Part shown: positions 1-58,238 of the stretch, in pieces | Position numbering within the stretch: position 1 is the stretch's first letter | How the letters are laid out: each line of letters begins with the position of its first letter | Source: Methanocellales archaeon | GTDB taxonomy: Archaea > Halobacteriota > UBA148 | Direction of reading: 5' to 3' | NCBI GenBank assembly: GCA_030019435.1 | Contig: JASEEV010000005.1 | Coordinates: 1 to 58,238, forward strand | DNA length: 58,238 nucleotides | The notes under the pieces: generated by a model | The model's database searches: none | What the model saw: only the letters and a program-made list of their open reading frames with translations | What the model was told of the DNA's origin: nothing | Made by a program: the position numbers and the translations under genes

Positions 1-203
1 AAGCTCTATTGTGGGCGTTTAGTGATTGTCTATTTCGCTTAACTGAACACTACCATCTTATCCACCCGAAGCGAGCCCGCCAATTGAAACTAACGACATA
101 TTAACGCATTGCGTTGATACTTTTTGATAGAAAAGTGTATGAATTTACTTGCCGATCTTCTCCTTGAGTTGACAGATAAGCTTAAATATGCTCAGAAAGA
201 AGT

Positions 204-530
204 ATGGCGAAGGCTGATAGGATGATGTTTTACGATCTGGCGACGCCAGCATTTCTTACAATCGCATTTATACTAGAACTCTTGGGAATCATCATCATAT
301 GCTATGGGGTTGGGGTCTGCACGCTGAAGCTAATTAGACAAGCTCCCAAACATCCATCGCTCAGCCATGAGCTAGTGAACTATCTAGCACTATCGCTGGA
401 TTACATGCTTGGAGCCGAAATCATAAGGACGGTCGTCGCTAGGACCATCGAGGAGCTGATCATAGTGGGTACGATCATAGTTCTGAGAGGGGCTCTCGGA
501 TACCTCATTCGTCAAGAGGTAAAAGACTAG
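204..530 (+). CDS. small integral membrane protein, DUF1622-like
   Basis: 108-aa ORF with hydrophobic helices. The C-terminal pattern LDYMLGAEIIRT...LRGALGYLIRQE resembles DUF1622 as I recall that family. Confidence 0.45.
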   Translation: MAKADRMMFYDLATPAFLTIAFILELLGIIIICYGVGVCTLKLIRQAPKHPSLSHELVNYLALSLDYMLGAEIIRTVVARTIEELIIVGTIIVLRGALGYLIRQEVKD

Positions 531-1552
531 ATCATCTTCTTCTTCACGAGAAACTCTGCGTTCAGCACAGATGCGCCTGCTGCACCTCTGATCGTATTGT
601 GTCCCATTGCGATATATCGTATGCCATCTCTGATTCTTCCGACAGACACGCTCATGCCATGACCAGCATCCCTGTCCAGTCTGGGCTGCGGTCTGTCCTC
701 TGCATCGTGCACGATGATCGGTTTTTCTGGCGCGGTCGGAAGTCCTTTTACTTCATCGCATCTGAATGTACGAAACGCATCCCTGACCTCTTCCGGCGTG
801 GGGTTCTCCCTCATCATGACCCATATTGCCTCAGTGTGTCCATCTAGCACAGGAACCCTATGACAACTTGCGCTTATTGAGAAATCAGCATTTTTCACTT
901 TAGAACCATCGAACTCGCCCAAGATCTTCTGTGCCTCGCCCTCCACCTTCTCCTCCTCATCTTTGATGTATGGAATCACGTTATCGAGGATTGCCATTGA
1001 CGTCACTCCTTCATAACCAGCACCCGAGACGGCTTGCATGGTTGCAACGTACACCCTTTCTATGTCGAAGCGCATCAATGGTTTCAGCGTGAGCGCCATC
1101 ACGATCGTAGTACAATTTGGATTGGTGATTATGCATCCATCCCAATTGCGATTGTCTCTTTGTATTTTTATCAAGCCCAGATGATCTGGGTTGACCTCGG
1201 GTATCATGAGGGGTACATCGCTCTCCATTCTGTACGAGCTGGCGTTGCTCGCTACTACAAATCCCGCCTCCGCAAATCTGGGCTCGTCCTCTCTCGCGAT
1301 GGATGCTGGTAGCGCGGAGAACACGATCTCAGCATCTACCTCATCCGGAGCGGTTGGAAGAACATCTAACTCTCCTATCTCATCTGGAAGCTGGGTCTCA
1401 AGCCGCCAGTTTACAGCATCCGCATATCTTTTCCCAACGCTTCTCTCTGAAGCAGTTACACACGTCAACGCAAACCACGGATGTCTGGCTAATAGCTGGA
1501 TGAATCTTTGCCCTACTGCTCCAGTTGCACCGAGAACTCCTACTTTGATCAT
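527..1552 (-). CDS. asd: aspartate-semialdehyde dehydrogenase
   Basis: Rossmann N-terminus [17 protein letters not shown], active-site region ITNPNCTT, and CHRVPV. The ORF track extends to 1576, but the ATG at 1552 gives the canonical N-terminus. Confidence 0.9.
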
Positions 1553-1728
1553 AACGAAATCGCACCTGTCGAGCAAACATCAACGCATATACCACATTCG
1601 ACACACACAGAATCGTCAACCGAAGCGGTATCATCGTTCAATAAAATGGCTGCCAAAGGACACACATCTACGCATGCCCCACATCCTATACACTTATCTG
1701 AATCGACTTTTGCTGCCATGATAATTCC

Positions 1729-2493
1729 CTATATTCCGAGGACATTGTCCATCGAATGTATCCCTTTCTTCGCATTGACGACCCATCTTATCGCTTTGAG
1801 AGCGCCAGAGGCAAACGCCTGCCTACTATGCGCTCTATGCACGATCTCCATTCGTTCACCATCTCCAGCAAATAGAACGAGATGATCGCCAACGATGTCT
1901 CCGCCTCGGACGGCATGGACCCCGATCTCATCCTCTCTTGGGCAGAGTCCTTCTCGCCCATATATAATTTTTCTCCCCCCCAAGGCATCGCTTATTATCT
2001 TTGCTGCACGCGTTGCAGTACCACTGGGTGCATCCTTTTTGTGCCGATGGTGGGCCTCGACGATCTCGACATCATAGTCCTTGAGATGTTTGGCCGCCTC
2101 TTCTATCATCTTCCAAAACACGTTCACACCAACAGAGAAATTTGGAGATATGACCGCTGCCACTTTTTCATCGATCGCCCTCTCCATTTTGGCTCGTTGC
2201 TCAGGTGTGAATCCAGTCGTGCCTATAACCAAATTCACGTCGTGCTCGGCTGCAGATATCGCATTCTCCACCGCTCCAGATGCAGTGGTGAAATCGACCA
2301 ATACATCCGGCTTTGTTTTTGTGAGCACTTCATCGATGTCTTTTACGTCTGAAACTCTTACCCCTCCCACATCTGTGCCGATCTTTCTAATCTCAAACGC
2401 TGCCACGAGCTCCATGTCGCCCTCTTGTAGAACGTTCTGTGTTATCAAGGAACCCATACGTCCGCAAGCCCCACAGACGGCGACTTTGATCAT
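1729..2493 (-). CDS. dapB: 4-hydroxy-tetrahydrodipicolinate reductase
   Basis: N-terminal [14 protein letters not shown] and the DapB signature [15 protein letters not shown]. Confidence 0.9.
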
Positions 2494-3371
2494 AGCATCA
2501 CCAATGATTCTAAGACGCTCCTTAGCTTGGTTGCGTTCTCTTCACTTAGTGGAGAGAGCGGGAGGCGGAGTTCGCCTGCAGCTAAACCCAGCCAACCCAT
2601 TGCGGTCTTTACTGGAATCGGATTTGTCTCTAAGAACAGGGCGCGGAACAAAGGCGAGAGGATGTGATGTAGCTCTCTAGCCCTATCTAGCTTGCCATCC
2701 AAGAACGCACTTACCATGTCGCTCACTTGCCTCGGAATGATGTTCGCCGCTACGGATACCACTCCTTTGCCGCCCAATACCAGGATTGGAAGTGTGAGCG
2801 AGTCATCCCCAGAAAGCACGATGAAATCCTGCTCACGCGTTAACTCGATGATCTTGGAAACCTGGGTAATATCTCCGCTAGCCTCCTTGATCCCGATGAT
2901 GTTCTCAACTTTCGCGAGTTCAGCCACGACATCTGCAGTCATGTTCTTTCCGGTCCTGGAGGGAACGTTATACAGTATGATCGGAATGTCACATGTTTCC
3001 GCGACGGTCTTATAATGCTTGATCAAGCCAGCATCGGTCGGCTTATTATAATATGGTGTGATAAGCATCGCAGCATCTGCGCCTGCATCGGCGGCATATT
3101 TTGTGATCTCAATCGCCTCTTTCGTGTTATTCGAGCCGGTTCCAGCGATGACGGGAACGCTGGATGCATCTATGGCAATATCGATGATGTTCTTTTGCTC
3201 TTGGTGCGAGAGCGTGGCAGCCTCACCAGTGCAGCCGGCTGGCACAATGCCGGAGACCCCATTCTCGATGACGAACGCTATGTTCGAGCGCAAGCCATCC
3301 TCATCCACTTTGTCATCTTTGGTGAATGGTGTGACAAGCGCCGGAAAGACCCCTTCAAACATCTTCTTCAC
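2490..3371 (-). CDS. dapA: 4-hydroxy-tetrahydrodipicolinate synthase
   Basis: 293 aa with [20 protein letters not shown] and YNVPSRTG motifs. It overlaps dapB by 4 nt. Confidence 0.9.
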
Positions 3372-3571
3372 CTCTTAGATTTTAATTTGCGGGTTATATA
3401 CCCTGCAACCCTATTTCTGATCACCTTGCTTTCGACATCTGTATGCTCAGACACGAGCTTCTTGTTCTCGTCGAAATCCGCTCCAAATACACCTGGACGC
3501 TCTTGTATCAGTCTGTCCCCGACGTTTTTGATGTATGTTGGTTTAACTCCTATCCTCATTCCCCCCAGCAT
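3368..3571 (-). CDS. rps17e: 30S ribosomal protein S17e (eS17)
   Basis: 67 aa. [27 protein letters not shown]...[13 protein letters not shown] matches archaeal eS17. The start may instead be the internal MRIGV at 3559. Confidence 0.8.
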
Positions 3572-3574
3572 TAT

Positions 3575-4841
3575 TTATCGTTTTGCTATTTTAACCACTT
3601 TTTGGGCGACATCTGTGGCAGAACATCCCAGAACTCTTATCATCGGCTCTTTTCCCACGCTGCCCAGGTCATAGATGATGTCTGGAACGGATCCAAATTC
3701 TTTGATCGCAGTAGAAATTCCCCACTCCATCGTGTCCACACCTTTTGGCTCCTCCTTTCTGTCAAACGAAGCAATGCTAAGCTTCAGTCTTTTGCACCTT
3801 GATAGAATGCTTGGTGAATATTTTATATTCATGCCCCCCCTCATCTTTTCATCGAATTGCATTGTTGCAAGAATAAACCGTGCGACATGGCTGCTCGCGC
3901 CAAAATCGACTTCTCCTACGGCTCTTGCACCGTCGATGCGCACGATTCTTCCCCTGACAGCAGCCACATCTTTTATGGAAGTTGCACCCTTGATGGCCAT
4001 CCCGATATTGCTCCCAACCTCTGGAATTAGCTTTGAGAATTCATCACATTTTTCCAACAATGAAACAGCGTTCCGCACATCTTTCAGCACATCGTATCGT
4101 TCCGTCTCCCTGAGAATCAACGCTAAGGGATTTACCGGACTGCTGCCATCTCCAACGTTCATTCCACCCTTGATCGATGCTACGACGAACTCCTTTGCCT
4201 TCATGGCAGCTTCTCTTAGGGCGAGCCCCTTTGCCAAGTATGCAGTAAGAGCGGCTGAATACGTACACCTAGCACCATGCGTGCCCTTATTGATTCTCTC
4301 TCTTTCTATCAATTCAAATCCACCATCATATAACACATCAATGCCATCAAGATGTCCGCCCGTGACTATTACCGCATTAGCGCCCAAATCATGTATTTTG
4401 ATTGCAGCTTTTTTGCACTCTCTCGGTCGATCACCTTCATACCACTGATAAGAGCAGCCTCAAAGACGTTTGGCGTCACAACCGTTGCCAGGGGAATAAT
4501 TCACCCACTGAGATGGCATTTCGTCGAAGCAGGCATCCACCTGTCTCTGCCTTCATCACCGGATCGACCACCAACGGCATCTTGTGCTCTCTCATCTGCT
4601 GAGCTACAGCTCTTACTATCTCCGCTGAGGAGAGCATGCCAGTTTTTGTATGATCCACGATGACCTCTATGGGCAAATCATGGACGCTCTGCACCCCAAG
4701 TGTGTTTTGTGCCGTGACCGAGGTAATTGCGCAGGTGCCATGCACACCTAATGCGGCAAAGGTATTCAGATCCGCTTGGATGCCCGCACCACCTCCACTA
4801 TCAGAGCCAGCTATGTTCATTACGCACCTCATGTCAACCAT
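3575..4841 (-). pseudogene. thiDN: bifunctional ThiD (hydroxymethylpyrimidine/phosphomethylpyrimidine kinase) - ThiN (thiamine-phosphate synthase), interrupted by two frameshifts
   Basis: The ThiD N-terminus ([17 protein letters not shown]...KTGML...VVDPVM) lies in ORF 4476..4841. The ThiD C-terminus (GANAVIVTGGH) plus the ThiN domain lie in ORF 3575..4387. The connecting peptide IIPLATVVTPNVFEAALISGMKVIDRESAKK is readable only in the third frame between about 4415 and 4495. Confidence 0.8.
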
Positions 4842-4900
4842 TAGAGAGTGGGGCTTATTATTTAAAGGAGTATCTTGTTGTATAGGAAGGACGTGATGGC

Positions 4901-5548
4901 GTGTACAAGTTAATGGTCTTTGATATGGATGGAACGCTCCTTGATGGTAGGACCATTTACGTCTTAGCTAAAAAGCTGGGTTTTGAAGAACGTCTGCACA
5001 AGATCATCAGCTCAGATCTGCAGAAGTGTGAAAAGACGGTTGAGATTGCCAAGCTTCTCAGTGGACTGTCTGTTGCATGTTTCCTAGATGTATTCGATGA
5101 AATCCCCCTTCAGACCGGCGCCCAAAAAGTTATCGTTGCAGCCAGAAAAGCTGGTATGATGACGGTTATAGCGACGGATAGTTATCAACTGGCTGCGAAT
5201 CGGTTGGCAAAAAGACTCGGTATTGATAGAGCATTTGCAAACGAGTTGGAATTCAAAGCTGGAAAGATCACCGGTAGGATCAAGCTGAACAATGATAGAT
5301 TAGAGCCTCGCATGGCTGGTTGTAAGGTCCATTCCGTCTGCAAGCGAGATATTCTGCATAAACTATGTGATGAGCTGGGGATCGCTCCTGCTGAAAGTGT
5401 GGCAGTTGGCAACGCCCCTAATGATAAATGCATGATAGAGGATGCCGGCTTAGGAGTTGCATTCGAGGCACCGGCAGAGCTAAATGAAGTTGCCGATCTA
5501 ATATTGGACGATGACCTGAGCAAAATGTTGGATCACTTGAGGGAATGA
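4901..5548 (+). CDS. HAD-superfamily phosphatase, subfamily IB (SerB-like)
   Basis: DxDGT motif (VFDMDGTLLDG), ATDSY, and GNAPNDKCMIEDAGLGVAF. GTG at 4901 or ATG at 4913 could be the start. Confidence 0.7.
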   Translation: MYKLMVFDMDGTLLDGRTIYVLAKKLGFEERLHKIISSDLQKCEKTVEIAKLLSGLSVACFLDVFDEIPLQTGAQKVIVAARKAGMMTVIATDSYQLAANRLAKRLGIDRAFANELEFKAGKITGRIKLNNDRLEPRMAGCKVHSVCKRDILHKLCDELGIAPAESVAVGNAPNDKCMIEDAGLGVAFEAPAELNEVADLILDDDLSKMLDHLRE

Positions 5549-5549
5549 G

Positions 5550-6689
5550 ATGCACGACTTCGACCATACGGACTTTGAATTGCCCGATCTGCTTCAAGAG
5601 AAAGAGGATGCCAAGATATCGGTCATCATCCCCTCTTTTAAGGAGGAGGCCCTAGGAGGGGTGATCGCTAAGACCGGAGAACTGGTCAATGCAGGGCTAA
5701 TTGACGAGATTTTGATGGTGGAAGGCTCGACTCTCAACGGAGAAATTGACTACGAGACGATCAGAGTCGCTGCTGAAGCCGCCTTGGACTCGCTTGAAGA
5801 TTTTGATACCTTTAAGGTGATCCATCAAAGCCTGCCAGAAATATGCGCACTCTTGGAGACCAATGTGACACATGGGAAGGGGGATGCACTCTACAAGGGA
5901 GTTGCATGCTCTCAGGGGGATATTCTGGTTTTTCTTGATGCAGACATCATGAACATAGAGGAGCGCTTTGCCAGGGGCTTGGTAGGCCCAATCCTCTCCT
6001 TCGAGGAGATTCTTTTCTCAAAGGCTTATTACCATCGCCCCAAGTTCAAGATGAGGGGCAAGACGATCTTCGGCGGGCGAGTGACAAGGCTGTACATGCT
6101 CCCCATCCTGAAAATTTTGTGTCGGGTGTACAATGTCTTAGAGGGTCTGGAGGACTTCACATATCCGCTGAGCGGCGAAGTTGCGCTGACGAGAGAAGTT
6201 TTCGAGTCTCTAGCGATGCCACACCATTACGGCATTGAGATAGCGATGCTGATAGAAATCTATGAAAAATTTGGTTACGAAACATTCTCTCAGGTTGACC
6301 TGCGCGAGCACATTCATCACCATCGATCAGATAAAGCCCTTGCAGAGATGGTGGAGCAAATTACTAGGGCGCTGTTTTGGTTCGTGCGCGAGAACTTTTA
6401 CCTTGATTTTGGGGAGGAAATGAGGCGAAGGAGCATCATCGATCTGTATAGGTCTCGCGCCTTTGAGGGGCTGAAGACCGTAGACGATTTCAAGCGGATT
6501 GAGGCTTATAGGAGAAGCCTTGCTAGAGGCCTAAAAACGCTGCACGAGTTTGAGATGAGACTCCATCCCCCCTTCGCGAAACGCCAAACTATGAAAAACG
6601 CAGGGGCAAGCTTCACAAACGTACAGTCAAGTTCACTCATAAGATCGCGAGCCAGCTCTAGAAACGTAGAAGGATGCGCAGGTCGTTGA
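5550..6689 (+). CDS. GT-A fold glycosyltransferase, glucosyl-3-phosphoglycerate synthase-like
   Basis: KISVIIPSFKEE, HGKGDALYKG and VFLDADI (DxD) resemble GpgS/MpgS-type enzymes. The last ~40 aa are low-complexity and may be out of frame (see findings). Confidence 0.55.
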   Translation: MHDFDHTDFELPDLLQEKEDAKISVIIPSFKEEALGGVIAKTGELVNAGLIDEILMVEGSTLNGEIDYETIRVAAEAALDSLEDFDTFKVIHQSLPEICALLETNVTHGKGDALYKGVACSQGDILVFLDADIMNIEERFARGLVGPILSFEEILFSKAYYHRPKFKMRGKTIFGGRVTRLYMLPILKILCRVYNVLEGLEDFTYPLSGEVALTREVFESLAMPHHYGIEIAMLIEIYEKFGYETFSQVDLREHIHHHRSDKALAEMVEQITRALFWFVRENFYLDFGEEMRRRSIIDLYRSRAFEGLKTVDDFKRIEAYRRSLARGLKTLHEFEMRLHPPFAKRQTMKNAGASFTNVQSSSLIRSRASSRNVEGCAGR

Positions 6690-7950
6690 GATTCGTTCCC
6701 GTTCGTCCCGTCATGATCAGGTCACTCATCTTTTTGAAGAAGTCATATGAATCGTTGTTTTCTAGGAACACCATTGGGTTCAAGCCCAATTCTCCAGCTC
6801 GCCTGAGCGAGTTACCATCAGCTACCGCTCCTGCTGCATTCGTAAACCCATCGATCCCATCAGAATCGACAGAAGCGATGACAATTCTTTCCTCAGCGAT
6901 CTCATCCACACAGGCTAGAACGAACTCTTGGTTTGGTCCTCCCTTGCCTGAGCCTTTGACCTTGACGGTCGTCTCGCCCCCGCTGATCAGGCATGATACC
7001 TTCATCTTTTTGATAGCCTCTAGCTGTTTTGCCCCCTCCACTCTGGACTCTCCTGTAACGGCATCCAAGATCATAGATGAGTAGCCTAGCATCTGCGCTT
7101 TTTCTTTGGCGGCGGATAACATGATCTTGCTATCTAGAATTATCTCGTTATGGACTTTCTCGAAGACTGGATCTGCTGCCTTCGGCGTCTCCGCCAGATT
7201 GCCCGCTCGTCCTTCTTCTAATACCCTCCGGACATCTGGTGGCACTCTTGCCCAGAGATCATATTTTCGTAGTATCTCAACCGCATCTGCGTACGTGGAC
7301 TCATCCGGAGTGGTGGGTCCAGAGGCGATGACATCCGCTCTATTGCCCACGACATCGGATATGATCAAGCTTGCCAGTCTTGCTTGCACTCTGGCCGCTA
7401 ACTGACCCCCCTTGATCTGAGATAAGTGCTTGCGCACCACATTGATCTCATCGATTCTGGCTCCTGACCTGAGGAGGAGCTCATTTGTCTTTGCCGACGA
7501 TCTGATGGACACTCCTTGTTTGGGAAGTGTTAATAGGGCGGATCCTCCGCCTGAGACCAGGCATATGACGAGGTCATCGGACTTTGCCTTTTCAGCCAAC
7601 TTCAACAAACTTTTCGTCGCAAAGACGTTCTTTTCGGCTGGGACAGGGTGTTCCCCAATCAAAATCTTGATCCTTTTCGTTGCTTGAGGAGATGTGGTGA
7701 TGATCGCTCCATCACATATCCTGTCGCCCAGAATATTCTCCAGCTCAACGGCCATCTGTCCAGATGCCTTTCCAAATCCCACTACAAAAATCCGGTCCAC
7801 ACTCAGATCAAGATGTTCGATGGCATGCTGCAGAGCCCTTCTGGGATGAGCAGCCTGTAAGGCATGCTCCATAATGTCGAGAACATCAGCTCGCGCTTTT
7901 TTGAACTCGGTGGTAGCGTTTGACATCAGCTCCATCTTGTTCTGGATCAT
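6658..7950 (-). CDS. glycerate 2-kinase / hydroxypyruvate reductase family protein (DUF4147 + MOFRL)
   Basis: 430 aa with VVGFGKASGQMA, LVSGGGSALL, ISGGETTVKVKGSGKGGPNQE and TGTNLNDLRILL, typical of TtuD/GckA-type glycerate kinases. Confidence 0.8.
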   Translation of the reverse strand: MIQNKMELMSNATTEFKKARADVLDIMEHALQAAHPRRALQHAIEHLDLSVDRIFVVGFGKASGQMAVELENILGDRICDGAIITTSPQATKRIKILIGEHPVPAEKNVFATKSLLKLAEKAKSDDLVICLVSGGGSALLTLPKQGVSIRSSAKTNELLLRSGARIDEINVVRKHLSQIKGGQLAARVQARLASLIISDVVGNRADVIASGPTTPDESTYADAVEILRKYDLWARVPPDVRRVLEEGRAGNLAETPKAADPVFEKVHNEIILDSKIMLSAAKEKAQMLGYSSMILDAVTGESRVEGAKQLEAIKKMKVSCLISGGETTVKVKGSGKGGPNQEFVLACVDEIAEERIVIASVDSDGIDGFTNAAGAVADGNSLRRAGELGLNPMVFLENNDSYDFFKKMSDLIMTGRTGTNLNDLRILLRF

Positions 7951-7951
7951 G

Positions 7952-9166
7952 TCAATAGATTTCTTTTAGATATGGCATCAACGTTTCGAACGTCTCTGCT
8001 TGCTCCTTGATGACGGTCTCAGCCTTTCTGGTGCTCATGTCTTGGGTTTCTAGCACGAAATGGGCATATCTACCCAGCCATAGATCGTGTAGGGCATCGA
8101 GAATTATGCTCTTCTTTTTTTCCGTCTCCGCTCGCTTGTATGCGGCTGCCATATGATATACCGTTTTTGCCCATGTCTCTGGGTCGAACTTCCGCTGTTG
8201 CGTGCATGCATGCACTTTTTTGAAGACACCTTTGGGCAACATCTGCTCTAATAAATCCCTATGGATTTTAAATCCTTCTTTGAAATGGAAAATCAGCTTC
8301 ATTGGGTCTACTTGCACTGGAACTGGTCTCTGTCCGTAGTAATGAGCATTTCTCCTCCTCTGGATTTTCACCTTCCACTCAACCCTCTTCCAGTCATTCT
8401 CATAGTATTCCATCAAGTCAAATAGCGTGCTGACCACCTGTTGGAACATTGCACTCAGCTGATTGCGCACGTCGATATATCTCGTAACTGACGAATGTAT
8501 CTTCAGTCCTAGGAAGGATTCTCGGATGTTCATTCGCTCTGCTGCAGCGACGGTCGTTATGGATATATCAGCGCCAAAATGGTGTGGGAAGATCGGGTGG
8601 CGGAGCAGCCTTTCAGCTAACCTGCGAGAAAGGGCATAGTCGCCGCCGATGGGTTGTCTGATGTTCGCTTTGAATACCGAGCGGATGAGAGGATAAGCGA
8701 TATTGTTCGTGATCACGCCATCGTATTTATCTCTGATGTAAAACGGGACGACGAGATCGGCGCCAAACAAGATAGGCTCGGACAAGTGAGCCATCCAGGA
8801 AGGCGAAACGCTGAGCAAGTCACCATCCACCAACATGATGCATTTAGCATCCGTCGCCATGGCGATCTCGAACGTCGTGCGAATCGCACTCCCTTTTCCA
8901 GCCTCACCTACGTCTTCTGTCACGATCTTTTCGATGGCGGGCGGTAGCGAGAACATCCTGGCTAACTCCCTCGTTCGGTCGCTTGAGAATCCATTGGAAA
9001 TGACCACTAAGCTGTTGACTTCTTCAAAATATCTTTGGAGTCCCATGCCGACTACGTTCAACGTATGGACGATGGTCGTTTCAACGTCCTTCGTGGGAAT
9101 GCCGACAACGATATCCACAGGTCCTATCTTATCAACTTGCTCTTGTAAAACCGGCGTTAGAACCAT
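7952..9166 (-). CDS. glycosyltransferase-like protein, uncharacterised subfamily
   Basis: 404 aa. N-terminal DIVVGIPTKDVETTI resembles GT-A nucleotide-sugar binding starts, and LVDGDL is a possible DxD. The specific function is not recognisable. Confidence 0.4.
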   Translation of the reverse strand: MVLTPVLQEQVDKIGPVDIVVGIPTKDVETTIVHTLNVVGMGLQRYFEEVNSLVVISNGFSSDRTRELARMFSLPPAIEKIVTEDVGEAGKGSAIRTTFEIAMATDAKCIMLVDGDLLSVSPSWMAHLSEPILFGADLVVPFYIRDKYDGVITNNIAYPLIRSVFKANIRQPIGGDYALSRRLAERLLRHPIFPHHFGADISITTVAAAERMNIRESFLGLKIHSSVTRYIDVRNQLSAMFQQVVSTLFDLMEYYENDWKRVEWKVKIQRRRNAHYYGQRPVPVQVDPMKLIFHFKEGFKIHRDLLEQMLPKGVFKKVHACTQQRKFDPETWAKTVYHMAAAYKRAETEKKKSIILDALHDLWLGRYAHFVLETQDMSTRKAETVIKEQAETFETLMPYLKEIY

Positions 9167-9277
9167 TCCATCCCTGCTATAAACACATGTTAGTAAAACA
9201 TCTGGTAAATAACCTTTGCGATATGTTTATGAGAAACCTATAAATCAGCACAATCCTCTTATACTTGGGGAGTGTAA

Positions 9278-10201
9278 ATGGGTGAATTCTCTCACATAAA
9301 GGTATTGATGAACGGCAGATTCGTGGATTGGGATGATGCCAACGTTCATGTGACTACGCACGCATTGCTCTATGGTACCGGCGTTTTTGAGGGGATACGT
9401 GGCTATTACAATGAGGCACGCAAGCAGATGTTCATTCTGAAACTGAAAGATCATGTGAAACGTTTGTTTAAGAACATGCGATTGCTTCGCCTGAGCCTCA
9501 GCCTTACAGCTGATGAGTTGGCGAAGGAGATCATAGAGCTCATCCGTCTGAATGACTTCAGGGAGGATGTGTACATTCGTCCAGCCATATATTTTGGTCC
9601 TGGCTCGGTCGGATTGGATCCTTCCAGTCATGACATCGATTATTTCGTTTTTGCGATGCCATTTGGAAAGTATCTGGATACAGAAAAGGGAATATCTGCT
9701 TGCGTCTGCTCATGGCGTCGAATCACAGATAACATGCTGCCACCAAGGGGTAAGATAATCGGCGCATATGTGAACAGCGTTCTTGCCAAACAAGAGGCAA
9801 TAGCAAACGGCTATGATGAAGCGATATTGCTGACGAAGGACGACTTCGTGTGTGAAGGCAGTGGTGAGAACATCTTTCTCGTTCGAAACGAGTTGCTGCT
9901 AACGCCACCAGTCTATGCAGACATATTGGAGGGCATAACAAGGGCATCGCTCATCGAACTAGCAGGAGACCTAAAGCACGAGGTCATAGAGCGCCAGATA
10001 GGAAGGACAGAGCTATATATCGCTGACGAGGTCTTTTTGTGCGGCACGGGTGCGGAAGTAACGCCAGTAGTGAGCATAGACGGACAACTGATAAATGACG
10101 GAAAGATAGGACCGATCACGAAAGAGCTGAAGGACAAATACTTCAAGATAGTCAGGGGCAACGAAAATAGATATGCTAGCTGGTTGACGCCTGTTTACTG
10201 A
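9278..10201 (+). CDS. ilvE: branched-chain amino acid aminotransferase (class IV)
   Basis: 307 aa with HALLYGTGVFEGIRGY, GSGENIFLV, and LEGITRASLIELA. Confidence 0.9.
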   Translation: MGEFSHIKVLMNGRFVDWDDANVHVTTHALLYGTGVFEGIRGYYNEARKQMFILKLKDHVKRLFKNMRLLRLSLSLTADELAKEIIELIRLNDFREDVYIRPAIYFGPGSVGLDPSSHDIDYFVFAMPFGKYLDTEKGISACVCSWRRITDNMLPPRGKIIGAYVNSVLAKQEAIANGYDEAILLTKDDFVCEGSGENIFLVRNELLLTPPVYADILEGITRASLIELAGDLKHEVIERQIGRTELYIADEVFLCGTGAEVTPVVSIDGQLINDGKIGPITKELKDKYFKIVRGNENRYASWLTPVY

Positions 10202-10220
10202 GAAAAAACGATGATGAGTT

Positions 10221-10640
10221 ATGGTCCAGAAAATAAAATGGAGATGGTCCTCGAAAGTTGAGTGTTGGGTAGGCATCCTGATCATAACGCTTCCCCTCTG
10301 TCTCGTCTTCTTTTTTGAGTCAGTGTACTTCTTGGCGATCATACCAGCAGGATTTTTTATATTGACACATGGGATGATCAGGGGGATGGACGAAAAAACG
10401 GTGTGGAAATTCAGGGTCAACTGGGTGGACCAGGGTGGTAAACGCAAATACAGCAAACCATTTGATAGCGATATCGAGGCATACAAACACTACCTAGAGA
10501 CACTTCGCTCTAAAAAGCCCGACCAGATTTGGCTTGAAAGTGGTGAGCCGGACTGGCGCCGGATGTCAATGGATGAGATCAAATCGATCAAACGTAAAAA
10601 GTGGGTCTCAGAAAAGCTACATATCCTAATAGAGCGTTGA
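10221..10640 (+). CDS. hypothetical membrane protein
   Basis: 139-aa ORF with two N-terminal hydrophobic segments and a charged C-terminal domain. No family recognised. Confidence 0.35.
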   Translation: MVQKIKWRWSSKVECWVGILIITLPLCLVFFFESVYFLAIIPAGFFILTHGMIRGMDEKTVWKFRVNWVDQGGKRKYSKPFDSDIEAYKHYLETLRSKKPDQIWLESGEPDWRRMSMDEIKSIKRKKWVSEKLHILIER

Positions 10641-10652
10641 GCCGTTTGAGCG

Positions 10653-11225
10653 CTATCTCTTAACACGAACTCGTCCACCCGTCATCTGGAGCGATACTCC
10701 AATGCTGCGCAAATACTCGGCTGCTTTGCCCTTTCCATGAATCAGTAGTTCAGCGAGGTCATCCACTTCATCGACATCGCAACCCACATAGAACGACTCA
10801 TATACCTTTAGCGAGAGCCCCTTGTCTTTGGCAATTTGTAGATGATCCAAAAAGCTCATCCCATAGTAATCGACACGAAAAGCAGAGGGATCTCTGAGAA
10901 ATAAAATATTGGTCCCCCCTCCCCTGCCAGGCGAAATGACCACATCTTCTTTTGAACTTATGATCTCTCGAATATGCTCGCTCCTTATCAGCGGCAGGTC
11001 TGCCATGATGATCAGCACGGGCTCAGCTGACTTGGCAATTATTTTATTCAATACAACATTTAGACCCTCATCGCTTACGATAGATGCATCCACTCCAGCC
11101 TCTGATAGCGTGGAAACCACATCCTCCAGCATACACTCAGCCAATTCCTCCCTTTCGGACGGGCTCAACAAAGGAGAGAGCCTTGACTTTCCGCCTTTTT
11201 TCTTGTATGGAACTATCGCTTTCAT
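10653..11225 (-). CDS. cofC: 2-phospho-L-lactate guanylyltransferase
   Basis: MKAIVPYKKKGGKSRLSPLLSPSEREELAECMLEDV and a GGGTN motif. It sits divergent from cofG/cofH. Confidence 0.8.
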   Translation of the reverse strand: MKAIVPYKKKGGKSRLSPLLSPSEREELAECMLEDVVSTLSEAGVDASIVSDEGLNVVLNKIIAKSAEPVLIIMADLPLIRSEHIREIISSKEDVVISPGRGGGTNILFLRDPSAFRVDYYGMSFLDHLQIAKDKGLSLKVYESFYVGCDVDEVDDLAELLIHGKGKAAEYLRSIGVSLQMTGGRVRVKR

Positions 11226-11259
11226 AATCGCAAAAGTCTTGTATTTGTATTACTTATGG

Positions 11260-12264
11260 ATGGATATGCTAACTCACATGCCTTATGTCACATTCTCTAA
11301 AAACGTTTTCGTTCCAGTCACGAACATTTGTAGAAATAGGTGTGGCTATTGTGGATTTCGGCGTGACATCCATAGCGCAGAAGCGAGCGTGATGACGCCA
11401 GATCATGTTGAGATTTTGTTGGAAAAGGGAGTTAGCAGTGGTTGTACCGAGGCGTTGTTCACGTTCGGCGAGCCTAGTGGGGCGGAATTTGGGGAAATGT
11501 TACACGAGATCGGTTATTCAAGCTTCATCGAGTACGTGATGGACTTATGCCAGATGGCAATAGATCATGGGCTTCTGCCACACACAAATGCTGGGGTTCT
11601 TTGTTATGCTGATATGAGGAAGTTGAAGCCCTTAAATGCCAGCATGGGATTGATGCTTGAGACCACTGGCGAAGTGGATGCGCACAGGGTCAGTCCTGGA
11701 AAGGATCCTTGCATGAGGCTGAAGACGATCGAGAATGCTGGGCGGCTGAAAATTCCGTTCACTTCCGGCATCTTGGTTGGAATTGGTGAAACATGGGACG
11801 ATAGAATGGAGTCACTATTGGCGATAAGAAGACTGCATCTCCGCCATGGTCATATCCAAGAAGTGATCGTTCAGAATTTCGTCCCCAAACCAAATACCCC
11901 GATGTCCAATTGCAGAGCCCCTTCCTTGGAGGAGATGCAAAAGGTGGTTGCAATCGCAAGGGCTATATTGCCCCAAGAAATTGCCATACAAGTGCCGCCA
12001 AATCTCGTATCTATACGCTCATTGATAGCGTGTGGGGCATCCGACCTGGGGGGAATCTCACCAGTGACGATTGATCACATCAATCCTGAGGCGAGATGGC
12101 CCTCTCTGGAAGAACTCCACTCTATGATGGGCGTGGAGTTGAGAGAACGACTGCCGATATATCCTCATTTTGTCCAAGCTGGCTGGTACAGTTCCTCCAT
12201 CAAGGAATTGGTGAAAAGATATTCAGATGAAAATGGGTTTAGGAGTAAATACTATGATCGATGA
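11260..12264 (+). CDS. cofG: 7,8-didemethyl-8-hydroxy-5-deazariboflavin (FO) synthase subunit CofG
   Basis: Radical SAM motif CRNRCGYCGF. The ORF track start at 10909 lies antisense to cofC, so I use the ATG at 11260 (alternatives 11266 and 11278). Confidence 0.85.
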   Translation: MDMLTHMPYVTFSKNVFVPVTNICRNRCGYCGFRRDIHSAEASVMTPDHVEILLEKGVSSGCTEALFTFGEPSGAEFGEMLHEIGYSSFIEYVMDLCQMAIDHGLLPHTNAGVLCYADMRKLKPLNASMGLMLETTGEVDAHRVSPGKDPCMRLKTIENAGRLKIPFTSGILVGIGETWDDRMESLLAIRRLHLRHGHIQEVIVQNFVPKPNTPMSNCRAPSLEEMQKVVAIARAILPQEIAIQVPPNLVSIRSLIACGASDLGGISPVTIDHINPEARWPSLEELHSMMGVELRERLPIYPHFVQAGWYSSSIKELVKRYSDENGFRSKYYDR

Positions 12265-13297
12265 AATCCTAGAACGAGTGCAGGACGGCAGGACTACAAG
12301 AGAGGATGCATTATATCTGGCATCTCTTCCATCGCACGAGCTCTTCCATCTTGCCGATCAGCTGAGACGAGAGGCAGTAGGCGACACTGTCACATATGTG
12401 ATCAACAGGAACATCAACTTCACGAACTCTTGCATAGGTGATTGTGCCTTTTGTGCGTTCCGGAGTGAGAACGGATATGTTTTGAGTAGAGAGCAAATTC
12501 TGCAGAAAGTGCAAGAAGGCATCGAAAAGGGAGTGACGGAAATCTGCATCCAAGGCGGTTTACTCAGGGGCATGATGCTGGACGATTATTGCGAGATGCT
12601 GGAGAGCATAAAGTCCCACTTTGCGGTGCATATACATGCATTCTCACCAATGGAGGTATTTCATGCAGCCAGGAACTCTGCTTTGGACATCACGGACGCA
12701 CTCAGCGCGCTAAAACATAGCGGGTTGGACTCAATGCCCGGAACTGCCGCTGAGATTCTCGATGACTCCATTCGAAGAAAAATTTGTCCGAACAAGATTT
12801 CAACAGATCAATGGATAGAGATCATCACCACTGCACATCGCCTGGGGATCCCAACTACTGCAACCATGCTCTACGGACATGTTGAATCTCTTGAGAATAG
12901 AGTCGATCATATTCTCTTAATCAGGGACGTTCAGCGTAAAACAGGGGGGTTTACGGAGTTCATACCGCTTCCCTTTATGGCGAAGAACAATCCACTGGGC
13001 AAGGTTGTGTCTCGGGCGAACGGCATCGATATGAGAGTGCATGCCCTAGCCCGCATCCTACTACATCGACACATAAAAAACATCCAAGCGTCATGGGTGA
13101 AGCTGGGGCGCAAGCTGGCGCAAACAATGCTTCTTTGCGGGGTCAATGACCTTGGGGGAACGCTGATGGAAGAACACATAACAAAATCAGCTGGAGGAAC
13201 TTCCGGCGAGTATCTATCACCAAAGGAGTTCGAGGATATTATCACTGGTGTGGGACGCATTCCTAGGAGGCGGACTACGTTATACGAGCTAATCTAA
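12254..13297 (+). CDS. cofH: FO synthase subunit CofH
   Basis: Radical SAM motif CIGDCAFCAF and LLCGVNDLGGTLMEE. The start MIDEILERV overlaps the cofG stop. Confidence 0.85.
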   Translation: MIDEILERVQDGRTTREDALYLASLPSHELFHLADQLRREAVGDTVTYVINRNINFTNSCIGDCAFCAFRSENGYVLSREQILQKVQEGIEKGVTEICIQGGLLRGMMLDDYCEMLESIKSHFAVHIHAFSPMEVFHAARNSALDITDALSALKHSGLDSMPGTAAEILDDSIRRKICPNKISTDQWIEIITTAHRLGIPTTATMLYGHVESLENRVDHILLIRDVQRKTGGFTEFIPLPFMAKNNPLGKVVSRANGIDMRVHALARILLHRHIKNIQASWVKLGRKLAQTMLLCGVNDLGGTLMEEHITKSAGGTSGEYLSPKEFEDIITGVGRIPRRRTTLYELI

Positions 13298-13348
13298 CAC
13301 ATAAGCTAATCTAATAACAGGACCATAAAAATCTTCAGAGGGATCGGA

Positions 13349-15565
13349 GTGGAATTAAGGATTACCAAAGAGATAATAGCTGAACTGGGATTGAGTGAAG
13401 AAGAGTTTGAGAAGATTAAAGGGCTTCTGGGAAGGGAGCCAAATTATACGGAATTGGGAATGTTCTCAGCTATGTGGTCAGAACATTGTAGCTATAAGAG
13501 CTCGAAGCCAGTTTTAAAACTATTTCCCACCACCGGCGAACAAGTTCTCCAGGGTCCTGGGGAAAATGCTGGGGTGGTAGATATAGGAAATGAGTTGGCA
13601 GTAGTATTTAAGATCGAATCTCATAATCATCCAGCCGCTATCGAGCCTTATGAGGCTTCAGCCACCGGGGGAGGAGGATGCATTAGAGATATCATTACCA
13701 TGGGCGCCAGGCCCGTAGCCCTCCTCGATTCCCTCCGATTTGGAAGATTGACAGGGTCCAGAGTCAAGTATCTATTAGCAGAGGTAGCTAGAGGTTTTAC
13801 TACCTATGCCAATATTTCTGAGATCCCAGTGGTAGGTGGTGATGTCTATTTTGACGAGTCCTATGAAGGCAATCCCTTGGTCAATGCCATGACGGTAGGA
13901 TTCATGCGGCACAAGGATATGGCCAAGGCTAGGGCGACAGGCGTAGGCAATTTGGTGTTGATAGTTGGAGGAGCTACGGGCAGAGATGGCGTTGCCGGGG
14001 CTGCTTTTGCCTCTAGAGGGCTGGATGAGGAATCGGGTGAGAAGAGATCGGCCGTAGCTGTTGGTGATCCAAAGATGGGTAAGCTAGTTAGAGAGGCATG
14101 CTTGGAATTGATTCAGCGAGGCCACGTTGTAGGCATGCAGGATATGGGTGCTGCTGGACTGACCTGTTCAGTATGTGAGACCGCCTATAAGGGCGGGACA
14201 GGTATAGAGATTGATATATCCTTGGTTCCGCGCAAAGAGGAAAAGATGACACCATATGAGGTGATGCTTTCAGAATCTCAAGAGAGGATGTTGGTGATAA
14301 TAGAAAAGGATAGACTGAATGAAGTAAAGGAGATATTCTCAAAGTGGGGTGTGCTGGCGACCGTTATAGGTAGGGTTACAGATGATGGAATGGTGCGGGT
14401 AAAAGAGCGCAACAAGGTGGTGGCTGAAGTACCGGCTGCGGCACTGGTTGAAGCACCCGTGTATCATTTAGAAGAAAAAGTTCCGGAATACCTAAAGGTG
14501 ACAAGGGAATTCAATATCAGCGATATTCCAGAACCAGACGATTATGCTCAGGTACTTTTAAACATCCTCTCCTCTCCCTCTATAGCTAGCAAAGAATGGA
14601 TCTATAAGAAAGGCGATCCAAAGCTTACCCAAAATATTCAAGTCGGTCCCGGCTCAGATGCAGCTGTTATTCGCCTTCCTGGGACGGAGAAACTCATTGC
14701 AGTAACAGTGGATTGTAATGCCCGCTACGTTTATCTCAACCCATATATGGGCGGAGAGATCGCTGTGGCAGAGGCAGCGAGAAATCTGGTCTGCGCTGGT
14801 GCAAAACCTTTAGCCATTACGGATTGCCTGAACTTTGGCAACCCGAGGGATCCTGAGGTATTCTGGCAGTTTAAACAATCCGTTTTAGGCATTAGCGAGG
14901 CATGCAGGGCGCTTGAAACCCCCGTCGTAAGCGGAAATGTGAGTTTTAACAACGAAAGTCCAAAGGGTTCAGTCGATCCAACGCCTGTAATAGGAATGGT
15001 GGGTCTGATCGAAGACAGCTCAAAGGTAATGACTCAACATTTTAAAAATGAGGGTGATGCAATCTTCATTTTGGGCGAGACCAAGGAAGAGTTGGGTGGA
15101 AGCGAATATCTAAAGCTGATCCATGGTTTGAAGAAAGGTGACGCTCCAGCTATCGACTTGGAAGTTGAAAAGAGGCTTCAGGAGACTGTGCTCCAAATGA
15201 TAAAGGAGGGCCTAATTAACTCTGCCCACGATTGCTCTGAAGGGGGCCTTGCAGTGGCATTGGCGGAATGTTGCATTTCCCATCCAACCACTAAGTTTGG
15301 GGCAACTATTAATCTAGACAGCTTGCCATCGGTAAGGACAGATGCACTGTTATTTGGCGAATCTCAATCCCGAGTCGTAGTGAGTTGCAGTCCAGAAAAG
15401 GTAGATGAGTTAAAAAAGATGGCTCAGGCAAATAATGTACCTGCTTGGGAGATGGGCAAAGTGGGCGGTGATAAGCTGTCTATAGGAAAATGGGTAGATA
15501 TCGACATAGCAAAACTTGATAGATCTTGGAGAAAGACGATAGATAACTCTTTAGAGAGAACATAA
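13349..15565 (+). CDS. purL: phosphoribosylformylglycinamidine synthase subunit PurL
   Basis: 738 aa with MWSEHCSYKSSK, ESHNHPAAIEP and the duplicated AIR-synthase-like architecture. GTG start. Confidence 0.92.
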   Translation: MELRITKEIIAELGLSEEEFEKIKGLLGREPNYTELGMFSAMWSEHCSYKSSKPVLKLFPTTGEQVLQGPGENAGVVDIGNELAVVFKIESHNHPAAIEPYEASATGGGGCIRDIITMGARPVALLDSLRFGRLTGSRVKYLLAEVARGFTTYANISEIPVVGGDVYFDESYEGNPLVNAMTVGFMRHKDMAKARATGVGNLVLIVGGATGRDGVAGAAFASRGLDEESGEKRSAVAVGDPKMGKLVREACLELIQRGHVVGMQDMGAAGLTCSVCETAYKGGTGIEIDISLVPRKEEKMTPYEVMLSESQERMLVIIEKDRLNEVKEIFSKWGVLATVIGRVTDDGMVRVKERNKVVAEVPAAALVEAPVYHLEEKVPEYLKVTREFNISDIPEPDDYAQVLLNILSSPSIASKEWIYKKGDPKLTQNIQVGPGSDAAVIRLPGTEKLIAVTVDCNARYVYLNPYMGGEIAVAEAARNLVCAGAKPLAITDCLNFGNPRDPEVFWQFKQSVLGISEACRALETPVVSGNVSFNNESPKGSVDPTPVIGMVGLIEDSSKVMTQHFKNEGDAIFILGETKEELGGSEYLKLIHGLKKGDAPAIDLEVEKRLQETVLQMIKEGLINSAHDCSEGGLAVALAECCISHPTTKFGATINLDSLPSVRTDALLFGESQSRVVVSCSPEKVDELKKMAQANNVPAWEMGKVGGDKLSIGKWVDIDIAKLDRSWRKTIDNSLERT

Positions 15566-15568
15566 TGA

Positions 15569-16384
15569 TCACTCTTTGATCTTGTCCAACTTCTTCATTA
15601 TCTTGATGACCTTCTCCTCATACTCTGATTTAATTTCTTGATACTCTTCTTCTGATATCTTTCCCGCCTTGTAGTCATCTTCCAGCTGGCTTAGCACTGA
15701 GAGCAACGCCTCCCTCCCCGCCTCCAGCTCTTTGACATCCTCCTTTTTGATATATCCACCTTTCAAGAGGGGTAGGGCTATGAGCACTGCTGCTACGACA
15801 GCCACTCCGACATACGGAATGATCTCTCGGCTAGCCCATTCCATGACGATCGATATTCTCTGTGGATGCATGTCGGTCTCAACGAAATGAGCGATGTTCA
15901 CGCCCCTCCCCTCATCATAGGTGCTTGGGGACATGACCCTTAGATCAGTCGTAGTGGCTTCCACCCCTTTTTTCGTCACAGCAGTCAATATGAGCATGTT
16001 TGTGTGATACTGCAACTCTTTTTCAAAAAGGACTTTCTTGTGTACGATTCCCTGCGCAGGAGATGACACAACATAATTCAAATCCATCCTTATCGATTCA
16101 CCAGGAGGCAGCTCGACCATCCAGTAAACATAATTTCCATCTCTCTCATAACGCCCAGTGCTGTATTCAATGACGCCATCGATGGGAATCCAAGCACTCA
16201 CTCTACCTACAACTTCATCGCCAGAATTGTTGAACACCATCGACTCTGAAACGGTCAGCTTTCCATATTCTTCTTGCACCACTGTGATATAATGTTCTGT
16301 TACCACTACGCCATTTATCTCTCCGCTTGCCATCGGGAGCAGCAATAACAACAAAATGGCGATCGCGATAAGTTTTAACCTCAC
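15569..16384 (-). CDS. hypothetical exported, C-terminally anchored protein, co-operonic with the ccmF C-terminal half
   Basis: Signal peptide MRLKLIAIAILLLLLLPMASG, one C-terminal TM helix, then a charged tail (KAGKISEEEYQEIKSEYEEKV). It overlaps the upstream gene by 4 nt. Confidence 0.45.
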   Translation of the reverse strand: MRLKLIAIAILLLLLLPMASGEINGVVVTEHYITVVQEEYGKLTVSESMVFNNSGDEVVGRVSAWIPIDGVIEYSTGRYERDGNYVYWMVELPPGESIRMDLNYVVSSPAQGIVHKKVLFEKELQYHTNMLILTAVTKKGVEATTTDLRVMSPSTYDEGRGVNIAHFVETDMHPQRISIVMEWASREIIPYVGVAVVAAVLIALPLLKGGYIKKEDVKELEAGREALLSVLSQLEDDYKAGKISEEEYQEIKSEYEEKVIKIMKKLDKIKE

Positions 16385-17361
16385 TTTTTGCCCTTCCTTA
16401 GCCTTCTGAGCTCTTTTCTGAGTCTCTCCTCATACTTCTTCCTGACATCCCTGATCTTAGGTCTCTTGTAATCCATACCAGTTATGATTGCTATGCCGAC
16501 TACCATCATCCCTATTCCTCCCCAAATGAGGTTTGTCATCGGAACAGCTCTAACGTACATATTGACCACGCTTGTATCCATGTATTTGGGGGCTATGAAC
16601 AATTCTTCAGCGATCATCCTGTTGATGTAAACCGTCGAATAAGATTGTTCCCATTTAAAATCGGTGATGTACTCGATCGCTCCATGATCTATCAGCTTAG
16701 CATTCTTGTAAACGTCAAATGTGGCACGAGTTACATACAGGGAGGCTGGATACATGCCAAACGGCTTCCCCTCATATCTATAATCGAGATTTGTCATCTT
16801 GATGCTATAGTCGCCAAAATCCCACCGCTCTCCCGGTCTCAGCACTCGTGAATCCTCGGTCACCATGGTAGTGCTGACCATCGCTCCTATCAGGATTAAA
16901 ACGAGCCCAAGGTGAATCAAATGTGGACTTACGCCCCTCAGCGTAGCCCTCATCGATTTCGGATTTATAGCACGACAGATCTTGTAGCCAATGGCGATCG
17001 ATGCAAAAACGAGTATTGGAAGCGTGCCATCCAAGTATATGTTCTTGAACGGAGATGTAATCGCACCCATCAACGAAATGATGATTGTTGCACCCACAAC
17101 GATGAGGACATTGCGTGCTTTAAAATATCTCAGCATCGTGCATACTCCCAATAGTACGACGATCGCTGCAATCGGCACTGCCGCTCTCTTGTTGAAGTAG
17201 TCTGCGCCGAGCTCTCCGATCTTCGCTCCGGTCGTAATCAACGTCACAAGCGGTACCAGCAGACCCATAAACAGTACGATTGTGAGAGCAGAAAACACGA
17301 GTATTGCCGCCAACATCACCTTTCTTTCGCTAAGATATTCTTCGAAACGCATATATATCAC
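16381..17361 (-). CDS. ccmF: cytochrome c maturation protein CcmF, C-terminal half
   Basis: Multi-TM protein with a conserved TM histidine (SPHLIHLGLVLILIGA). A periplasmic beta-rich segment follows (RPGERWDFGDYSIKMTNLDY), then a terminal TM helix (NLIWGGIGMMVVG), as in the second half of CcmF. Confidence 0.65.
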   Translation of the reverse strand: MIYMRFEEYLSERKVMLAAILVFSALTIVLFMGLLVPLVTLITTGAKIGELGADYFNKRAAVPIAAIVVLLGVCTMLRYFKARNVLIVVGATIIISLMGAITSPFKNIYLDGTLPILVFASIAIGYKICRAINPKSMRATLRGVSPHLIHLGLVLILIGAMVSTTMVTEDSRVLRPGERWDFGDYSIKMTNLDYRYEGKPFGMYPASLYVTRATFDVYKNAKLIDHGAIEYITDFKWEQSYSTVYINRMIAEELFIAPKYMDTSVVNMYVRAVPMTNLIWGGIGMMVVGIAIITGMDYKRPKIRDVRKKYEERLRKELRRLRKGKK

Positions 17362-17379
17362 CCAAGGAGGTTATCGTAT

Positions 17380-18393
17380 ATGAACGTTGGTGAAATTCTA
17401 ATAAGGCTCTCTTTCTTGCTTTGTGCTGCAGCAACTGGATATGCGGTATGGCATTATCTTAGTGGGAAAGCAAGTCTGCGCAATCTGTCTAGAAAGACCG
17501 AGCTCGGCTGTCTAATCACCACGACATTGAGCGTTTTGTTGTTGACCTATTATTTGTATTCTGTTGATCTGAGATATGTCTATGTGTTCCATCAGTCGAG
17601 CATGGACCTAGCATGGTACTATCGAATCTCAGCATTGCTGGCAGGAATAAGGGGCTCGTGGTTGTTCTGGACATGGTGTCTGCTGCTCATGTTAGGATTG
17701 ATGCAGCACACGGGTCCAAGCAAAGTTCTCAGGAACGCAAAGATCATGGATATTACGCGAACTGTGACATTGGTCATCGCATCGCTCTTCCTCCTTCTTT
17801 TGATCATCCGAAATCCATTCGAACTGTCGGTCGATGTGTATGGCATCGTACCAACGTATGGAATGGGCATGAATCCCTTGCTAAGGACACCGTGGATGGT
17901 CATACACCCACCGTTATTTTTCATCGGATATGCAGCTTTTACGATACCCTATGCAGCGAGCATCGGTTATCTCATCTTGGAGGACTCGAGATGGGTGCAC
18001 ATTGCGGAAACGTGGAGCAGAATAGCATGGTTCTTCCTGACGCTGGGCATCGGCATAGGTGGGCTCTGGGCATATGAAGTACTGGGATGGGCAGCGTGGT
18101 ATTGGAGCTGGGATCCTATAGAAACATCATCATTGGTGCCATGGGTTGCATCTACTGCATACTTACATGCTCAATTCCGCTTGAAAAGGAAAGAGTATCA
18201 GTTCGTAACACCGTTGTTGGCCATCGTGACGTTCATACTCGTCATATTTGCCACCTTCATAGTGCGAAGCGGTCTATGGGCGTCAGAGCATGCTTGGCAA
18301 GAATTTGGGCTGGAGGGTAAGATCATCGCAGCGTTCATTCTGGGGCTCATAGTAACAAGCGCATATCTGCTCCAAAAGCGTTTCAGAGCCTAG
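17380..18393 (+). CDS. ccmF: cytochrome c maturation protein CcmF, N-terminal half (WWD heme-handling domain)
   Basis: Multi-TM protein with the Trp-rich motif GGLWAYEVLGWAAWYWSWDPIETSSLVPW, characteristic of the CcmF/CcmC heme-handling family. Confidence 0.75.
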   Translation: MNVGEILIRLSFLLCAAATGYAVWHYLSGKASLRNLSRKTELGCLITTTLSVLLLTYYLYSVDLRYVYVFHQSSMDLAWYYRISALLAGIRGSWLFWTWCLLLMLGLMQHTGPSKVLRNAKIMDITRTVTLVIASLFLLLLIIRNPFELSVDVYGIVPTYGMGMNPLLRTPWMVIHPPLFFIGYAAFTIPYAASIGYLILEDSRWVHIAETWSRIAWFFLTLGIGIGGLWAYEVLGWAAWYWSWDPIETSSLVPWVASTAYLHAQFRLKRKEYQFVTPLLAIVTFILVIFATFIVRSGLWASEHAWQEFGLEGKIIAAFILGLIVTSAYLLQKRFRA

Positions 18394-18755
18394 TATCCGA
18401 CATATTTTGATGGACACCCCAATATTATTTTGCGAGCCTCTATTTCTTCATTTGATATCAGCTTGCCATAGACCACGACGTCTTTTCCCTCTGCAACGTT
18501 GACCGGTCTATCTCCGATGTACTCAACCTGAATATCTGCTTTTCCATCCGTCAATACAAATGAGGTCGAATGTACATCTATTTTAAGCGTGCCTTCTTTT
18601 ACGATGCCCTTGACCTCTACATCTCTTCCTACATACTGCGGATTTTTGGCTTCTGAGACGGAAAGATATCCACCAAAATCGATGCCCCATAGCCCTATGA
18701 TCATTATTACAACGATGGCAACTATACCTAGGACTACCTTATTTCTCTTTTTCAC
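18390..18755 (-). CDS. ccmE: cytochrome c maturation heme chaperone CcmE, archaeal CxxxY variant
   Basis: 121 aa with an N-terminal TM anchor, an OB-fold-like body (VEVKGIVKEG...VVVYGKL), and a C-terminal LGCPSKY (CxxxY in place of HxxxY). Confidence 0.8.
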   Translation of the reverse strand: MKKRNKVVLGIVAIVVIMIIGLWGIDFGGYLSVSEAKNPQYVGRDVEVKGIVKEGTLKIDVHSTSFVLTDGKADIQVEYIGDRPVNVAEGKDVVVYGKLISNEEIEARKIILGCPSKYVGY

Positions 18756-18923
18756 CTCTAAGCACCTCGATCTCCTTTGCCAACCTTGTCTTTCTTTTGA
18801 GTAGGTAGACTATATAAACAAGCAATATGATCCATGCGATTCCAAATGCGATCAGCAGATATCTCATCTTATACAATACATTTGCCAGCAACTCTTTATA
18901 TTTTTCGTGCGCATCCTCTACAT

Positions 18924-19661
18924 ATGATTCTGGAAGACTTGCTGGAGCTCCTACAAAAACATGCGCCAGACTCAGTCATAGAGCAGTACTGCATTGGAGG
19001 GCATTATACTGGAGTAAAGCTTGAAAAGGAAATGGGAGTTGCATACACTCCTAGCGACATCCTCTTGTCATTTGAATTAGACAATATCACCGGCGCAGAT
19101 GCCATGCGCACTGCAAGGCTGGCGCTAAGCGATCGCATTTTGGAGAGGACTATCGGTATCGCAACCATCAATGCCCTCTCGTGGGGAATCATTCCCAAGC
19201 GCTACCAAGTATGTGTAGGCGATCCGCTGAAACGGATTGTAATTAGAGATAAGATCGTGGTCATGGTTGGCTATTTTCCTCCAGTGGCTGAGCAACTCTC
19301 ATCCATAGCAAAAGACCTCAGAATCATTGAGCGCAAAGAAATGGAAGGAACACATCCATCAGAAGATGCCGAGGATGTGATGTCTGATGCCGATGTGATA
19401 ATCATCACCGGCTCCGCCCTGATCTACGGAGGAATGGAAGTATATCTCCAGTATGGGATGAATGCGGACGAGGTGATCGTGCTCGGTCCCACGGCATCCA
19501 TGCTCCCGGACCCCTTCTTTGAGAGAGGAGCAACGATCGTGGCGGGAATTCAAATAACCGATCCCAATGCTGCCCTTGATATAATCTCTCATGCTGGTGG
19601 GGTGCACGACCTGATCGGAAAGTGCGCCCGCAAAGTGTATTTTCGAGCTGGTAGAACATGA
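18924..19661 (+). CDS. DUF364/DUF4213-like Rossmann protein (putative chelatase-like)
   Basis: GIATINALS, VVMVGYFPPV, DVIIITGSALIYGG, and LGPTASMLPDPFFERGATIVAG. The ATG at 18924 is preferred over the ORF-track start at 18834. Confidence 0.5.
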   Translation: MILEDLLELLQKHAPDSVIEQYCIGGHYTGVKLEKEMGVAYTPSDILLSFELDNITGADAMRTARLALSDRILERTIGIATINALSWGIIPKRYQVCVGDPLKRIVIRDKIVVMVGYFPPVAEQLSSIAKDLRIIERKEMEGTHPSEDAEDVMSDADVIIITGSALIYGGMEVYLQYGMNADEVIVLGPTASMLPDPFFERGATIVAGIQITDPNAALDIISHAGGVHDLIGKCARKVYFRAGRT

Positions 19662-20176
19662 AAATATTCGAATCGATGATAGGAGCCCCTCTCATAGCTA
19701 GAACATATGCCAAGCACAGCGAATTCTTTAGAGATTTTTATGCAGAAGCTGCTACCGAGATCGTATCAAGGCTCGAAAAAGGTACGGTGCTGGATATTGG
19801 GACTGGACCCGCATATCTTCCCATAGAGATCACCAAGAGGTCAAAACTCTCGGTCATCGGTATAGATGTATCCAAGCGCATGGTGTTGATGGCCATGCAA
19901 AATGTCAAGAGAGAGCACTTAGAGGATAAAATCAGGATAGAAGAGGGGGATGCACACCGTCTCGAATTCCCGGATGACCATTTCGATTTAGTGGTGAGCA
20001 CCGCCTCACTCCATCATTGGCATGATCCAACAGGAGTGTTCGACGAGATCTATCGGGTTCTGAAGCCATGTGGCATCGCATTAATAGCTGACCTGCGAAG
20101 AGATGCTCCTATGGAGAAGGTGAAGGAATTGACGAAGCAGATGCCCTTTTTCTGCAGGTTTGGAAATGCTTCATAG
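19658..20176 (+). CDS. class I SAM-dependent methyltransferase (3' end apparently frameshifted; natural C-terminus readable to 20243)
   Basis: Motif I VLDIGTGPAYL and post-I/II motifs (EEGDAHRLEFPDDHFDLVVS, LKPCGIALIAD). Downstream, the +1 frame reads SAGLEMLHSTKFNEFSVKEKGIFLLIEARK*, a typical methyltransferase C-terminus. Confidence 0.75.
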   Translation: MKIFESMIGAPLIARTYAKHSEFFRDFYAEAATEIVSRLEKGTVLDIGTGPAYLPIEITKRSKLSVIGIDVSKRMVLMAMQNVKREHLEDKIRIEEGDAHRLEFPDDHFDLVVSTASLHHWHDPTGVFDEIYRVLKPCGIALIADLRRDAPMEKVKELTKQMPFFCRFGNAS

Positions 20177-20271
20177 CACAAAATTCAATGAATTCAGCGT
20201 GAAAGAAAAGGGAATTTTCCTTTTGATCGAGGCACGAAAGTGATATATATGGTGTAAGAATTTTACTCATC

Positions 20272-21178
20272 ATGACTCAGGAGCATAAAATATCTACACA
20301 AGATTTTCTGCTGGGTTTGGGAACTTATCAAGGAAAAACGCTAAGAAATAGAATTCTGGCTTTTATCTCTGAGCAGAGACCTCTAGTATCGGTTATGGGC
20401 TTTTTTTATAGCGCTAGGAGGCGCAACACTATCTCTTGGTGCTTTTCCATCTCCGTTGAAAATTCTGGAGATATTTGTAGCTGTTTATCTGATCGTTAGT
20501 GGCATGCACTCGATTAACGATACGATAGATTTTAAAAGGGATGAGGAAAAGTGGCCCATGCGCCCTTTGCCAAGTGGGTTGATCAGTAGGGAAGAATTGG
20601 GGATTTATGGAATTGCAATAGGATTGGCTGGTGTTGCTCTTTCTTATATTTGGTTTACATGGCAATGTGCACTGTTCGTCGCATTAGTGCTATTTTTGGG
20701 CTTCATTTACACAAAATACACTAGGGACAAAATTGGTTATCTAACGCTGATCTGGATTCCAGCCTTTCTGCCAGTTGGTGCATGGGCAGCTTTTGCTCCT
20801 GAAACGTTATTTACGAGATTACCATGGCTTCTTTATCTATTCATGATGACACATCAGATCGCACACATAGCATCCGTAGAACTTCACGCTCCTGAAACCA
20901 AGGCACTCGTGATAGGCTTAGAGCAGAAAAACGAGCCAGCTCTTTACGTTTTATCGATCATTCTGATGTCGATCGTTGGCATTATCATATATCTAGTTGC
21001 GAGTCTTCACTGGATTTACCTATTGGTGCTGCTCGCTCTTACGATCGTCTCCTTGCTCTCGGCCGTTCCGATGATCAAAGATCCAAATTCGATGGAGAAT
21101 CTCAGAAAAGCCAACATGGCAATAGTAAACTACAACATATTCTACTGGCTGGCATTAGCGATTGGAGTAGTTCTTTGA
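20272..21178 (+). pseudogene. UbiA-family aromatic prenyltransferase, split by a frameshift in a T7 run
   Basis: ORF 20272..20499 supplies the N-terminus (RPLVSVMGFF). From 20402 the next frame reads FFIALGGATLSLGAFPSPLKILEIFVAVYLIVSGMHSINDTIDFKRDEEKWPMRPLPSG (NxxxDxxxD motif) plus ~8 TM segments. The frames join at TTTTTTT 20401-20407. Confidence 0.75.
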
Positions 21179-21583
21179 TCACCCAAAATACTCCTCGTAG
21201 ACCTCCATCTGCACATCTCCCTTTATCATGTAGTGTTTCGATGATCTGTCACGGGATACCACATATCTTTCCACACGAAATCCCTTTTCCTTTATGATAT
21301 CGCCGATCGACTCCTCTTTGTCATGTATCAACTGCAAAAAACCAGGCGGGTTATCCATTGAAATGACGACCGTAGATGTGACCAGTGTTTTGCCGTCTAA
21401 GACGAAGCGTGACTCCCTGATGATCGTATCATCACACTCATATTGTCGGACCACCTCAAATTTGGCGTTTTTGAACCTCTCTCTCACAAATGCAGTTGTG
21501 GATTCATTTGATTCAATTAGGTCGGAGTACCATGTCATTTTACCGCTACCATACTGCCTGGAAAAGTATAAATAGTATTTCAT
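21179..21583 (-). CDS. chorismate pyruvate-lyase-like protein (DUF98 / Rv2949c-like fold)
   Basis: IIRESRFVLDGKTLVTSTVVISMDNPPGFLQLIHDKEESIGDIIKEKGFRVERYVV fits the pattern of this family as I recall it. The start is uncertain (21583 or 21538). The ORF-track start at 21727 overlaps the divergent gene. Confidence 0.45.
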   Translation of the reverse strand: MKYYLYFSRQYGSGKMTWYSDLIESNESTTAFVRERFKNAKFEVVRQYECDDTIIRESRFVLDGKTLVTSTVVISMDNPPGFLQLIHDKEESIGDIIKEKGFRVERYVVSRDRSSKHYMIKGDVQMEVYEEYFG

Positions 21584-21592
21584 GCACGCATA

Positions 21593-21787
21593 GTGATATT
21601 TATGGCATACGATGATTTTGAGGAGGGCTTTGAAGAGGAAGAAATCGTTGGAATATGTGACGAGTGCAGCGTCGAGGTGGACGAGGCAGACGAGGTGATA
21701 TGCCCAATGTGCGGTGCCATATATCATGAATGGTGCATAAAAAACGTTTGTAGCCGCTGTGGCACCACATTGGCAGAGCCTGAGTGA
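21593..21787 (+). CDS. small zinc-ribbon protein
   Basis: 64 aa with an acidic N-terminus and three CxxC pairs (CDEC, CPMC, CSRC). A likely start is MAYDD at 21602. Confidence 0.35.
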   Translation: MIFMAYDDFEEGFEEEEIVGICDECSVEVDEADEVICPMCGAIYHEWCIKNVCSRCGTTLAEPE

Positions 21788-21930
21788 ACTTAAACGAAAT
21801 AAGACCTTTCTGAACTTTTTTGAACAAAATAGAACTATTTGGCACTATTTTGGAAAAATAGGACTTTAAAAAGCTTTAAATGATCAGAAAACATATAAAA
21901 TACGTGGAAAGGTAAAAAGAGGCGATAAAA

Positions 21931-22689
21931 ATGAACAAAGTCCTGATAGCGCTAATCTCCGTGCTAATCGTCGGTGCAACCATGGTAGGTGCGCAAGGGG
22001 CTGAGAGGGAACTTCCGGTCGGCAAGGAGATCTCCGTGGCTGTACATGAGATTCTGATTCAGCACAGGGCGGATGTTGAGGACTTCATCTATGAGCATAA
22101 ATATGCCATGGCTGAGACGCAAGAGAAGAGGCTTAGGCTGATAGAGGAAAAGCAAGCAACTCTCAGGACCACGATTGATGAAGTGGAGGCAGAACGCCAA
22201 GCGTTGATCGTTGCGCATGGGAATGGCACGATCGGTGAGGATGCGTTCGTCGTTGCCATGAAAGAGCTGGGAGTGAAAGTGTCCATGTCAGCAAGATCCA
22301 GGGAAAAATTGGGACCACAGCTGGCTGAGTTAAACCAAGAGATGGCAGAAGATCTGAGAGCAAACGCCCAGGAACTGGCGAATAAAAATCAGGAGCTAGC
22401 GAATGAGATGGCTGAGTGTGGCAGAGCGATTGGAGAAAAAATGCGTGAGAGAGGGTATAAGCCCAGAGAGGATCTGCCCACTGAACCTGAAGAAGTGCCA
22501 GCAGCCACTCCAACGCCGACGCCAGTGCCAACAGCAACGCCAAGTCCATCTCCCACTCCAACACCGACTGGAGAACAGAAAAGGGAGAACGTAACTGGAG
22601 AATACAGATGGGTGAATGAAACGGCGATGCCGAGTCCTTCCCCATCACCTGAAAATGAAACCGAAATAAGAGGAGGTGAAAAGAAATGA
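21931..22689 (+). CDS. secreted coiled-coil protein with Pro/Thr-rich linker
   Basis: Signal peptide MNKVLIALISVLIVGATMVGAQG, a long charged helical region, a PTPTPVPTATPSPSPTPTPT linker, and a C-terminal NETEIRGGEKK. Confidence 0.6.
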   Translation: MNKVLIALISVLIVGATMVGAQGAERELPVGKEISVAVHEILIQHRADVEDFIYEHKYAMAETQEKRLRLIEEKQATLRTTIDEVEAERQALIVAHGNGTIGEDAFVVAMKELGVKVSMSARSREKLGPQLAELNQEMAEDLRANAQELANKNQELANEMAECGRAIGEKMRERGYKPREDLPTEPEEVPAATPTPTPVPTATPSPSPTPTPTGEQKRENVTGEYRWVNETAMPSPSPSPENETEIRGGEKK

Positions 22690-23801
22690 GAAAAGAATTG
22701 ATGGCAATTGGAATGGCGATCATGCTAGTCATGACGTTCATGCCAACGAGTGTTGCACAAGCGCCAGAATTACCTGATCCAGGCATAACTCCAGACAGTA
22801 CATTCTATGGGCTGGACGTGGCTCTTGACAGGATCAGCTTGCTGATAGCCAGCTTCAGGGGACCACAAGTTCATGCGCTGAAAGGTCTTGAGATAGCCCA
22901 AGAGAGATTGGCAGAAGCCAGAGCGATGGCAGAGCGAGGAAAATTCGAGGCGATGGCGAGAGCAGAGCAAGAGCATGGAAAAGCTCTAGGTAGGGTAAAA
23001 GCAGACATCAGGGCAATAGAACATGTCAATGCGACGAAAGAAGCAGAGCTAGAGGTCGAGCTAGAACGTGAGTGTGCAAAACACAGAGAAAGGGTCGAGG
23101 AATTCCGCAGCGAGCTGAAGGTCAAGATAGAGATCGAAGGCAATGTCACGCCAGAGCAGCAAGCTCTCATCGACTCCATACTAAGTAACCTAGAAGGTAG
23201 ACTCGGCGAGGTAGAAATTGAAATAAGAAACGAGAAGGCCAAGACGAAGGTTAAGATACAGCACCAAACGAACAAGAGCGAGGAAGAGATAAACATAGAG
23301 GTACGGGAAATCGAGAGAAGAAAAGGTCTGGTAAAGATGAGCGAGAGAGCACTTGAGCAGATCGAAGATGCCATGGAAGAGATCGCAAAAATGCAAGCCA
23401 TCGTAGAAGAAACAAATATCACAGAGCCGGCGGTTTTAGCTTTAATAGAGCAAGCACAAGCCAGGTTGGATCAAGCGCAAACCGCTTTTGAGCAAGGCAA
23501 CTATGGCGAAGCTTTCGGTCAGGCAGTAGCAGCAGAACGCCTTGCAGAGAATGCAGAATGGCGAATAGAAAAAATGGAGGAAATTGAAGAAATGCTCGAG
23601 AAAATCAGGGAAGAGATAGAGGAAAGGAGAGCTGAAACTGAAGAGAGAATGGAAGAGGTGGTCAGAGAAAGACTTAGAGAACGAGAGAGAGTTAGAGAGC
23701 AGGAGCAAACGGGCGAAACACCGACAGCAACTCCAACGCTAACACCAACTCCCTCTCCATCACCAACCGGTGCAAATGAGACAGAAGGCAGAGGTGGGTG
23801 A
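22686..23801 (+). CDS. secreted coiled-coil protein (DUF5667-like N-terminus) with Pro/Thr-rich linker
   Basis: ATGA overlap with the upstream paralog. Signal peptide, GITPDSTFYGLDVALDRISL, ~300 aa of E/K/R-rich helix, TPTATPTLTPTPSPSPT, and a C-terminal NETEGRGG. Confidence 0.6.
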   Translation: MRKELMAIGMAIMLVMTFMPTSVAQAPELPDPGITPDSTFYGLDVALDRISLLIASFRGPQVHALKGLEIAQERLAEARAMAERGKFEAMARAEQEHGKALGRVKADIRAIEHVNATKEAELEVELERECAKHRERVEEFRSELKVKIEIEGNVTPEQQALIDSILSNLEGRLGEVEIEIRNEKAKTKVKIQHQTNKSEEEINIEVREIERRKGLVKMSERALEQIEDAMEEIAKMQAIVEETNITEPAVLALIEQAQARLDQAQTAFEQGNYGEAFGQAVAAERLAENAEWRIEKMEEIEEMLEKIREEIEERRAETEERMEEVVRERLRERERVREQEQTGETPTATPTLTPTPSPSPTGANETEGRGG

Positions 23802-23991
23802 CCGGAAAGGTCACATGCTCGCACATCCGGTTCCCTCCTGTTACCTCAGGGGATGGGCATGATGATACCCTATCAGTCTCATCCTGCCACGGTGCATAGG
23901 GCATGTGACCTTTAAAAGAAGATACCCTACCTTTTTATACAACCCAAAAGTATTAATTCATCTCTCTCTAATTAACCGATGGGGACTGGGA

Positions 23992-24879
23992 ATGGTACGA
24001 AAGCGAACCTCTGTCTTGCTAATAGTCATGCTTTTCAGCGCCATGTTTTTTTCTGCCATACCCGCCTCCGCGCAGGAAACTGAGTACAAAACTACGTACA
24101 TGATAGATGTACGCATGGACGGATCTGCGACATGGACTATAGAACACAGGGTTCTGTTAAAGACCCAAGAGGATGTGGAGGCATTTGAAAATTATATTTC
24201 GCAGTTTGAGTCCCAGAAAAGTGGGTACATAGATGAGTTTGCGAGTGGGATGAGAAATGTGGTAGCAGAAGCTAATACCGCTACTGGACGAAGCATGTCA
24301 GCTCAAAATTTCGACGTACTCCTTGGTACGATGAGAACTGCGACTGGCACATACGGTATCATCAAGTACCAGTTCGACTGGATTGGCTTTGCTGAAATCA
24401 ATGAAGCCATCATGGTCGGAGATGTATTTGTTGGTGGCTTATATCTCTCCAAGGATGATGCGTTGATCATACGATATCCCACCAAATACAGAGTTGAGAC
24501 GATAATCCCAGAGCCAGATGCTACAAGGGGTAACGAGCTGGTCTGGTATGGGCTCAGGGACTTTGGCTCTGGTGAGCCTAGAGTCGTGCTGAAGCCCAAG
24601 CTGATCGTTTTTTCACCCATATGGATTGGTATCATAGTTCTCATCGTGATAGGCGCATTCATCTTGAGAAAGAAGCTCGCTCGGGAGGTTATGAAAACCG
24701 ATGAAGATCAAATCATCGAGCTGTTGAGAGAAGCAGGGGGGGCTATGTATCAATCCAGCATAGTAGAAAGGACTGGCTTCTCCAAGTCGAAGACCAGTGC
24801 TCTGTTAAATGCAATGAAACAGAAGGGCATCATCCAAAAGGTCAAAAAAGGGCGGGAGAACCTAATCCGATTATCTTAG
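23992..24879 (+). CDS. membrane-anchored protein with extracellular domain and C-terminal winged-helix DNA-binding domain
   Basis: Signal/TM sequence MVRKRTSVLLIVMLFSAMFFSAIPASAQ, a ~200-aa exported domain, a TM helix (IWIGIIVLIVIGAFIL), then a wHTH (EDQIIELLREAGGAMYQSSIVERTGFSKSKTSALLNAMKQKGIIQKVKKGRENLIRL). Confidence 0.6.
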   Translation: MVRKRTSVLLIVMLFSAMFFSAIPASAQETEYKTTYMIDVRMDGSATWTIEHRVLLKTQEDVEAFENYISQFESQKSGYIDEFASGMRNVVAEANTATGRSMSAQNFDVLLGTMRTATGTYGIIKYQFDWIGFAEINEAIMVGDVFVGGLYLSKDDALIIRYPTKYRVETIIPEPDATRGNELVWYGLRDFGSGEPRVVLKPKLIVFSPIWIGIIVLIVIGAFILRKKLAREVMKTDEDQIIELLREAGGAMYQSSIVERTGFSKSKTSALLNAMKQKGIIQKVKKGRENLIRLS

Positions 24880-26285
24880 AGTCTCACAAGGCATGCAAAT
24901 GTCTTTAGTTGGTGATATGCTAGGCCTGGTATGTGCCTTGGCTTTATGATCCCGCATTTTATGAAATCATAGGCCATCCTGAGATTATTTTTCATCGCCC
25001 CTGGTCTGAGATAGAACTCCTTGTATGCTTTTCTGTTCAACTCTCTTACTTCGTCCAAGGAGAGTTGTTGCGTCTCTATGATCGGGTTGGCAGTAGTATA
25101 CTTGCTCCAGTCCAACTCTTTGATCATGCCCATTTTTTGTGCTGTCTCATAGAACTTCGTTCCAGGATACGGGGCGGGTAAAAAGAATAGCGGGTATTCG
25201 GGATTTAACTCCTTCGCAAGCTCGATGCTCTCCTCCACATCCTCTTTGCTCTCTCCTGGTAATCCAAGAATGATGTTGGCTATTCTCAGCATGCCCAAGT
25301 CCTTTGACGTCTCCATGACTTCTCTGATCTCCTGGGTGCTGATGCTCTTCTTCATCGTAGCAATGGATTTGCTCGAGGTGGTCTCTATGCCATATGAGAG
25401 TATTCTACAACCAGCGTCTCTTAATTTTTTCAAGTGCTCCCTATCTATGTCCATGCTCGCGCTCTCATACCCCCATGTGATCTCCAATCCCCTTTCCATT
25501 ATTTCATCGCAGATACTCTCAGTCCTTTTCTTGTCCAGATCGAAGTTGTCGTCAAAGAACATGATCAGATCCAGATCATAGTTGTCGCACAAATATTCCA
25601 TCTCATCTACGACGTTTTCCGCACCTCTAGCTCGCCATTTTCTACCATAGATCGCTGGTACGCTGCAATAATGGCATCCATGTGGACATCCCCTGCTGGA
25701 GACGATTGTGCCCATCTTGAAGGCTCCAAAAAGTCGGTACTTATCCATCGGCAACAAGTGCCTTGCTGGATAAGGAAGCGAGTCCAGATCAGCGATCAAC
25801 GGTCTTGGAGGATTTCTGACGACATGTCCATTCTCTCGAAAAACCATTCCTCTTATCTCGGCAAGCTCTCCCGATTCCCATGCATGAATCAACTCTGGCA
25901 CGGTTATCTCGCCCTCTCCACATACCACGGCATCTAAGTTTGGATTTCTCGCCAAAACATCCTCTGCTAGCAGAGAAGCATGTGGACCACCCATCATCGT
26001 TCTAATATTGGCATCAACTTCTTTTGTCGCGTTGATAACTTGGTTGGCATAATCGACTCGATATGTCGCGCAATAAACTCCAAGCGCGCCAGGCTTAAAC
26101 ATCTCAATTTCTCTCTTGACTTTCGCTATGTCCTTTCTCTCAGCTGGCATATCGATGATCTTGACTTCGTGCTCTCTTTCCAGCATTGCAGCCACATAAG
26201 CCAATCCAATCGGTGGTGCAATCAATCCCAGAAATCGCTGGTAGATCTCCTCCTCGCATGGGGGGTGGATTAACAAGACCTTCAT
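24876..26285 (-). CDS. B12-binding domain radical SAM protein
   Basis: N-terminal cobalamin-binding-like domain (MKVLLIHPP...), radical SAM CxxxCxxC (SSRGCPHGCHYCSVP), ~470 aa. The substrate is not inferable. Confidence 0.75.
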   Translation of the reverse strand: MKVLLIHPPCEEEIYQRFLGLIAPPIGLAYVAAMLEREHEVKIIDMPAERKDIAKVKREIEMFKPGALGVYCATYRVDYANQVINATKEVDANIRTMMGGPHASLLAEDVLARNPNLDAVVCGEGEITVPELIHAWESGELAEIRGMVFRENGHVVRNPPRPLIADLDSLPYPARHLLPMDKYRLFGAFKMGTIVSSRGCPHGCHYCSVPAIYGRKWRARGAENVVDEMEYLCDNYDLDLIMFFDDNFDLDKKRTESICDEIMERGLEITWGYESASMDIDREHLKKLRDAGCRILSYGIETTSSKSIATMKKSISTQEIREVMETSKDLGMLRIANIILGLPGESKEDVEESIELAKELNPEYPLFFLPAPYPGTKFYETAQKMGMIKELDWSKYTTANPIIETQQLSLDEVRELNRKAYKEFYLRPGAMKNNLRMAYDFIKCGIIKPRHIPGLAYHQLKTFACLVRL

Positions 26286-26336
26286 GTTCTCTCCTAAACA
26301 TATATTCATAAGGTTAATAAATATTCTAAACGTTCG

Positions 26337-27383
26337 ATGATCACAATGGAGTCATTTGTGCCAAGGTTAGTTGCATGGGAGCTCACCAGCGCTTGTAATC
26401 TGGAATGTGTACACTGTCGCGCATCAGCCACAAAAGAACGTGATGAGAATGAGCTATCTACGGAGGAGGCAAAGCATCTCATCGATGATATAACGAGATT
26501 TGCCAAGCCGGTATTGATTCTCAGCGGTGGCGAGCCGTTGCTCAGGGAAGACGTATATGAGATTGCAGAGTATGGAACCGACAATGGGCTGAAGGTGGTC
26601 CTAGCGACAAACGGGGCGCTTCTAACCCCAGAAGTGGCTACCAAATTGAAAAAAGTAGGAGTACAGCGTGTTAGCGTCAGTTTAGACGGAGCAAGTGCGA
26701 AGACGCATGATGATTTTAGGGGTATGCCTGGTGCGTTCGAAGGCGCATTAAGTGGCATAAATGTGCTCAAAGATGCAGATCTAAGTTTTCAGATCAATAC
26801 GACCATCACGAAACGCAACCTAGATGAGGTGCCAAAAATCCTGGATTTGGCGCTGGAGTTGGGTGTGGATGCATTGCACATCTTTCTGCTCGTGCCTGTT
26901 GGTAGGGGAAAAGAGATCGAGGGAGATGAAATTCTGCCAGAGGAATATGAGCGCGTGCTAGGTTGGCTCTATGACATGCAAGGGAAAGTGTCCATACAGC
27001 TGAAAGCCACATGTGCTCCACATTACTTCAGGATCATGCACCAAAGGTCGGGGAGAATCGAAAAGACGAGCGGGCTTGCGATGATGACCAGGGGGTGTCT
27101 AGCTGGTACAGGATTCTGCTTTATCTCTAAAATAGGTGAGGTGTATCCCTGTGGTTACTTACCTGTGCTAGCGGGAAGTATCAGGGAGCAACCATTCGAA
27201 CAAATTTGGCGTCAATCAAGAGTTTTCAACGACCTGAGAGACTTTAGCAAATTAAAGGGCAAATGCGGCATCTGTGAATTCAAAAGGGTTTGTGGCGGCT
27301 GCAGAGCAAGGGCGTATGCTGCCACAGGTGATCATCTGGCAGAGGAGCCATGCTGTATATATCAACCGAGGAATTGGCTATGA
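26337..27383 (+). CDS. ahbD: radical SAM/SPASM heme-pathway enzyme, AhbD-like (Fe-coproporphyrin III to heme) - AhbC/AhbD assignment tentative
   Basis: LTSACNLECVHC radical SAM motif and a C-terminal Cys cluster (GKCGICEFKRVCGGCRARA...PCCIY). NirJ-like, 348 aa, directly coupled to ahbA. Confidence 0.6.
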   Translation: MITMESFVPRLVAWELTSACNLECVHCRASATKERDENELSTEEAKHLIDDITRFAKPVLILSGGEPLLREDVYEIAEYGTDNGLKVVLATNGALLTPEVATKLKKVGVQRVSVSLDGASAKTHDDFRGMPGAFEGALSGINVLKDADLSFQINTTITKRNLDEVPKILDLALELGVDALHIFLLVPVGRGKEIEGDEILPEEYERVLGWLYDMQGKVSIQLKATCAPHYFRIMHQRSGRIEKTSGLAMMTRGCLAGTGFCFISKIGEVYPCGYLPVLAGSIREQPFEQIWRQSRVFNDLRDFSKLKGKCGICEFKRVCGGCRARAYAATGDHLAEEPCCIYQPRNWL

Positions 27384-27829
27384 GGCTTGATTCCATCGAT
27401 AAGAATCTCCTGAATGTGTTGCAAGATGAGTTACCGCTCGTATCTCGCCCATTCGAGGAGTTGGGCAAGGGACTGGGAATCAGCGAAGAAGATGTCATAT
27501 CACGTGTCAAAAGACTTCTGGAAGAAGGCGTAATCAGGCGCATAGGCCCCATCATCGATATAAAGAAATTGGGTGGTGTGAGCACTTTAGTGGCGATGAG
27601 CGTGCCCTCCGAAAGGGTAGATGAAACAGCAGCCATGATCAATGAATATCCAGAGGTGACACATAACTATCTACGCTCCCACAGATACAATGTCTGGTTT
27701 ACCATCTCTGCATCTAGCAAAGAGCGGTTGGAAGAGATACTAGGGGAAATAAAAAAGCTTGGCTACGAGCTCATCGATCTTCCTGCAACAAAGATGTTCA
27801 AGATAAGGGTCAAATTCGATATGAAGTGA
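27380..27829 (+). CDS. ahbA: siroheme decarboxylase subunit AhbA (NirD/NirH-like, Lrp/AsnC fold)
   Basis: MRLDSIDKNLLNVLQDELPLVSRPFEELGKGLGISEEDVISRVKRLLEEGVIRR. ATGA overlap with the upstream gene. Confidence 0.75.
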   Translation: MRLDSIDKNLLNVLQDELPLVSRPFEELGKGLGISEEDVISRVKRLLEEGVIRRIGPIIDIKKLGGVSTLVAMSVPSERVDETAAMINEYPEVTHNYLRSHRYNVWFTISASSKERLEEILGEIKKLGYELIDLPATKMFKIRVKFDMK

Positions 27830-27833
27830 TCCC

Positions 27834-28295
27834 ATGGACGATATGGATGTAAAATTGCTCAAGCTCACGCAAGACGGAATTCCACTAACACCAAGACCGT
27901 TTGCTGATACTGCCAAGTCGCTGGGAATTTCGGAGGAGGAAGTCATAACCAGACTTAAAAAAATGATGAGTATGGGCATCATTCATAGGTTTGGCGCATC
28001 CATTGCGCATAGAGCGATTGGAATCATTGCAAACGCGATGTGCGTTTGGGATGTACCCTCAGAAAGAGTGGATGAAGTAGGAAGAATCATCGCATCTTTC
28101 GATGAGGTCACGCATTGCTATGAACGTTTGCGGTCCAATAAATGGAAATACAATGTATTTACAATGGTACATGGACATGATAAAGGGGAGTGCAGGGTCC
28201 TAGCAGAACGCATAGCTAAGGCGACTGGCATGTACGATTACGAGATTTTGTTTAGCGAACGAGAGCTCAAAAAGGCGGGTGTTCGAATTGAGTAA
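27834..28295 (+). CDS. ahbB: siroheme decarboxylase subunit AhbB
   Basis: Paralog of the preceding ORF (DVKLLKLTQDGIPLTPRPFADTAKSLGISEEEVITRLKKMMSMGIIHRF). Confidence 0.75.
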   Translation: MDDMDVKLLKLTQDGIPLTPRPFADTAKSLGISEEEVITRLKKMMSMGIIHRFGASIAHRAIGIIANAMCVWDVPSERVDEVGRIIASFDEVTHCYERLRSNKWKYNVFTMVHGHDKGECRVLAERIAKATGMYDYEILFSERELKKAGVRIE

Positions 28296-28923
28296 GCTGC
28301 TTCCATTGGTCATCGACCTTGAGAACAAAAAGATCGTCATATTTGGTGGTGGTGCAGTCGGCGAACGGAAGGCGAAGCTGTTCCAAGGTGCCGATCTTAC
28401 AGTGGTAAGTAAGGATTTCACATGTGCACTGCGTAGATTAAAAGACGAAGGTTGCATTAAATTGATTGAGAGCGATCTAGAGGACATAAAAATCGAGTCC
28501 ATCATCGAGGATGCATTTCTGGTCGTTCCTGCCACCGACGACTTGGCGTTGAACTCAAAGATCGCCGCAATGGCAAAGAGGCACAAGATACTGGTGAACT
28601 CTGTGGACAGAGTGGATGACATCATCGTTCCCTCTATCATCAAGCGAGGCGATATTACGATCGGCATCTCCACATTGGGGAAAAGCCCTGCAATGTCCAA
28701 GTTCATCAGAAAGAAATTAGAGCGCATCATCGATGAGAAATATGCCGACATGGTCAGGCTCCAGGGCGAGATTAGGGCATTATTGAAGCAGCAAGTCAGG
28801 GATCCTAAGCTCAGAAAAAGAATTCTATGGGATATTCTATCCGATGAGGAGATATGGCAGAGCTTGGATGACTATGAGAAAGCTCGTAGCATGGCAATAT
28901 CCAAATGGAGTGACACGGGTTGA
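28279..28923 (+). CDS. sirC: precorrin-2 dehydrogenase / sirohydrochlorin ferrochelatase (CysG N-terminal / Met8-like)
   Basis: NAD-binding KKIVIFGGGAVGERKAKLF, 214 aa, GTG start overlapping the ahbB end. Confidence 0.75.
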   Translation: MFELSKLLPLVIDLENKKIVIFGGGAVGERKAKLFQGADLTVVSKDFTCALRRLKDEGCIKLIESDLEDIKIESIIEDAFLVVPATDDLALNSKIAAMAKRHKILVNSVDRVDDIIVPSIIKRGDITIGISTLGKSPAMSKFIRKKLERIIDEKYADMVRLQGEIRALLKQQVRDPKLRKRILWDILSDEEIWQSLDDYEKARSMAISKWSDTG

Positions 28924-29903
28924 ATGTGATTGAGACAGATGGTCTGACAAAGGTTTTTGGCGATCTGGTTGCGGTGGATCACGCCAGCATCTCGGTCGAG
29001 AAAGGAGAGCTTTTCGGTCTGCTTGGGCCCAACGGCGCTGGCAAGACCACGCTCATAAGCATGTTATCAACGACACTTCCTCCTACCAGCGGCGTTGCAA
29101 GGGTATACGGCTTTGATGTCTTGCGAGAACCCTCATCCGTCAGAGCATCCATTGGTGTAGTGTTCCAAGAGCACTCGCTGGATGATAGGTTGACTGCCCG
29201 TGAAAACCTTGATCTTCATGGAAGACTTTATGGGATGGAAAAAGCTCTCAGGAGAAAAAGGATGGATGAGGTGTTGGAGTTGGTGGAGCTCAGCGATCGA
29301 GCCAACGACCTTGTGAAAACCTATTCTGGGGGAATGATGCGTCGCCTAGAGATAGCGAGGGGACTGATGCACCATCCCAAGGTTCTGTTCTTGGACGAGC
29401 CAACGCTTGGTCTGGATCCTCAGACAAGGGTGCATATCTGGGACTACATCAAGAAGTTGAATGAGGAGGGCGTTACGATGATTCTGACCACCCATTACAT
29501 GGACGAAGCAGACCATCTTTGCGATAGGATTGCGATCATCGATCATGGCAACATAGTGGCATTGGACACTCCAGAAAATCTAAAGGCCAAGATAAGGGGG
29601 GACATCATCTCGCTGGAGGTAGGCGATGGGCACCAAATGGAACCCCTCAAGCAAAGCATGATAAAAGAGGACTTCGTGAGGGACGTAAGTCTGAGAAATA
29701 ACACCTTGCGATTGACCGTACAAAATGGAGAGCGCTCAATCCCCCCCATCCTAAGCATTGCCGCCCAATCTGGGATCAAGATTCAGTCTGTCAGCCTCAG
29801 AAAGCCTACCCTGGATGACGTGTTCATACATCACACTGGAAGGGCGATCAGAGAGGAGTCTGCCAGCCTGATGGACAGGATCAAGCGAAGGAGGAGACGA
29901 TGA
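28920..29903 (+). CDS. ABC transporter ATP-binding protein (ABC-2/DrrA-type)
   Basis: Walker A GPNGAGKTT, signature YSGGMMRRL, Walker B LFLDEPTLGLD, plus a C-terminal accessory domain. Confidence 0.88.
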   Translation: MNVIETDGLTKVFGDLVAVDHASISVEKGELFGLLGPNGAGKTTLISMLSTTLPPTSGVARVYGFDVLREPSSVRASIGVVFQEHSLDDRLTARENLDLHGRLYGMEKALRRKRMDEVLELVELSDRANDLVKTYSGGMMRRLEIARGLMHHPKVLFLDEPTLGLDPQTRVHIWDYIKKLNEEGVTMILTTHYMDEADHLCDRIAIIDHGNIVALDTPENLKAKIRGDIISLEVGDGHQMEPLKQSMIKEDFVRDVSLRNNTLRLTVQNGERSIPPILSIAAQSGIKIQSVSLRKPTLDDVFIHHTGRAIREESASLMDRIKRRRRR

Positions 29904-30658
29904 AAGCGCTACAGGTGATATACACGCTTTGGCTCAGGGAGATGCTGAGGTTCATGCGATCCAGGTCGAGGATGATAGGGGCGATATCAATGCCTCTCAT
30001 GTTTCTCATCATACTGGGTCCTGCATTTGGTTCATCCCTCCAGTTCAGGGGAATCCCAAATTACTTGGACTTCTTGACGCCAGGAATCATTGGCATGACC
30101 GTTCTATTTGCGTCGATGATGGGCGGCGTGTCAATCATCTGGGACAGGGAGTTTGGCTTTCTGAAGGAAATATTGGTAGCGCCGGTAAACAGGTTTTTCG
30201 TCGCATTAGGCAAAGCCATAGGGGGAGTGACCACAGCTATGATCCAAGGTGTGTTGATGATGGTCATTGCAGGCATGATGGGTGTCCAATACGCGTCTTT
30301 TTATGGAGCACTGCTCAGCATAGCCGTCATGTTTCTGATCGGATTGGGCTTCATCGGGCTGGGAATAGCCTTGGCATCAAAAATAGAGAGTCATGAGGGC
30401 TTTCAGATGGTGATATCCTTCCTTATGCTTCCGATATTCTTTTTGAGTGGAGCTTTATTCCCAATAGAGGGTCTTCCAACATGGCTCGAATATCTCGTAT
30501 ATGTAGATCCACTGACATATGGGGTTGATGCACTGAGAGCATGTCTGCTGGGTACATCCACTTTTCCTTTAACGCTCAACTTGTTCATCATAACGGGTTT
30601 TGCGATGATCACCATAAGTATAGGCGCACATCTGTTTGACAAGACCGCCATTAGCTGA
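29900..30658 (+). CDS. ABC-2 type transporter permease
   Basis: 252 aa with six predicted TM segments. ATGA overlap with the ATPase gene. Confidence 0.8.
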   Translation: MKALQVIYTLWLREMLRFMRSRSRMIGAISMPLMFLIILGPAFGSSLQFRGIPNYLDFLTPGIIGMTVLFASMMGGVSIIWDREFGFLKEILVAPVNRFFVALGKAIGGVTTAMIQGVLMMVIAGMMGVQYASFYGALLSIAVMFLIGLGFIGLGIALASKIESHEGFQMVISFLMLPIFFLSGALFPIEGLPTWLEYLVYVDPLTYGVDALRACLLGTSTFPLTLNLFIITGFAMITISIGAHLFDKTAIS

Positions 30659-30701
30659 GCGAAAAAAGCTTAAGTCCGTTGGTGCCGTAATAAGTGATGC
30701 G

Positions 30702-31931
30702 ATGCCAGAGATATCCAGCATGTCCATCACCCATAAATGGGCGAGCATAGAAGATATTGAGCGTGCAAGAGCAGAAAATCTCAAGGACGTTCTAGAGGAG
30801 CTACACTCTCTTGATGGCGTCGATGAATGCGTAGCACTTCAAACGTGTAATCGAATCGAAATCTACATAGTCTCATCCAATGGCAATCTGTTGCTTAGAG
30901 AATATTCCAAACGAAAAAACATCCCAGAGAACATCATCAGATTCCATGGACATGAGGAATCGCTCCGACACCTATTCCGCCTAGCAACAGGTCTTGAATC
31001 AATGGTCATCGGCGAGGATCAGATTCTCGGACAAATCAAGGATGCCTTCAGTGTAGCAAAACAGGTTGGCACGGTCGGCAAAATTCTAGATATGGCGTTC
31101 AGCAAGGCTATCAGCGTTGGCAAAAGGGCAAGAACGGAAACCAACATCAATGTAGGGGCAGTTTCCATAGGTTCCGCCGCCGTCGACTTGGCTGAGCAGA
31201 TTCTTGGTGGTTTGGAAGGTAAAACGGTCACGGTCATCGGTGCGGGTGAGATGGGCTCTCTGGTGGCAAGAGCGCTCTCGCAGAGAAATCTTCATACGAT
31301 CTTCGTCTCGAGTCGAACGCATGAGCATGCGTTGGAGTTAGCAAGAGAATTGGACGGTAAGGCTATATATTTTGAGGAGATCATGGATTACATCCCTCAA
31401 TCGGACGTCATCATTAGCGCAACCGCAGCTCCACATTTCATCATTACGACAAAGATGATGCAAGGTATCAAGTTGGATAAAAAGATACTTCTCATAGACA
31501 TCGCAGCTCCTAGAGACATAGAGGAATCTGTGGCAGAGATTCCAAACATCGAGTTGCACAACATCGACTCTCTGAGAAGCATAAGGGATGCAAATCTGGA
31601 AAAACGGAAAGCAGAGGCCAAGAAGGTCGAAAGGATCGTTGAGGAAGAGCTCAAATTGTTGGAAAAAAGCTACAAACAGCAAAGAGCCGATGGAGTCATC
31701 TCATCATTATATTCTCAGGTCGAGAAGATCAGGATCCAGGAGCGGGAGAAGGCGATCAATAGGCTGAGATCCATTGGAGAGTTGGGCGAGGACCAAATTG
31801 AGATCATAGACGATCTGACCAACTCGCTCGTCAATAAGATACTTGCCCAGCCAACGAAAAGTCTTCGGGAGGAGGCAGAAAACGGAAAAGAGGATTTTCT
31901 GCAATCAATCTCCAAATTATTCAGGCTGTGA
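30702..31931 (+). CDS. hemA: glutamyl-tRNA reductase
   Basis: [11 protein letters not shown] active-site motif and NADPH-binding [10 protein letters not shown]. The ATG at 30702 is preferred over the ORF-track start at 30636. Confidence 0.9.
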
Positions 31932-31935
31932 AAAT

Positions 31936-32892
31936 ATGTTCCCTAGAATGCGACGGTTGCGCCAGACCAAGGTGCGTGATATGATAAGAGAAACGACTCT
32001 CACGACAAAGGATCTGATATACCCCATGTTCGTGGATGAAAGAAGCACTAAGCCAGTGCCGATCAAATCCATGCCAGGGCAGTTTCGTTTCCCCCTAACT
32101 AGCATAGCGGATGAAGTTAAGGCTGTATCCGACCTTGGCATACTTGCCATCATCTTATTTGGCATTCCATCCCACAAAGATGAAATCGGAAGCTCAGCAT
32201 ACGATCCAGATGGCATCATCCAGAGAGCGGTACGAACGATCAAGGATGAAGTGGATATTGTTGTGATCACAGATGTCTGCCTCTGTGAATACATGACACA
32301 TGGGCACTGTGGAGTTGTCGAGAATGGAAAAGTCTTGAACGATCCGACGCTGGAGATACTTGCTAAAACAGCAGTCAGTCATGCAGAAGCAGGGGCAGAT
32401 GTTGTAGCTCCAAGCGGAATGATGGATGGAATGGTGGATGCGATAAGAACGGCCTTGGACGATGATGGTTTTTCTGATATGATCATAATGTCGTATGCAG
32501 CAAAGTACGCATCCTCTTTCTACGCTCCTTTCAGGGAGGCTGCAGAGTCGGGCTACGCATTCGGCGACAGAAGATCATACCAAATGGATCCATCCAACTC
32601 AGATGAGGCACTAAGGGAGGTGTCCTTGGACATACAAGAGGGCGCAGACATCATAATGGTCAAACCAGCATTGCCGTATCTGGACATAATATATCGGGTT
32701 AAGACGGAGTTTGGCGTTCCATTGGCGGCGTATAACGTCAGCGGCGAGTATGCGATGGTCAAGGCTGCCGCCGAAAAGGGCTGGCTGGATGAAAAGGAGG
32801 TTGTTATGGAGTCCATGTTGGCAATCAAGAGGGCTGGCGCTGATCTCATCCTAACGTATTTTGCCAAAGAGGTTGCGGAGTGGCTCAGATGA
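31936..32892 (+). CDS. hemB: porphobilinogen synthase (Zn-type)
   Basis: MFPRMRRLR, Cys-rich metal site [14 protein letters not shown], and Schiff-base Lys context [12 protein letters not shown]. Confidence 0.92.
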
Positions 32893-34142
32893 GCTCGGAA
32901 GAATTTTTCAATGAGGCAAAATCCCTTTTGCCAGGTGGCGTGAGCTCTCCCGTTCGGGCGATAAAGCCATATCCTTTCTATACCGCTTCTGCGAGTGGCT
33001 CAAAGATATTTGATGTTGACGGAAATGAGTACATCGATTATTGTATGGCATATGGTCCCCTGATCCTCGGACATAATCATCCTGCTGTGAAGATGGCGAT
33101 CGTGCGTCAACTGGATAAGGGATGGATCTATGGGACACCAATCGAGCAAGAGATAGCTCTTGCCAAAGAGGTGGTCAAGTATTATCCAAGCATCGACATG
33201 GTGCGTTTCGTCAACACTGGGACGGAAGCCACTATGAGCGCAATAAGGGCTGCACGTGGTTTCACGGGTAAAGACAAGATCATAAAGATCGAGGGCGGAT
33301 TTCATGGTGCACATGATGCCGTTCTAGTGAAAGCAGGGTCTGGCGCCACCTCTCTAGGGGCTCCAGATTCACTAGGCATTCCACCCGATTTCATAAAACA
33401 CACCCTACAGGTTCCTTTCAATGATGTAGGAGCGATGACCGATGCGATGGATGCATACGAGGACATAGCTGCAGTCATAATGGAACCTGTGATGGGCAAT
33501 GTAGGACCGATTTTACCAGAGGCGGGGTATTTGCAGGAGGTGCGTACCTTGACAAAAGAAAACGACATCGTACTCATCTTCGACGAGGTCATCACTGGCT
33601 TTCGACTGGCGATGGGGGGTGCTCAAGAGTGCTATGGCATCACGCCTGACATGACCACGCTGGGCAAGATTCTTGGGGGAGGGCTTTCCATAGGCGCCGT
33701 CGGTGGAAAAAAAGAGATCATGGAAAATATATCGCCAGCTGGTAAGGTCTATCAGGCTGGAACGTTCAATGGCAATCCTGTTTCACTTACGGCTGGCTTG
33801 GCAACGATAGATATACTACGTAGGGAAAAAATCCATCAAAAGGTGAACTCGATGGGAGATGAACTACGTGCTAGGTTGCGTGATATCATAGATGATCATG
33901 GACTTGGTTATACAGTTGCTGGCATCGGATCCATCTTCAAGATCTTTTTTGGGGGCGAGGTGCATAACTACCAAGATGCGCTTAAGTGTGACAGGAAAGT
34001 TTATCTTGAGTTCTTCGGTCGAATGCTTAAGAGCGGGGTATTTCTCCCCCCCTCCCAGTTTGAGAGCAATTTTCTTTCCTCCGCCCATTCAACAGACGAC
34101 ATCGAGAAAACGATAAATGCATACGAGGCAAACCTAGCATGA
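32889..34142 (+). CDS. hemL: glutamate-1-semialdehyde 2,1-aminomutase
   Basis: [20 protein letters not shown], and [14 protein letters not shown] overlap with hemB. Confidence 0.92.
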
Positions 34143-35032
34143 TCATCGGATCCAGGGGCAGTGCACTTGCACTGGTGCAGACAGAGCTTGTGCGGGCATT
34201 GCTACGGAAAAAAGGAGTTACGTCCGAGCTAAGAATCGTCAAGACAACTGGTGATACCTTTGCTGACCGTCCCTTGCGAGAGCTCTCTGGTGTCGGAGTC
34301 TTCGTCAGAGAGATCGATGAGTTGATGCTGAGTGGGGAGATAGATGCAGCCGTGCATAGCATGAAGGACATACCGACTGAACGACCAAAAGAGCTGATCA
34401 TAGCCGCTGTTTTACGCCGCAGCTCACCGTACGATGCGCTGGTCAGCGATTACAAGCTCGATGAGCTACCAAGAGGGGCGATCGTAGGCACATCTAGCAT
34501 GAGACGAAGAGCACAATTGCTGCGGCTCAGATCCGATTTGATCATTCAAGACATCAGAGGCAACGTGGACACCAGGTTGCGAAAATTGCGACAAGGAGAC
34601 TATGATGCAATCATCATGGCGGAGGCAGCCCTCGAGAGGATGAACATCGTGGTAGAGGCGGAGCGTCTTCCATTTCTTCCTTCTGCCAACCAAGGGACCA
34701 TAGCTGTAGTGACGAAAAAAGGCACAGAAGCAGAGGAATGCATTCGTGTATTCGATCACCGACCATCCAGGGTCGAGACTGAGGTGGAGCGCACCATCCT
34801 CAAAGCCCTAGGGGGTGGTTGCATCGTTCCAATGGGCATCTTGGCGCAAGCCAACGATGAAATCGCTGTCCAAGCGGAGGTTCTTTCGCCGGATGGAGAT
34901 CGGTGCATCTCGATCAAACGTTCGATCCAAGTCAGCAATTATAAATCGGCGGCGGTTGAAATAGGAACTGACCTGAAAAATAAGGGTGGGGCAGAATTAA
35001 TTGAAGAAACGATCAAAAGGATACGAGGGTAA
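34139..35032 (+). CDS. hemC: hydroxymethylbilane synthase (porphobilinogen deaminase)
   Basis: [33 protein letters not shown], and [10 protein letters not shown]. Confidence 0.92.
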
Positions 35033-35753
35033 GGTCTATCTGGTCGGTGCTGGACCAGGCGATCCCGGGTTGCTCGCGAAAAAAGCGGAGCAAATCATCA
35101 AAGAAGCTGATGTGATCCTGTACGATCAATTGGTCGGAGATGAGATCATCAAGTCATTCCCTGCTGGCGCAACGCTGATAGATGTTGGCAAACATGCTGC
35201 CCTTCATAAATTCGAACAGGATGAGATCAATCGGATGCTGATCAAATATGCCAGAGAAGGTCATGTAGTCGTGAGACTCAAAGGGGGGGATCCCTATCTG
35301 TTTGGTAGGGGAGGAGAAGAAGCTGAGGCATTGGCTGCATCTGGGATAGAAGTTGTGATCGTTCCTGGCATCACATCCGCCATGGCTGCACCTGCTTATG
35401 CTGGCATTCCTCTAACACACAGGGATTATGCATCGATGGTGACGTTCATCACTGGACACGAAGCAGCGAAGGAGGCATCGGCGATAGATTGGGGTTTGTT
35501 AGCGAAGCTCAGGGGCACATTGGTCATTTTGATGGGCGTGAAAAATCTTCAGCGCAACGTAGATGCGTTGTTAAAACACGGCAAGGACCCGAAGACGCCA
35601 GTTGCTTTGATCGAACGAGGTACAACGGAAGAGCAGAGAATCACGGTGGGGACATTATGTGACATCGTCGACATAGCGAAAAGGGCAGGTGTAAAACCAC
35701 CCGCAGTCATGGTCATCGGCGATGTAGTCAAGCTACGCAAGAGGATAGGATGA
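35001..35753 (+). CDS. cobA: uroporphyrinogen-III C-methyltransferase (SUMT)
   Basis: VYLVGAGPGDPGLL, VVRLKGGDPYLFGRGGEE, and VPGITSA. Probable TTG start. Confidence 0.9.
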   Translation: MKKRSKGYEGKVYLVGAGPGDPGLLAKKAEQIIKEADVILYDQLVGDEIIKSFPAGATLIDVGKHAALHKFEQDEINRMLIKYAREGHVVVRLKGGDPYLFGRGGEEAEALAASGIEVVIVPGITSAMAAPAYAGIPLTHRDYASMVTFITGHEAAKEASAIDWGLLAKLRGTLVILMGVKNLQRNVDALLKHGKDPKTPVALIERGTTEEQRITVGTLCDIVDIAKRAGVKPPAVMVIGDVVKLRKRIG

Positions 35754-36526
35754 AGGTCATCGCAATCACACGCCCAAAAGAACATCTGGATGAATCAGCT
35801 GAGCTAGCCAAATCCTATGGATATGAGGTGATCGCGGCTCCGATGATAGAGCTTCGAGAGAGAGACGATCTAGGGTTTGGCGTTTTTGTTCAGCGCGTTT
35901 TGAATCGCGAGGTCGACTATGTGATCTTTACCAGCGCGAACGGCGTCCTATTCACATTGAAAAAGGTCGACAGCAAAAAATTTGTAGACGCACTGAACGC
36001 TTGCAATATAATCGCCGTCGGTCCCAACACGCAGCGAGAGCTGGAGAAGCATGGCATACATGTTGACATCATCCCAGCGACGTATTCTTCGGATGGGATT
36101 GTGAGTGCGTTGGCACCATTCATCAATGAAAAAAAGGTCGAGGTGGTGCGGAGCACCCATGGAAGTCAGCTTCTGGTCAGAGGGCTCCGAAAAAACGGCG
36201 CCTTCGTTCACGAAGTCCAAGTATATGAGATCGTCTCACCGACGGATGAGCGTCCAAGACAATTGATAGGGGCAGCGTTGAAAGATGAGATCGATGTGTA
36301 CACGTTCACGAGCGCGATGACCGTGAAGAATTTCTTGATGATCGCAGAGGAGCTAGGTATAAAGCATGACATCATCGAAAAAATGAATGAAAAAACCGTT
36401 GCGGCGATAGGAGACACGACCGCCGCCGCTCTTAGGGAAAATGGTATCCATGTGGATGCGCTCCCAAAACGATTTACCTTTAAGGACATGTTGGATGAGC
36501 TAGAAAAGGTCATGGGGGGATCATAA
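35750..36526 (+). CDS. hemD: uroporphyrinogen-III synthase
   Basis: 258 aa with HemD-like two-lobed pattern (VIFTSANGV..., VYTFTSAMTV...). Position between cobA and ahbC, with an ATGA overlap. Confidence 0.75.
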   Translation: MKVIAITRPKEHLDESAELAKSYGYEVIAAPMIELRERDDLGFGVFVQRVLNREVDYVIFTSANGVLFTLKKVDSKKFVDALNACNIIAVGPNTQRELEKHGIHVDIIPATYSSDGIVSALAPFINEKKVEVVRSTHGSQLLVRGLRKNGAFVHEVQVYEIVSPTDERPRQLIGAALKDEIDVYTFTSAMTVKNFLMIAEELGIKHDIIEKMNEKTVAAIGDTTAAALRENGIHVDALPKRFTFKDMLDELEKVMGGS

Positions 36527-36527
36527 C

Positions 36528-37712
36528 GTGATCATATTCTCAAAGATCCTAGCCGACAAGGGGACGGTCTGGGATGCTCTACGAGCGAAAGAAATGGCTG
36601 CAGCAAAGGCTCCAGACGATCTCATCAGATTCTCATCTGAGACCAAGCCGGTGGTGATGTGGAACATCACACGAGCATGCAATCTTAGGTGCGCACACTG
36701 CTATGCCAGCGCAGCGCCGGGTCCGCATCCCGATGAATTGACGCTGGATGAGGGCATTCGATTTATTGATGAGCTCGCTGAGTTAGGGATTCCGATGCTC
36801 ATCTTTACCGGAGGTGAGCCGCTTGCGAGCAAGAACTTTTTTCCACTGGCATATCATGCAAAAGACGTTGGATTGCGCACCGTCATTTCGACGAATGGCA
36901 CCTTAATTACACCAGAGATCGCGCAAAAATTGAAGGATGCAGATATACGTTACGTAGGTGTAAGCATCGACGCAGCAACGCCAGGGATTCACGATAGGTT
37001 TAGGGGCGTCCAAGGCGCCTGGAAGATGGCGATGGATGGAATAAGGAATGCGATGGATGTTGGGTTGAGAACGGGCTTCAGGATCACCATCACCAAAGAT
37101 AACTGGAATCAGGTGCCTGCACTGCTGGATTTGGCAGTACAAATGAAGGTTCCACGTTTCTGCCTGTATCATCTTGTGCCAACCGGCAGAGGTGAAAACA
37201 TCGCAGCCCGGGATGTCACGAAGGCACAGAGGGTGGAAGTACTTAAGCATCTGTATGACAAAGCTATCGAGCTAAGGGATAAGGAGATCGAAATCCTAAG
37301 CACGGACTCTCCGATGGATGGCGTTTACATCCTTGAACGTCTTAAGAAAGAGGACCCAGAGCGCGTGGATGTTGTGAGGGAACTGCTGAAGATCTCAGGA
37401 GGATGTTCCATAGGGAATAAGGTTGCAAACGTCGATTATCTGGGCAACGTCAATCCATGTCATTTCGCTCCGCACAAGACCGTCGGAAATCTTCGGAAGC
37501 AGACGTTCAACGAAATCTGGAATGAAAGTCCGTGCGAGTTGCTGTGCGATTTGCGCAGACAGAAAGAATTGCTCAAAGGCAAATGCGGCATCTGCGATTA
37601 CAAGGACATCTGTGGGGGATGCAGGCAGAAGGCATGGTTCTTTAAGTGCGACTTCTTCGAGGAAGATCCGACCTGCATCTACAATCCAGAAACGAAGAGG
37701 ATTGAGGTGTAA
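36528..37712 (+). CDS. ahbC: radical SAM/SPASM heme-pathway enzyme, AhbC-like (didecarboxysiroheme to Fe-coproporphyrin III) - assignment tentative
   Basis: ITRACNLRCAHC, C-terminal GKCGICDYKDICGGCRQKA...PTCIYNP, 394 aa with an N-terminal extension. NirJ-like. Confidence 0.6.
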   Translation: MIIFSKILADKGTVWDALRAKEMAAAKAPDDLIRFSSETKPVVMWNITRACNLRCAHCYASAAPGPHPDELTLDEGIRFIDELAELGIPMLIFTGGEPLASKNFFPLAYHAKDVGLRTVISTNGTLITPEIAQKLKDADIRYVGVSIDAATPGIHDRFRGVQGAWKMAMDGIRNAMDVGLRTGFRITITKDNWNQVPALLDLAVQMKVPRFCLYHLVPTGRGENIAARDVTKAQRVEVLKHLYDKAIELRDKEIEILSTDSPMDGVYILERLKKEDPERVDVVRELLKISGGCSIGNKVANVDYLGNVNPCHFAPHKTVGNLRKQTFNEIWNESPCELLCDLRRQKELLKGKCGICDYKDICGGCRQKAWFFKCDFFEEDPTCIYNPETKRIEV

Positions 37713-37737
37713 AATCAGACCATAGTGGGATTGAAAT
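37708..37737 (+). CRISPR. solitary CRISPR-repeat-like 30-mer (copy 1)
   Basis: The sequence is TGTAAAATCAGACCATAGTGGGATTGAAAT. It ends in ATTGAAAT, the canonical archaeal 8-nt crRNA 5' tag sequence. It overlaps the ahbC stop codon, and a near-identical copy lies at 39553. Confidence 0.5.
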
Positions 37738-37778
37738 ATTCTAACAATTTTAGGCGAAATGCTTCTATTTCTGAAAGT

Positions 37779-38135
37779 CTACTTTGCTGGGGCTTTTCGC
37801 AATTCTGTTATTCTTTTGCGTATGGTCTCAATCAGTTCCTTTCTTAGATCTTCTCCAGCAGCTTTTATTTTAGATATAGTTCTGGATAGTTTTGTGTCTC
37901 CTATGGTATCCGCGATCCATTTGGAGAAATCCCCTCGGCTCATGTGAAATTCTACTGATGGTAAGGGAAGCGTCTGTAGCTTCTCCATGAAATCTTGGAG
38001 GCTTAAAGCGGTTTGATAAAGCGGCTTATGTAGGGCTTCATAGAAGTGGAAGCCCTTACTCGTATCGCTTACCGGACTTAGGATCCTCTCAAACAATTTT
38101 TTCCTCGCGGTCCCCTTCCCTCTTTTGGACATCAC
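37779..38135 (-). CDS. DUF5752-family protein
   Basis: 118 aa. GFHFYEALHKPLYQTALSLQDFMEKLQTLPLPSVEFHMSRGDFSKWIADTIGDTKL fits DUF5752 as I recall it. Confidence 0.5.
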   Translation of the reverse strand: MMSKRGKGTARKKLFERILSPVSDTSKGFHFYEALHKPLYQTALSLQDFMEKLQTLPLPSVEFHMSRGDFSKWIADTIGDTKLSRTISKIKAAGEDLRKELIETIRKRITELRKAPAK

Positions 38136-38177
38136 TTCAGGCCCCCAATTTTTCTATTACTAACTTTAGAGATAATA

Positions 38178-39495
38178 AAACTTTTGCACTTTTCATCTTA
38201 ACGCCAACTGGGCTACTTTATCCACGCTCCCCAATTCTTGGAATCCATGTATGATCTGATGAACTCCTCGAGAAGCACTCCTTGACATTCCTGCAGATGT
38301 CACCCACGGTCTCCAGCTTCTCTCTGATCCATTGGGTGAGGGAGGACAAGCGGACACATTCTAGTAGGGAATAGACACGAAGACCAGGAACAGGTGTTTA
38401 ACTATTCCTTGGAGACTCCGCATCTGGTATTCGCCTAGTCCTATGTGCTGCTTGCCGTCCCTGTAGAACGTCTCTATCTTCCATCGCTGTCTGTAGGTAG
38501 CGATGATCTTCCGAATGCCCCAGTCCAGTCTGTTGGACACTAACACCATCGCCCCATCATCATTTATATTTTTCTTGAGCAGCACGAGCCTGACAACACC
38601 GAGGTTGGACATTGGAAGGTCTAACGCATGTGCATATTGATATCTCTCCTCATCGCCTTCTATCTCGATCTCCTCGATTCTCTCATATTCGTTGGATGAC
38701 ACCCTCTTGGTCAGCTCCCCTAAGCCGATCTCCTCATCCCGATGGATCACCTTGCGATTCATCTTTGCCCTTGTAACCCAGTCCATTCCCTCTCGATCGC
38801 ATCGATCAACTCCTTCGCAAAGTACCATGTGTCGAACGCCACGGTATTGGCAGAGACGCCGTTATCAACGGCAGAGTTTATCAAGTCGATGGCTATCTCT
38901 ATCTTGGTCTTGAACTCGACTCCCATGGGCTCTGCCAGCTCCTCCTTGATGTACATCCTCAGATCGACTGGATACTGCCCCCTCTCATCAGAGTAGTGCG
39001 TGGAGACGAAGTTATGTCCTAAGACAGATCTGCCCTCTGATTTGCTGAAGATGAGGCCAACTCCGCTCATGCACCTGCCCGTCTTGGAGATGAGCACATC
39101 GTCCAGGATCAGATATCCGTTTCTTCTGCTCCTAGTCCTCCTGCCATGTTGCAGAACTCTGAGCCTTGTCTTGTTCACCTCCTCAACGTCCCAAGGCGAT
39201 CGCGTCAGGAACCTGTTCAGAGAGCTCTGATGGCATCTGTCCACGTACAGATCGTTGATGTCGGTGATGTTCGACCCGCCCTTCTCGCTTGCTATAAGCC
39301 CCAGCACATATCTCTCGAAATGAGCGTATTGAGGCTTGCTGAACATGGACCTGTATGCTCCTAAAAACTTCGTGATATTATGCGGATTGACTATTGGAAT
39401 CGGCATTCCCATCCCCCATCTCATGATGATGGCGAGAGAAGGGTTTATATGTTTTCTGGTGAGATTTGAGATCCTCTCAAAAAGTGCAAAAGTTT
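38178..39495 (-). mobile_element. IS element of the IS4 superfamily (IS4/IS701/ISH-like), ~1.32 kb
   Basis: Perfect 16-bp terminal inverted repeats: AAACTTTTGCACTTTT at 38178-38193, and its reverse complement at 39480-39495. A flanking direct repeat AGAGATAAT lies at 38168-38176 and 39496-39504 (up to TTTAGAGATAAT if the overlap is counted). The DDE transposase inside carries Y(2)R(3)E(6)K. Confidence 0.8.
38218..39424 (-). pseudogene. DDE transposase, interrupted by at least two frameshifts
   Basis: The N-terminal part is ORF 38759..39424 and the middle part is ORF 38361..38828 (YRQRWKIETFYRDGKQ). The C-terminal ~47 aa (SLLECVRLSSLTQWIREKLETVGDICRNVKE...) are readable in the third frame down to the stop at 38218. 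Confidence 0.75.
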
Positions 39496-39552
39496 AGAGA
39501 TAATTAATATTTCCTTTTACGTATTCTAGCGCTTTTTCCAAGCTCATTTTCA

Positions 39553-39582
39553 CGCTAAAATCAGACCATAGTGGAATTGGCA
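39553..39582 (+). CRISPR. solitary CRISPR-repeat-like 30-mer (copy 2, 3' end degenerate)
   Basis: The sequence is GCTAAAATCAGACCATAGTGGAATTGGCAT. Over 24 nt it has one mismatch to copy 1 (39555-39578 vs 37710-37733). It lies 3 nt from the dnaJ stop codon. Confidence 0.45.
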
Positions 39583-39585
39583 TCC

Positions 39586-40695
39586 TCATCTTTTCCAAAA
39601 TCCCATGAATTCTTCGCCTGCCTTCTCTAACTCCAACAGCAATTCTCTCTGTTTTTTACTCAGCTTCGTAGGCGTCTTTACTATCACTTTTACGTGCTGA
39701 TCTCCCCTGCCTCTTCCACGCAGGTGAGGAATGCCCATTCCTTTTAACCTAAACAGAGTGCCAGTCTGCGTGCCAGCAGGGATTTTCATCTTGGTCTTAT
39801 CCTCCAACGTTGGCACCTCTATCTCCGTTCCAAGGGCTGCTTGGGTAAAGCTGATAGGTATCTCGCAAATGACATCATCCCCGTCTCGCATAAAAACCTC
39901 ATGTTCTTGCACATGAACGACCACATACAAGTCTCCTGCAGGTCCGCCCCTGATGCCAGGCTCTCCTTCACCAGCGATTCTTAAGCGAGAGCCAGTATCT
40001 ACGCCAGGCGGAATTTTTACAGAGATCTTCCTTGTGCGGTGAACTTTTCCAGCACCATGGCAAGTGGGACAAGGTGCTTCTATGACTTCCCCCCCTCCAT
40101 GACATCTACTACATGTCGTGATAGAGGTAAACATTCCAAAAGCAGTCCTCCTGCTCTGCCTTATTTGCCCCGTTCCGTTGCAAGATGGACAGGTTTTCAC
40201 CCCTCCTGGTCTAGCGCCAGAGCCATTGCAAGCATCACAAGTCACCATGCGGGGTACCTCAACTTCCTTGGTGGTGCCAAAGGCAGCGTCCTCTAGAGTT
40301 ACATCTAGATCAGATATCAGATCAGCGCCTCTGGTAGGTCCATATCTCTCTCTTCTAGGACCAAAGAACATGTCGAAGATGTCTCTGCCAAAGAAATCCC
40401 TGCCAAAGAGATCCTCTATATCGCCAAAATGAGTGAAATCCCTCCAGGAGAAGCCTCCTCTGCCGAATATATCTCGCACAGCGGCATGACCGAACATGTC
40501 ATAATTAGCCCTCTTATCAGGGTCGACCAAAACTTCATATGCCTCAGAGATTTCCTTGAAGTTCTCTTCCGCCGCTTTTTTATCTGGGTTTACATCTGGA
40601 TGGTATTTCTTAGCTAATCGACGATAGGCTTTCTTTATCTCCTCTTGTGAGGCATTCCTGTCCACTCCAAGAACATCATAGTAATCACGTTTCAC
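39586..40695 (-). CDS. dnaJ: molecular chaperone DnaJ
   Basis: J domain with YHPDVNP, a G/F region, and four CxxCxG repeats ([32 protein letters not shown]). Confidence 0.95.
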
Positions 40696-40704
40696 GCTAT
40701 GCCT

Positions 40705-42531
40705 CTACCCTTTCTTCTCCTCACCCTCTACCTCATAATCCACGTCCACTGCACCCTCGTCCTTTTCTGACTTCTTTTCCTCCTCCTCCCGTTTTTTGGC
40801 AGCCTCAGCATACATGGCGGCAAATAGCTCTTGAGATGTCTTAGCAAGCTCCTCCGTGGATTTTTTGACCCTCTCTACGTCATCGCCTTTCAGCGATTCT
40901 TTGACTTCTTCCAACGCTTTTTTGGTCTTCTCAAGTTTTTCTTTATCCAGCTTGTCACCGACCTCTTTGATCGCTTTTTCAGTGGAATATATCATCGCAT
41001 CAGCGTTGTTCCTGATCTCCGCTTCCCCCCTTCGCCTTCTATCCTCCTCTGCGTGTTCTTCCGCCTCTTTGACCATCCTCTCTATCTCTTCCTTGGGAAG
41101 TGCACCTGGCTTCTCAATGGTGGTCGATTGCTCTTTGCCAGTGCCAAGGTCCTTTGCTTTGACGTTCAGAATCCCGTTTGCATCGATGTCAAAGGTCACC
41201 TCGATCTGTGGTATTCCTCTTGGAGCGGGAGGAATTCCATCTAAGATGAACCTGCCAAGGGTTTTGTTGTAGACGGCCATCTCTCGCTCGCCCTGTAAGA
41301 TATGAATCTCCACAGACGGTTGATTATCCGCTGCTGTAGAGAAAATCTGACTTTTTCTGGTCGGGATGGTGGTGTTCCTCTCCACTAGTGGGGTGGCTAT
41401 GCCACCTAATGTTTCGATGCTCAGCGTTAGGGGAGTGACATCTAGTAGGAGCACCTCTTTTACCTCTCCTGCAAGAACGCCTGCCTGGATTGCCGCACCA
41501 AGGGCGACGCATTCATCTGGGTTAATATCCTTGTATGGTTCTTTGCCAAAGTATTCCCTCACAAGTTTCTGGACTGCTGGAGATCTTGTCTGACCCCCTA
41601 CAAGGATGACTTTGTCGATATCCTTTGGCTCTAATTTAGCATCAGACAATGCCTGCTTGATCGACCTTGCAGTTTTTTCCACCAGATCAGATGTCATACC
41701 CTCAAACTTCGCCCTTGTCAGCTTCACGTCAAGATGCTTTGGTCCACTTTTGTCTGCAGCTATAAATGGCAGGTTGACGTTCGTCGTTAGCACAGAAGAA
41801 AGTTCGATCTTGGCTTTTTCTGCTGCATCCTTTAACCTCTGCATTGCCACTTTATCCTCTCTCAGGTCAATGCCATTTTTCTCTTTAAACTCGTCAACCA
41901 ACCAATCTATTATACGCTGGTCCCAGTCGTCTCCTCCTAGGTGAGTATCACCAGAGGTGGACTTGACTTCAAAGACACCTTCGCCCAGCTCCAATGTGGA
42001 GACGTCAAAGGTGCCCCCACCTAAGTCATAGACCAAGATGGTAGCCCCCTCCTCTTTGTCCAGCCCATAAGCCAGAGAGGAGGCTGTAGGCTCATTGATG
42101 ATTCTCAGCACCTCTAGACCTGCGATCTCTCCAGCCTCTTTTGTCGCCGTTCTCTGGCTGTCATCGAAATAAGCAGGAACGGTAATTACGGCTTGAGTTA
42201 TCTTCTCTCCCAAACGGCTCTCTGCATCCCGTTTTAATTTTTGTATGATCATCGCCGATATTTCTTGGGGCGTGTATTCTTTGCCACCGATCCTCACTTT
42301 CTCTTTTGTGCCCATCTTTCTCTTGATCGATGTGACGGTGCGCTCTGGGTTGGATATGGCCTGTCTCTTGGCAACCTCGCCCACGATCCTCTCTCCAGTC
42401 TCCGTAAAGCCAACAACGGAAGGAGTAATTCTGCCCCCTTCTGCGTTGTTGATGATGGTTGGCTTACCAGCTTCCATCACTGCTATGCATGAGTTAGTTG
42501 TGCCAAGATCGATTCCAATCACCTTCGCCAC
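40705..42531 (-). CDS. dnaK: molecular chaperone DnaK (Hsp70)
   Basis: [28 protein letters not shown], and an acidic C-terminal tail. Confidence 0.97.
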
Positions 42532-42535
42532 ATCA

Positions 42536-43045
42536 TCACCTCTTAGCCACTTTGACCATGGCTGGTCTTATCACTTTTGATTTTAACGAATAACCCTTCT
42601 GCAATTCCTCCACCACGGTATTCTCAGGATGTTTCTTCGTTGCGATGCTCATGACGGCCTCATGTTTATAAGGGTCAAATCTCTCGCCCATTGCCTTTAT
42701 TGAAACGACTCCCTCTTTTTCTAAGATATCTTGCAATTGCTCAAGGATCATTCCTACGCCCTTAACTAAAGCCTTCTTGCTATGCTTTGCTGAGCTGAGA
42801 GCACGCTCGAGGTTATCGACGACGTCCAGTAGCTTGACTATCAACTTTTCATTGGCATACTTAGCAAATTCTTCTCTTTCCTTTAGGACGTTTTTCTTGT
42901 AATTCTCAAAATCGGCCTGCAAATACTGCAAGTGCTCCAGATATTCTTCGGCCAACGCACTCTTCTCTCTCAGCTCTTTTTTCAGGACCTTGATTTTTTC
43001 TTCCAACTCCTTCTTTTTTGGCTTTTTGTCTTTCATTCGCCTCAC
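42536..43045 (-). CDS. grpE: nucleotide exchange factor GrpE
   Basis: 169 aa. Coiled-coil N-terminus, ADFENYKKN, and FDPYKHEAV motifs. Confidence 0.9.
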
Positions 43046-43053
43046 TTTGCGGC

Positions 43054-43539
43054 TCAGTCTATCTTGATAGGCCTTCCTTTCCTCACCGGCATTGCACGTC
43101 TCAACGTCACCTCTAGCACTCCATTGTTGTAGTTGGCTTTCGCGCTGTCTGGATCCACCTCAGCTGGAAGATCTACATGTTCGGCGTATCGCCTGTTTTC
43201 CGTCTCAGCCTCGATCTCCAGCGTTGTTTTGGTTGCATTCAGCCTGATGTCCTTCTTTTCTATGCCCGGCATCTCTGCGATGACATGTATTTCATCGTCT
43301 GATTCGAATGTGTCGATCAGTGGTTTTCTCTCTTTGATTTCGATCTTCTCTTCCCAGGGAAATATGTTTCCAAACTCCCTGATCTCTGGCTCCTCTCCAG
43401 CTCGTCTTGTTAGCGAGAAACCGAACACGAGAGGTCTCCATGCCTCAAATGGTTTTTCTTCTTCGAACATCTCGTCTATCCTTTCAAATAAGTCCCTGAG
43501 CATGTCATCAAATGGACTCCTTCGCCATCTTCTTGCCAT
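43054..43539 (-). CDS. small heat-shock protein, Hsp20/alpha-crystallin family
   Basis: Alpha-crystallin domain (IDTFESDDEIHVIAEMPGIEKKDIRLNAT...ANYNNGVLEVTL). Confidence 0.85.
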   Translation of the reverse strand: MARRWRRSPFDDMLRDLFERIDEMFEEEKPFEAWRPLVFGFSLTRRAGEEPEIREFGNIFPWEEKIEIKERKPLIDTFESDDEIHVIAEMPGIEKKDIRLNATKTTLEIEAETENRRYAEHVDLPAEVDPDSAKANYNNGVLEVTLRRAMPVRKGRPIKID

Positions 43540-43572
43540 TTTTACCGCCTCAAAGATGGAAAATAAGGGGGT

Positions 43573-45207
43573 CTAGTATTCACCCATGCCGCCATACTCT
43601 TCTTCTGGGCCACCAGGCGGCACCCCTGGCCTCTCCTTCTCCAGCTTGCCAGCCGCAATGACGTCATCTATCCTGAGGATCATGACCGCTGCCTCCGTTG
43701 CAGAAGAAATGGCTTGCGTCTTCACCCTTAGCGGTTCGACCACACCAGCCTTCATCATGTCGATGACCCTTCCTCTGTAAACATCCAATCCAGCGTCCTT
43801 TTTGTCCCCCTCGTGCTCTGAGCGAAGAGCAACGAGCATGTCTATCGGATCCAGCCCAGCATTTTCGGCCAGCGTCCTTGGAATGGCCTCTAGCGCATTT
43901 GCAAACGCCTCTATAGCCAGTTGCTCTCTTCCACCAACAGAGGATGCATATTCCCTTAGGCGGAGTGCCACCTCTATCTCAGACGAGCCGCCGCCAGTCA
44001 CTTGCTTTTTATCTTCGATCACAACGCCTACCACGCGAAGCGCATCATGTAATGCCCGCTCGAGTTCATCGACAACGTGTTCGGTCCCACCTCTTAGAAG
44101 CAAGGACACCGCCTTTGGATTCTTGCACTTCTCTATGAACACCATTTCGTCCTCGCCGATCTTTCGCTCCTCGACCAATCCAGCTTTGCCCAGATCGCTC
44201 TTTGTGATCTCGTCGACGTTGGTGACTATTTTACCACCGGTTGCTCTAGCCAACTTCTCCATGTCGCTCTCTTTTACCCTTCTGACAGCAAGAATGCCAG
44301 CCTTCGCCAGATAGTGTTGCACCAGGTCATCGATTCCTTTCTGACAGAATGCCACATTTGCATCGGTTGCTTTGATCTTTTCAACTATGTTCTTCAGCAT
44401 GCTCTCCTCTTCATCTAGGAACGATTTCAGTTGGTCTGGTGACGTGATCTCTATTTTTGCATCCACTTCTGTTTTCTCGATCTCCAGTGCAGCGTTGATC
44501 AATGCTATCTTAGCGTTCTCCACCCTTTTCGGCATTCCAGGGTGTACTCTCTCCTTGTCGACGATCATTCCCTCTATCAGCTCAGAATCATCGGTGCTGC
44601 CTCCAACCTTCTTCTCGACTTTGACGTTGTCCACATCCACTGTGCCCTCTTCTTCTACAGCTCTAACCGCTTTCACGGCAAGCTCAGCCAGATTTCCTCT
44701 TTCTGCACCTTTTCCAGTCATCGCCGTTACCGCTATCTTTTTGAGCGCACTCTCATCATCTGCATCTACGGTGGTTGCAATAGAACCCAGGATTTCATGT
44801 GCCTTTTCTGCCGCCAATCTATAGCCGGATGCTATGACAGTCGGATGCACCTCTTGGTCTATCAACTCCTCTGCATGCTTCAACAATTCTCCTGCGATCA
44901 CGACAGCGGCAGTCGTGCCATCCCCTACCTCATCATCTTGCGTCTTCGCCACCTCCACCATCATCTTCGCAGCCGGATGCTCTATATCCATCTCCTTCAG
45001 AATCGTCACACCATCGTTCGTTATGACGACATCTCCCAATGAATCCACAAGCATCTTGTCCATTCCCCTGGGACCCAAGGTCGTACGTACAGCAGCCGCA
45101 ACCGCTCTAGCGGCAAGTATGTTCCTGCTCTGCGCCTCCCTTCCTCTCGTTCGTTCAGCACCCTCTCTTAATATCAATACCGGAGTTCCACCAATTTGTC
45201 CTGCCAT
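43573..45207 (-). CDS. ths: thermosome subunit (group II chaperonin)
   Basis: 544 aa with [38 protein letters not shown], and a C-terminal GGMGEY tail. Confidence 0.95.
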
Positions 45208-45211
45208 TATA

Positions 45212-46222
45212 TCATACCTCTTTAATTGATAGCACCGAATTGATTGTTTGTGGTTCTATATAAAATTTGTGGGACTTACTTTTTTTGTCTTGGATCAGGG
45301 AAATAAAATCGGTTGAATCATCTAACTCGTCCAGCTCATCCTTTTCCACCAGCACCGTGTCATCTATTTGTGATGTTCTGGATCGCCCTTCGACGATGAA
45401 CACGGACTGCGTGCGAGCAACGTTTGAGATGTTGCTCATCAATCTGGCTCTTTTGATCATCGTATCGGTATATTTGCTGATTCCAGTGAGTATCGTGATG
45501 GTATCATCCTGTGACAACGCGTTGAACGGTGCATGTGCGATTGGTAGGACGTCAAATCCAATGTCAACCAATATTTGTAGGACATCTCGCACCATCAGGG
45601 ACAGAGAATCCAGACATAACTGCAATTCATTTTGTGATCGTGAATATAATAGATCGATGGGACATGCTAGTGGCATGTCTAAGATGGATTCAAGTTTTAG
45701 CGCTATCTTAATCGTCGCATCCATCCCCTCCTCGTATTTACTGATGGTTCGTCGAGAGACACCCAGTTCAAGTGCTAGTGCACCTAGGGAGATCCTTTTG
45801 TCTGTACGGGCCTCTCGCAGCACATCATCATCGATGCTGACGTATAGTCCTCCAGGTGCGGCATATACTAATGGCGGAACATCTTCCACGAAATAATCAT
45901 ATAACGTTCGTACGTTGATGGAGGGAATCCCATAGCGAATATATACGGCACCATTCTCCAGCAGCTTGTCTCTCGTCTTCTCGCCGATGACGAGAGGATA
46001 GCCGATCAGATGGTTTGCCAGACGTCTTATCTCATTTGCGATCTCCACGCTCAGCCCATCGATGTTGGAGAGCACCTTCAGCAGCAATAGTAGCTGGTCC
46101 CTTCTCGCAGCGAGATCGAAACTCCTGGGGCGAACATCACATCGGTCTGACACGAAGAATCCCGCCCTCTCTAGTACGTCCGAGACTTGCTGTAGTAATG
46201 CATCTCGGCTCATGATATTCAC
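45212..46222 (-). CDS. putative HTH-type transcriptional regulator (COG1395-like, archaeal)
   Basis: N-terminal [25 protein letters not shown] and a central XRE-type HTH ([23 protein letters not shown]). It ends 4 nt upstream of the thermosome start. Confidence 0.65.
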
Positions 46223-46266
46223 TCAGCCAATACTTCTATATAATATTATGCATCTAAAATGAGGTG

Positions 46267-47514
46267 ATGCTCCTCGGGATCGATGATACGGACTCAAAGA
46301 AAGGGATGTGTACCACCTACATAGCAGCAGTATTAGTGGAAAGACTGCAGAGCTATGGGATCAAGGGATATTCAAGGCTGATCAGGCTAAATCCAAACAT
46401 CAAGTACAAGACGAGGGGAAATGGCGCAGTCGCCATCGAAATCGAGGCTGATGAGGAGCAAGCAACAGAAATCATGGACATCGCCGTCCAGACGGTGGAG
46501 GAATTGGCTGAATTGGACGATCCGGACACGAATCCAGGCATCGTGCTCTTGGATCATGTCCCTCCTGAGGTGGAGAAATTCTCAGAGCGAGTAGTACGAG
46601 ACATAGTCACGATCAAAGAGGGTATGGATCTTGCGAAGAAACATGGAATGGTGCATGCTTTTAAAAACGGCAGGGGTGTTATCGGTGCACTAGCAGCGGT
46701 CGGTGTCTCGATAGAGAATCATACATACGAGCTGATGGCTTACAGGTGCAAAGAGCGCTGGGGCATGCCTAGGCGTATCGATAAGACATCAGTACTGGAA
46801 GCGGACCAGGCGACATACCCCCACACATGGGATACTGTAGATCTTGCCAACGACGTGATCGTCTTTTCGCCACACTCCCCATGTCCGGTCTTGTTTGGAA
46901 TCAGGGGCGATGATGTTGACGAAATCAAAAGGGCGTTCAAGATGATCAAGTCTGAGCCGATAGAGCGGCACATAGTATTCAAAACCAACCAGGGTACCGA
47001 TGCGCACCTAGTATACAAAAGGATCGCCTCTGCAAAAAATGGGCGCTCATATGTTTTGGGCGGAACTGTGGTAAAACAGCCACATTCCATCCAAGGAGGA
47101 CATGTCTTCTTCACCATTGCAGGGAATGGGCACAAGATCGATTGCGCTGCTTATGAGCCGACGAAGAACTTCCGAGATGTGATTCGAAAGCTTTGCGTCG
47201 GCGATAGAATTGCAGTCTATGGCGGCGTGAAAGATCAAACGATCAATCTGGAGAAGATCGAGGTCTTATCGCTCGAAGACCAGTTCCTAGTGCGCAATCC
47301 CATCTGTCCGAAATGTCAAAAACGGATGAAATCCTCTGGAAAAAATCAAGGATATCGATGCCGAAAGTGCGGTACAACCTCGCGAGAGGAAGAGCACATC
47401 TTTGTCCCAAGAGACCTGAAACTGGGCCTGTACGAAGTTCCCCCATGTGCGAGAAGACACATATCGAAGCCGTTGATCAGAATGACTGGGGAGAGAATCC
47501 ATCCTAGTAGGTGA
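46267..47514 (+). CDS. tiaS: tRNA(Ile2) 2-agmatinylcytidine synthetase
   Basis: [19 protein letters not shown]-terminus, an OB-like domain, and a C-terminal Zn ribbon (CPKCQKRM...CRKCG). Confidence 0.85.
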
Positions 47515-47549
47515 TCGTCAGCTTTATCAGTACTGTCCTCAAAAAAGGG

Positions 47550-48452
47550 ATGACGATGAAATTGGAAAGTTTGCGGCATGGGACCGCGCTGCTCAAGCGA
47601 GGTCTCGCTAAAATGCAGAAAGGCGGCGTCATCATGGATGTCACCAATGCAGATCAAGCTAGAATTGCAGAAGAGGCGGGAGCGGTGGCTGTGATGGCGC
47701 TCCATGCCGTACCGGCGGACATTCGTAAATCTGGAGGTGTGGCTAGAATGGCCGATCCTCTGATCATATCAGAGATCATGGATGCCGTCACGATTCCAGT
47801 GATGGCAAAGGTCAGAATAGGTCATTTTGTGGAGGCGCAGATACTTGAGGCGCTTGGTGTGGATATGATCGATGAGTCAGAGGTGCTGACGCCTGCAGAT
47901 GAGAAATCCCACATCGATAAGGTCGGGTTCACCGTTCCGTTCGTCTGTGGTGCCAGAGATCTAGGAGAAGCGCTGAGAAGAATCAACGAGGGGGCGGCGA
48001 TGATCAGGACCAAAGGAGAAGCCGGAACTGGTGACATAAAAGAGGCTGTCCGACACATGAAACAGATAATGGGCTCGATCAGGGAGCTAAAGGGCATGAA
48101 CGATGAAGAGCTGATGAAAGTCTCCAGGAAATTAGGAGCACCGTTCGAACTCGTCAAGGAGACGGCTGAGATGCAGAGATTGCCAGTGGTGAACTTTGCC
48201 GCAGGCGGAATAGCAACGCCAGCAGATGCAGCGCTGATGATGCGTCTAGGGGCGGATGGCGTCTTCGTTGGCTCAGGAATCTTCAAAGCAGAGTTTCCAG
48301 AGAAAATGGCCAAGGCAATTGTAGAAGCGGTGAACAACTATGACAAGCCAGAAGTTCTTGCAGAGATATCAAAAGGACTGGGCGGACAGATGAAAGGGCT
48401 GGACATCCATGTCTTGTCCGAGGATGAGATGCTGCAGACGCGTGGCTGGTAG
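47550..48452 (+). CDS. pdxS: pyridoxal 5'-phosphate synthase lyase subunit PdxS
   Basis: [44 protein letters not shown], and [30 protein letters not shown]. Start at 47550 or 47556. Confidence 0.93.
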
Positions 48453-48460
48453 AGCTAATT

Positions 48461-49051
48461 ATGATTCGGATCGGCGTGATCGCGCTGCAAGGAAATATAG
48501 AGGAGCATGTTCAAGCTGCGGAGCGTGCGTTGGCTGAGCGTGGTGGCGGTGAGGTCATCCAGATCAAACACAGCGGAATCATCCCGGGCTGCGATGCCAT
48601 CATCATCCCAGGAGGGGAGAGCACAACTGTAGGACGGTTGATGGAGCGAGAGGGCATCACTCCTGAAATCAAAGCTGCTGCGAAACATACTCCAATCCTT
48701 GGGACATGCGCAGGTCTCATTCTGCTCGCAAAACATGGTGATGAGCAAATAGAGCGAACGAAGCAGCCGTTGCTAAAACTAATGGACATTCATGTGAAAA
48801 GAAATGCATTTGGGCGACAAAGGGAGTCGTTTGAGGCTTTGCTGGACATACCTGTGTTGGGTGGTGAGCCTTTCCCTGCTGTCTTCATCAGAGCCCCAGC
48901 GATCACGCATGCGGAAAAGGATGTGCAAATCCTTGCATCCTTAGGCGAGTATATCGTCGCCGCTCGGCAGAAGAATTTGCTCGCACTGGCATTTCATCCT
49001 GAGCTGACCGATGACATGAGGTTTCATCACTATTTCCTGGACATGATTTAG
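48461..49051 (+). CDS. pdxT: pyridoxal 5'-phosphate synthase glutaminase subunit PdxT
   Basis: IGVIALQGNIEEH, GTCAGLILL (catalytic Cys), and AFHPELT. Confidence 0.92.
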   Translation: MIRIGVIALQGNIEEHVQAAERALAERGGGEVIQIKHSGIIPGCDAIIIPGGESTTVGRLMEREGITPEIKAAAKHTPILGTCAGLILLAKHGDEQIERTKQPLLKLMDIHVKRNAFGRQRESFEALLDIPVLGGEPFPAVFIRAPAITHAEKDVQILASLGEYIVAARQKNLLALAFHPELTDDMRFHHYFLDMI

Positions 49052-49632
49052 TTGTGAAGGAACACTTGCAGGATGAAGTTGGGATTCATAAAATAGGCTG
49101 TCGGAGGTCGACAGGTTTAGTATGAATACATGGAAACAAAGGAGATGATCATGATGAGGAGGTGCAACTAAAATGATGATACTTATTACGTATATCATAA
49201 TTTTGTTGGGAATATTGTTGACTCTGCTCGGTGCTTTAAAGAGAAAAAACTTATGGAAAACTTCTGTTAGGCATAGGAATGACGATCACGATATTAGGAA
49301 TATATTTTATTTATGTTATTACCCTACCCTTGGGGGTAGATAAAATCATGGAATCTTCCGACAACCTAACTAAAAAATTTATTTTTGAACAGAAAGCACT
49401 TTCGTAGCAGAAAGCTTTTCAAGTAGAGCCCTCAAACCTTTATTACTTCACTCAGCACTTATGTTTTTATTTTAAATGGTCTGTAGGGTGACAGTTTCTT
49501 TATACACCCCATACCCCAAACAATACATGAGGTATTACAAACATGGTGTGCGCTTTCATCAAAATTTCGAATAAAAAATCAGAACTTTTAAGAAATCCTC
49601 TCTCAGAAAAGGATGGGAGAATAACTCGAAAG

Positions 49633-50385
49633 ATGCGCGCCAAAATATTTGTGAGAAAAATCTCAAAAGGGTTGCTACCATTCGATTATCAGTATGCCTT
49701 AGCTTCGATGTTATATGGGAAGCTCGCGCTTGGAAATATTCGTCTCGCAAACGAATCTCATTCTCACCAGGGCTTCAAGTTCTACAATTTTTCAAATCTG
49801 ATAATTCCGGATCGTCGCCCTTCACGCAAAGGATTGGCATTCGAGGATGCTCATTTCATCCTGACTTCGCCTGATGTCGAATTTGTCAGGAGCTTTGCAG
49901 AAGGTCTTTTGCAGGAGCAGGATTTTCATTTGTACGACCAGAATTTCATCGTGACCAAGATCGAAATCCTAGAGCAGAAGAAGCTTCCTAGTCCGTCCAC
50001 GTTCAGGACTATAAGCCCGATATTCATCAAAACGCTGCGAGAGGAGAATGGCGAGCTTAAGGAATGGGAACTCTATCCGATGGACGGAAAATTCCATGAA
50101 AATATTCACAAAAATCTTGTTGAGCGTTATACTGAGTACCATGGTGTGCCGCCCAAAAAAGATCACTTTCACATAACTCGCGTAAGAAGTTTTAAGGGAA
50201 AGCGCATTCTAATAGGCAGTGGCGAAAAAGCCACGCCCAGAAGATGCAGTCTGATGACTTTTGACCTAGAAGCCAGTCCTGAGTTGCTAAATTTTGCTTA
50301 CGACGCTGGCATAGGGGAAAAGAATGCGATGGGTTTTGGATGTGTGGAGGTTGTAGGAAACGGGAGAAACGATAATAACGAGTGA
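49633..50385 (+). CDS. cas6: CRISPR-associated endoribonuclease Cas6
   Basis: Duplicated ferredoxin-like pattern and a C-terminal Gly-rich loop GIGEKNAMGFGCVEV. The ATG at 49633 (MRAKIFV) is preferred over the ORF-track start at 49543. Confidence 0.8.
   Translation: MRAKIFVRKISKGLLPFDYQYALASMLYGKLALGNIRLANESHSHQGFKFYNFSNLIIPDRRPSRKGLAFEDAHFILTSPDVEFVRSFAEGLLQEQDFHLYDQNFIVTKIEILEQKKLPSPSTFRTISPIFIKTLREENGELKEWELYPMDGKFHENIHKNLVERYTEYHGVPPKKDHFHITRVRSFKGKRILIGSGEKATPRRCSLMTFDLEASPELLNFAYDAGIGEKNAMGFGCVEVVGNGRNDNNE
50320..50357 (+). repeat. cas6 3'-terminal segment, copy 1 of 3 (in situ, coding NAMGFGCVEVVG)
   Basis: AAGAATGCGATGGGTTTTGGATGTGTGGAGGTTGTAGG recurs at 51455 and 52151 with 3 mismatches each. 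Confidence 0.9.
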
Positions 50386-50412
50386 GTCGAAAGTTGTGTT
50401 AGAGGTGAAAAA

Positions 50413-50577
50413 GTGGACAAAACGCTAGAGGAGTTTTTGAAAAGCGAGAAAGTCAAGACCCTAAAACCAGACGAATGTGGTCTCATCTATGATGAGAAGA
50501 GGGGTTTGTTAATAGGGGTTTGCAATAAGGATGGAGAAATTAAGGTCACGTTGAAAAAGAAAATCGAGGAGATTTGA
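50413..50577 (+). CDS. hypothetical small protein (54 aa), below the ORF-track cutoff
   Basis: GTG start preceded by GAGGTGA. Its TGA stop directly abuts the TTG start of the next gene. Translation: VDKTLEEFLKSEKVKTLKPDECGLIYDEKRGLLIGVCNKDGEIKVTLKKKIEEI. Confidence 0.3.
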   Translation: MDKTLEEFLKSEKVKTLKPDECGLIYDEKRGLLIGVCNKDGEIKVTLKKKIEEI

Positions 50578-51018
50578 TTGTCGATTGTAGTGTCTAAGGG
50601 GACTATATTAGAGAAAATTAAAGGGCTCTTTAACGCTCACTCATGCATTGAACTTGCGTATCTGTTTGGCTCTATGGCTAATGAGAAAAGAGGAAAGTTG
50701 AGTGATGTAGACATAGGAGTATATCTCAATGATGCTTTGACCAAAGAGGAGAGGGATGAAGAGATGCTGAGCATCATCAGCGAGATCGTCTCGCTATTAA
50801 AAACGGATAAAGTAGATGTAGTGGTAATGAATGATGCACCTGTTTCCCTTAATTATGAGATAATAAAATGCAACGCCCCAATCTTCATGAGAGACGAAGG
50901 AAAAAGGGTTGATGTCGAGCAAACGATTTTGTCCAGATATCTAGATAGAAGGTATCATGAAAAGATGGCCTCTGACATATTCCTGAGAAAGGTGATGGAG
51001 GAAGGTATCACTTATTAG
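50578..51018 (+). CDS. minimal nucleotidyltransferase (MNT/MntA-like antitoxin)
   Basis: GS-x(n)-DxD motif (LFGSMANEKRGKLSDVDIGVY), 146 aa, TTG start. Confidence 0.75.
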   Translation: MSIVVSKGTILEKIKGLFNAHSCIELAYLFGSMANEKRGKLSDVDIGVYLNDALTKEERDEEMLSIISEIVSLLKTDKVDVVVMNDAPVSLNYEIIKCNAPIFMRDEGKRVDVEQTILSRYLDRRYHEKMASDIFLRKVMEEGITY

Positions 51019-51026
51019 GTGAGATT

Positions 51027-51449
51027 ATGGATGAAAAGGAAAAAATATCCCTCAAGTTACGATCGATGAAAAAGTATGTGAATTTTTTATCGTCAAAAAG
51101 AAACGTGTCAAGGGAAGAACTGGAAGGAAATTATGAGTTAAGAAGCGCTATCGAAAGGAACTTCCAGTTGGCGATAGAATCAACGCTTGATATAGGCGAG
51201 ATCATCATCTCTGTTGAGGGGTTTGAAAAGCCCGAGGATTACAAGAGCGTGATATTGATTCTTGGAAAGCACGATATTTTGCCAAAGGATTTTGCTGGAG
51301 AATTTGCATTAGCGGCTGGCTTTAGAAATGTCTTGGTTCACATGTATGAAGAAGTCGATATAAATATCCTCTATAATTACTTGCATAACAAGCTGGATGA
51401 TTTTGATAAGTTTGCGAAGTACATGGTTGAATACATCAGGTCGAAGTAA
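51027..51449 (+). CDS. HEPN-domain toxin, DUF86/HepT-like
   Basis: 140 aa with the Rx4-6H motif (FRNVLVHMYEEVD). It is paired with the upstream MNT. Confidence 0.75.
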   Translation: MDEKEKISLKLRSMKKYVNFLSSKRNVSREELEGNYELRSAIERNFQLAIESTLDIGEIIISVEGFEKPEDYKSVILILGKHDILPKDFAGEFALAAGFRNVLVHMYEEVDINILYNYLHNKLDDFDKFAKYMVEYIRSK

Positions 51450-51454
51450 ATGCA

Positions 51455-51489
51455 AATGCAATGGGCTTTGGGTGTGTGGAGGTTGTAGG
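51455..51489 (+). repeat. cas6 3'-terminal segment, copy 2 of 3
   Basis: AATGCAATGGGCTTTGGGTGTGTGGAGGTTGTAGG still encodes NAMGFGCVEVVG. Its TGA is embedded in a GTGA with the GTG start of the next gene. Confidence 0.85.
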
Positions 51490-51852
51490 GTGAGAGAAGA
51501 AGTATCAAATTGGTTGAAACGAGCTTTGAATGATCTGGATACCGCTAGATACAATTTAAACGGTAAAAGATATGATGCTGCTGCCTTTTTCGCCCAGCAA
51601 GCTGCAGAGAAAGCACTAAAAGCCCTGCAAATTAAAAGGTTAGGTAGGTTTGAGAGAACTCATGATTTGGTCCTCCTTGCTAAAAGTGTTAACAGTCCAA
51701 AAGAAATTATTCAGCTTTGTGGGATTGTAGCACCTTTTTACACTATAACGCGGTATCCTGATGTGGAGATCCCTTCTGATAAAAGCAAAATTTCTTCTGT
51801 CGTCGAGGCAAGTGAAAAGGTGGTGGCATGGGTAGAGCAAAACCTGAGATAA
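51490..51852 (+). CDS. HEPN domain protein (PF05168-like)
   Basis: GTG start 6 nt after GGAGGT. LKRALNDLDTARYNL...AAFFAQQAAEKALKAL...RTHDL, 120 aa. The ORF-track N-terminal extension (51397) runs through the repeat and the HepT 3' end. Confidence 0.7.
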   Translation: MREEVSNWLKRALNDLDTARYNLNGKRYDAAAFFAQQAAEKALKALQIKRLGRFERTHDLVLLAKSVNSPKEIIQLCGIVAPFYTITRYPDVEIPSDKSKISSVVEASEKVVAWVEQNLR

Positions 51853-52151
51853 TAGGTGTGCTGAAGAAATTTAAAGAAAGCATGCCAAAGAAATATAGGA
51901 TAGAAAAAATCATACTCTTTGGCTCGCAGGCAACGGGAAAAACAAAAGAATCTAGTGATATAGATCTTATAATAGTCAGCAGGGAAAGAAAAAAGTTGGA
52001 ACTGCTCCCAAAGCTTTATCATGAATGGCATTTGGTCCAGAAGATCGATTATCCGGTTGACTTCCTTTGCTACACGCCAGAAGAGTTTGAGAAAAAGAAA
52101 AAACAGATCACGATTGTAAGAGAAGCAGTAAAAGAAGGAATAGTGATATGA
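51828..52151 (+). CDS. minimal nucleotidyltransferase (MNT)
   Basis: IILFGSQATGKTKESSDIDLIIVS (GS...DxD), 107 aa. It overlaps the preceding HEPN gene. Confidence 0.75.
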   Translation: MGRAKPEIIGVLKKFKESMPKKYRIEKIILFGSQATGKTKESSDIDLIIVSRERKKLELLPKLYHEWHLVQKIDYPVDFLCYTPEEFEKKKKQITIVREAVKEGIVI

Positions 52152-52188
52152 AGAATGCGATGGGCTTTGGATGAGGGGAGGTTGTAGG
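52151..52188 (+). repeat. cas6 3'-terminal segment, copy 3 of 3
   Basis: AAGAATGCGATGGGCTTTGGATGAGGGGAGGTTGTAGG. The Cas6-tail frame is now broken by TGA (KNAMGFG*). It is followed by GTGAAAGTTG, as downstream of copy 1 (GTGAGTCGAAAGTTG). Confidence 0.85.
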
Positions 52189-52227
52189 GTGAAAGTTGCT
52201 ACATTATTTTACAGAGATGTGTTTTAA
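52189..52227 (+). other. 12-codon mini-ORF abutting the cas3 start (possible coupling leader)
   Basis: GTG AAA GTT GCT ACA TTA TTT TAC AGA GAT GTG TTT TAA is followed immediately by the cas3 ATG. The GTG lies 6 nt after the GGAGGT of repeat copy 3. Confidence 0.3.
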
Positions 52228-54468
52228 ATGAGTGTAGATGATGATTTCAGGTTGATAACAGGATTTAAAGAATTTTATCCTCACCAAAGAGAAACTATAG
52301 AATATCTTTCAAATGGCAAATCTGTAGTTCTTCGTGCTCCTACGGGCTCTGGAAAGTCAGAGGCGGTAGTTTTACCATTTCTAACAAATATGAACAAAAC
52401 TTTGCCCTCTCAGATGTTGTATTCTCTACCTGTTAGAACATTAGTTGACGACTTGAGCAGCAGATTTGCAAAGTATTCAAATGTTAAGTGGTTAAGTGTA
52501 GCAGGACATCATGGAAAAAGAATTGAAACCCCGTTATTTTATCCCCCAATAATTGTCACTACCATCGATCAAACTGTTGGCGCTTACGTTTGCACTCCGC
52601 TAAGCTTATCCCTTAGGCATGGAAACATTCCTGCTGGGGCTGTTAGTTCTGCTCTATTAGTGTTTGATGAAGTGCATACATTTGATCCCGAACGGGCTTT
52701 ACAATCAGCATTAATCTTGGCAAGGCATTCTAATAGACTGAACTTGCCTTTTGTTTTTATGTCAGCCACGATGCCGGACTCATTTATTAAAAAATTAGAG
52801 GGAATAATTGATTTCGAGAAAGTTGATGCAGATGAGAAGGACATCCCTATAAGAAAGAACAGAGATGTGTTGGTTTATTGGGAAGGTAGAAAATTAACGA
52901 GTAAAAACGTAATGGAGAAATACAACACATCGAAAGGTAAGACAATCGTTGTATGTAACACTGTAAGTAAAGCTCAAGAAATTTATAGGGAGTTAAAGGG
53001 AAAAGTTGATTGCGAACTCGTGTTACTTCATTCTAGATTTTTAGAGGAGGATCGGAATGAAAAAGAGGAAAAGTTAAAGGAGATATTTAAAAAGGGCTCC
53101 GAAAGAATAGGTATTCTCGTATCAACCCAAGTTATAGAGGTCGGTTTAGATATTTCTTGCGATACTATGCTTACAGAATTGAGTCCTATTGACTCTCTGA
53201 TTCAAAGAGCTGGAAGGTGCGCCAGATGGGGTGGAAAAGGACGTTTGTATGTGTATGACGTCGAAAAACCAAATCCATATAGGAAAGATCTAGTAGATGA
53301 AACAAGGAAGAAAATAAAAGAGATTGACGGGAGGAAACTTAGTTGGGAAGCTGAAAAAGCTCTTGTTAATGATATTCTAGGAGAATATGTTGGAGAATGG
53401 CTGAACATAGAAAATACGGCAAGAATATTAAACACTCTCGCTCAAGCCGCATTTGAAGGAAATAGAAAACTAACAGAAGATGCTGTAAGAGAGACCTTTT
53501 CATGTGAAATAAGCATCCATGATGATCCAAGCACTCTTGAGAATGCATATGGATTGAAAAAAATAAAAGTACACGCTGGGGTTCTAAGAAAGTTTTTCAA
53601 GGATTCGGAGCCAATAGTGTGGAAATTAGTAGATAATAATATAATCTCTGATGAATCTCCTATCATTATCCCTCGGAAAATTTCTAGTGCTGAGGAAATT
53701 TTGCCTTACGGGTTCTACATAATCCATCCAAACTACATTTCATACGATAAGCATAATGGATTATTATTTGAGCCACGAGGAGAGAGCTTTGAGTGTATGG
53801 GGAGGGGAGAGCGTAGAGCACCCGAGTATGAATACAAAAGAGAGACTTGGGTTGAACACTCTATGAGAACTCTAGAAGTTTTTGAGAGTATTTTTTTACC
53901 TCGCTATAAATTTGCTATCGATAAGTTTGCAAAAGCATGGAAAGTAGAATTTAGCGAGTTTTTAGAAGAATTAAATTTGGTGATGTTGCTCCATGACATT
54001 GGGAAGTTGAATAAGGAATGGCAAAAGAAAGTTGGATGGCAAGAAGGTGAAGAACCACTAGCGCACTCTGGAGAGGGAAGCATTGAAGGTCTTCCATCAC
54101 ATGCTCCTATATCTGCTTATGCTTTAAGTCGTATATTTTATAAATGGGGTACAGAAATTGGTCAAGCGTTTTACTTTGCCTTAGCACATCACCACAGTGT
54201 GAGAGCCTCAAAAATGTCTAAATATAGACTTATCGATAACTGGGAAAGTTATCTGAGGCAATTATCAATATCAAATGTTTATGTCGAAGGGATCCACTCA
54301 AGAGGAGAGGGGAAGTTATTTGGAAAGTTCCCAGAGCTAATTAATCATGAGAAACTTTATCACACGTATACTTTTATTTCAAGGCTATTAAGATTGTCCG
54401 ATAGAACGGCTACAGGGGGAGGTGAGGATGCAGTATTACGTTATGAAAACTGGCATGGAAATGTTTGA
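52228..54468 (+). CDS. cas3: Cas3 helicase-nuclease with the HD domain at the C-terminus (Cas3'-Cas3'' fusion order)
   Basis: Walker A APTGSGKSE, DEVH box (LVFDEVHTF), SATMP, QRAGRCAR. The C-terminal part then has HD motifs (WVEHS, LLHDIGKL, LAHHHS, LSDRTAT). Confidence 0.88.
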   Translation: MSVDDDFRLITGFKEFYPHQRETIEYLSNGKSVVLRAPTGSGKSEAVVLPFLTNMNKTLPSQMLYSLPVRTLVDDLSSRFAKYSNVKWLSVAGHHGKRIETPLFYPPIIVTTIDQTVGAYVCTPLSLSLRHGNIPAGAVSSALLVFDEVHTFDPERALQSALILARHSNRLNLPFVFMSATMPDSFIKKLEGIIDFEKVDADEKDIPIRKNRDVLVYWEGRKLTSKNVMEKYNTSKGKTIVVCNTVSKAQEIYRELKGKVDCELVLLHSRFLEEDRNEKEEKLKEIFKKGSERIGILVSTQVIEVGLDISCDTMLTELSPIDSLIQRAGRCARWGGKGRLYVYDVEKPNPYRKDLVDETRKKIKEIDGRKLSWEAEKALVNDILGEYVGEWLNIENTARILNTLAQAAFEGNRKLTEDAVRETFSCEISIHDDPSTLENAYGLKKIKVHAGVLRKFFKDSEPIVWKLVDNNIISDESPIIIPRKISSAEEILPYGFYIIHPNYISYDKHNGLLFEPRGESFECMGRGERRAPEYEYKRETWVEHSMRTLEVFESIFLPRYKFAIDKFAKAWKVEFSEFLEELNLVMLLHDIGKLNKEWQKKVGWQEGEEPLAHSGEGSIEGLPSHAPISAYALSRIFYKWGTEIGQAFYFALAHHHSVRASKMSKYRLIDNWESYLRQLSISNVYVEGIHSRGEGKLFGKFPELINHEKLYHTYTFISRLLRLSDRTATGGGEDAVLRYENWHGNV

Positions 54469-55498
54469 TGCCTGTAGAGCTTATGGTCTTGGATTAGTGC
54501 TGGATACCCTTAGGGAGGATGACGAAAAAGAGGTAATTGTAAGTAATGTTGGAATATATTACTCTGTTGAAGGGCCTGAAATTGATAAATCTGCCGTTAA
54601 TAGACTAATGCACCTCCTTGACCCAAATTTAGCGTGGAAAGAAACCTTTCTAACTATACAAAGAAGTCGAAGAGGCGACCTTAAGAAGGCGACAAAAAAT
54701 AAGATCGATAAGATAGGAGATACACTTAGGGATGACGTAGATCAGATACTTAGAAAGTATGAAAAACCAGTCCCAGTTGAATTTTCCTCATCAAAAGGGG
54801 AAACACTCTATCAATCTATGGAGCTAGCTGCGACTAAGGGCTATAGAGTTCCTATAAGATCTAAAGTGGCGTATACTGAAGGCTCATCTATTAAGGTACC
54901 AGCCGAGGATTGGGCTCTCGCAGCTTTAGGCGAGGCTCACTTCACCGTATGGAAGGGTGGAGTGGCATTAGCTACTATTATTCCTCAACCAGAGAAGGTA
55001 ATGGTTATGCATTGCCGAGACATTCGAAATAGTATTGATCAAACTAATGTAAATAGGGTTAGCACATTAACCACACTCGCTCATATGGCGGTGCTTTTAA
55101 TGAGTGAAATAAGAAATAGGAAAAGAAGTGGCGACCCTTTCATAGACAAATTTTCTTCCTTGATTTATGGTGCAATGAGACGGACAGGAGGTCAATTGAA
55201 ACCTGCTAGTGGAGGCATCTTTCCTTTAGATTTTCTTTACAATCTGATGGAGAGTGACCCAGAGATATCAGGTGAAATTTTTGAAATGTGGGATCATGTC
55301 TTTAGGATTCGAAATGCAAAGGGTCGTTCACTCGAAGATCTTTCACTTTCTCTCTCCGAATTTATTGCACATCCAATGATGGAGACGCAGGAAAACTATC
55401 TTAAAGTCCATCTAAGATACTTAATAAAGGATGATGTGAAAATTAGAGCATACACAGAAGAGTGTATAAAAGAGGTGATGAAAAATGTCAGAAGTTAA
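54428..55498 (+). CDS. cas8a: Cas8-like large subunit, small form (Cas8a2/Csa4-like by size and position)
   Basis: ~356 aa ORF overlapping the cas3 end and followed by small-subunit, cas7 and cas5 genes. I rely on context and size, not on a recognised motif. Confidence 0.5.
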   Translation: MQYYVMKTGMEMFDACRAYGLGLVLDTLREDDEKEVIVSNVGIYYSVEGPEIDKSAVNRLMHLLDPNLAWKETFLTIQRSRRGDLKKATKNKIDKIGDTLRDDVDQILRKYEKPVPVEFSSSKGETLYQSMELAATKGYRVPIRSKVAYTEGSSIKVPAEDWALAALGEAHFTVWKGGVALATIIPQPEKVMVMHCRDIRNSIDQTNVNRVSTLTTLAHMAVLLMSEIRNRKRSGDPFIDKFSSLIYGAMRRTGGQLKPASGGIFPLDFLYNLMESDPEISGEIFEMWDHVFRIRNAKGRSLEDLSLSLSEFIAHPMMETQENYLKVHLRYLIKDDVKIRAYTEECIKEVMKNVRS

Positions 55499-55841
55499 AT
55501 TAGAAGAAATTTTTAAAAATGAAGCAATTGAGGATTTCGGAGATGCCCTTAGAAAGGCTATTCGAATGGAAGATATTCAGGATTATGCATCGTTAGTAGA
55601 ACTAGAGTATGTGGAGTCAAAGGAAGGGTTTGCAGAAACCATAAAGAAGTTTTTGAGACGCTACCATACCCATGCAAAGAAGCTGCATCTTAGAATACCA
55701 AAAGAGGAAAGCCTTAATAGTATTATGGGATTGGTGGATAAATATGGTGTAAAACTTGTGAGGGCTGCTCTAATTTCGCACGCTTTAGTAAAATCTTCTA
55801 GAGAAGAAGAATCTGGAGAAAGAACTGAAGGAGGAGAGTAG
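55485..55841 (+). CDS. cas11: putative Cascade small subunit (Cas11/Csa5-like)
   Basis: 118-aa predicted helical protein between the large subunit and cas7. It overlaps cas8 by 14 nt and ends 1 nt before cas7. Confidence 0.45.
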   Translation: MSEVKLEEIFKNEAIEDFGDALRKAIRMEDIQDYASLVELEYVESKEGFAETIKKFLRRYHTHAKKLHLRIPKEESLNSIMGLVDKYGVKLVRAALISHALVKSSREEESGERTEGGE

Positions 55842-55842
55842 G

Positions 55843-56889
55843 ATGGAAAAGAAAAGTAAAGAAACAGTGTATGAGATTGCAATTTTAGGAAGGGCAACAT
55901 GGAACTTGCATTCTTTGAGCAATGAGGGGACCGTGGGGAATGTAACAGAACCAAGGACTATCATCCTTGCAGATGGAACGCAGACAGATGGTGTTTCTGG
56001 TGAAATACTAAAACATATGCATGCCGAATATATGTGGGCTCTTGAAAACAACAAAGATAACTTCTGTGAAGTATGTAAGAAGTTCCGCCCAGAAAGGGCT
56101 GATGGAAATCCTAAGGTGAGAAAAAAATCTAATGCAGAGGATGCAGTAAAAGAGGCTATTGAATGCGAACTTTGCGATGTTCATGGATTCCTTGTACAAC
56201 GGCCACCCGCTACTCGAGAGTCTACAATAGAATTCGGCTGGGCTGTCGGTATTCCATATGTTCAAAGGAGCATCCATGTGCACTCAAGACACGCATTACA
56301 TGAGGCGTATCTTGAAATTGATGAAGAAAGAGAAGAAGGTAAATGGGAAAAAGAAAAGTGTAGTGTTCGAGAGTGCAAGACAGAAGAAAGTGAAAGTAAG
56401 CTCTATAAAGTGAAGAACAGATGGTATTGTGAAACGCATCTCCCTGTTCGTACGCCTCAAATGCTCTATCATCGTCCCACACGCTCGGGAGCCTACGGAG
56501 TAGTCTCAGTGTTTCAACCGTGGAGGATAGGGTTGAATAACGTGAACTTTATATATGATATCAATGACGATGATAAAAGAAAATTTAGGTATAAGCTGGC
56601 ACTAAAAGCGTACCAGGCAATGTTCATGAGACCAGAAGGGGCGATGACAAGTACGAGATTACCGCATACTGAGAACTTTGAGGGCGTAATTGTTGTTTCA
56701 AAGACAAACTTTCCAGTACCAGTGATCAGTCCGCTTAAGGATGATTACAAAGAGCAAATAAACAGTATTAAAGCAACTATAGACAGTGGAAATAGCATCG
56801 ATATAATAAAATTCGATAGCATTTCGAACTTCGTAGAGAAGATGGACGGTTTATTAGATAAGGGCCCATATAAAGTTGAATTCGAATAG
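55843..56889 (+). CDS. cas7: Cas7 backbone protein (Csa2/DevR-Cst2 family)
   Basis: N-terminal ILGRATWNLHSLSNEGTVGNVTEPRT...DGVSGEILKHMH matches the Csa2/DevR pattern (xLxSLNxxGxxGN ... SGexlKH). Confidence 0.8.
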   Translation: MEKKSKETVYEIAILGRATWNLHSLSNEGTVGNVTEPRTIILADGTQTDGVSGEILKHMHAEYMWALENNKDNFCEVCKKFRPERADGNPKVRKKSNAEDAVKEAIECELCDVHGFLVQRPPATRESTIEFGWAVGIPYVQRSIHVHSRHALHEAYLEIDEEREEGKWEKEKCSVRECKTEESESKLYKVKNRWYCETHLPVRTPQMLYHRPTRSGAYGVVSVFQPWRIGLNNVNFIYDINDDDKRKFRYKLALKAYQAMFMRPEGAMTSTRLPHTENFEGVIVVSKTNFPVPVISPLKDDYKEQINSIKATIDSGNSIDIIKFDSISNFVEKMDGLLDKGPYKVEFE

Positions 56890-56937
56890 AAAGAGAAGAA
56901 GTAGAAAGACATCATAACTTCTTGGTAAGGTGAGCAA

Positions 56938-57618
56938 ATGGTCTGGTTTAAGGCAGAATATGAATTTGGTAGCCTATTCTCCTATAGAATGCCCGACTTC
57001 TCCTCCCAATATGCTTTATCCTTGCCTTTACCAGGTCCTTCTACAATAAAATTAGCAACAGTCGCAACTGCCATAGAAAGCACGGGAAATCTGAAATATG
57101 GGAAGGAAATTTTTGAACTTATAAAGAATGCTGAAATTAAAATAGGGATGCCAAAGAGAATTGGAATATCTAACGTATTGATTAAAAGGTTGAAGAAGAA
57201 GAAAGATAAAAAGGAATTAGAAACAACTTTTGGCATCCGTGGTTATGTGCATTTTCTCGAACCAATCGAAATTTATGTAAATGCAAAAGAGTATGCGAGG
57301 GATATTGGAAATTTATTAAGAAGGATCAGACGATTTGGTACTTCTGATTCTCTTGTCTGCTGCAAAAGTCCTATTAGCGAGGAAGAGCCACCAGAAAATT
57401 GTATCGAGGCTGTTGATCATTTTCCTGAAAAAGCTGAAAGAAACATGCTCGTAGTTCCTGTAAAAGACTTAAATCAAGATGAAAAAGTCAGGTTCGAGCA
57501 TGTAAATCCCTATGATGAAGCCCCAAGTAAAGACGTTTTCGTAAGGAAGTTCTACTTCATTCCCATTCTCAATTCACGAGAAGGGAAAAATTGGACAGTT
57601 TATGAAGTAGCTCCTTGA
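56938..57618 (+). CDS. cas5: Cas5 (Cas5a-like)
   Basis: N-terminal FSYRMPDFSSQYALSLPLPGPSTIKLATVATAI (Cas5 P-x-PS-T-hydrophobic-G/A motif), 226 aa, located after cas7. Confidence 0.7.
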   Translation: MVWFKAEYEFGSLFSYRMPDFSSQYALSLPLPGPSTIKLATVATAIESTGNLKYGKEIFELIKNAEIKIGMPKRIGISNVLIKRLKKKKDKKELETTFGIRGYVHFLEPIEIYVNAKEYARDIGNLLRRIRRFGTSDSLVCCKSPISEEEPPENCIEAVDHFPEKAERNMLVVPVKDLNQDEKVRFEHVNPYDEAPSKDVFVRKFYFIPILNSREGKNWTVYEVAP

Positions 57619-57816
57619 CTTATAAAAATAACTCGTCCCCCCTTGTCGCGAAATTCATGTATACTTACATCTTCCTCCCACCATCATGTGGAATGTTTAA
57701 AATGCTTGATGTGTATTGGATATTTCGATATTAGTGGCAAGTTGATCACGCCTGGGCTATCGTACTTTAGAGTATAAGGTAAATCCAGCAAAATTTAAAT
57801 ATATACTCACGATTAT

Positions 57817-57832
57817 TATACTCATGAGTATA
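57817..57832. promoter_or_regulatory. perfect 16-bp palindrome TATACTCATGAGTATA
   Basis: Self-complementary sequence spanning the ATG of the decayed ATPase-like ORF. Additional half-sites are TATACTCA at 57803-57810 and GAGTATAA at 57769-57776. Confidence 0.35.
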
Positions 57833-57871
57833 AAGTTTATAGATAGAGAGCAGTAACTGAGTTTTCTATAA
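57824..57871 (+). pseudogene. remnant of an archaeal ATPase-type (PF01637-like) gene start
   Basis: MSIKFIDREQ*LSFL*EAYKK resembles the M-x-F-(I/V)-(D/N)-R-E-x-E-L-x-x-L N-terminus of that family. TAA occupies two positions where Glu (GAA) is expected. Nothing recognisable follows. Confidence 0.25.
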
Positions 57872-58034
57872 GAGGCCTACAAAAAGAAGAGTTGGAGAGA
57901 AGTCAGGGTTTAAAAAATCCTGTTTGGAATACTGTAAAGAAAACAAAATTCTAACGTTCGATCTGAATCAAACGGAAGAAATATTTGCTCCCCATTAAAA
58001 AAGGGCGGTCAGATTGCAAACTACTATCAAACCC

Positions 58035-58112
58035 ATGACCATCACGGGCGTAAAAGTCGCATACTATTTCATCTGTCATACGAAGCTCTGGCTTTTCTCC
58101 CATAATTCTTGA
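58035..58112 (+). pseudogene. cas4: cas4 5' remnant (25 codons)
   Basis: [25 protein letters not shown] matches the conserved Cas4 N-terminus (ItG..i.yy..C.rklWl). No continuation exists in any frame. Confidence 0.55.
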
Positions 58113-58131
58113 ATAACTTTTTTATCCTATT

Positions 58132-58148
58132 GGATACAATATGTATCC
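58132..58148. promoter_or_regulatory. perfect palindrome GGATACA-ATA-TGTATCC upstream of the HTH gene
   Basis: 7-bp arms with a 3-bp spacer, ending 3 nt before the ATG at 58151. Candidate autoregulatory operator. Confidence 0.35.
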
Positions 58149-58150
58149 AT

Positions 58151-58238
58151 ATGCTCGAAGCGATTATGGGCTCAAAAACAAGGGTGAAGTTACTCACGCT
58201 GTTCCTGCTGAACCCTGAGAGGAAGTTTTACGTTCGTG
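58151..58238 (+). CDS. winged-helix (ArsR-like) transcriptional regulator, 5' partial at window edge
   Basis: MLEAIMGSKTRVKLLTLFLLNPERKFYVR is the common N-terminus of small archaeal wHTH regulators. The ORF is truncated by the window end. Confidence 0.5.
   Translation, partial: MLEAIMGSKTRVKLLTLFLLNPERKFYVR

Follow-up and report, generated by a model that had tools for sequence, protein, structure and literature searches.

The two 30-nt repeats between the heme operon and the dnaJ block of this Methanocellales archaeon are, with a probability of roughly 0.65, the vestige of a small array at an old CRISPR-cas site, exposed to incidental Cas6 cleavage at most. The copies do not make up a functioning array and are unlikely to have a role of their own, and the locus is most likely a fairly ordinary genomic relic rather than a new system. 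This reading builds on the sequences of both copies, an allele free of the insertion sequence (IS), the junctions found in relatives and the use of the same repeat in real arrays. Table 1 lists the features in the window, i.e. the whole stretch of 58,238 nt that was analysed.

Table 1. Features around the repeat copies and the cas operon (positions in the window)
Feature	Position	Strand	Description
ahbC-like radical SAM/SPASM gene	36528-37712	+	last heme-operon gene; stop TAA 37710-37712 inside copy 1
Copy 1	37708-37737	+	TGTAAAATCAGACCATAGTGGGATTGAAAT; apparent hybrid of ahbC end and CRISPR repeat
Insert X, left part	37738-38176	-	DUF5752/OrfY-like gene 37779-38132; 41 nt 3' flank and 5' leader to IS target site
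IS701-family insertion sequence	38177-39492	-	transposase split: ORFs 38759-39424 and 38361-38828
Insert X, right part	39493-39553	-	3' end of truncated upstream ORF (..SLEKALEYVKGNINYL*), stop 39494-39496
Copy 2	39554-39583	+	GCTAAAATCAGACCATAGTGGAATTGGCAT; full-length repeat
dnaJ	39586-40695	-	first gene of the dnaJ-dnaK-grpE-hsp20 block flanking copy 2
Promoter-like motif AAAATCAGAACTTTTAAGAAATCCTC	49575-49600	+	upstream of cas6
Array-less type I (I-A-like) interference operon	49633-57618	+	GC 39%

Results

Identity of the repeat copies

The 24-nt core of the repeats occurs twice in the window with at most one mismatch and was matched in none of 100 dinucleotide shuffles. Likewise, a profile HMM of 35 distinct array repeats of the family matches only copy 1 (E = 7.6e-9) and copy 2 (E = 4.1e-7), the next-best match in the window having E = 0.31. 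Both searches agree with the initial annotation that there is no other copy in the window. The pair of 30-mers is real and copy 1 had been located exactly, whereas copy 2 had been placed one base early (39553-39582). As had been observed before, the end of the ahbC-like gene (last codon and TAA stop) runs into copy 1; copy 2 ends 2 nt short of the dnaJ stop codon (39586-39588).

Agreement with the family consensus amounts to 28 of 30 positions for copy 1 and 26 of 30 for copy 2. The 30-nt archaeal repeat itself, GTTAAAATCAGACCATAGTGGGATTGAAAT or its GCT variant, is found verbatim in regularly spaced arrays at eight loci, one with 39 copies, and two of these loci (L032, L065) have mini-arrays of the family, with 2-3 repeats each, amid housekeeping genes. 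The proposal that the 30-mers are CRISPR repeats of the AUUGAAAK-handle family depended on the existence of arrays with this repeat, and arrays in related archaea do use it. Viral contigs yielded only 12 single matches and zero arrays. Among the matches listed for the genome scan, none of the arrays was assignable to the genome from which the window comes. Walking outward from the cas operon through look-ups of the Cas11-like protein and Cas5 led to contigs of close relatives that stop 70-155 nt past cas5 and are repeat-free over that distance.

Copy 2 shares its GCT 5' end with the arrays of L045 and L106, and its 3' end is degenerate (GGCAT vs GAAAT). It is probably a terminal repeat, and its appearance fits the earlier description as such. 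According to the literature on this 30-nt family, the repeats are unstructured and their 3'-terminal 8 nt become the 5' handle of the crRNA. The predicted handle of copy 1 is ATTGAAAT (37730-37737; family form ATTGAAAK), with a predicted Cas6 cut between 37729 and 37730, while copy 2 has a broken handle, ATTGGCAT, at this position. The predicted fold of both repeats, a weak 3-bp hairpin, is no more stable than that of shuffles (z = -0.2 to -1.0). The whole window gives zero matches at the gathering thresholds of Rfam. The sole match of a permissive scan was CRISPR-DR39 at copy 1 (26.9 bits, E = 0.29), with copy 2 unreported; because 26.9 bits lies below the 39-bit gathering threshold, copy 1 is a relative of the DR39 model and no member by the Rfam criterion.

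Copy 1 looks like a junction, i.e. a hybrid rather than a full repeat, which the initial annotation does not mention. Its nt 1-12 (TGTAAAATCAGA) are the native ahbC end and downstream sequence, and its last 18 nt (CCATAGTGGGATTGAAAT) are repeat-derived and still perfect. Comparison with L135 (GAGGTGTAAAATCAGAAGTTTTAAG) and L134 points to a putative deletion between two AAAATCAGA sites, one after the ahbC stop and one inside a repeat. The two copies differ from each other at both ends (TG vs GC and AA vs GC).

The interval between the copies

The copies are separated by 1816 bp in the window (not 1815 bp, as first reported) and by 488 bp without the IS, close to the ~490 bp that had been estimated. 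The latter arrangement is seen directly in L137 (GCA_030019155.1), an IS-free sequence of 99% identity with both repeats in direct orientation and a 24-nt identical core. The IS has the DDE transposase, terminal inverted repeats (ACTTTTGCACTTTT), target-site duplication (9-12 bp, (TTT)AGAGATAAT, at 38165-38176 and 39493-39504) and empty site (L137) of an IS701-family element. The two transposase ORF halves cover positions 9-203 and 199-354 of the 363 in profile NF033540, and the element may be inactive because the transposase is split.

Insert X has a GC content of 40.6% vs 48-50% in the neighbouring core genes. The fragment with the DUF5752 gene has its start within a truncated upstream ORF, a feature absent from the initial annotation. 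For the tail of this ORF, homology was found with L183, namely with the ORF that lies upstream of the DUF5752 homolog there. The homology starts at the 5' border of copy 2 and places foreign DNA within about 5 nt of it, a border that is mappable on this side only and via one distant homolog. Searching the truncated ORF against PDB sequences gave no match. No flanking repeats were found at five DUF5752 homologs, including L183, so the gene is not generally repeat-associated. We rejected an att site or integrative element: the 488-bp interior is free of integrase genes, and the inverted repeats and target duplication belong to the IS itself. For an integron-like cassette system, neither an integrase nor a recombinase was found in the neighbourhood, and the repeats have no structure above shuffles.

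The cas operon

The cas6-containing, array-less operon reported earlier at 10 kb from the repeats is present, about 10-12 kb away. It consists of cas6 (49633-50385), two HEPN/MNT toxin-antitoxin cassettes, cas3 (helicase and HD), two unassigned ORFs in the cas8 and cas11 positions, cas7 and cas5a; cas1, cas2 and cas4 were not found in the window. Its Cas6 has homologs (33-48% identity) whose genes neighbour arrays of this repeat family at three loci. The window also contains cassettes bracketed by direct repeats of the 3'-end coding sequence of cas6. The sole part shared by the upstream region of the window's cas6 and the ahbC end is the motif region after the stop; a candidate decayed ahbC 3' end at 49400-49565 was rejected, with 346 of 500 shuffles scoring equally.

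The same site in relatives

Directly 3' of ahbC, L133 to L136 carry the motif listed upstream of cas6 in Table 1, followed by a mini-array or cas6. The order in L134 is ahbC, motif, repeat, 36-nt spacer and repeat, with a truncated PALP gene within about 30 nt of a repeat. L133 retains a decayed repeat and L134's spacer before dnaJ, its ahbC-dnaJ gap being 157 bp without DUF5752. L135 and L136 have ahbC, the motif and a cas6 that is 84-90% identical to that of the window. The window's cas6 lies 11.8 kb from ahbC, and either gene order may be ancestral. Of the explanations offered at the outset, a decayed array with a replaced interior fits these relatives, which have a repeat-spacer-repeat mini-array or cas6 at the exact site. 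Between L133 and L134 the mini-array has diverged faster (78-80% identity) than its flanks (95%); here, as in L141 and L142 below, the changes are too few to support selection statistics. Traces of the relatives' 36-nt spacer beside copies 1 and 2 were not significant (p about 0.5-0.67).

L141 and L142 share the ahbC/repeat hybrid junction, and their repeat is decayed (3-5 changes including an indel in the 18 repeat-derived nt, at positions that are invariant in arrays). The cargo after it differs, being either Fic or ParE with hsp20. This repeat is conserved at 83%, compared with 79-83% for ahbC overall and 56-64% for ahbC third codon positions. Since it is conserved like ahbC and the 18 nt in copy 1 are perfect, relaxed constraint on the orthologous repeat is only suggested. 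The comparison with relatives gave no signs of selection on the repeats. In L037 (Ca. Methanolliviera), msrAB lies between a pair of intact repeats with a spacing of 1148 bp, and in L119 a 375-nt insert with a 67-aa ORF lies between arrays of slightly different repeats.

Discussion

A proposed route from array to relic

The ancestor may have had the state kept by L134, with ahbC, the promoter-like motif and a repeat-spacer-repeat unit. A deletion between two identical 9-nt sites, one just past the ahbC stop and the other in the first repeat, would have removed the promoter and welded the repeat to the ahbC stop codon, giving copy 1 and the same junction in L141 and L142. Between this repeat and copy 2, a 488-bp low-GC fragment from another locus would then have been added or would have taken the place of what was there; it comprises the tail of one ORF and the DUF5752/OrfY-like gene. 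Last, and in the window strain only, IS701 presumably inserted upstream of the DUF5752 start codon, at a distance of 33-44 nt that varies with the assignment of the 9-12-bp duplication. Both the order of these events and the mechanism of fragment entry are what we infer from the comparisons above. Today, transcription would reach copy 1 only in the 3' tail of the mRNA from the heme operon, a tail that the I-A-like Cas6, if active, may cut at 37729/37730. Copy 2 is probably never used because the sole RNA with it in sense would run antisense to DUF5752 and dnaJ.

Alternative explanations

It had been suggested that the copies are solitary Cas6 processing or regulatory sites, which we consider unlikely. 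The heme transcript would enter copy 1 and be cut there by the window's Cas6, which would either act on the ahbC mRNA, by fixing its 3' end or its stability, or release a AUUGAAAU-tagged, crRNA-like RNA antisense to DUF5752 that guides Cascade in regulation, as CreA, CreR and crlRNA do. In favour of this, copy 1 follows a transcribed operon directly and in sense, with the handle sequence at consensus and the cleavage region intact. The gene for a Cas6 with homologs next to arrays of this family lies about 12 kb off, and the orthologous repeat of L141 and L142 is no more diverged than ahbC overall. Standalone regulatory repeats are described as common across type I loci, with about 10% of the archaeal I-A loci among them. 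However, in known regulatory mini-arrays, which are found within cas loci, two repeat-like units enclose a ~30-40-nt spacer that is partly complementary to the promoter of a cas or toxin gene, whereas the present copies are 488 or 1816 bp apart and 10 kb away from the cas genes. Neither the 36 nt after each copy nor the relatives' spacers match the window above shuffled controls, no + strand promoter was found for the copies, and copy 1, fused to the ahbC stop, has no AT-rich leader before it and lacks the promoter-like motif found ahead of the L133 and L134 mini-array. Copy 2, with its broken handle, would need transcription antisense to two genes. Sister lineages have lost consensus positions of the orthologous repeat that are invariant in arrays, and carry other cargo after it. 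The spacing equally departs from a canonical array, with its regular, unique spacers of ~25-50 nt, as does the gene inside the gap.

The remaining explanations concern how the DUF5752 gene came to lie between two repeats. Active capture, in which the repeat is a cassette-acquisition site, seems improbable to us. Cas1-Cas2 might integrate gene-sized DNA at a repeat and duplicate it (a 'giant spacer'), or circular or linear DNA with one or two repeats might recombine with chromosomal ones. The repeat-insert-repeat layout of L137, the foreign GC content of X and its random-looking cut inside an ORF next to the 5' border of copy 2 would all suit such a process. So would the msrAB pair of L037, the cargo directly after the repeat, which differs in every relative, and the truncated PALP gene of L134. 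Foreign DNA at the copy 2 border together with the L037 pair could point to a mechanism specific for repeat borders, and in the related system of P. furiosus Cas1-Cas2 is known to integrate off target and to duplicate the repeat in doing so, a process regarded as a source of new arrays. Yet the two copies differ at both ends, which is unexpected from a fresh duplication and expected from a junction plus a terminal repeat, and the window lacks cas1, cas2 and cas4. Cas1-Cas2 measures prespacer length, and we know of no natural gene-sized spacers. Further, the cassettes bracketed by cas6 3' ends indicate that short-homology recombination explains such layouts without CRISPR-specific chemistry, and the capture argument has a single mappable border, through a single distant homolog. 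We doubt that repeats of this family are acquisition sites for gene-sized DNA, be it through the adaptation integrase or border-aimed recombination; if they were, the same process would also underlie the msrAB segment of L037 and the shifting cargo after the ahbC-fused repeat. Similarly doubtful is that DUF5752 always lay between two adjacent arrays of the same family, each shrunk to one repeat by repeat-repeat deletions, with no insertion at all. The adjacent arrays of L119 with a small gene between them and the different 5' ends of the copies would agree with this, and genomes using this repeat typically have multiple short arrays, as is typical of Methanocaldococcus. Against it, L133 has one decayed repeat with a spacer and no DUF5752 in the 157 bp of the same ahbC...dnaJ neighbourhood, copy 2 is preceded by a truncated ORF and no leader-like sequence, and the GC content of X is unlike that of its neighbours.

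Comparison with known systems

As an array relic, the locus resembles known remnants of lost arrays. An empty V-A locus of Francisella is left with a solitary repeat and a degenerate terminal repeat, and type III loci have degraded, non-functional mini-arrays (Shmakov et al. 2023). Shared features are the one or two copies with the distal one degenerate, a site that holds cas genes or an array in relatives, the undetected target and the decay in sister lineages. Unlike those remnants, the present one has a gene-bearing fragment and an IS between the copies, a cas operon still 10 kb off, and one copy apparently fused to a housekeeping stop codon by microhomology deletion.

With CreA (CreTA), CreR and crlRNA it shares ectopic repeats outside an array, a degenerate second repeat and a type I system with toxin-antitoxin cargo, but a spacer-sized gap, a position within the cas locus and pairing with a cas or toxin promoter are all missing (0 of 3). 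Solitary repeat units and RNA anti-CRISPRs (Racr) of viruses and plasmids are likewise single, spacer-less repeats that could bind Cas6 or Cascade subunits; however, they serve counter-defence of mobile elements, whereas the copies here are chromosomal, between housekeeping genes and syntenic in relatives. The 30-nt family of Methanocaldococcus, Archaeoglobus and Pyrococcus (CRISPR-DR39-like) has the same length, AAATCAGACC...GGGATTGAAAK layout, weak 3-bp hairpin and tendency to many small arrays far from cas genes, short arrays being scattered across these genomes, but not the irregular spacing and lack of a leader seen here. Off-target spacer integration would also leave inserted DNA between direct copies of a repeat-like sequence; the known inserts of this kind are spacer-sized (~30-40 bp), in contrast to the 488-bp insert between copies that differ at both ends.

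Significance

As a relic, the locus is a clean worked example of the erosion of a CRISPR locus, with intermediate states visible in relatives: microhomology deletion, a surviving terminal repeat, cargo turnover and a recent IS insertion. For annotators, it means that isolated repeats that look perfectly conserved can be junction artefacts of array decay. Should the close fit between foreign DNA and repeat border prove recurrent and made by an integrase, CRISPR adaptation chemistry would occasionally move whole genes.

Results

The two 30-mers said by the initial annotation to bracket a segment between the ahbC-like gene and dnaJ are both present, copy 1 where it had been placed and copy 2 one base further right. 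Their 24-nt core occurs exactly twice in the window at up to one mismatch and in none of the dinucleotide shuffles, the interval between the copies is 1816 bp, and the four differences between them all lie at their ends.

Positions of the repeat copies and associated features (window coordinates unless another contig is named)
Feature	Position	Strand	Remarks
Copy 1	37708-37737	+	TGTAAAATCAGACCATAGTGGGATTGAAAT
Copy 2	39554-39583	+	GCTAAAATCAGACCATAGTGGAATTGGCAT
ahbC-like radical SAM gene	36528-37712		last codon and TAA stop overlapped by copy 1
IS701-family element	38177-39492		transposase split into two ORFs; terminal inverted repeat ACTTTTGCACTTTT
29-codon ORF	39494-39583	-	MPIPLWSDFSVKMSLEKALEYVKGNINYL, then stop
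dnaJ	39586-40695	-	stop codon two bases past end of copy 2
AhbD gene	26337-27383		
Promoter-like motif	49575-49600		ahead of cas6
cas operon	49633-57618	+	
cas6 3'-end copies	50323-50364, 51455-51496, 52154-52195		bracket two HEPN/MNT toxin-antitoxin cassettes between cas6 and cas3
Cassette one	50578-51018, 51027-51449		MntA, HepT
Cassette two	51397-51852, 51828-52151		ORF containing HEPN protein, MNT nucleotidyltransferase
L037 repeats (Ca. Methanolliviera sp. GoM_asphalt, CABGHH010000166.1)	1153-1182, 2301-2330		direct orientation; intact, same family

By sequence similarity, both 30-mers are CRISPR repeats and members of a well-populated repeat family. Against Rfam, copy 1 stayed below threshold (CRISPR-DR39, 26.9 bits vs a gathering score of 39, E = 0.29). 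A scan with ATCAGACCANNNTGGRATTG, taking one genome per species, found many regularly spaced arrays of the family among the matches listed (L-numbers denote the loci or contigs compared). The identical repeat GTTAAAATCAGACCATAGTGGGATTGAAAT is used by arrays of L070 (39 copies), L032 and L065, the identical repeat GCTAAAATCAGACCATAGTGGGATTGAAAT by those of L045 and L106, both “Methanocellales archaeon” MAGs, and GATAAAATCAGACCATAGTGGGATTGAAAG by those of L014 and L027, and L040 has 64 repeat copies. L106 is a relative, given that its proteins are 60-70% identical to the products of window genes. Because arrays in related archaea use this repeat, several with the identical sequence, the earlier CRISPR assignment, which hinged on such use, holds. 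A profile HMM built from 35 distinct array repeats matched only the two copies in the window (E = 7.6e-9 and 4.1e-7). In a folding check the repeat was essentially unstructured, as is typical of I-A/I-B/III repeats, where the Cas6 cut leaves an 8-nt 5' handle. Homologs 33-48% identical to the window's Cas6 are encoded beside arrays of the same repeat family, and relatives of its Cas5 are named subtype I-A in their sources. No array with the GYTAAAATCAGACCATAGTGGGATTGAAAT repeat could be assigned to the window's own genome, either among the scan matches listed or on relatives' contigs beyond the cas operon. IMG/VR contigs classed as viral (L005/L012, L006, L008, L013) carry isolated copies of the family's repeat that end in ATTGAAAT or ATTGAAAC and could be solitary repeat units; of these contigs, L006 coincides with L092 from the genome of Methanobrevibacter filiformis.

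The IS701-family element between the copies has a target duplication of 9-12 bp and is absent from the 99% identical contig L137 (GCA_030019155.1), which shows the pre-IS state in the order dnaJ, copy 2, 488 bp, copy 1, ahbC, with the 24-nt core identical between its two copies. The 488-bp insert has a GC content of 40.6% (ahbC, dnaJ and dnaK: 48-50%) and contains an intact DUF5752 gene of 117 aa, whose predicted model (pLDDT 79) is similar to Thermoproteus tenax OrfY (PDB 4cso, probability 0.99). Upstream of DUF5752, the last ~19 codons of another ORF, ending in SLEKALEYVKGNINYL and a stop, reach the 5' border of copy 2. Among homolog loci, only L183 (DUF5752 62% identical) is at all close; it has a matching tail (ERALDFIKGKIKSI, stop at the equal place), there part of a longer ORF, so that the insert is a fragment cut from a larger locus. 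Neither the L183 locus nor those of other DUF5752 homologs showed flanking repeats. The 29-codon ORF crosses copy 2 into the truncated ORF tail, with an ATG, two bases after the dnaJ stop, that arises from the degeneration of copy 2 at its 3' end (GGCAT reversed), and is probably meaningless.

Sites in relatives were located via AhbC homologs. Downstream of ahbC, L134 (AhbC 90% identical) carries a conserved promoter-like motif (AAAATCGGAACTTTTAAGAAATCCTC) and, after a further 22 nt, a repeat, a 36-nt spacer and a second repeat; a 3'-truncated PALP gene comes next. L133 (90%) shares this motif, behind which lie a decayed repeat (23/30 vs consensus), the spacer of L134 (28/36) and then dnaJ-dnaK-grpE, with an ahbC-dnaJ gap of only 157 bp and no DUF5752. 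In L135 and L136 (86-87%), ahbC leads through the motif directly to cas6, which is 84% (DNA) and 90% (protein) identical to the window's cas6. The motif, AAAATCAGAACTTTTAAGAAATCCTC, thus precedes cas6 in L135, L136 and the window, where it lies 11.8 kb from ahbC, beyond the dnaJ...pdxT block, and the mini-array in L133 and L134; it looks like an archaeal TATA-type promoter, and its first 9 nt are identical to the CRISPR repeat's 5' part and coincide with the proposed deletion junction of copy 1. An apparent decayed ahbC tail upstream of the window's cas6 was not a significant match. As in the window, the ahbC stop is fused to a repeat in L141 (AhbC 88%) and L142 (85%), in decayed form (TGTAACATCCGACCATGACGGATTGAAAT and TGTAAAATCAGACCATAATAGAATTGATTT, respectively). 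Past this repeat follow a Fic/DOC gene and then the thermosome in L141 (1384-2295), and a ParE/Gp49-like toxin, paired with a small ORF, and then hsp20 in L142 (6511-6967); a second repeat was found in neither.

The window has two radical SAM/SPASM heme paralogs, one identified as AhbD, the heme b synthase, with an above-cutoff score of 563 bits, and the other AhbC/NirJ1-like, below equivalog cutoffs; their similarity accounts for repeats D2 and D3 of the window repeat scan. The cas operon has a GC content of 39% (rest of the window 46-50%), and both it and the DUF5752 fragment look horizontally acquired. No cas1, cas2, cas4 or array belonging to it was found within the window, and the 620 bp after cas5 are non-repeat. 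Three direct copies of the cas6 3' end (codons NAMGFGCVEVVG; ~36-42 nt, 81-100% identical) surround the HEPN/MNT cassettes, which look like serial gains by recombination across the conserved cas6 end. Logan contig L185 begins within this cas6-end repeat.

Discussion

Of the explanations first offered, a decayed array whose interior was replaced is supported by relatives whose ahbC site holds a mini-array or cas6. An order of events can be proposed from six to eight related contigs. Comparison of the sequence after the ahbC stop in its native form in L135 (GTGTAAAATCAGAAGTTTTAAG) and in the window (GTGTAAAATCAGACCATAGTGG) suggests that copy 1 is the junction of the post-stop AAAATCAGA with an identical 9-mer inside the repeat. 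An L134-like ancestor would have carried two such 9-mers ~57 nt apart, and a deletion between them would have removed the promoter-like motif, which would explain why copy 1 begins with TGT, not GTT or GCT. In copy 2, a 5' end of array type (GCT) is combined with a 3' end that has degenerated (GGCAT), as is usual for terminal repeats and for distal repeats of mini-arrays (Shmakov et al. 2023). As all four differences lie at the ends, a junction plus a terminal repeat fits better than recent duplication of a single repeat. The DUF5752 fragment would then have replaced, or entered, the spacer region, and the IS would have inserted last, in the window's strain only.

Capture of a cassette between the repeats had also been suggested; the direct-repeat layout is real, and foreign sequence does sit tight against repeats, with the truncated ORF within ~5 nt of the 5' border of copy 2, dnaJ stopping 2 nt past copy 2, the Fic gene of L141 stopping 2 nt past its repeat and the truncated PALP gene of L134 within ~30 nt of that locus's second repeat. 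Among about 120 loci, one further repeat pair at kb-scale distance was seen, in L037, where two intact repeats 1148 bp apart enclose an msrB-msrA fusion gene; this segment has an eIF-2B-like gene on one side and, on the other, a DinB-like ORF (translesion polymerase-like), as assigned by eye from translation. These features could hint at integrase-type chemistry making breakpoints at repeat borders, and the literature describes off-target integration that duplicates the repeat for Cas1-Cas2 of the related P. furiosus system. However, the copies differ from each other at both ends, the window has no adaptation genes, and a single border is mapped, by one distant homolog. L119 shows that neighbouring arrays may just have a small gene between them, and the cas6-end brackets around the HEPN/MNT cassettes show that short-homology recombination alone yields such layouts in the window. 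We therefore consider capture improbable. The L119 segment (457-862, Archaeoglobaceae SKYB47) comprises 375 nt between arrays with repeats one base apart (CCAAGATGG vs CCAAAATGG) and encodes a 67-aa ORF that has a ribosome-binding site of its own, plus a terminator-like hairpin.

The proposal that the copies are Cas6 processing or regulatory sites found no support: spacing, leader, targets and conservation yielded no positive evidence for a function of either copy. Copy 1 can, by prediction, be transcribed only via heme-operon read-through, and only an RNA running antisense to DUF5752, the IS and dnaJ would carry copy 2 in the sense orientation. Window matches to the 36 nt that follow each copy were no better than those of shuffled sequences, which argues against a guide of the CreA/CreR/crlRNA type. 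The mini-arrays of L133 and L134 are 78-80% identical between flanks of 95%, L141 and L142 show 3-5 changes within the repeat-derived 18 nt, but the 83% identity of their repeat over 30 nt does not fall below ahbC overall (79-83%) and exceeds third codon positions (56-64%); with very few sites compared, constraint on the ahbC-fused repeat is likely relaxed. At most, one can propose that Cas6 incidentally clips the 3' tail of ahbC at the predicted position 37729/37730.

Unlike a CRISPR array, the copies have neither spacer-like spacing nor a leader, and unlike regulatory mini-arrays, they lack the spacing, the target and the location. Among known structures they most closely resemble what is left of CRISPR arrays after degradation or loss, as in Francisella, where empty V-A loci retain a solitary repeat and a degenerate one, and in type III loci with degraded mini-arrays (Shmakov et al. 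2023). The two copies are a further instance of this known relic type. At the ahbC/repeat junction, which acts as an accessory-gene hotspot, L141 and L142 carry defence- or addiction-type cargo.

Follow-up and report, generated by a model that had tools for sequence, protein, structure and literature searches.

Why does the 3' end of cas6 recur behind each of the two toxin-antitoxin (TA) cassettes that separate this gene from cas3? Within the window, by which we mean the whole 58,238-nt stretch of DNA analysed here, a 35-nt core, AATGCGATGGGYTTTGGRTGWGKGGAGGTTGTAGG, is present in triplicate, inside cas6 (50323-50357), at 51455-51489 and at 52154-52188, all on the + strand. Each copy differs from the consensus by 1-2 mismatches and from the other copies by 3-4. 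A search of the 58-kb window allowing at most 3 mismatches recovered exactly these three sites, and 100 shuffles gave none, confirming the triplication described in the initial annotation. Copies 1 and 3 share an additional AAG upstream, starting at 50320 and 52151, and a GTGA directly downstream is common to copies 2 and 3. Copy 1 (50320..50357) is the in-situ cas6 3' end, which encodes the G-rich loop KNAMGFGCVEVVG and contains an SD-like GGAGGT. Copy 2 (51455..51489), a non-coding remnant of the cas6 end, translates as NAMGFGCVEVVG and is followed by a GTGA (51490-51493) whose GTG at 51490 is the start of the HEPN gene. Copy 3 (52151..52188) is a cas6-end remnant with an in-frame stop (KNAMGFG*GEVVG), and the GTG after it (52189) opens a 12-codon ORF abutting the cas3 ATG. 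Both of these junctions had been noted before, as had the 6-nt distance from GGAGGT to GTG, which we read in copies 2 and 3. The contigs of two related loci, L001 and L002, end soon after cas6, suggesting that the region is difficult to assemble. However, the copies in the window are not identical, zero chance matches are expected, and five independent assemblies (L003, L005, L085, L086 and L205) have the same architecture. Misassembly, a caveat of the initial annotation, is excluded on these grounds, and we consider artefact or chance similarity as a whole to be extremely unlikely.

The two cassettes, orf54-MNT-HepT and HEPN-MNT, lie within one tightly packed operon that runs on the + strand from cas6 to cas3-cas8a-cas11a-cas7-cas5. 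The cas6 gene (49633..50385, 250 aa; Pfam Cas_Cas6_C and Cas6_I-A, NCBIfam TIGR01877) encodes a protein 88-92% identical to Cas6 of Methanocellales MAGs; its start had been placed at 49543, but the start conserved in relatives is 49633. The last 9 codons of cas6 (GNGRNDNNE) extend into the left end of the first cassette, cassette A. The earlier description of cassette A as an MNT-HepT pair holds for that pair but left unmentioned a 54-codon gene, orf54 (50413..50577, +), which comes first in the cassette. The small orf54 protein has no match in Pfam, NCBIfam or PADLOC, its homologues form only 7 clusters in a set of 5.8 billion proteins, and its AlphaFold model is of low confidence (pLDDT 63); elsewhere, orf54 is gene 1 of a three-gene module, orf54-ORF123-HEPN. 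MNT1 (50578..51018, +; Pfam Polbeta, 1.3e-20) encodes a minimal nucleotidyltransferase that is the predicted HepT antitoxin, and its first 8 codons (MSIVVSKG) are common to ORF123-type genes, which indicates a chimeric joint at the N-terminus. The predicted toxin, a HepT-like HEPN RNase (51027..51449, +; Pfam HepT-like, 1e-29; motif RNVLVH by eye), is encoded 8 nt further on. In the second pair the predicted toxin comes first: the HEPN-domain protein HEPN2 (51490..51852, +; GTG start; Pfam HEPN, 2.4e-27), with the Rx4-6H motif RFERTH read by eye in the translation, overlaps by 25 nt the predicted antitoxin MNT2 (51828..52151, +; Pfam NTP_transf_2, 7.4e-15). Both MNT translations contain GSx10DxD (GSMANEKRGKLSDVDIG and GSQATGKTKESSDIDLI), and the last ~110 nt of MNT2 (from ~52040) form with tail 3 a nucleotide block that is conserved across different MNT cassettes.

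The 12-codon leader ORF, VKVATLFYRDVF (52189..52227, +), runs from the GTG of the GTGA to a TAA abutting the cas3 ATG; a homologue search found none, and the leader may couple translation of cas3 to the SD of tail 3. Downstream follow cas3 (52228..54468; helicase N-terminal and HD nuclease C-terminal by Pfam and NCBIfam), cas8a (54422-55498; PADLOC Cas8a, 1e-63), cas11a (55485-55841; PADLOC Cas11a, 1.5e-42), cas7/Csa2 (55843-56889; Pfam DevR, NCBIfam Cas7/Csa2) and cas5a (56938-57618; NCBIfam Cas5a), all on the + strand. The operon has the content of a type I system, with cas6, cas3, cas8, cas11, cas7 and cas5 together. Judged from sequence, the effector module (54422..57618) is type I-A-like, and the cas6 is of a kind shared with I-B loci. 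An HTH regulator, TiaS, PdxS and PdxT are encoded upstream of cas6, and no CRISPR array lies beside the operon in the window.

Two relatives have the junction without cassettes, the start of cas8b overlapping the stop of cas6. In L004 the cas6 tail is directly followed by GTGA and cas8b (cas6 ...GGAGGTCGTAGAGTGA-cas8b), and in L002 it leads into the ATG of a different cas8b type. The start of HEPN2 in the window has the position of the cas8b start in the empty site (GGAGGT-N6-GTG), which supports the initial annotation in reading the repeat as a portable junction of cas6 tail, SD and start codon. Further support is provided by L161, in which a HEPN gene starts on the in-situ cas6 GTGA. In native loci of the cas3-first module, the cas6 stop overlaps the cas3 start or lies at most ~70 nt away.

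Consistent with TA cassettes having been recombined in at this junction, as was also proposed, filled sites differ in the number and kind of their cassettes, each with a tail. L003 has two cassettes and a tail after each, L005 has one cassette of another type, and in each of L085 and L086 the stack comprises four cassettes and five tails. The two cassettes of L205 are those of the window, with ~89% nucleotide identity over window positions 49561-52187, and the homology goes exactly as far as the last base of tail 3. In the window, L003, L005, L085 and L205, every cassette is followed by a cas6 3' fragment; the same holds for two distant loci, L191 and L192, whose Cas6 is only 32-35% identical. 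There, cas6-end duplications of ~100 nt (L191, 80/98 identical) and ~37 nt (L192, 33/36) surround a degraded MNT/HEPN insert directly before cas3. HEPN/MNT-type genes were found within 1.5 kb downstream of cas6 at 13 of 82 loci versus 0 of 418 control windows from the same loci, an enrichment in which ascertainment bias is possible as the queries were drawn from junction cassettes.

The sequences attached to the tails point to their source. Tail 2 of L003 is identical to the in-situ tail of L004 and then continues with ~75 nt of an L002-type cas8b head, which is what would be expected of a resident tail. The first 19-25 codons of a foreign cas8b are attached to this tail, to tail 3 of L085 and to tail 3 of L205, and these tails are therefore derived from other cas6-cas8b junctions, in agreement with the suggested origin from other cas6 loci. 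Tail 4 of L085 is followed by the cas6 C-terminal extension and orf54, and was therefore formerly an in-situ cas6 end. Comparison of the window with L085 revealed a mosaic: cas6 and cassette A are ~90-100% identical, the HEPN-MNT slot 45-60%, and the last ~130 nt (MNT 3' end and tail) 87%, and the HEPN-MNT slot has been swapped between flanks that are otherwise ~90% identical. Near-identical cas6 genes precede either I-B cas8b-type modules or the I-A-like cas3-first module, and the same cassette and tail are seen with different downstream modules. A local tandem duplication, for example by replication slippage, with TA genes landing later between copies that are retained by selection for coupling, would leave neither foreign cas8b heads that are absent downstream in the same locus nor one cassette and tail before different modules, and the mosaic identity indicates import. 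Selection for the SD and start does account for retention, and in L047 a whole MNT gene is doubled and flanks a HEPN-MNT insert, but overall we find local duplication unlikely.

The closest relatives of the HEPN-MNT pair lie in non-CRISPR neighbourhoods, where HEPN2 homologues are 62-74% identical, and nucleotide homology to them is limited to the stretch from the HEPN start codon through the MNT stop. Because the homology is confined to the ORFs and the kin are non-CRISPR, the tail is more readily understood as the end of the resident cas6 that each insertion leaves behind than as a component of a self-mobile element, and the TA pair itself is an ordinary mobile module. Overall, we think it probable that the three copies represent one functional cas6 3' end and two recombination scars, and that the scars were kept for their SD and overlapping start. 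The tight same-strand gene spacing and the SD-N6-start after the tails were counted in favour of this reading. A length of 35 nt is short for homologous recombination, and this counts against it.

The cas6 end would be a hot spot because it combines conserved G-rich loop codons with the region from which translation of the next gene starts. The loop (GEKNAMGFG) is conserved, and the first ~20 nt of the tail are nearly alike across widely diverged cas6 genes; in the start region, 6 nt separate GGAGGT from a start codon that overlaps the stop of cas6 (as GTGA or ATGA). Donor DNA from another locus, carrying cas6 and a HEPN-family TA pair, may recombine homologously within cas6 on the left, and the right joint, in or immediately before the end of the resident cas6, would form illegitimately or through short homology. 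The product would be an intact cas6, a new cassette and the old cas6 tail with the native start junction for the downstream gene. Repeated rounds would stack cassettes, the newest probably beside cas6, an order of events that we derive from few loci. Tails may later recombine homologously with one another, as may the conserved MNT 3' ends, and cassettes and whole effector modules would thereby be swapped, deleted or imported. The most distal tail of L085 is the one least diverged from the in-situ tail, which does not agree with a chronological stack that simply ages neutrally; gene conversion or en-bloc import would be needed. Scars would persist because each supplies ribosomes to the next ORF, HEPN2 after tail 2 and the 12-codon leader after tail 3. 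The cassettes are presumably promoter-less passengers of the cas operon, and would most plausibly render its cas6-proximal part addictive or add a layer of abortive infection.

TA cassettes are common integron cargo, and the locus resembles an integron in that tightly spaced cassettes of one orientation stand behind one anchor, each ending in a recurrent short element. We therefore weighed an integron-like site-specific system, in which the tail is an attachment site and a dedicated recombinase inserts circular TA cassettes beside cas6. Arrays of up to four same-orientation cassettes with a shared ~35-nt element at the end of each (L085), and an order suggesting that the newest cassette adjoins the anchor gene, would fit such a system. 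However, no integrase or recombinase of the intI or any other type was found near the locus in the window or among the called genes of L205, and there is neither an attC-like hairpin nor a fixed crossover point. No inverted repeat was found in or around the tails, and the fold z-scores of the three copies (0.36, 0.30 and -2.0) are non-significant for two of three. The duplication length varies (35 nt in the window, ~37 nt in L192, ~100 nt in L191), tail 2 of L003 runs ~75 nt further into a cas8b head, and the left edge of the tail differs with cassette type. Close relatives of the TA pair elsewhere have no tail, and the recurrent element duplicates the 3' end of the anchor gene itself. Taken together, these observations make a site-specific system quite improbable. 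Integrative elements that target gene 3' ends, for example at tRNA genes, carry an integrase gene and a defined att core. They likewise leave an insert flanked by a direct repeat of the 3' end of an intact target gene, but the cas6 locus differs in its missing integrase and varying repeat lengths.

The location of the tails between the cistrons of a cas6-led operon also raised the question of a functional RNA element through which the polycistronic mRNA would be processed or regulated, either a site bound or cleaved by Cas6 or a degenerate CRISPR repeat like CreA. A precedent is CreTA, a CRISPR-regulated RNA TA system between cas6 and cas8 of type I-B that serves as an addiction module guarding the cas genes (PMC8501985, PMC12737573). 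The cassettes described here have the same operon position, immediately behind cas6 and ahead of the first effector gene, and guarding of the cas genes is a likely consequence here too. However, CreTA consists of RNAs that need degenerate CRISPR repeats and Cascade, whereas here we find protein HEPN/MNT pairs, no CRISPR-repeat-like sequence in 49-52.3 kb and no evident regulatory link of the cassettes to Cascade. Within the window, the only matches to the CRISPR repeat of relatives are at 37708 and 39554 (all other sites have at least 11 mismatches in 30), and the best ungapped match of this repeat to the tail is 11/30. The tail has no match in Rfam, and tails decay outside their SD part. An RNA element is thus very unlikely, and off-target Cas1-Cas2 integration, duplicating a repeat-length target as in spacer acquisition, has next to no probability. 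The 35-nt duplication is near the length of a CRISPR repeat, but the tail does not resemble that repeat, the inserts measure 0.7-1.1 kb and have ORF-precise edges, and the duplication length is not constant among loci.

The scar reading has a close parallel in the orphan toxin-immunity arrays of Rhs/CDI systems, in which displaced modules keep a fragment of the main gene that provides homology for later recombination (PMC3967940). In both cases toxin-protector pairs form a stack behind a main gene, each displaced module retains a fragment of its conserved part, and the newest module is thought to adjoin the main gene, with older ones downstream. The Rhs/CDI toxin is the variable C-terminus of the main protein, whereas here the toxins are separate ORFs and Cas6 ends before the cassettes. 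The anchor is also different, being a CRISPR RNA endonuclease gene, and the fragment is only 25-100 nt and doubles as the ribosome-binding and start region, so that displaced modules probably stay expressed. Both cassettes resemble type VII HEPN-MNT systems in being adjacent or overlapping pairs of HEPN RNase and MNT, in the two known gene orders; in characterised HepT/MntA members the HEPN toxin is neutralised by the MNT through AMPylation (PMC7641770, PMC11586414). HEPN-MNT pairs are not new; the novelty is that they recur at the cas6 junction, bounded by copies of the cas6 end, and we found no published description of TA cassettes bounded by cas6 tails.

These results indicate that the post-cas6 junction is an overlooked site of modular CRISPR-Cas evolution, where TA cassettes accumulate and whole effector modules are exchanged, and extra copies of the cas6 G-rich-loop codons provide a search signature for such events. 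In methanogen-related archaea, protein TA pairs within the operon may make the cas genes more stable or link abortive infection to CRISPR expression, just as CreTA does by means of RNAs. For design, a 35-nt gene end with an SD and overlapping start suggests a natural splice point at which cistrons can be added with translational coupling kept. More tentatively, and with some doubt, the cas6 3' end could be a recombinase-independent landing pad that builds integron-like stacks of HEPN-family TA pairs in type I cas operons of several archaeal lineages. A copy of the tail would come with each cassette and serve as the ribosome-binding and start site of its successor. The cas6 promoter would drive all cassettes, and these would make the locus addictive, as a protein-level equivalent of CreTA. 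A TA stack of this kind could persist after the CRISPR system is gone: in L205 the effector genes are lost, and cas6, the two cassettes and a single CRISPR repeat are what is left.

The initial annotation reported that the 3' end of cas6 is triplicated, and we found three + strand copies of the same 35-nt sequence in the window, at 50323-50357, 51455-51489 and 52154-52188. Each of these tails has 1-2 mismatches to their consensus, and a scan of the window allowing three mismatches returned these three sites only, with 0 matches in 100 shuffles. Tail 1, the natural cas6 end, codes for the G-rich loop (...GEKNAMGFGCVEVVG), tail 2 still translates to NAMGFGCVEVVG as originally described, and tail 3 has acquired a stop. 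A GTGA follows both displaced copies, the GTG at 51490 being the start of a HEPN gene and the GTG at 52189 opening a 12-codon ORF that ends in a TAA immediately before the cas3 ATG at 52228. The Shine-Dalgarno (SD) sequence GGAGGT lies 6 nt upstream of each of these GTGs, so that the GTGA and the spacing given earlier both hold. The 12-codon ORF has no homologue by blastn or tblastn, and ahead of the cas3 ATG there is no SD-like sequence other than that of tail 3. An 18-nt stretch, TGTAGGGTGACAGTTTCT, at 49482-49499, which precedes the cas6 start by ~130 nt, matches the right edge of tail 3 and its flank (52183-52200) at 16 of 18 positions. Homology with relatives starts ~60 nt to the right of this stretch, which they do not conserve, and the match is of borderline significance against chance.

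Gene identities in the window were taken from Pfam, NCBIfam and PADLOC. Downstream of cas6 (49633-50385), a first toxin-antitoxin (TA) cassette (cassette A) is made up of orf54 (50413-50577; no family), an MNT gene (50578-51018) and HepT (51027-51449), and is separated by tail 2 from the second cassette, HEPN (51490-51852) and MNT (51828-52151). Tail 3, which in full spans 52151-52188, and the 12-codon leader ORF (52189-52227) precede cas3 (helicase plus HD, 52228-54468), cas8a (54422-55498), cas11a (55485-55841), cas7/Csa2 (55843-56889) and cas5a (56938-57618). All of these genes are on the + strand and neighbours overlap or are 0-40 nt apart, without space for obvious terminators, suggesting that cas6 to cas5a are co-transcribed. 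The G+C content of the locus is 38-42%, versus 45-52% upstream, where housekeeping genes (HTH regulator, TiaS, PdxS, PdxT) are found with no recombinase among them.

To place the junction among its relatives, we used a comparison set of 160 loci from Cas6-based scans of genome and metagenome contigs, locating tails by blastn-short and aligning all of them with their flanks. The nearest Cas6 proteins, 88-92% identical, belong to Methanocellales MAGs, and homologues of the junction occur in relatives as empty, filled and stacked sites. At the empty site of locus L004, cas6 ends in ...GGAGGTCGTAGAGTGA and the GTG of that GTGA is the cas8b start; at that of L002, the tail leads into the ATG of another cas8b type, MKIEIPIYHDVWMDNGV. 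The architecture of the window (cas6-orf54-MNT-HepT-tail-HEPN-MNT-tail) is found in a JGI metagenome contig, Ga0370355_1001929 (L205), with ~89% identity to window 49561-52187 and homology ending where tail 3 ends. Tail 3 of L205 is followed by a cas8b-head remnant, a single CRISPR repeat and then unrelated cupin, helicase and PolB genes. In this contig (5214-7900) the effector and adaptation genes are gone, cas6 and both TA pairs are retained, and a MazE/PIN pair lies directly upstream. The left part of L003 consists of cas6, a degraded orf54, MNT, HepT, tail 2 and ~75 nt of an L002-type cas8b head, and its right part of a different HEPN, a C-terminal MNT fragment, a shortened tail 3 and a third cas8b type. 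In L005, whose Cas6 is 56% identical, cas6 is followed by orf52, ORF126 and a HEPN-like ORF, then by an MNT gene reduced to its final ~12 codons, a tail, GTGA and cas8b. Two further loci, L085 and L086, have five and four tails, respectively, and their four cassettes are orf54-MNT-HepT, HEPNc-MNTc, HEPNb-MNTb and orf54'-ORF123-HEPNd-ORF47 with an MNT remnant. Among species-representative genomes, the exact junction of MNT stop plus tail has the contig of L005 as its sole archaeal match; the same 19-base pattern has eight bacterial matches, about the chance expectation in 596 Gb.

The proposal that the TA cassettes were recombined in at the cas6-tail junction is supported by resident tails, foreign cas8b heads and mosaic identity. 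Tail 2 of L003 does not differ from the in-situ tail of L004 and is read as the resident tail, and the in-situ tail of L003 has other substitutions and the cassette-A extension. Behind tail 4 of L085 come the C-terminal extension of cas6 (GNRGGRNDNNE) and orf54, together the left boundary of an orf54 cassette that used to adjoin cas6, which marks this tail as a former in-situ cas6 end. Three tails carry cas8b heads that differ from the downstream gene of their own locus, consistent with the suggested origin from other cas6 loci. Between the window and L085, cas6 and cassette A are ~90-100% identical, the HEPN-MNT pair after tail 2 drops to 45-60% nucleotide identity (MNT proteins 61% identical), and identity is back up to ~87% where this part ends, over ~130 nt comprising the MNT 3' end and the tail. 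This conserved block terminates several different MNT cassettes and persists as 20-35-nt stumps in L005 and at tail 5 of L085. Near-identical cas6 genes precede either I-B modules, with at least three cas8b types, or the I-A-like module of the window. Relatives of the window-type Cas3, retrieved with a two-sequence alignment, show the native form of the latter module, in which cas3 comes directly after cas6, with a stop/start overlap in L184, L185 and L177 and a gap of ~70 nt in L175. The inserts lie between direct repeats of the cas6 end, of which the right-hand one preserves the native junction with the downstream gene, and the flanks are mosaic. We also note that the window pairs its I-A-like cas3-cas8a-cas11a-cas7-cas5 module with a cas6 sharing 88-92% identity with cas6 genes from I-B loci, that relatives of this module are spread across many archaeal and bacterial MAGs, and that a remnant of 26 codons downstream of cas3 in L003 encodes a sequence sharing 70% identity with the C-terminal end of Cas5 from the window.

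Taken on their own, the cassettes are ordinary TA modules. The closest homologues of the second-cassette HEPN (62-74% identical, in Hadarchaeaceae and other MAGs) have their own MNT and lie amid housekeeping genes; their nucleotide homology to the window begins at the start codon of HEPN and ends at the stop of MNT, and no flanking repeats were seen at these non-CRISPR sites. orf54 is rare, with 7 clusters in a set of 5.8 billion proteins, and its AlphaFold model is of low confidence (pLDDT 63). Its native context is as the first of three genes, orf54-ORF123-HEPN(-like), in L005, L082, L085 and L206, and it also occurs outside CRISPR loci (L202, L206). In cassette A the MNT-HepT pair has taken the place of the last two genes of this module after codon 8 (MSIVVSKG), a further chimeric joint.

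Similar arrangements extend beyond the lineage. Of the 82 de-duplicated loci with enough flank, 13 have HEPN/MNT-type genes no more than 1.5 kb downstream of cas6 (11 of the 13 on the cas6 strand), versus 0/418 control windows elsewhere in the same loci (Fisher p = 3e-11), an enrichment that is indicative only, since the queries were drawn from the junction cassettes. Methanoperedens-type loci have one to three HEPN-MNT pairs after cas6. Two cas3-first modules with Cas6 32-35% identical carry cas6-end duplications, each immediately upstream of cas3: in L191 an MNT fragment lies between ~100-nt copies (80/98 identical), and in L192 an MNT stump, an MNT and a truncated HEPN lie between ~37-nt copies (33/36 identical). 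Three HEPN-type pairs precede cas3 in L186, and one pair plus a degenerate tail in L181. In L082 an orf54-ORF127-HEPN cassette between ~65-nt direct repeats, with a cas8b-head remnant, stands before a window-type cas3. A putative partial tail before cas8b in L161, a mere 11/12 match, was left out of the tail count. Many Methanoperedens-type I-B loci have a ~149-aa protein without Pfam family between cas6 and cas8b; in one of them, L047 (10750-13412), inserted HEPN-MNT pairs are flanked by fragments of this protein and a whole duplicated MNT gene. In ANME-2 and Methanosarcinales loci, a fragment of the first ~60 residues of Cas6 lies 0.4-0.9 kb upstream of the full cas6 (L006 598-777, L010 3781-3960, L019 9155-9334), and could be a like duplication at the cas6 5' end.

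That the duplications vary in length between loci speaks against a fixed staggered cut. An integron-like, a Cas1-mediated or an RNA-element reading of the tail becomes less probable, because its best ungapped match to the CRISPR repeat of the relatives (GTTAAAATCAGACCATAGTGGGATTGAAAT) is 11/30, two of the three copies lack a significant fold, the tail matches no Rfam family, no inverted repeat is found at the tails, no integrase is found near the window locus or in L205, and no tail is found in viral contigs. Under the mechanism proposed, incoming cas6-TA DNA would recombine within cas6 on the left and join inside or ahead of the resident cas6 end on the right, possibly at microhomologies (AATGC after HepT, AAG after MNT). 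The survivors would be recombinants with an intact cas6 and an SD and start for the next gene. A cassette with a right-hand tail could then be moved, swapped or deleted by ordinary double crossovers, on the left in cas6 or a tail and on the right in a tail, the MNT 3' end or a cas8b head. In agreement with the earlier description of the repeat as a portable SD/start junction, the GGAGGT-N6-GTG of tail 2 ahead of HEPN has the geometry of cas6-cas8b in L004. Tail 2 would supply this start region to the HEPN gene, and tail 3 would supply one to the leader that ends at the cas3 ATG.

By analogy with CreTA, an RNA TA system at the same operon position, and with general TA biology, the TA pairs may provide addiction or abortive infection tied to expression of the cas operon. 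The retention of cas6 and both cassettes next to a lone repeat in L205, after loss of the effector genes, fits such a role. The closest analogue is the orphan toxin-immunity stacks of Rhs and CDI loci, in which displaced modules are bounded by fragments of the conserved main gene (PMC3967940). In the literature searched, we found neither duplications of the cas6 end described nor HEPN/MNT cassettes located between cas6 and cas8, cas3 or effector genes. HEPN-MNT pairs, TA modules in defence loci and recombination scars are already known; what appears to be new is the cas6 end as an anchor, the double role of the scar, which also acts as a translation start region, and the stacking of cassettes within cas operons.

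Two orphan CRISPR repeats (window 37708-37737 and 39554-39583) precede cas6 by 10-12 kb and differ from GTTAAAATCAGACCATAGTGGGATTGAAAT at 2 and 4 positions. Between them lie, both on the minus strand, a DUF5752 ORF (37779-38135) and a frameshifted DDE transposase (38361-39424) whose terminal inverted repeats are near 38175 and 39500. The stop of a radical-SAM/SPASM gene (36528-37712) directly adjoins the first of the two orphan repeats, and in L002 cas6 lies within ~75 nt after the orthologue of this gene, suggesting that the window repeats may be a relic of a former CRISPR-cas site. Closer to cas6, within ~90 nt of upstream sequence conserved among relatives, AAAAATCAGAAC at 49572-49600 corresponds to the initial third of the CRISPR repeat (AAAATCAGACC) and could be a degenerate repeat or a chance match.
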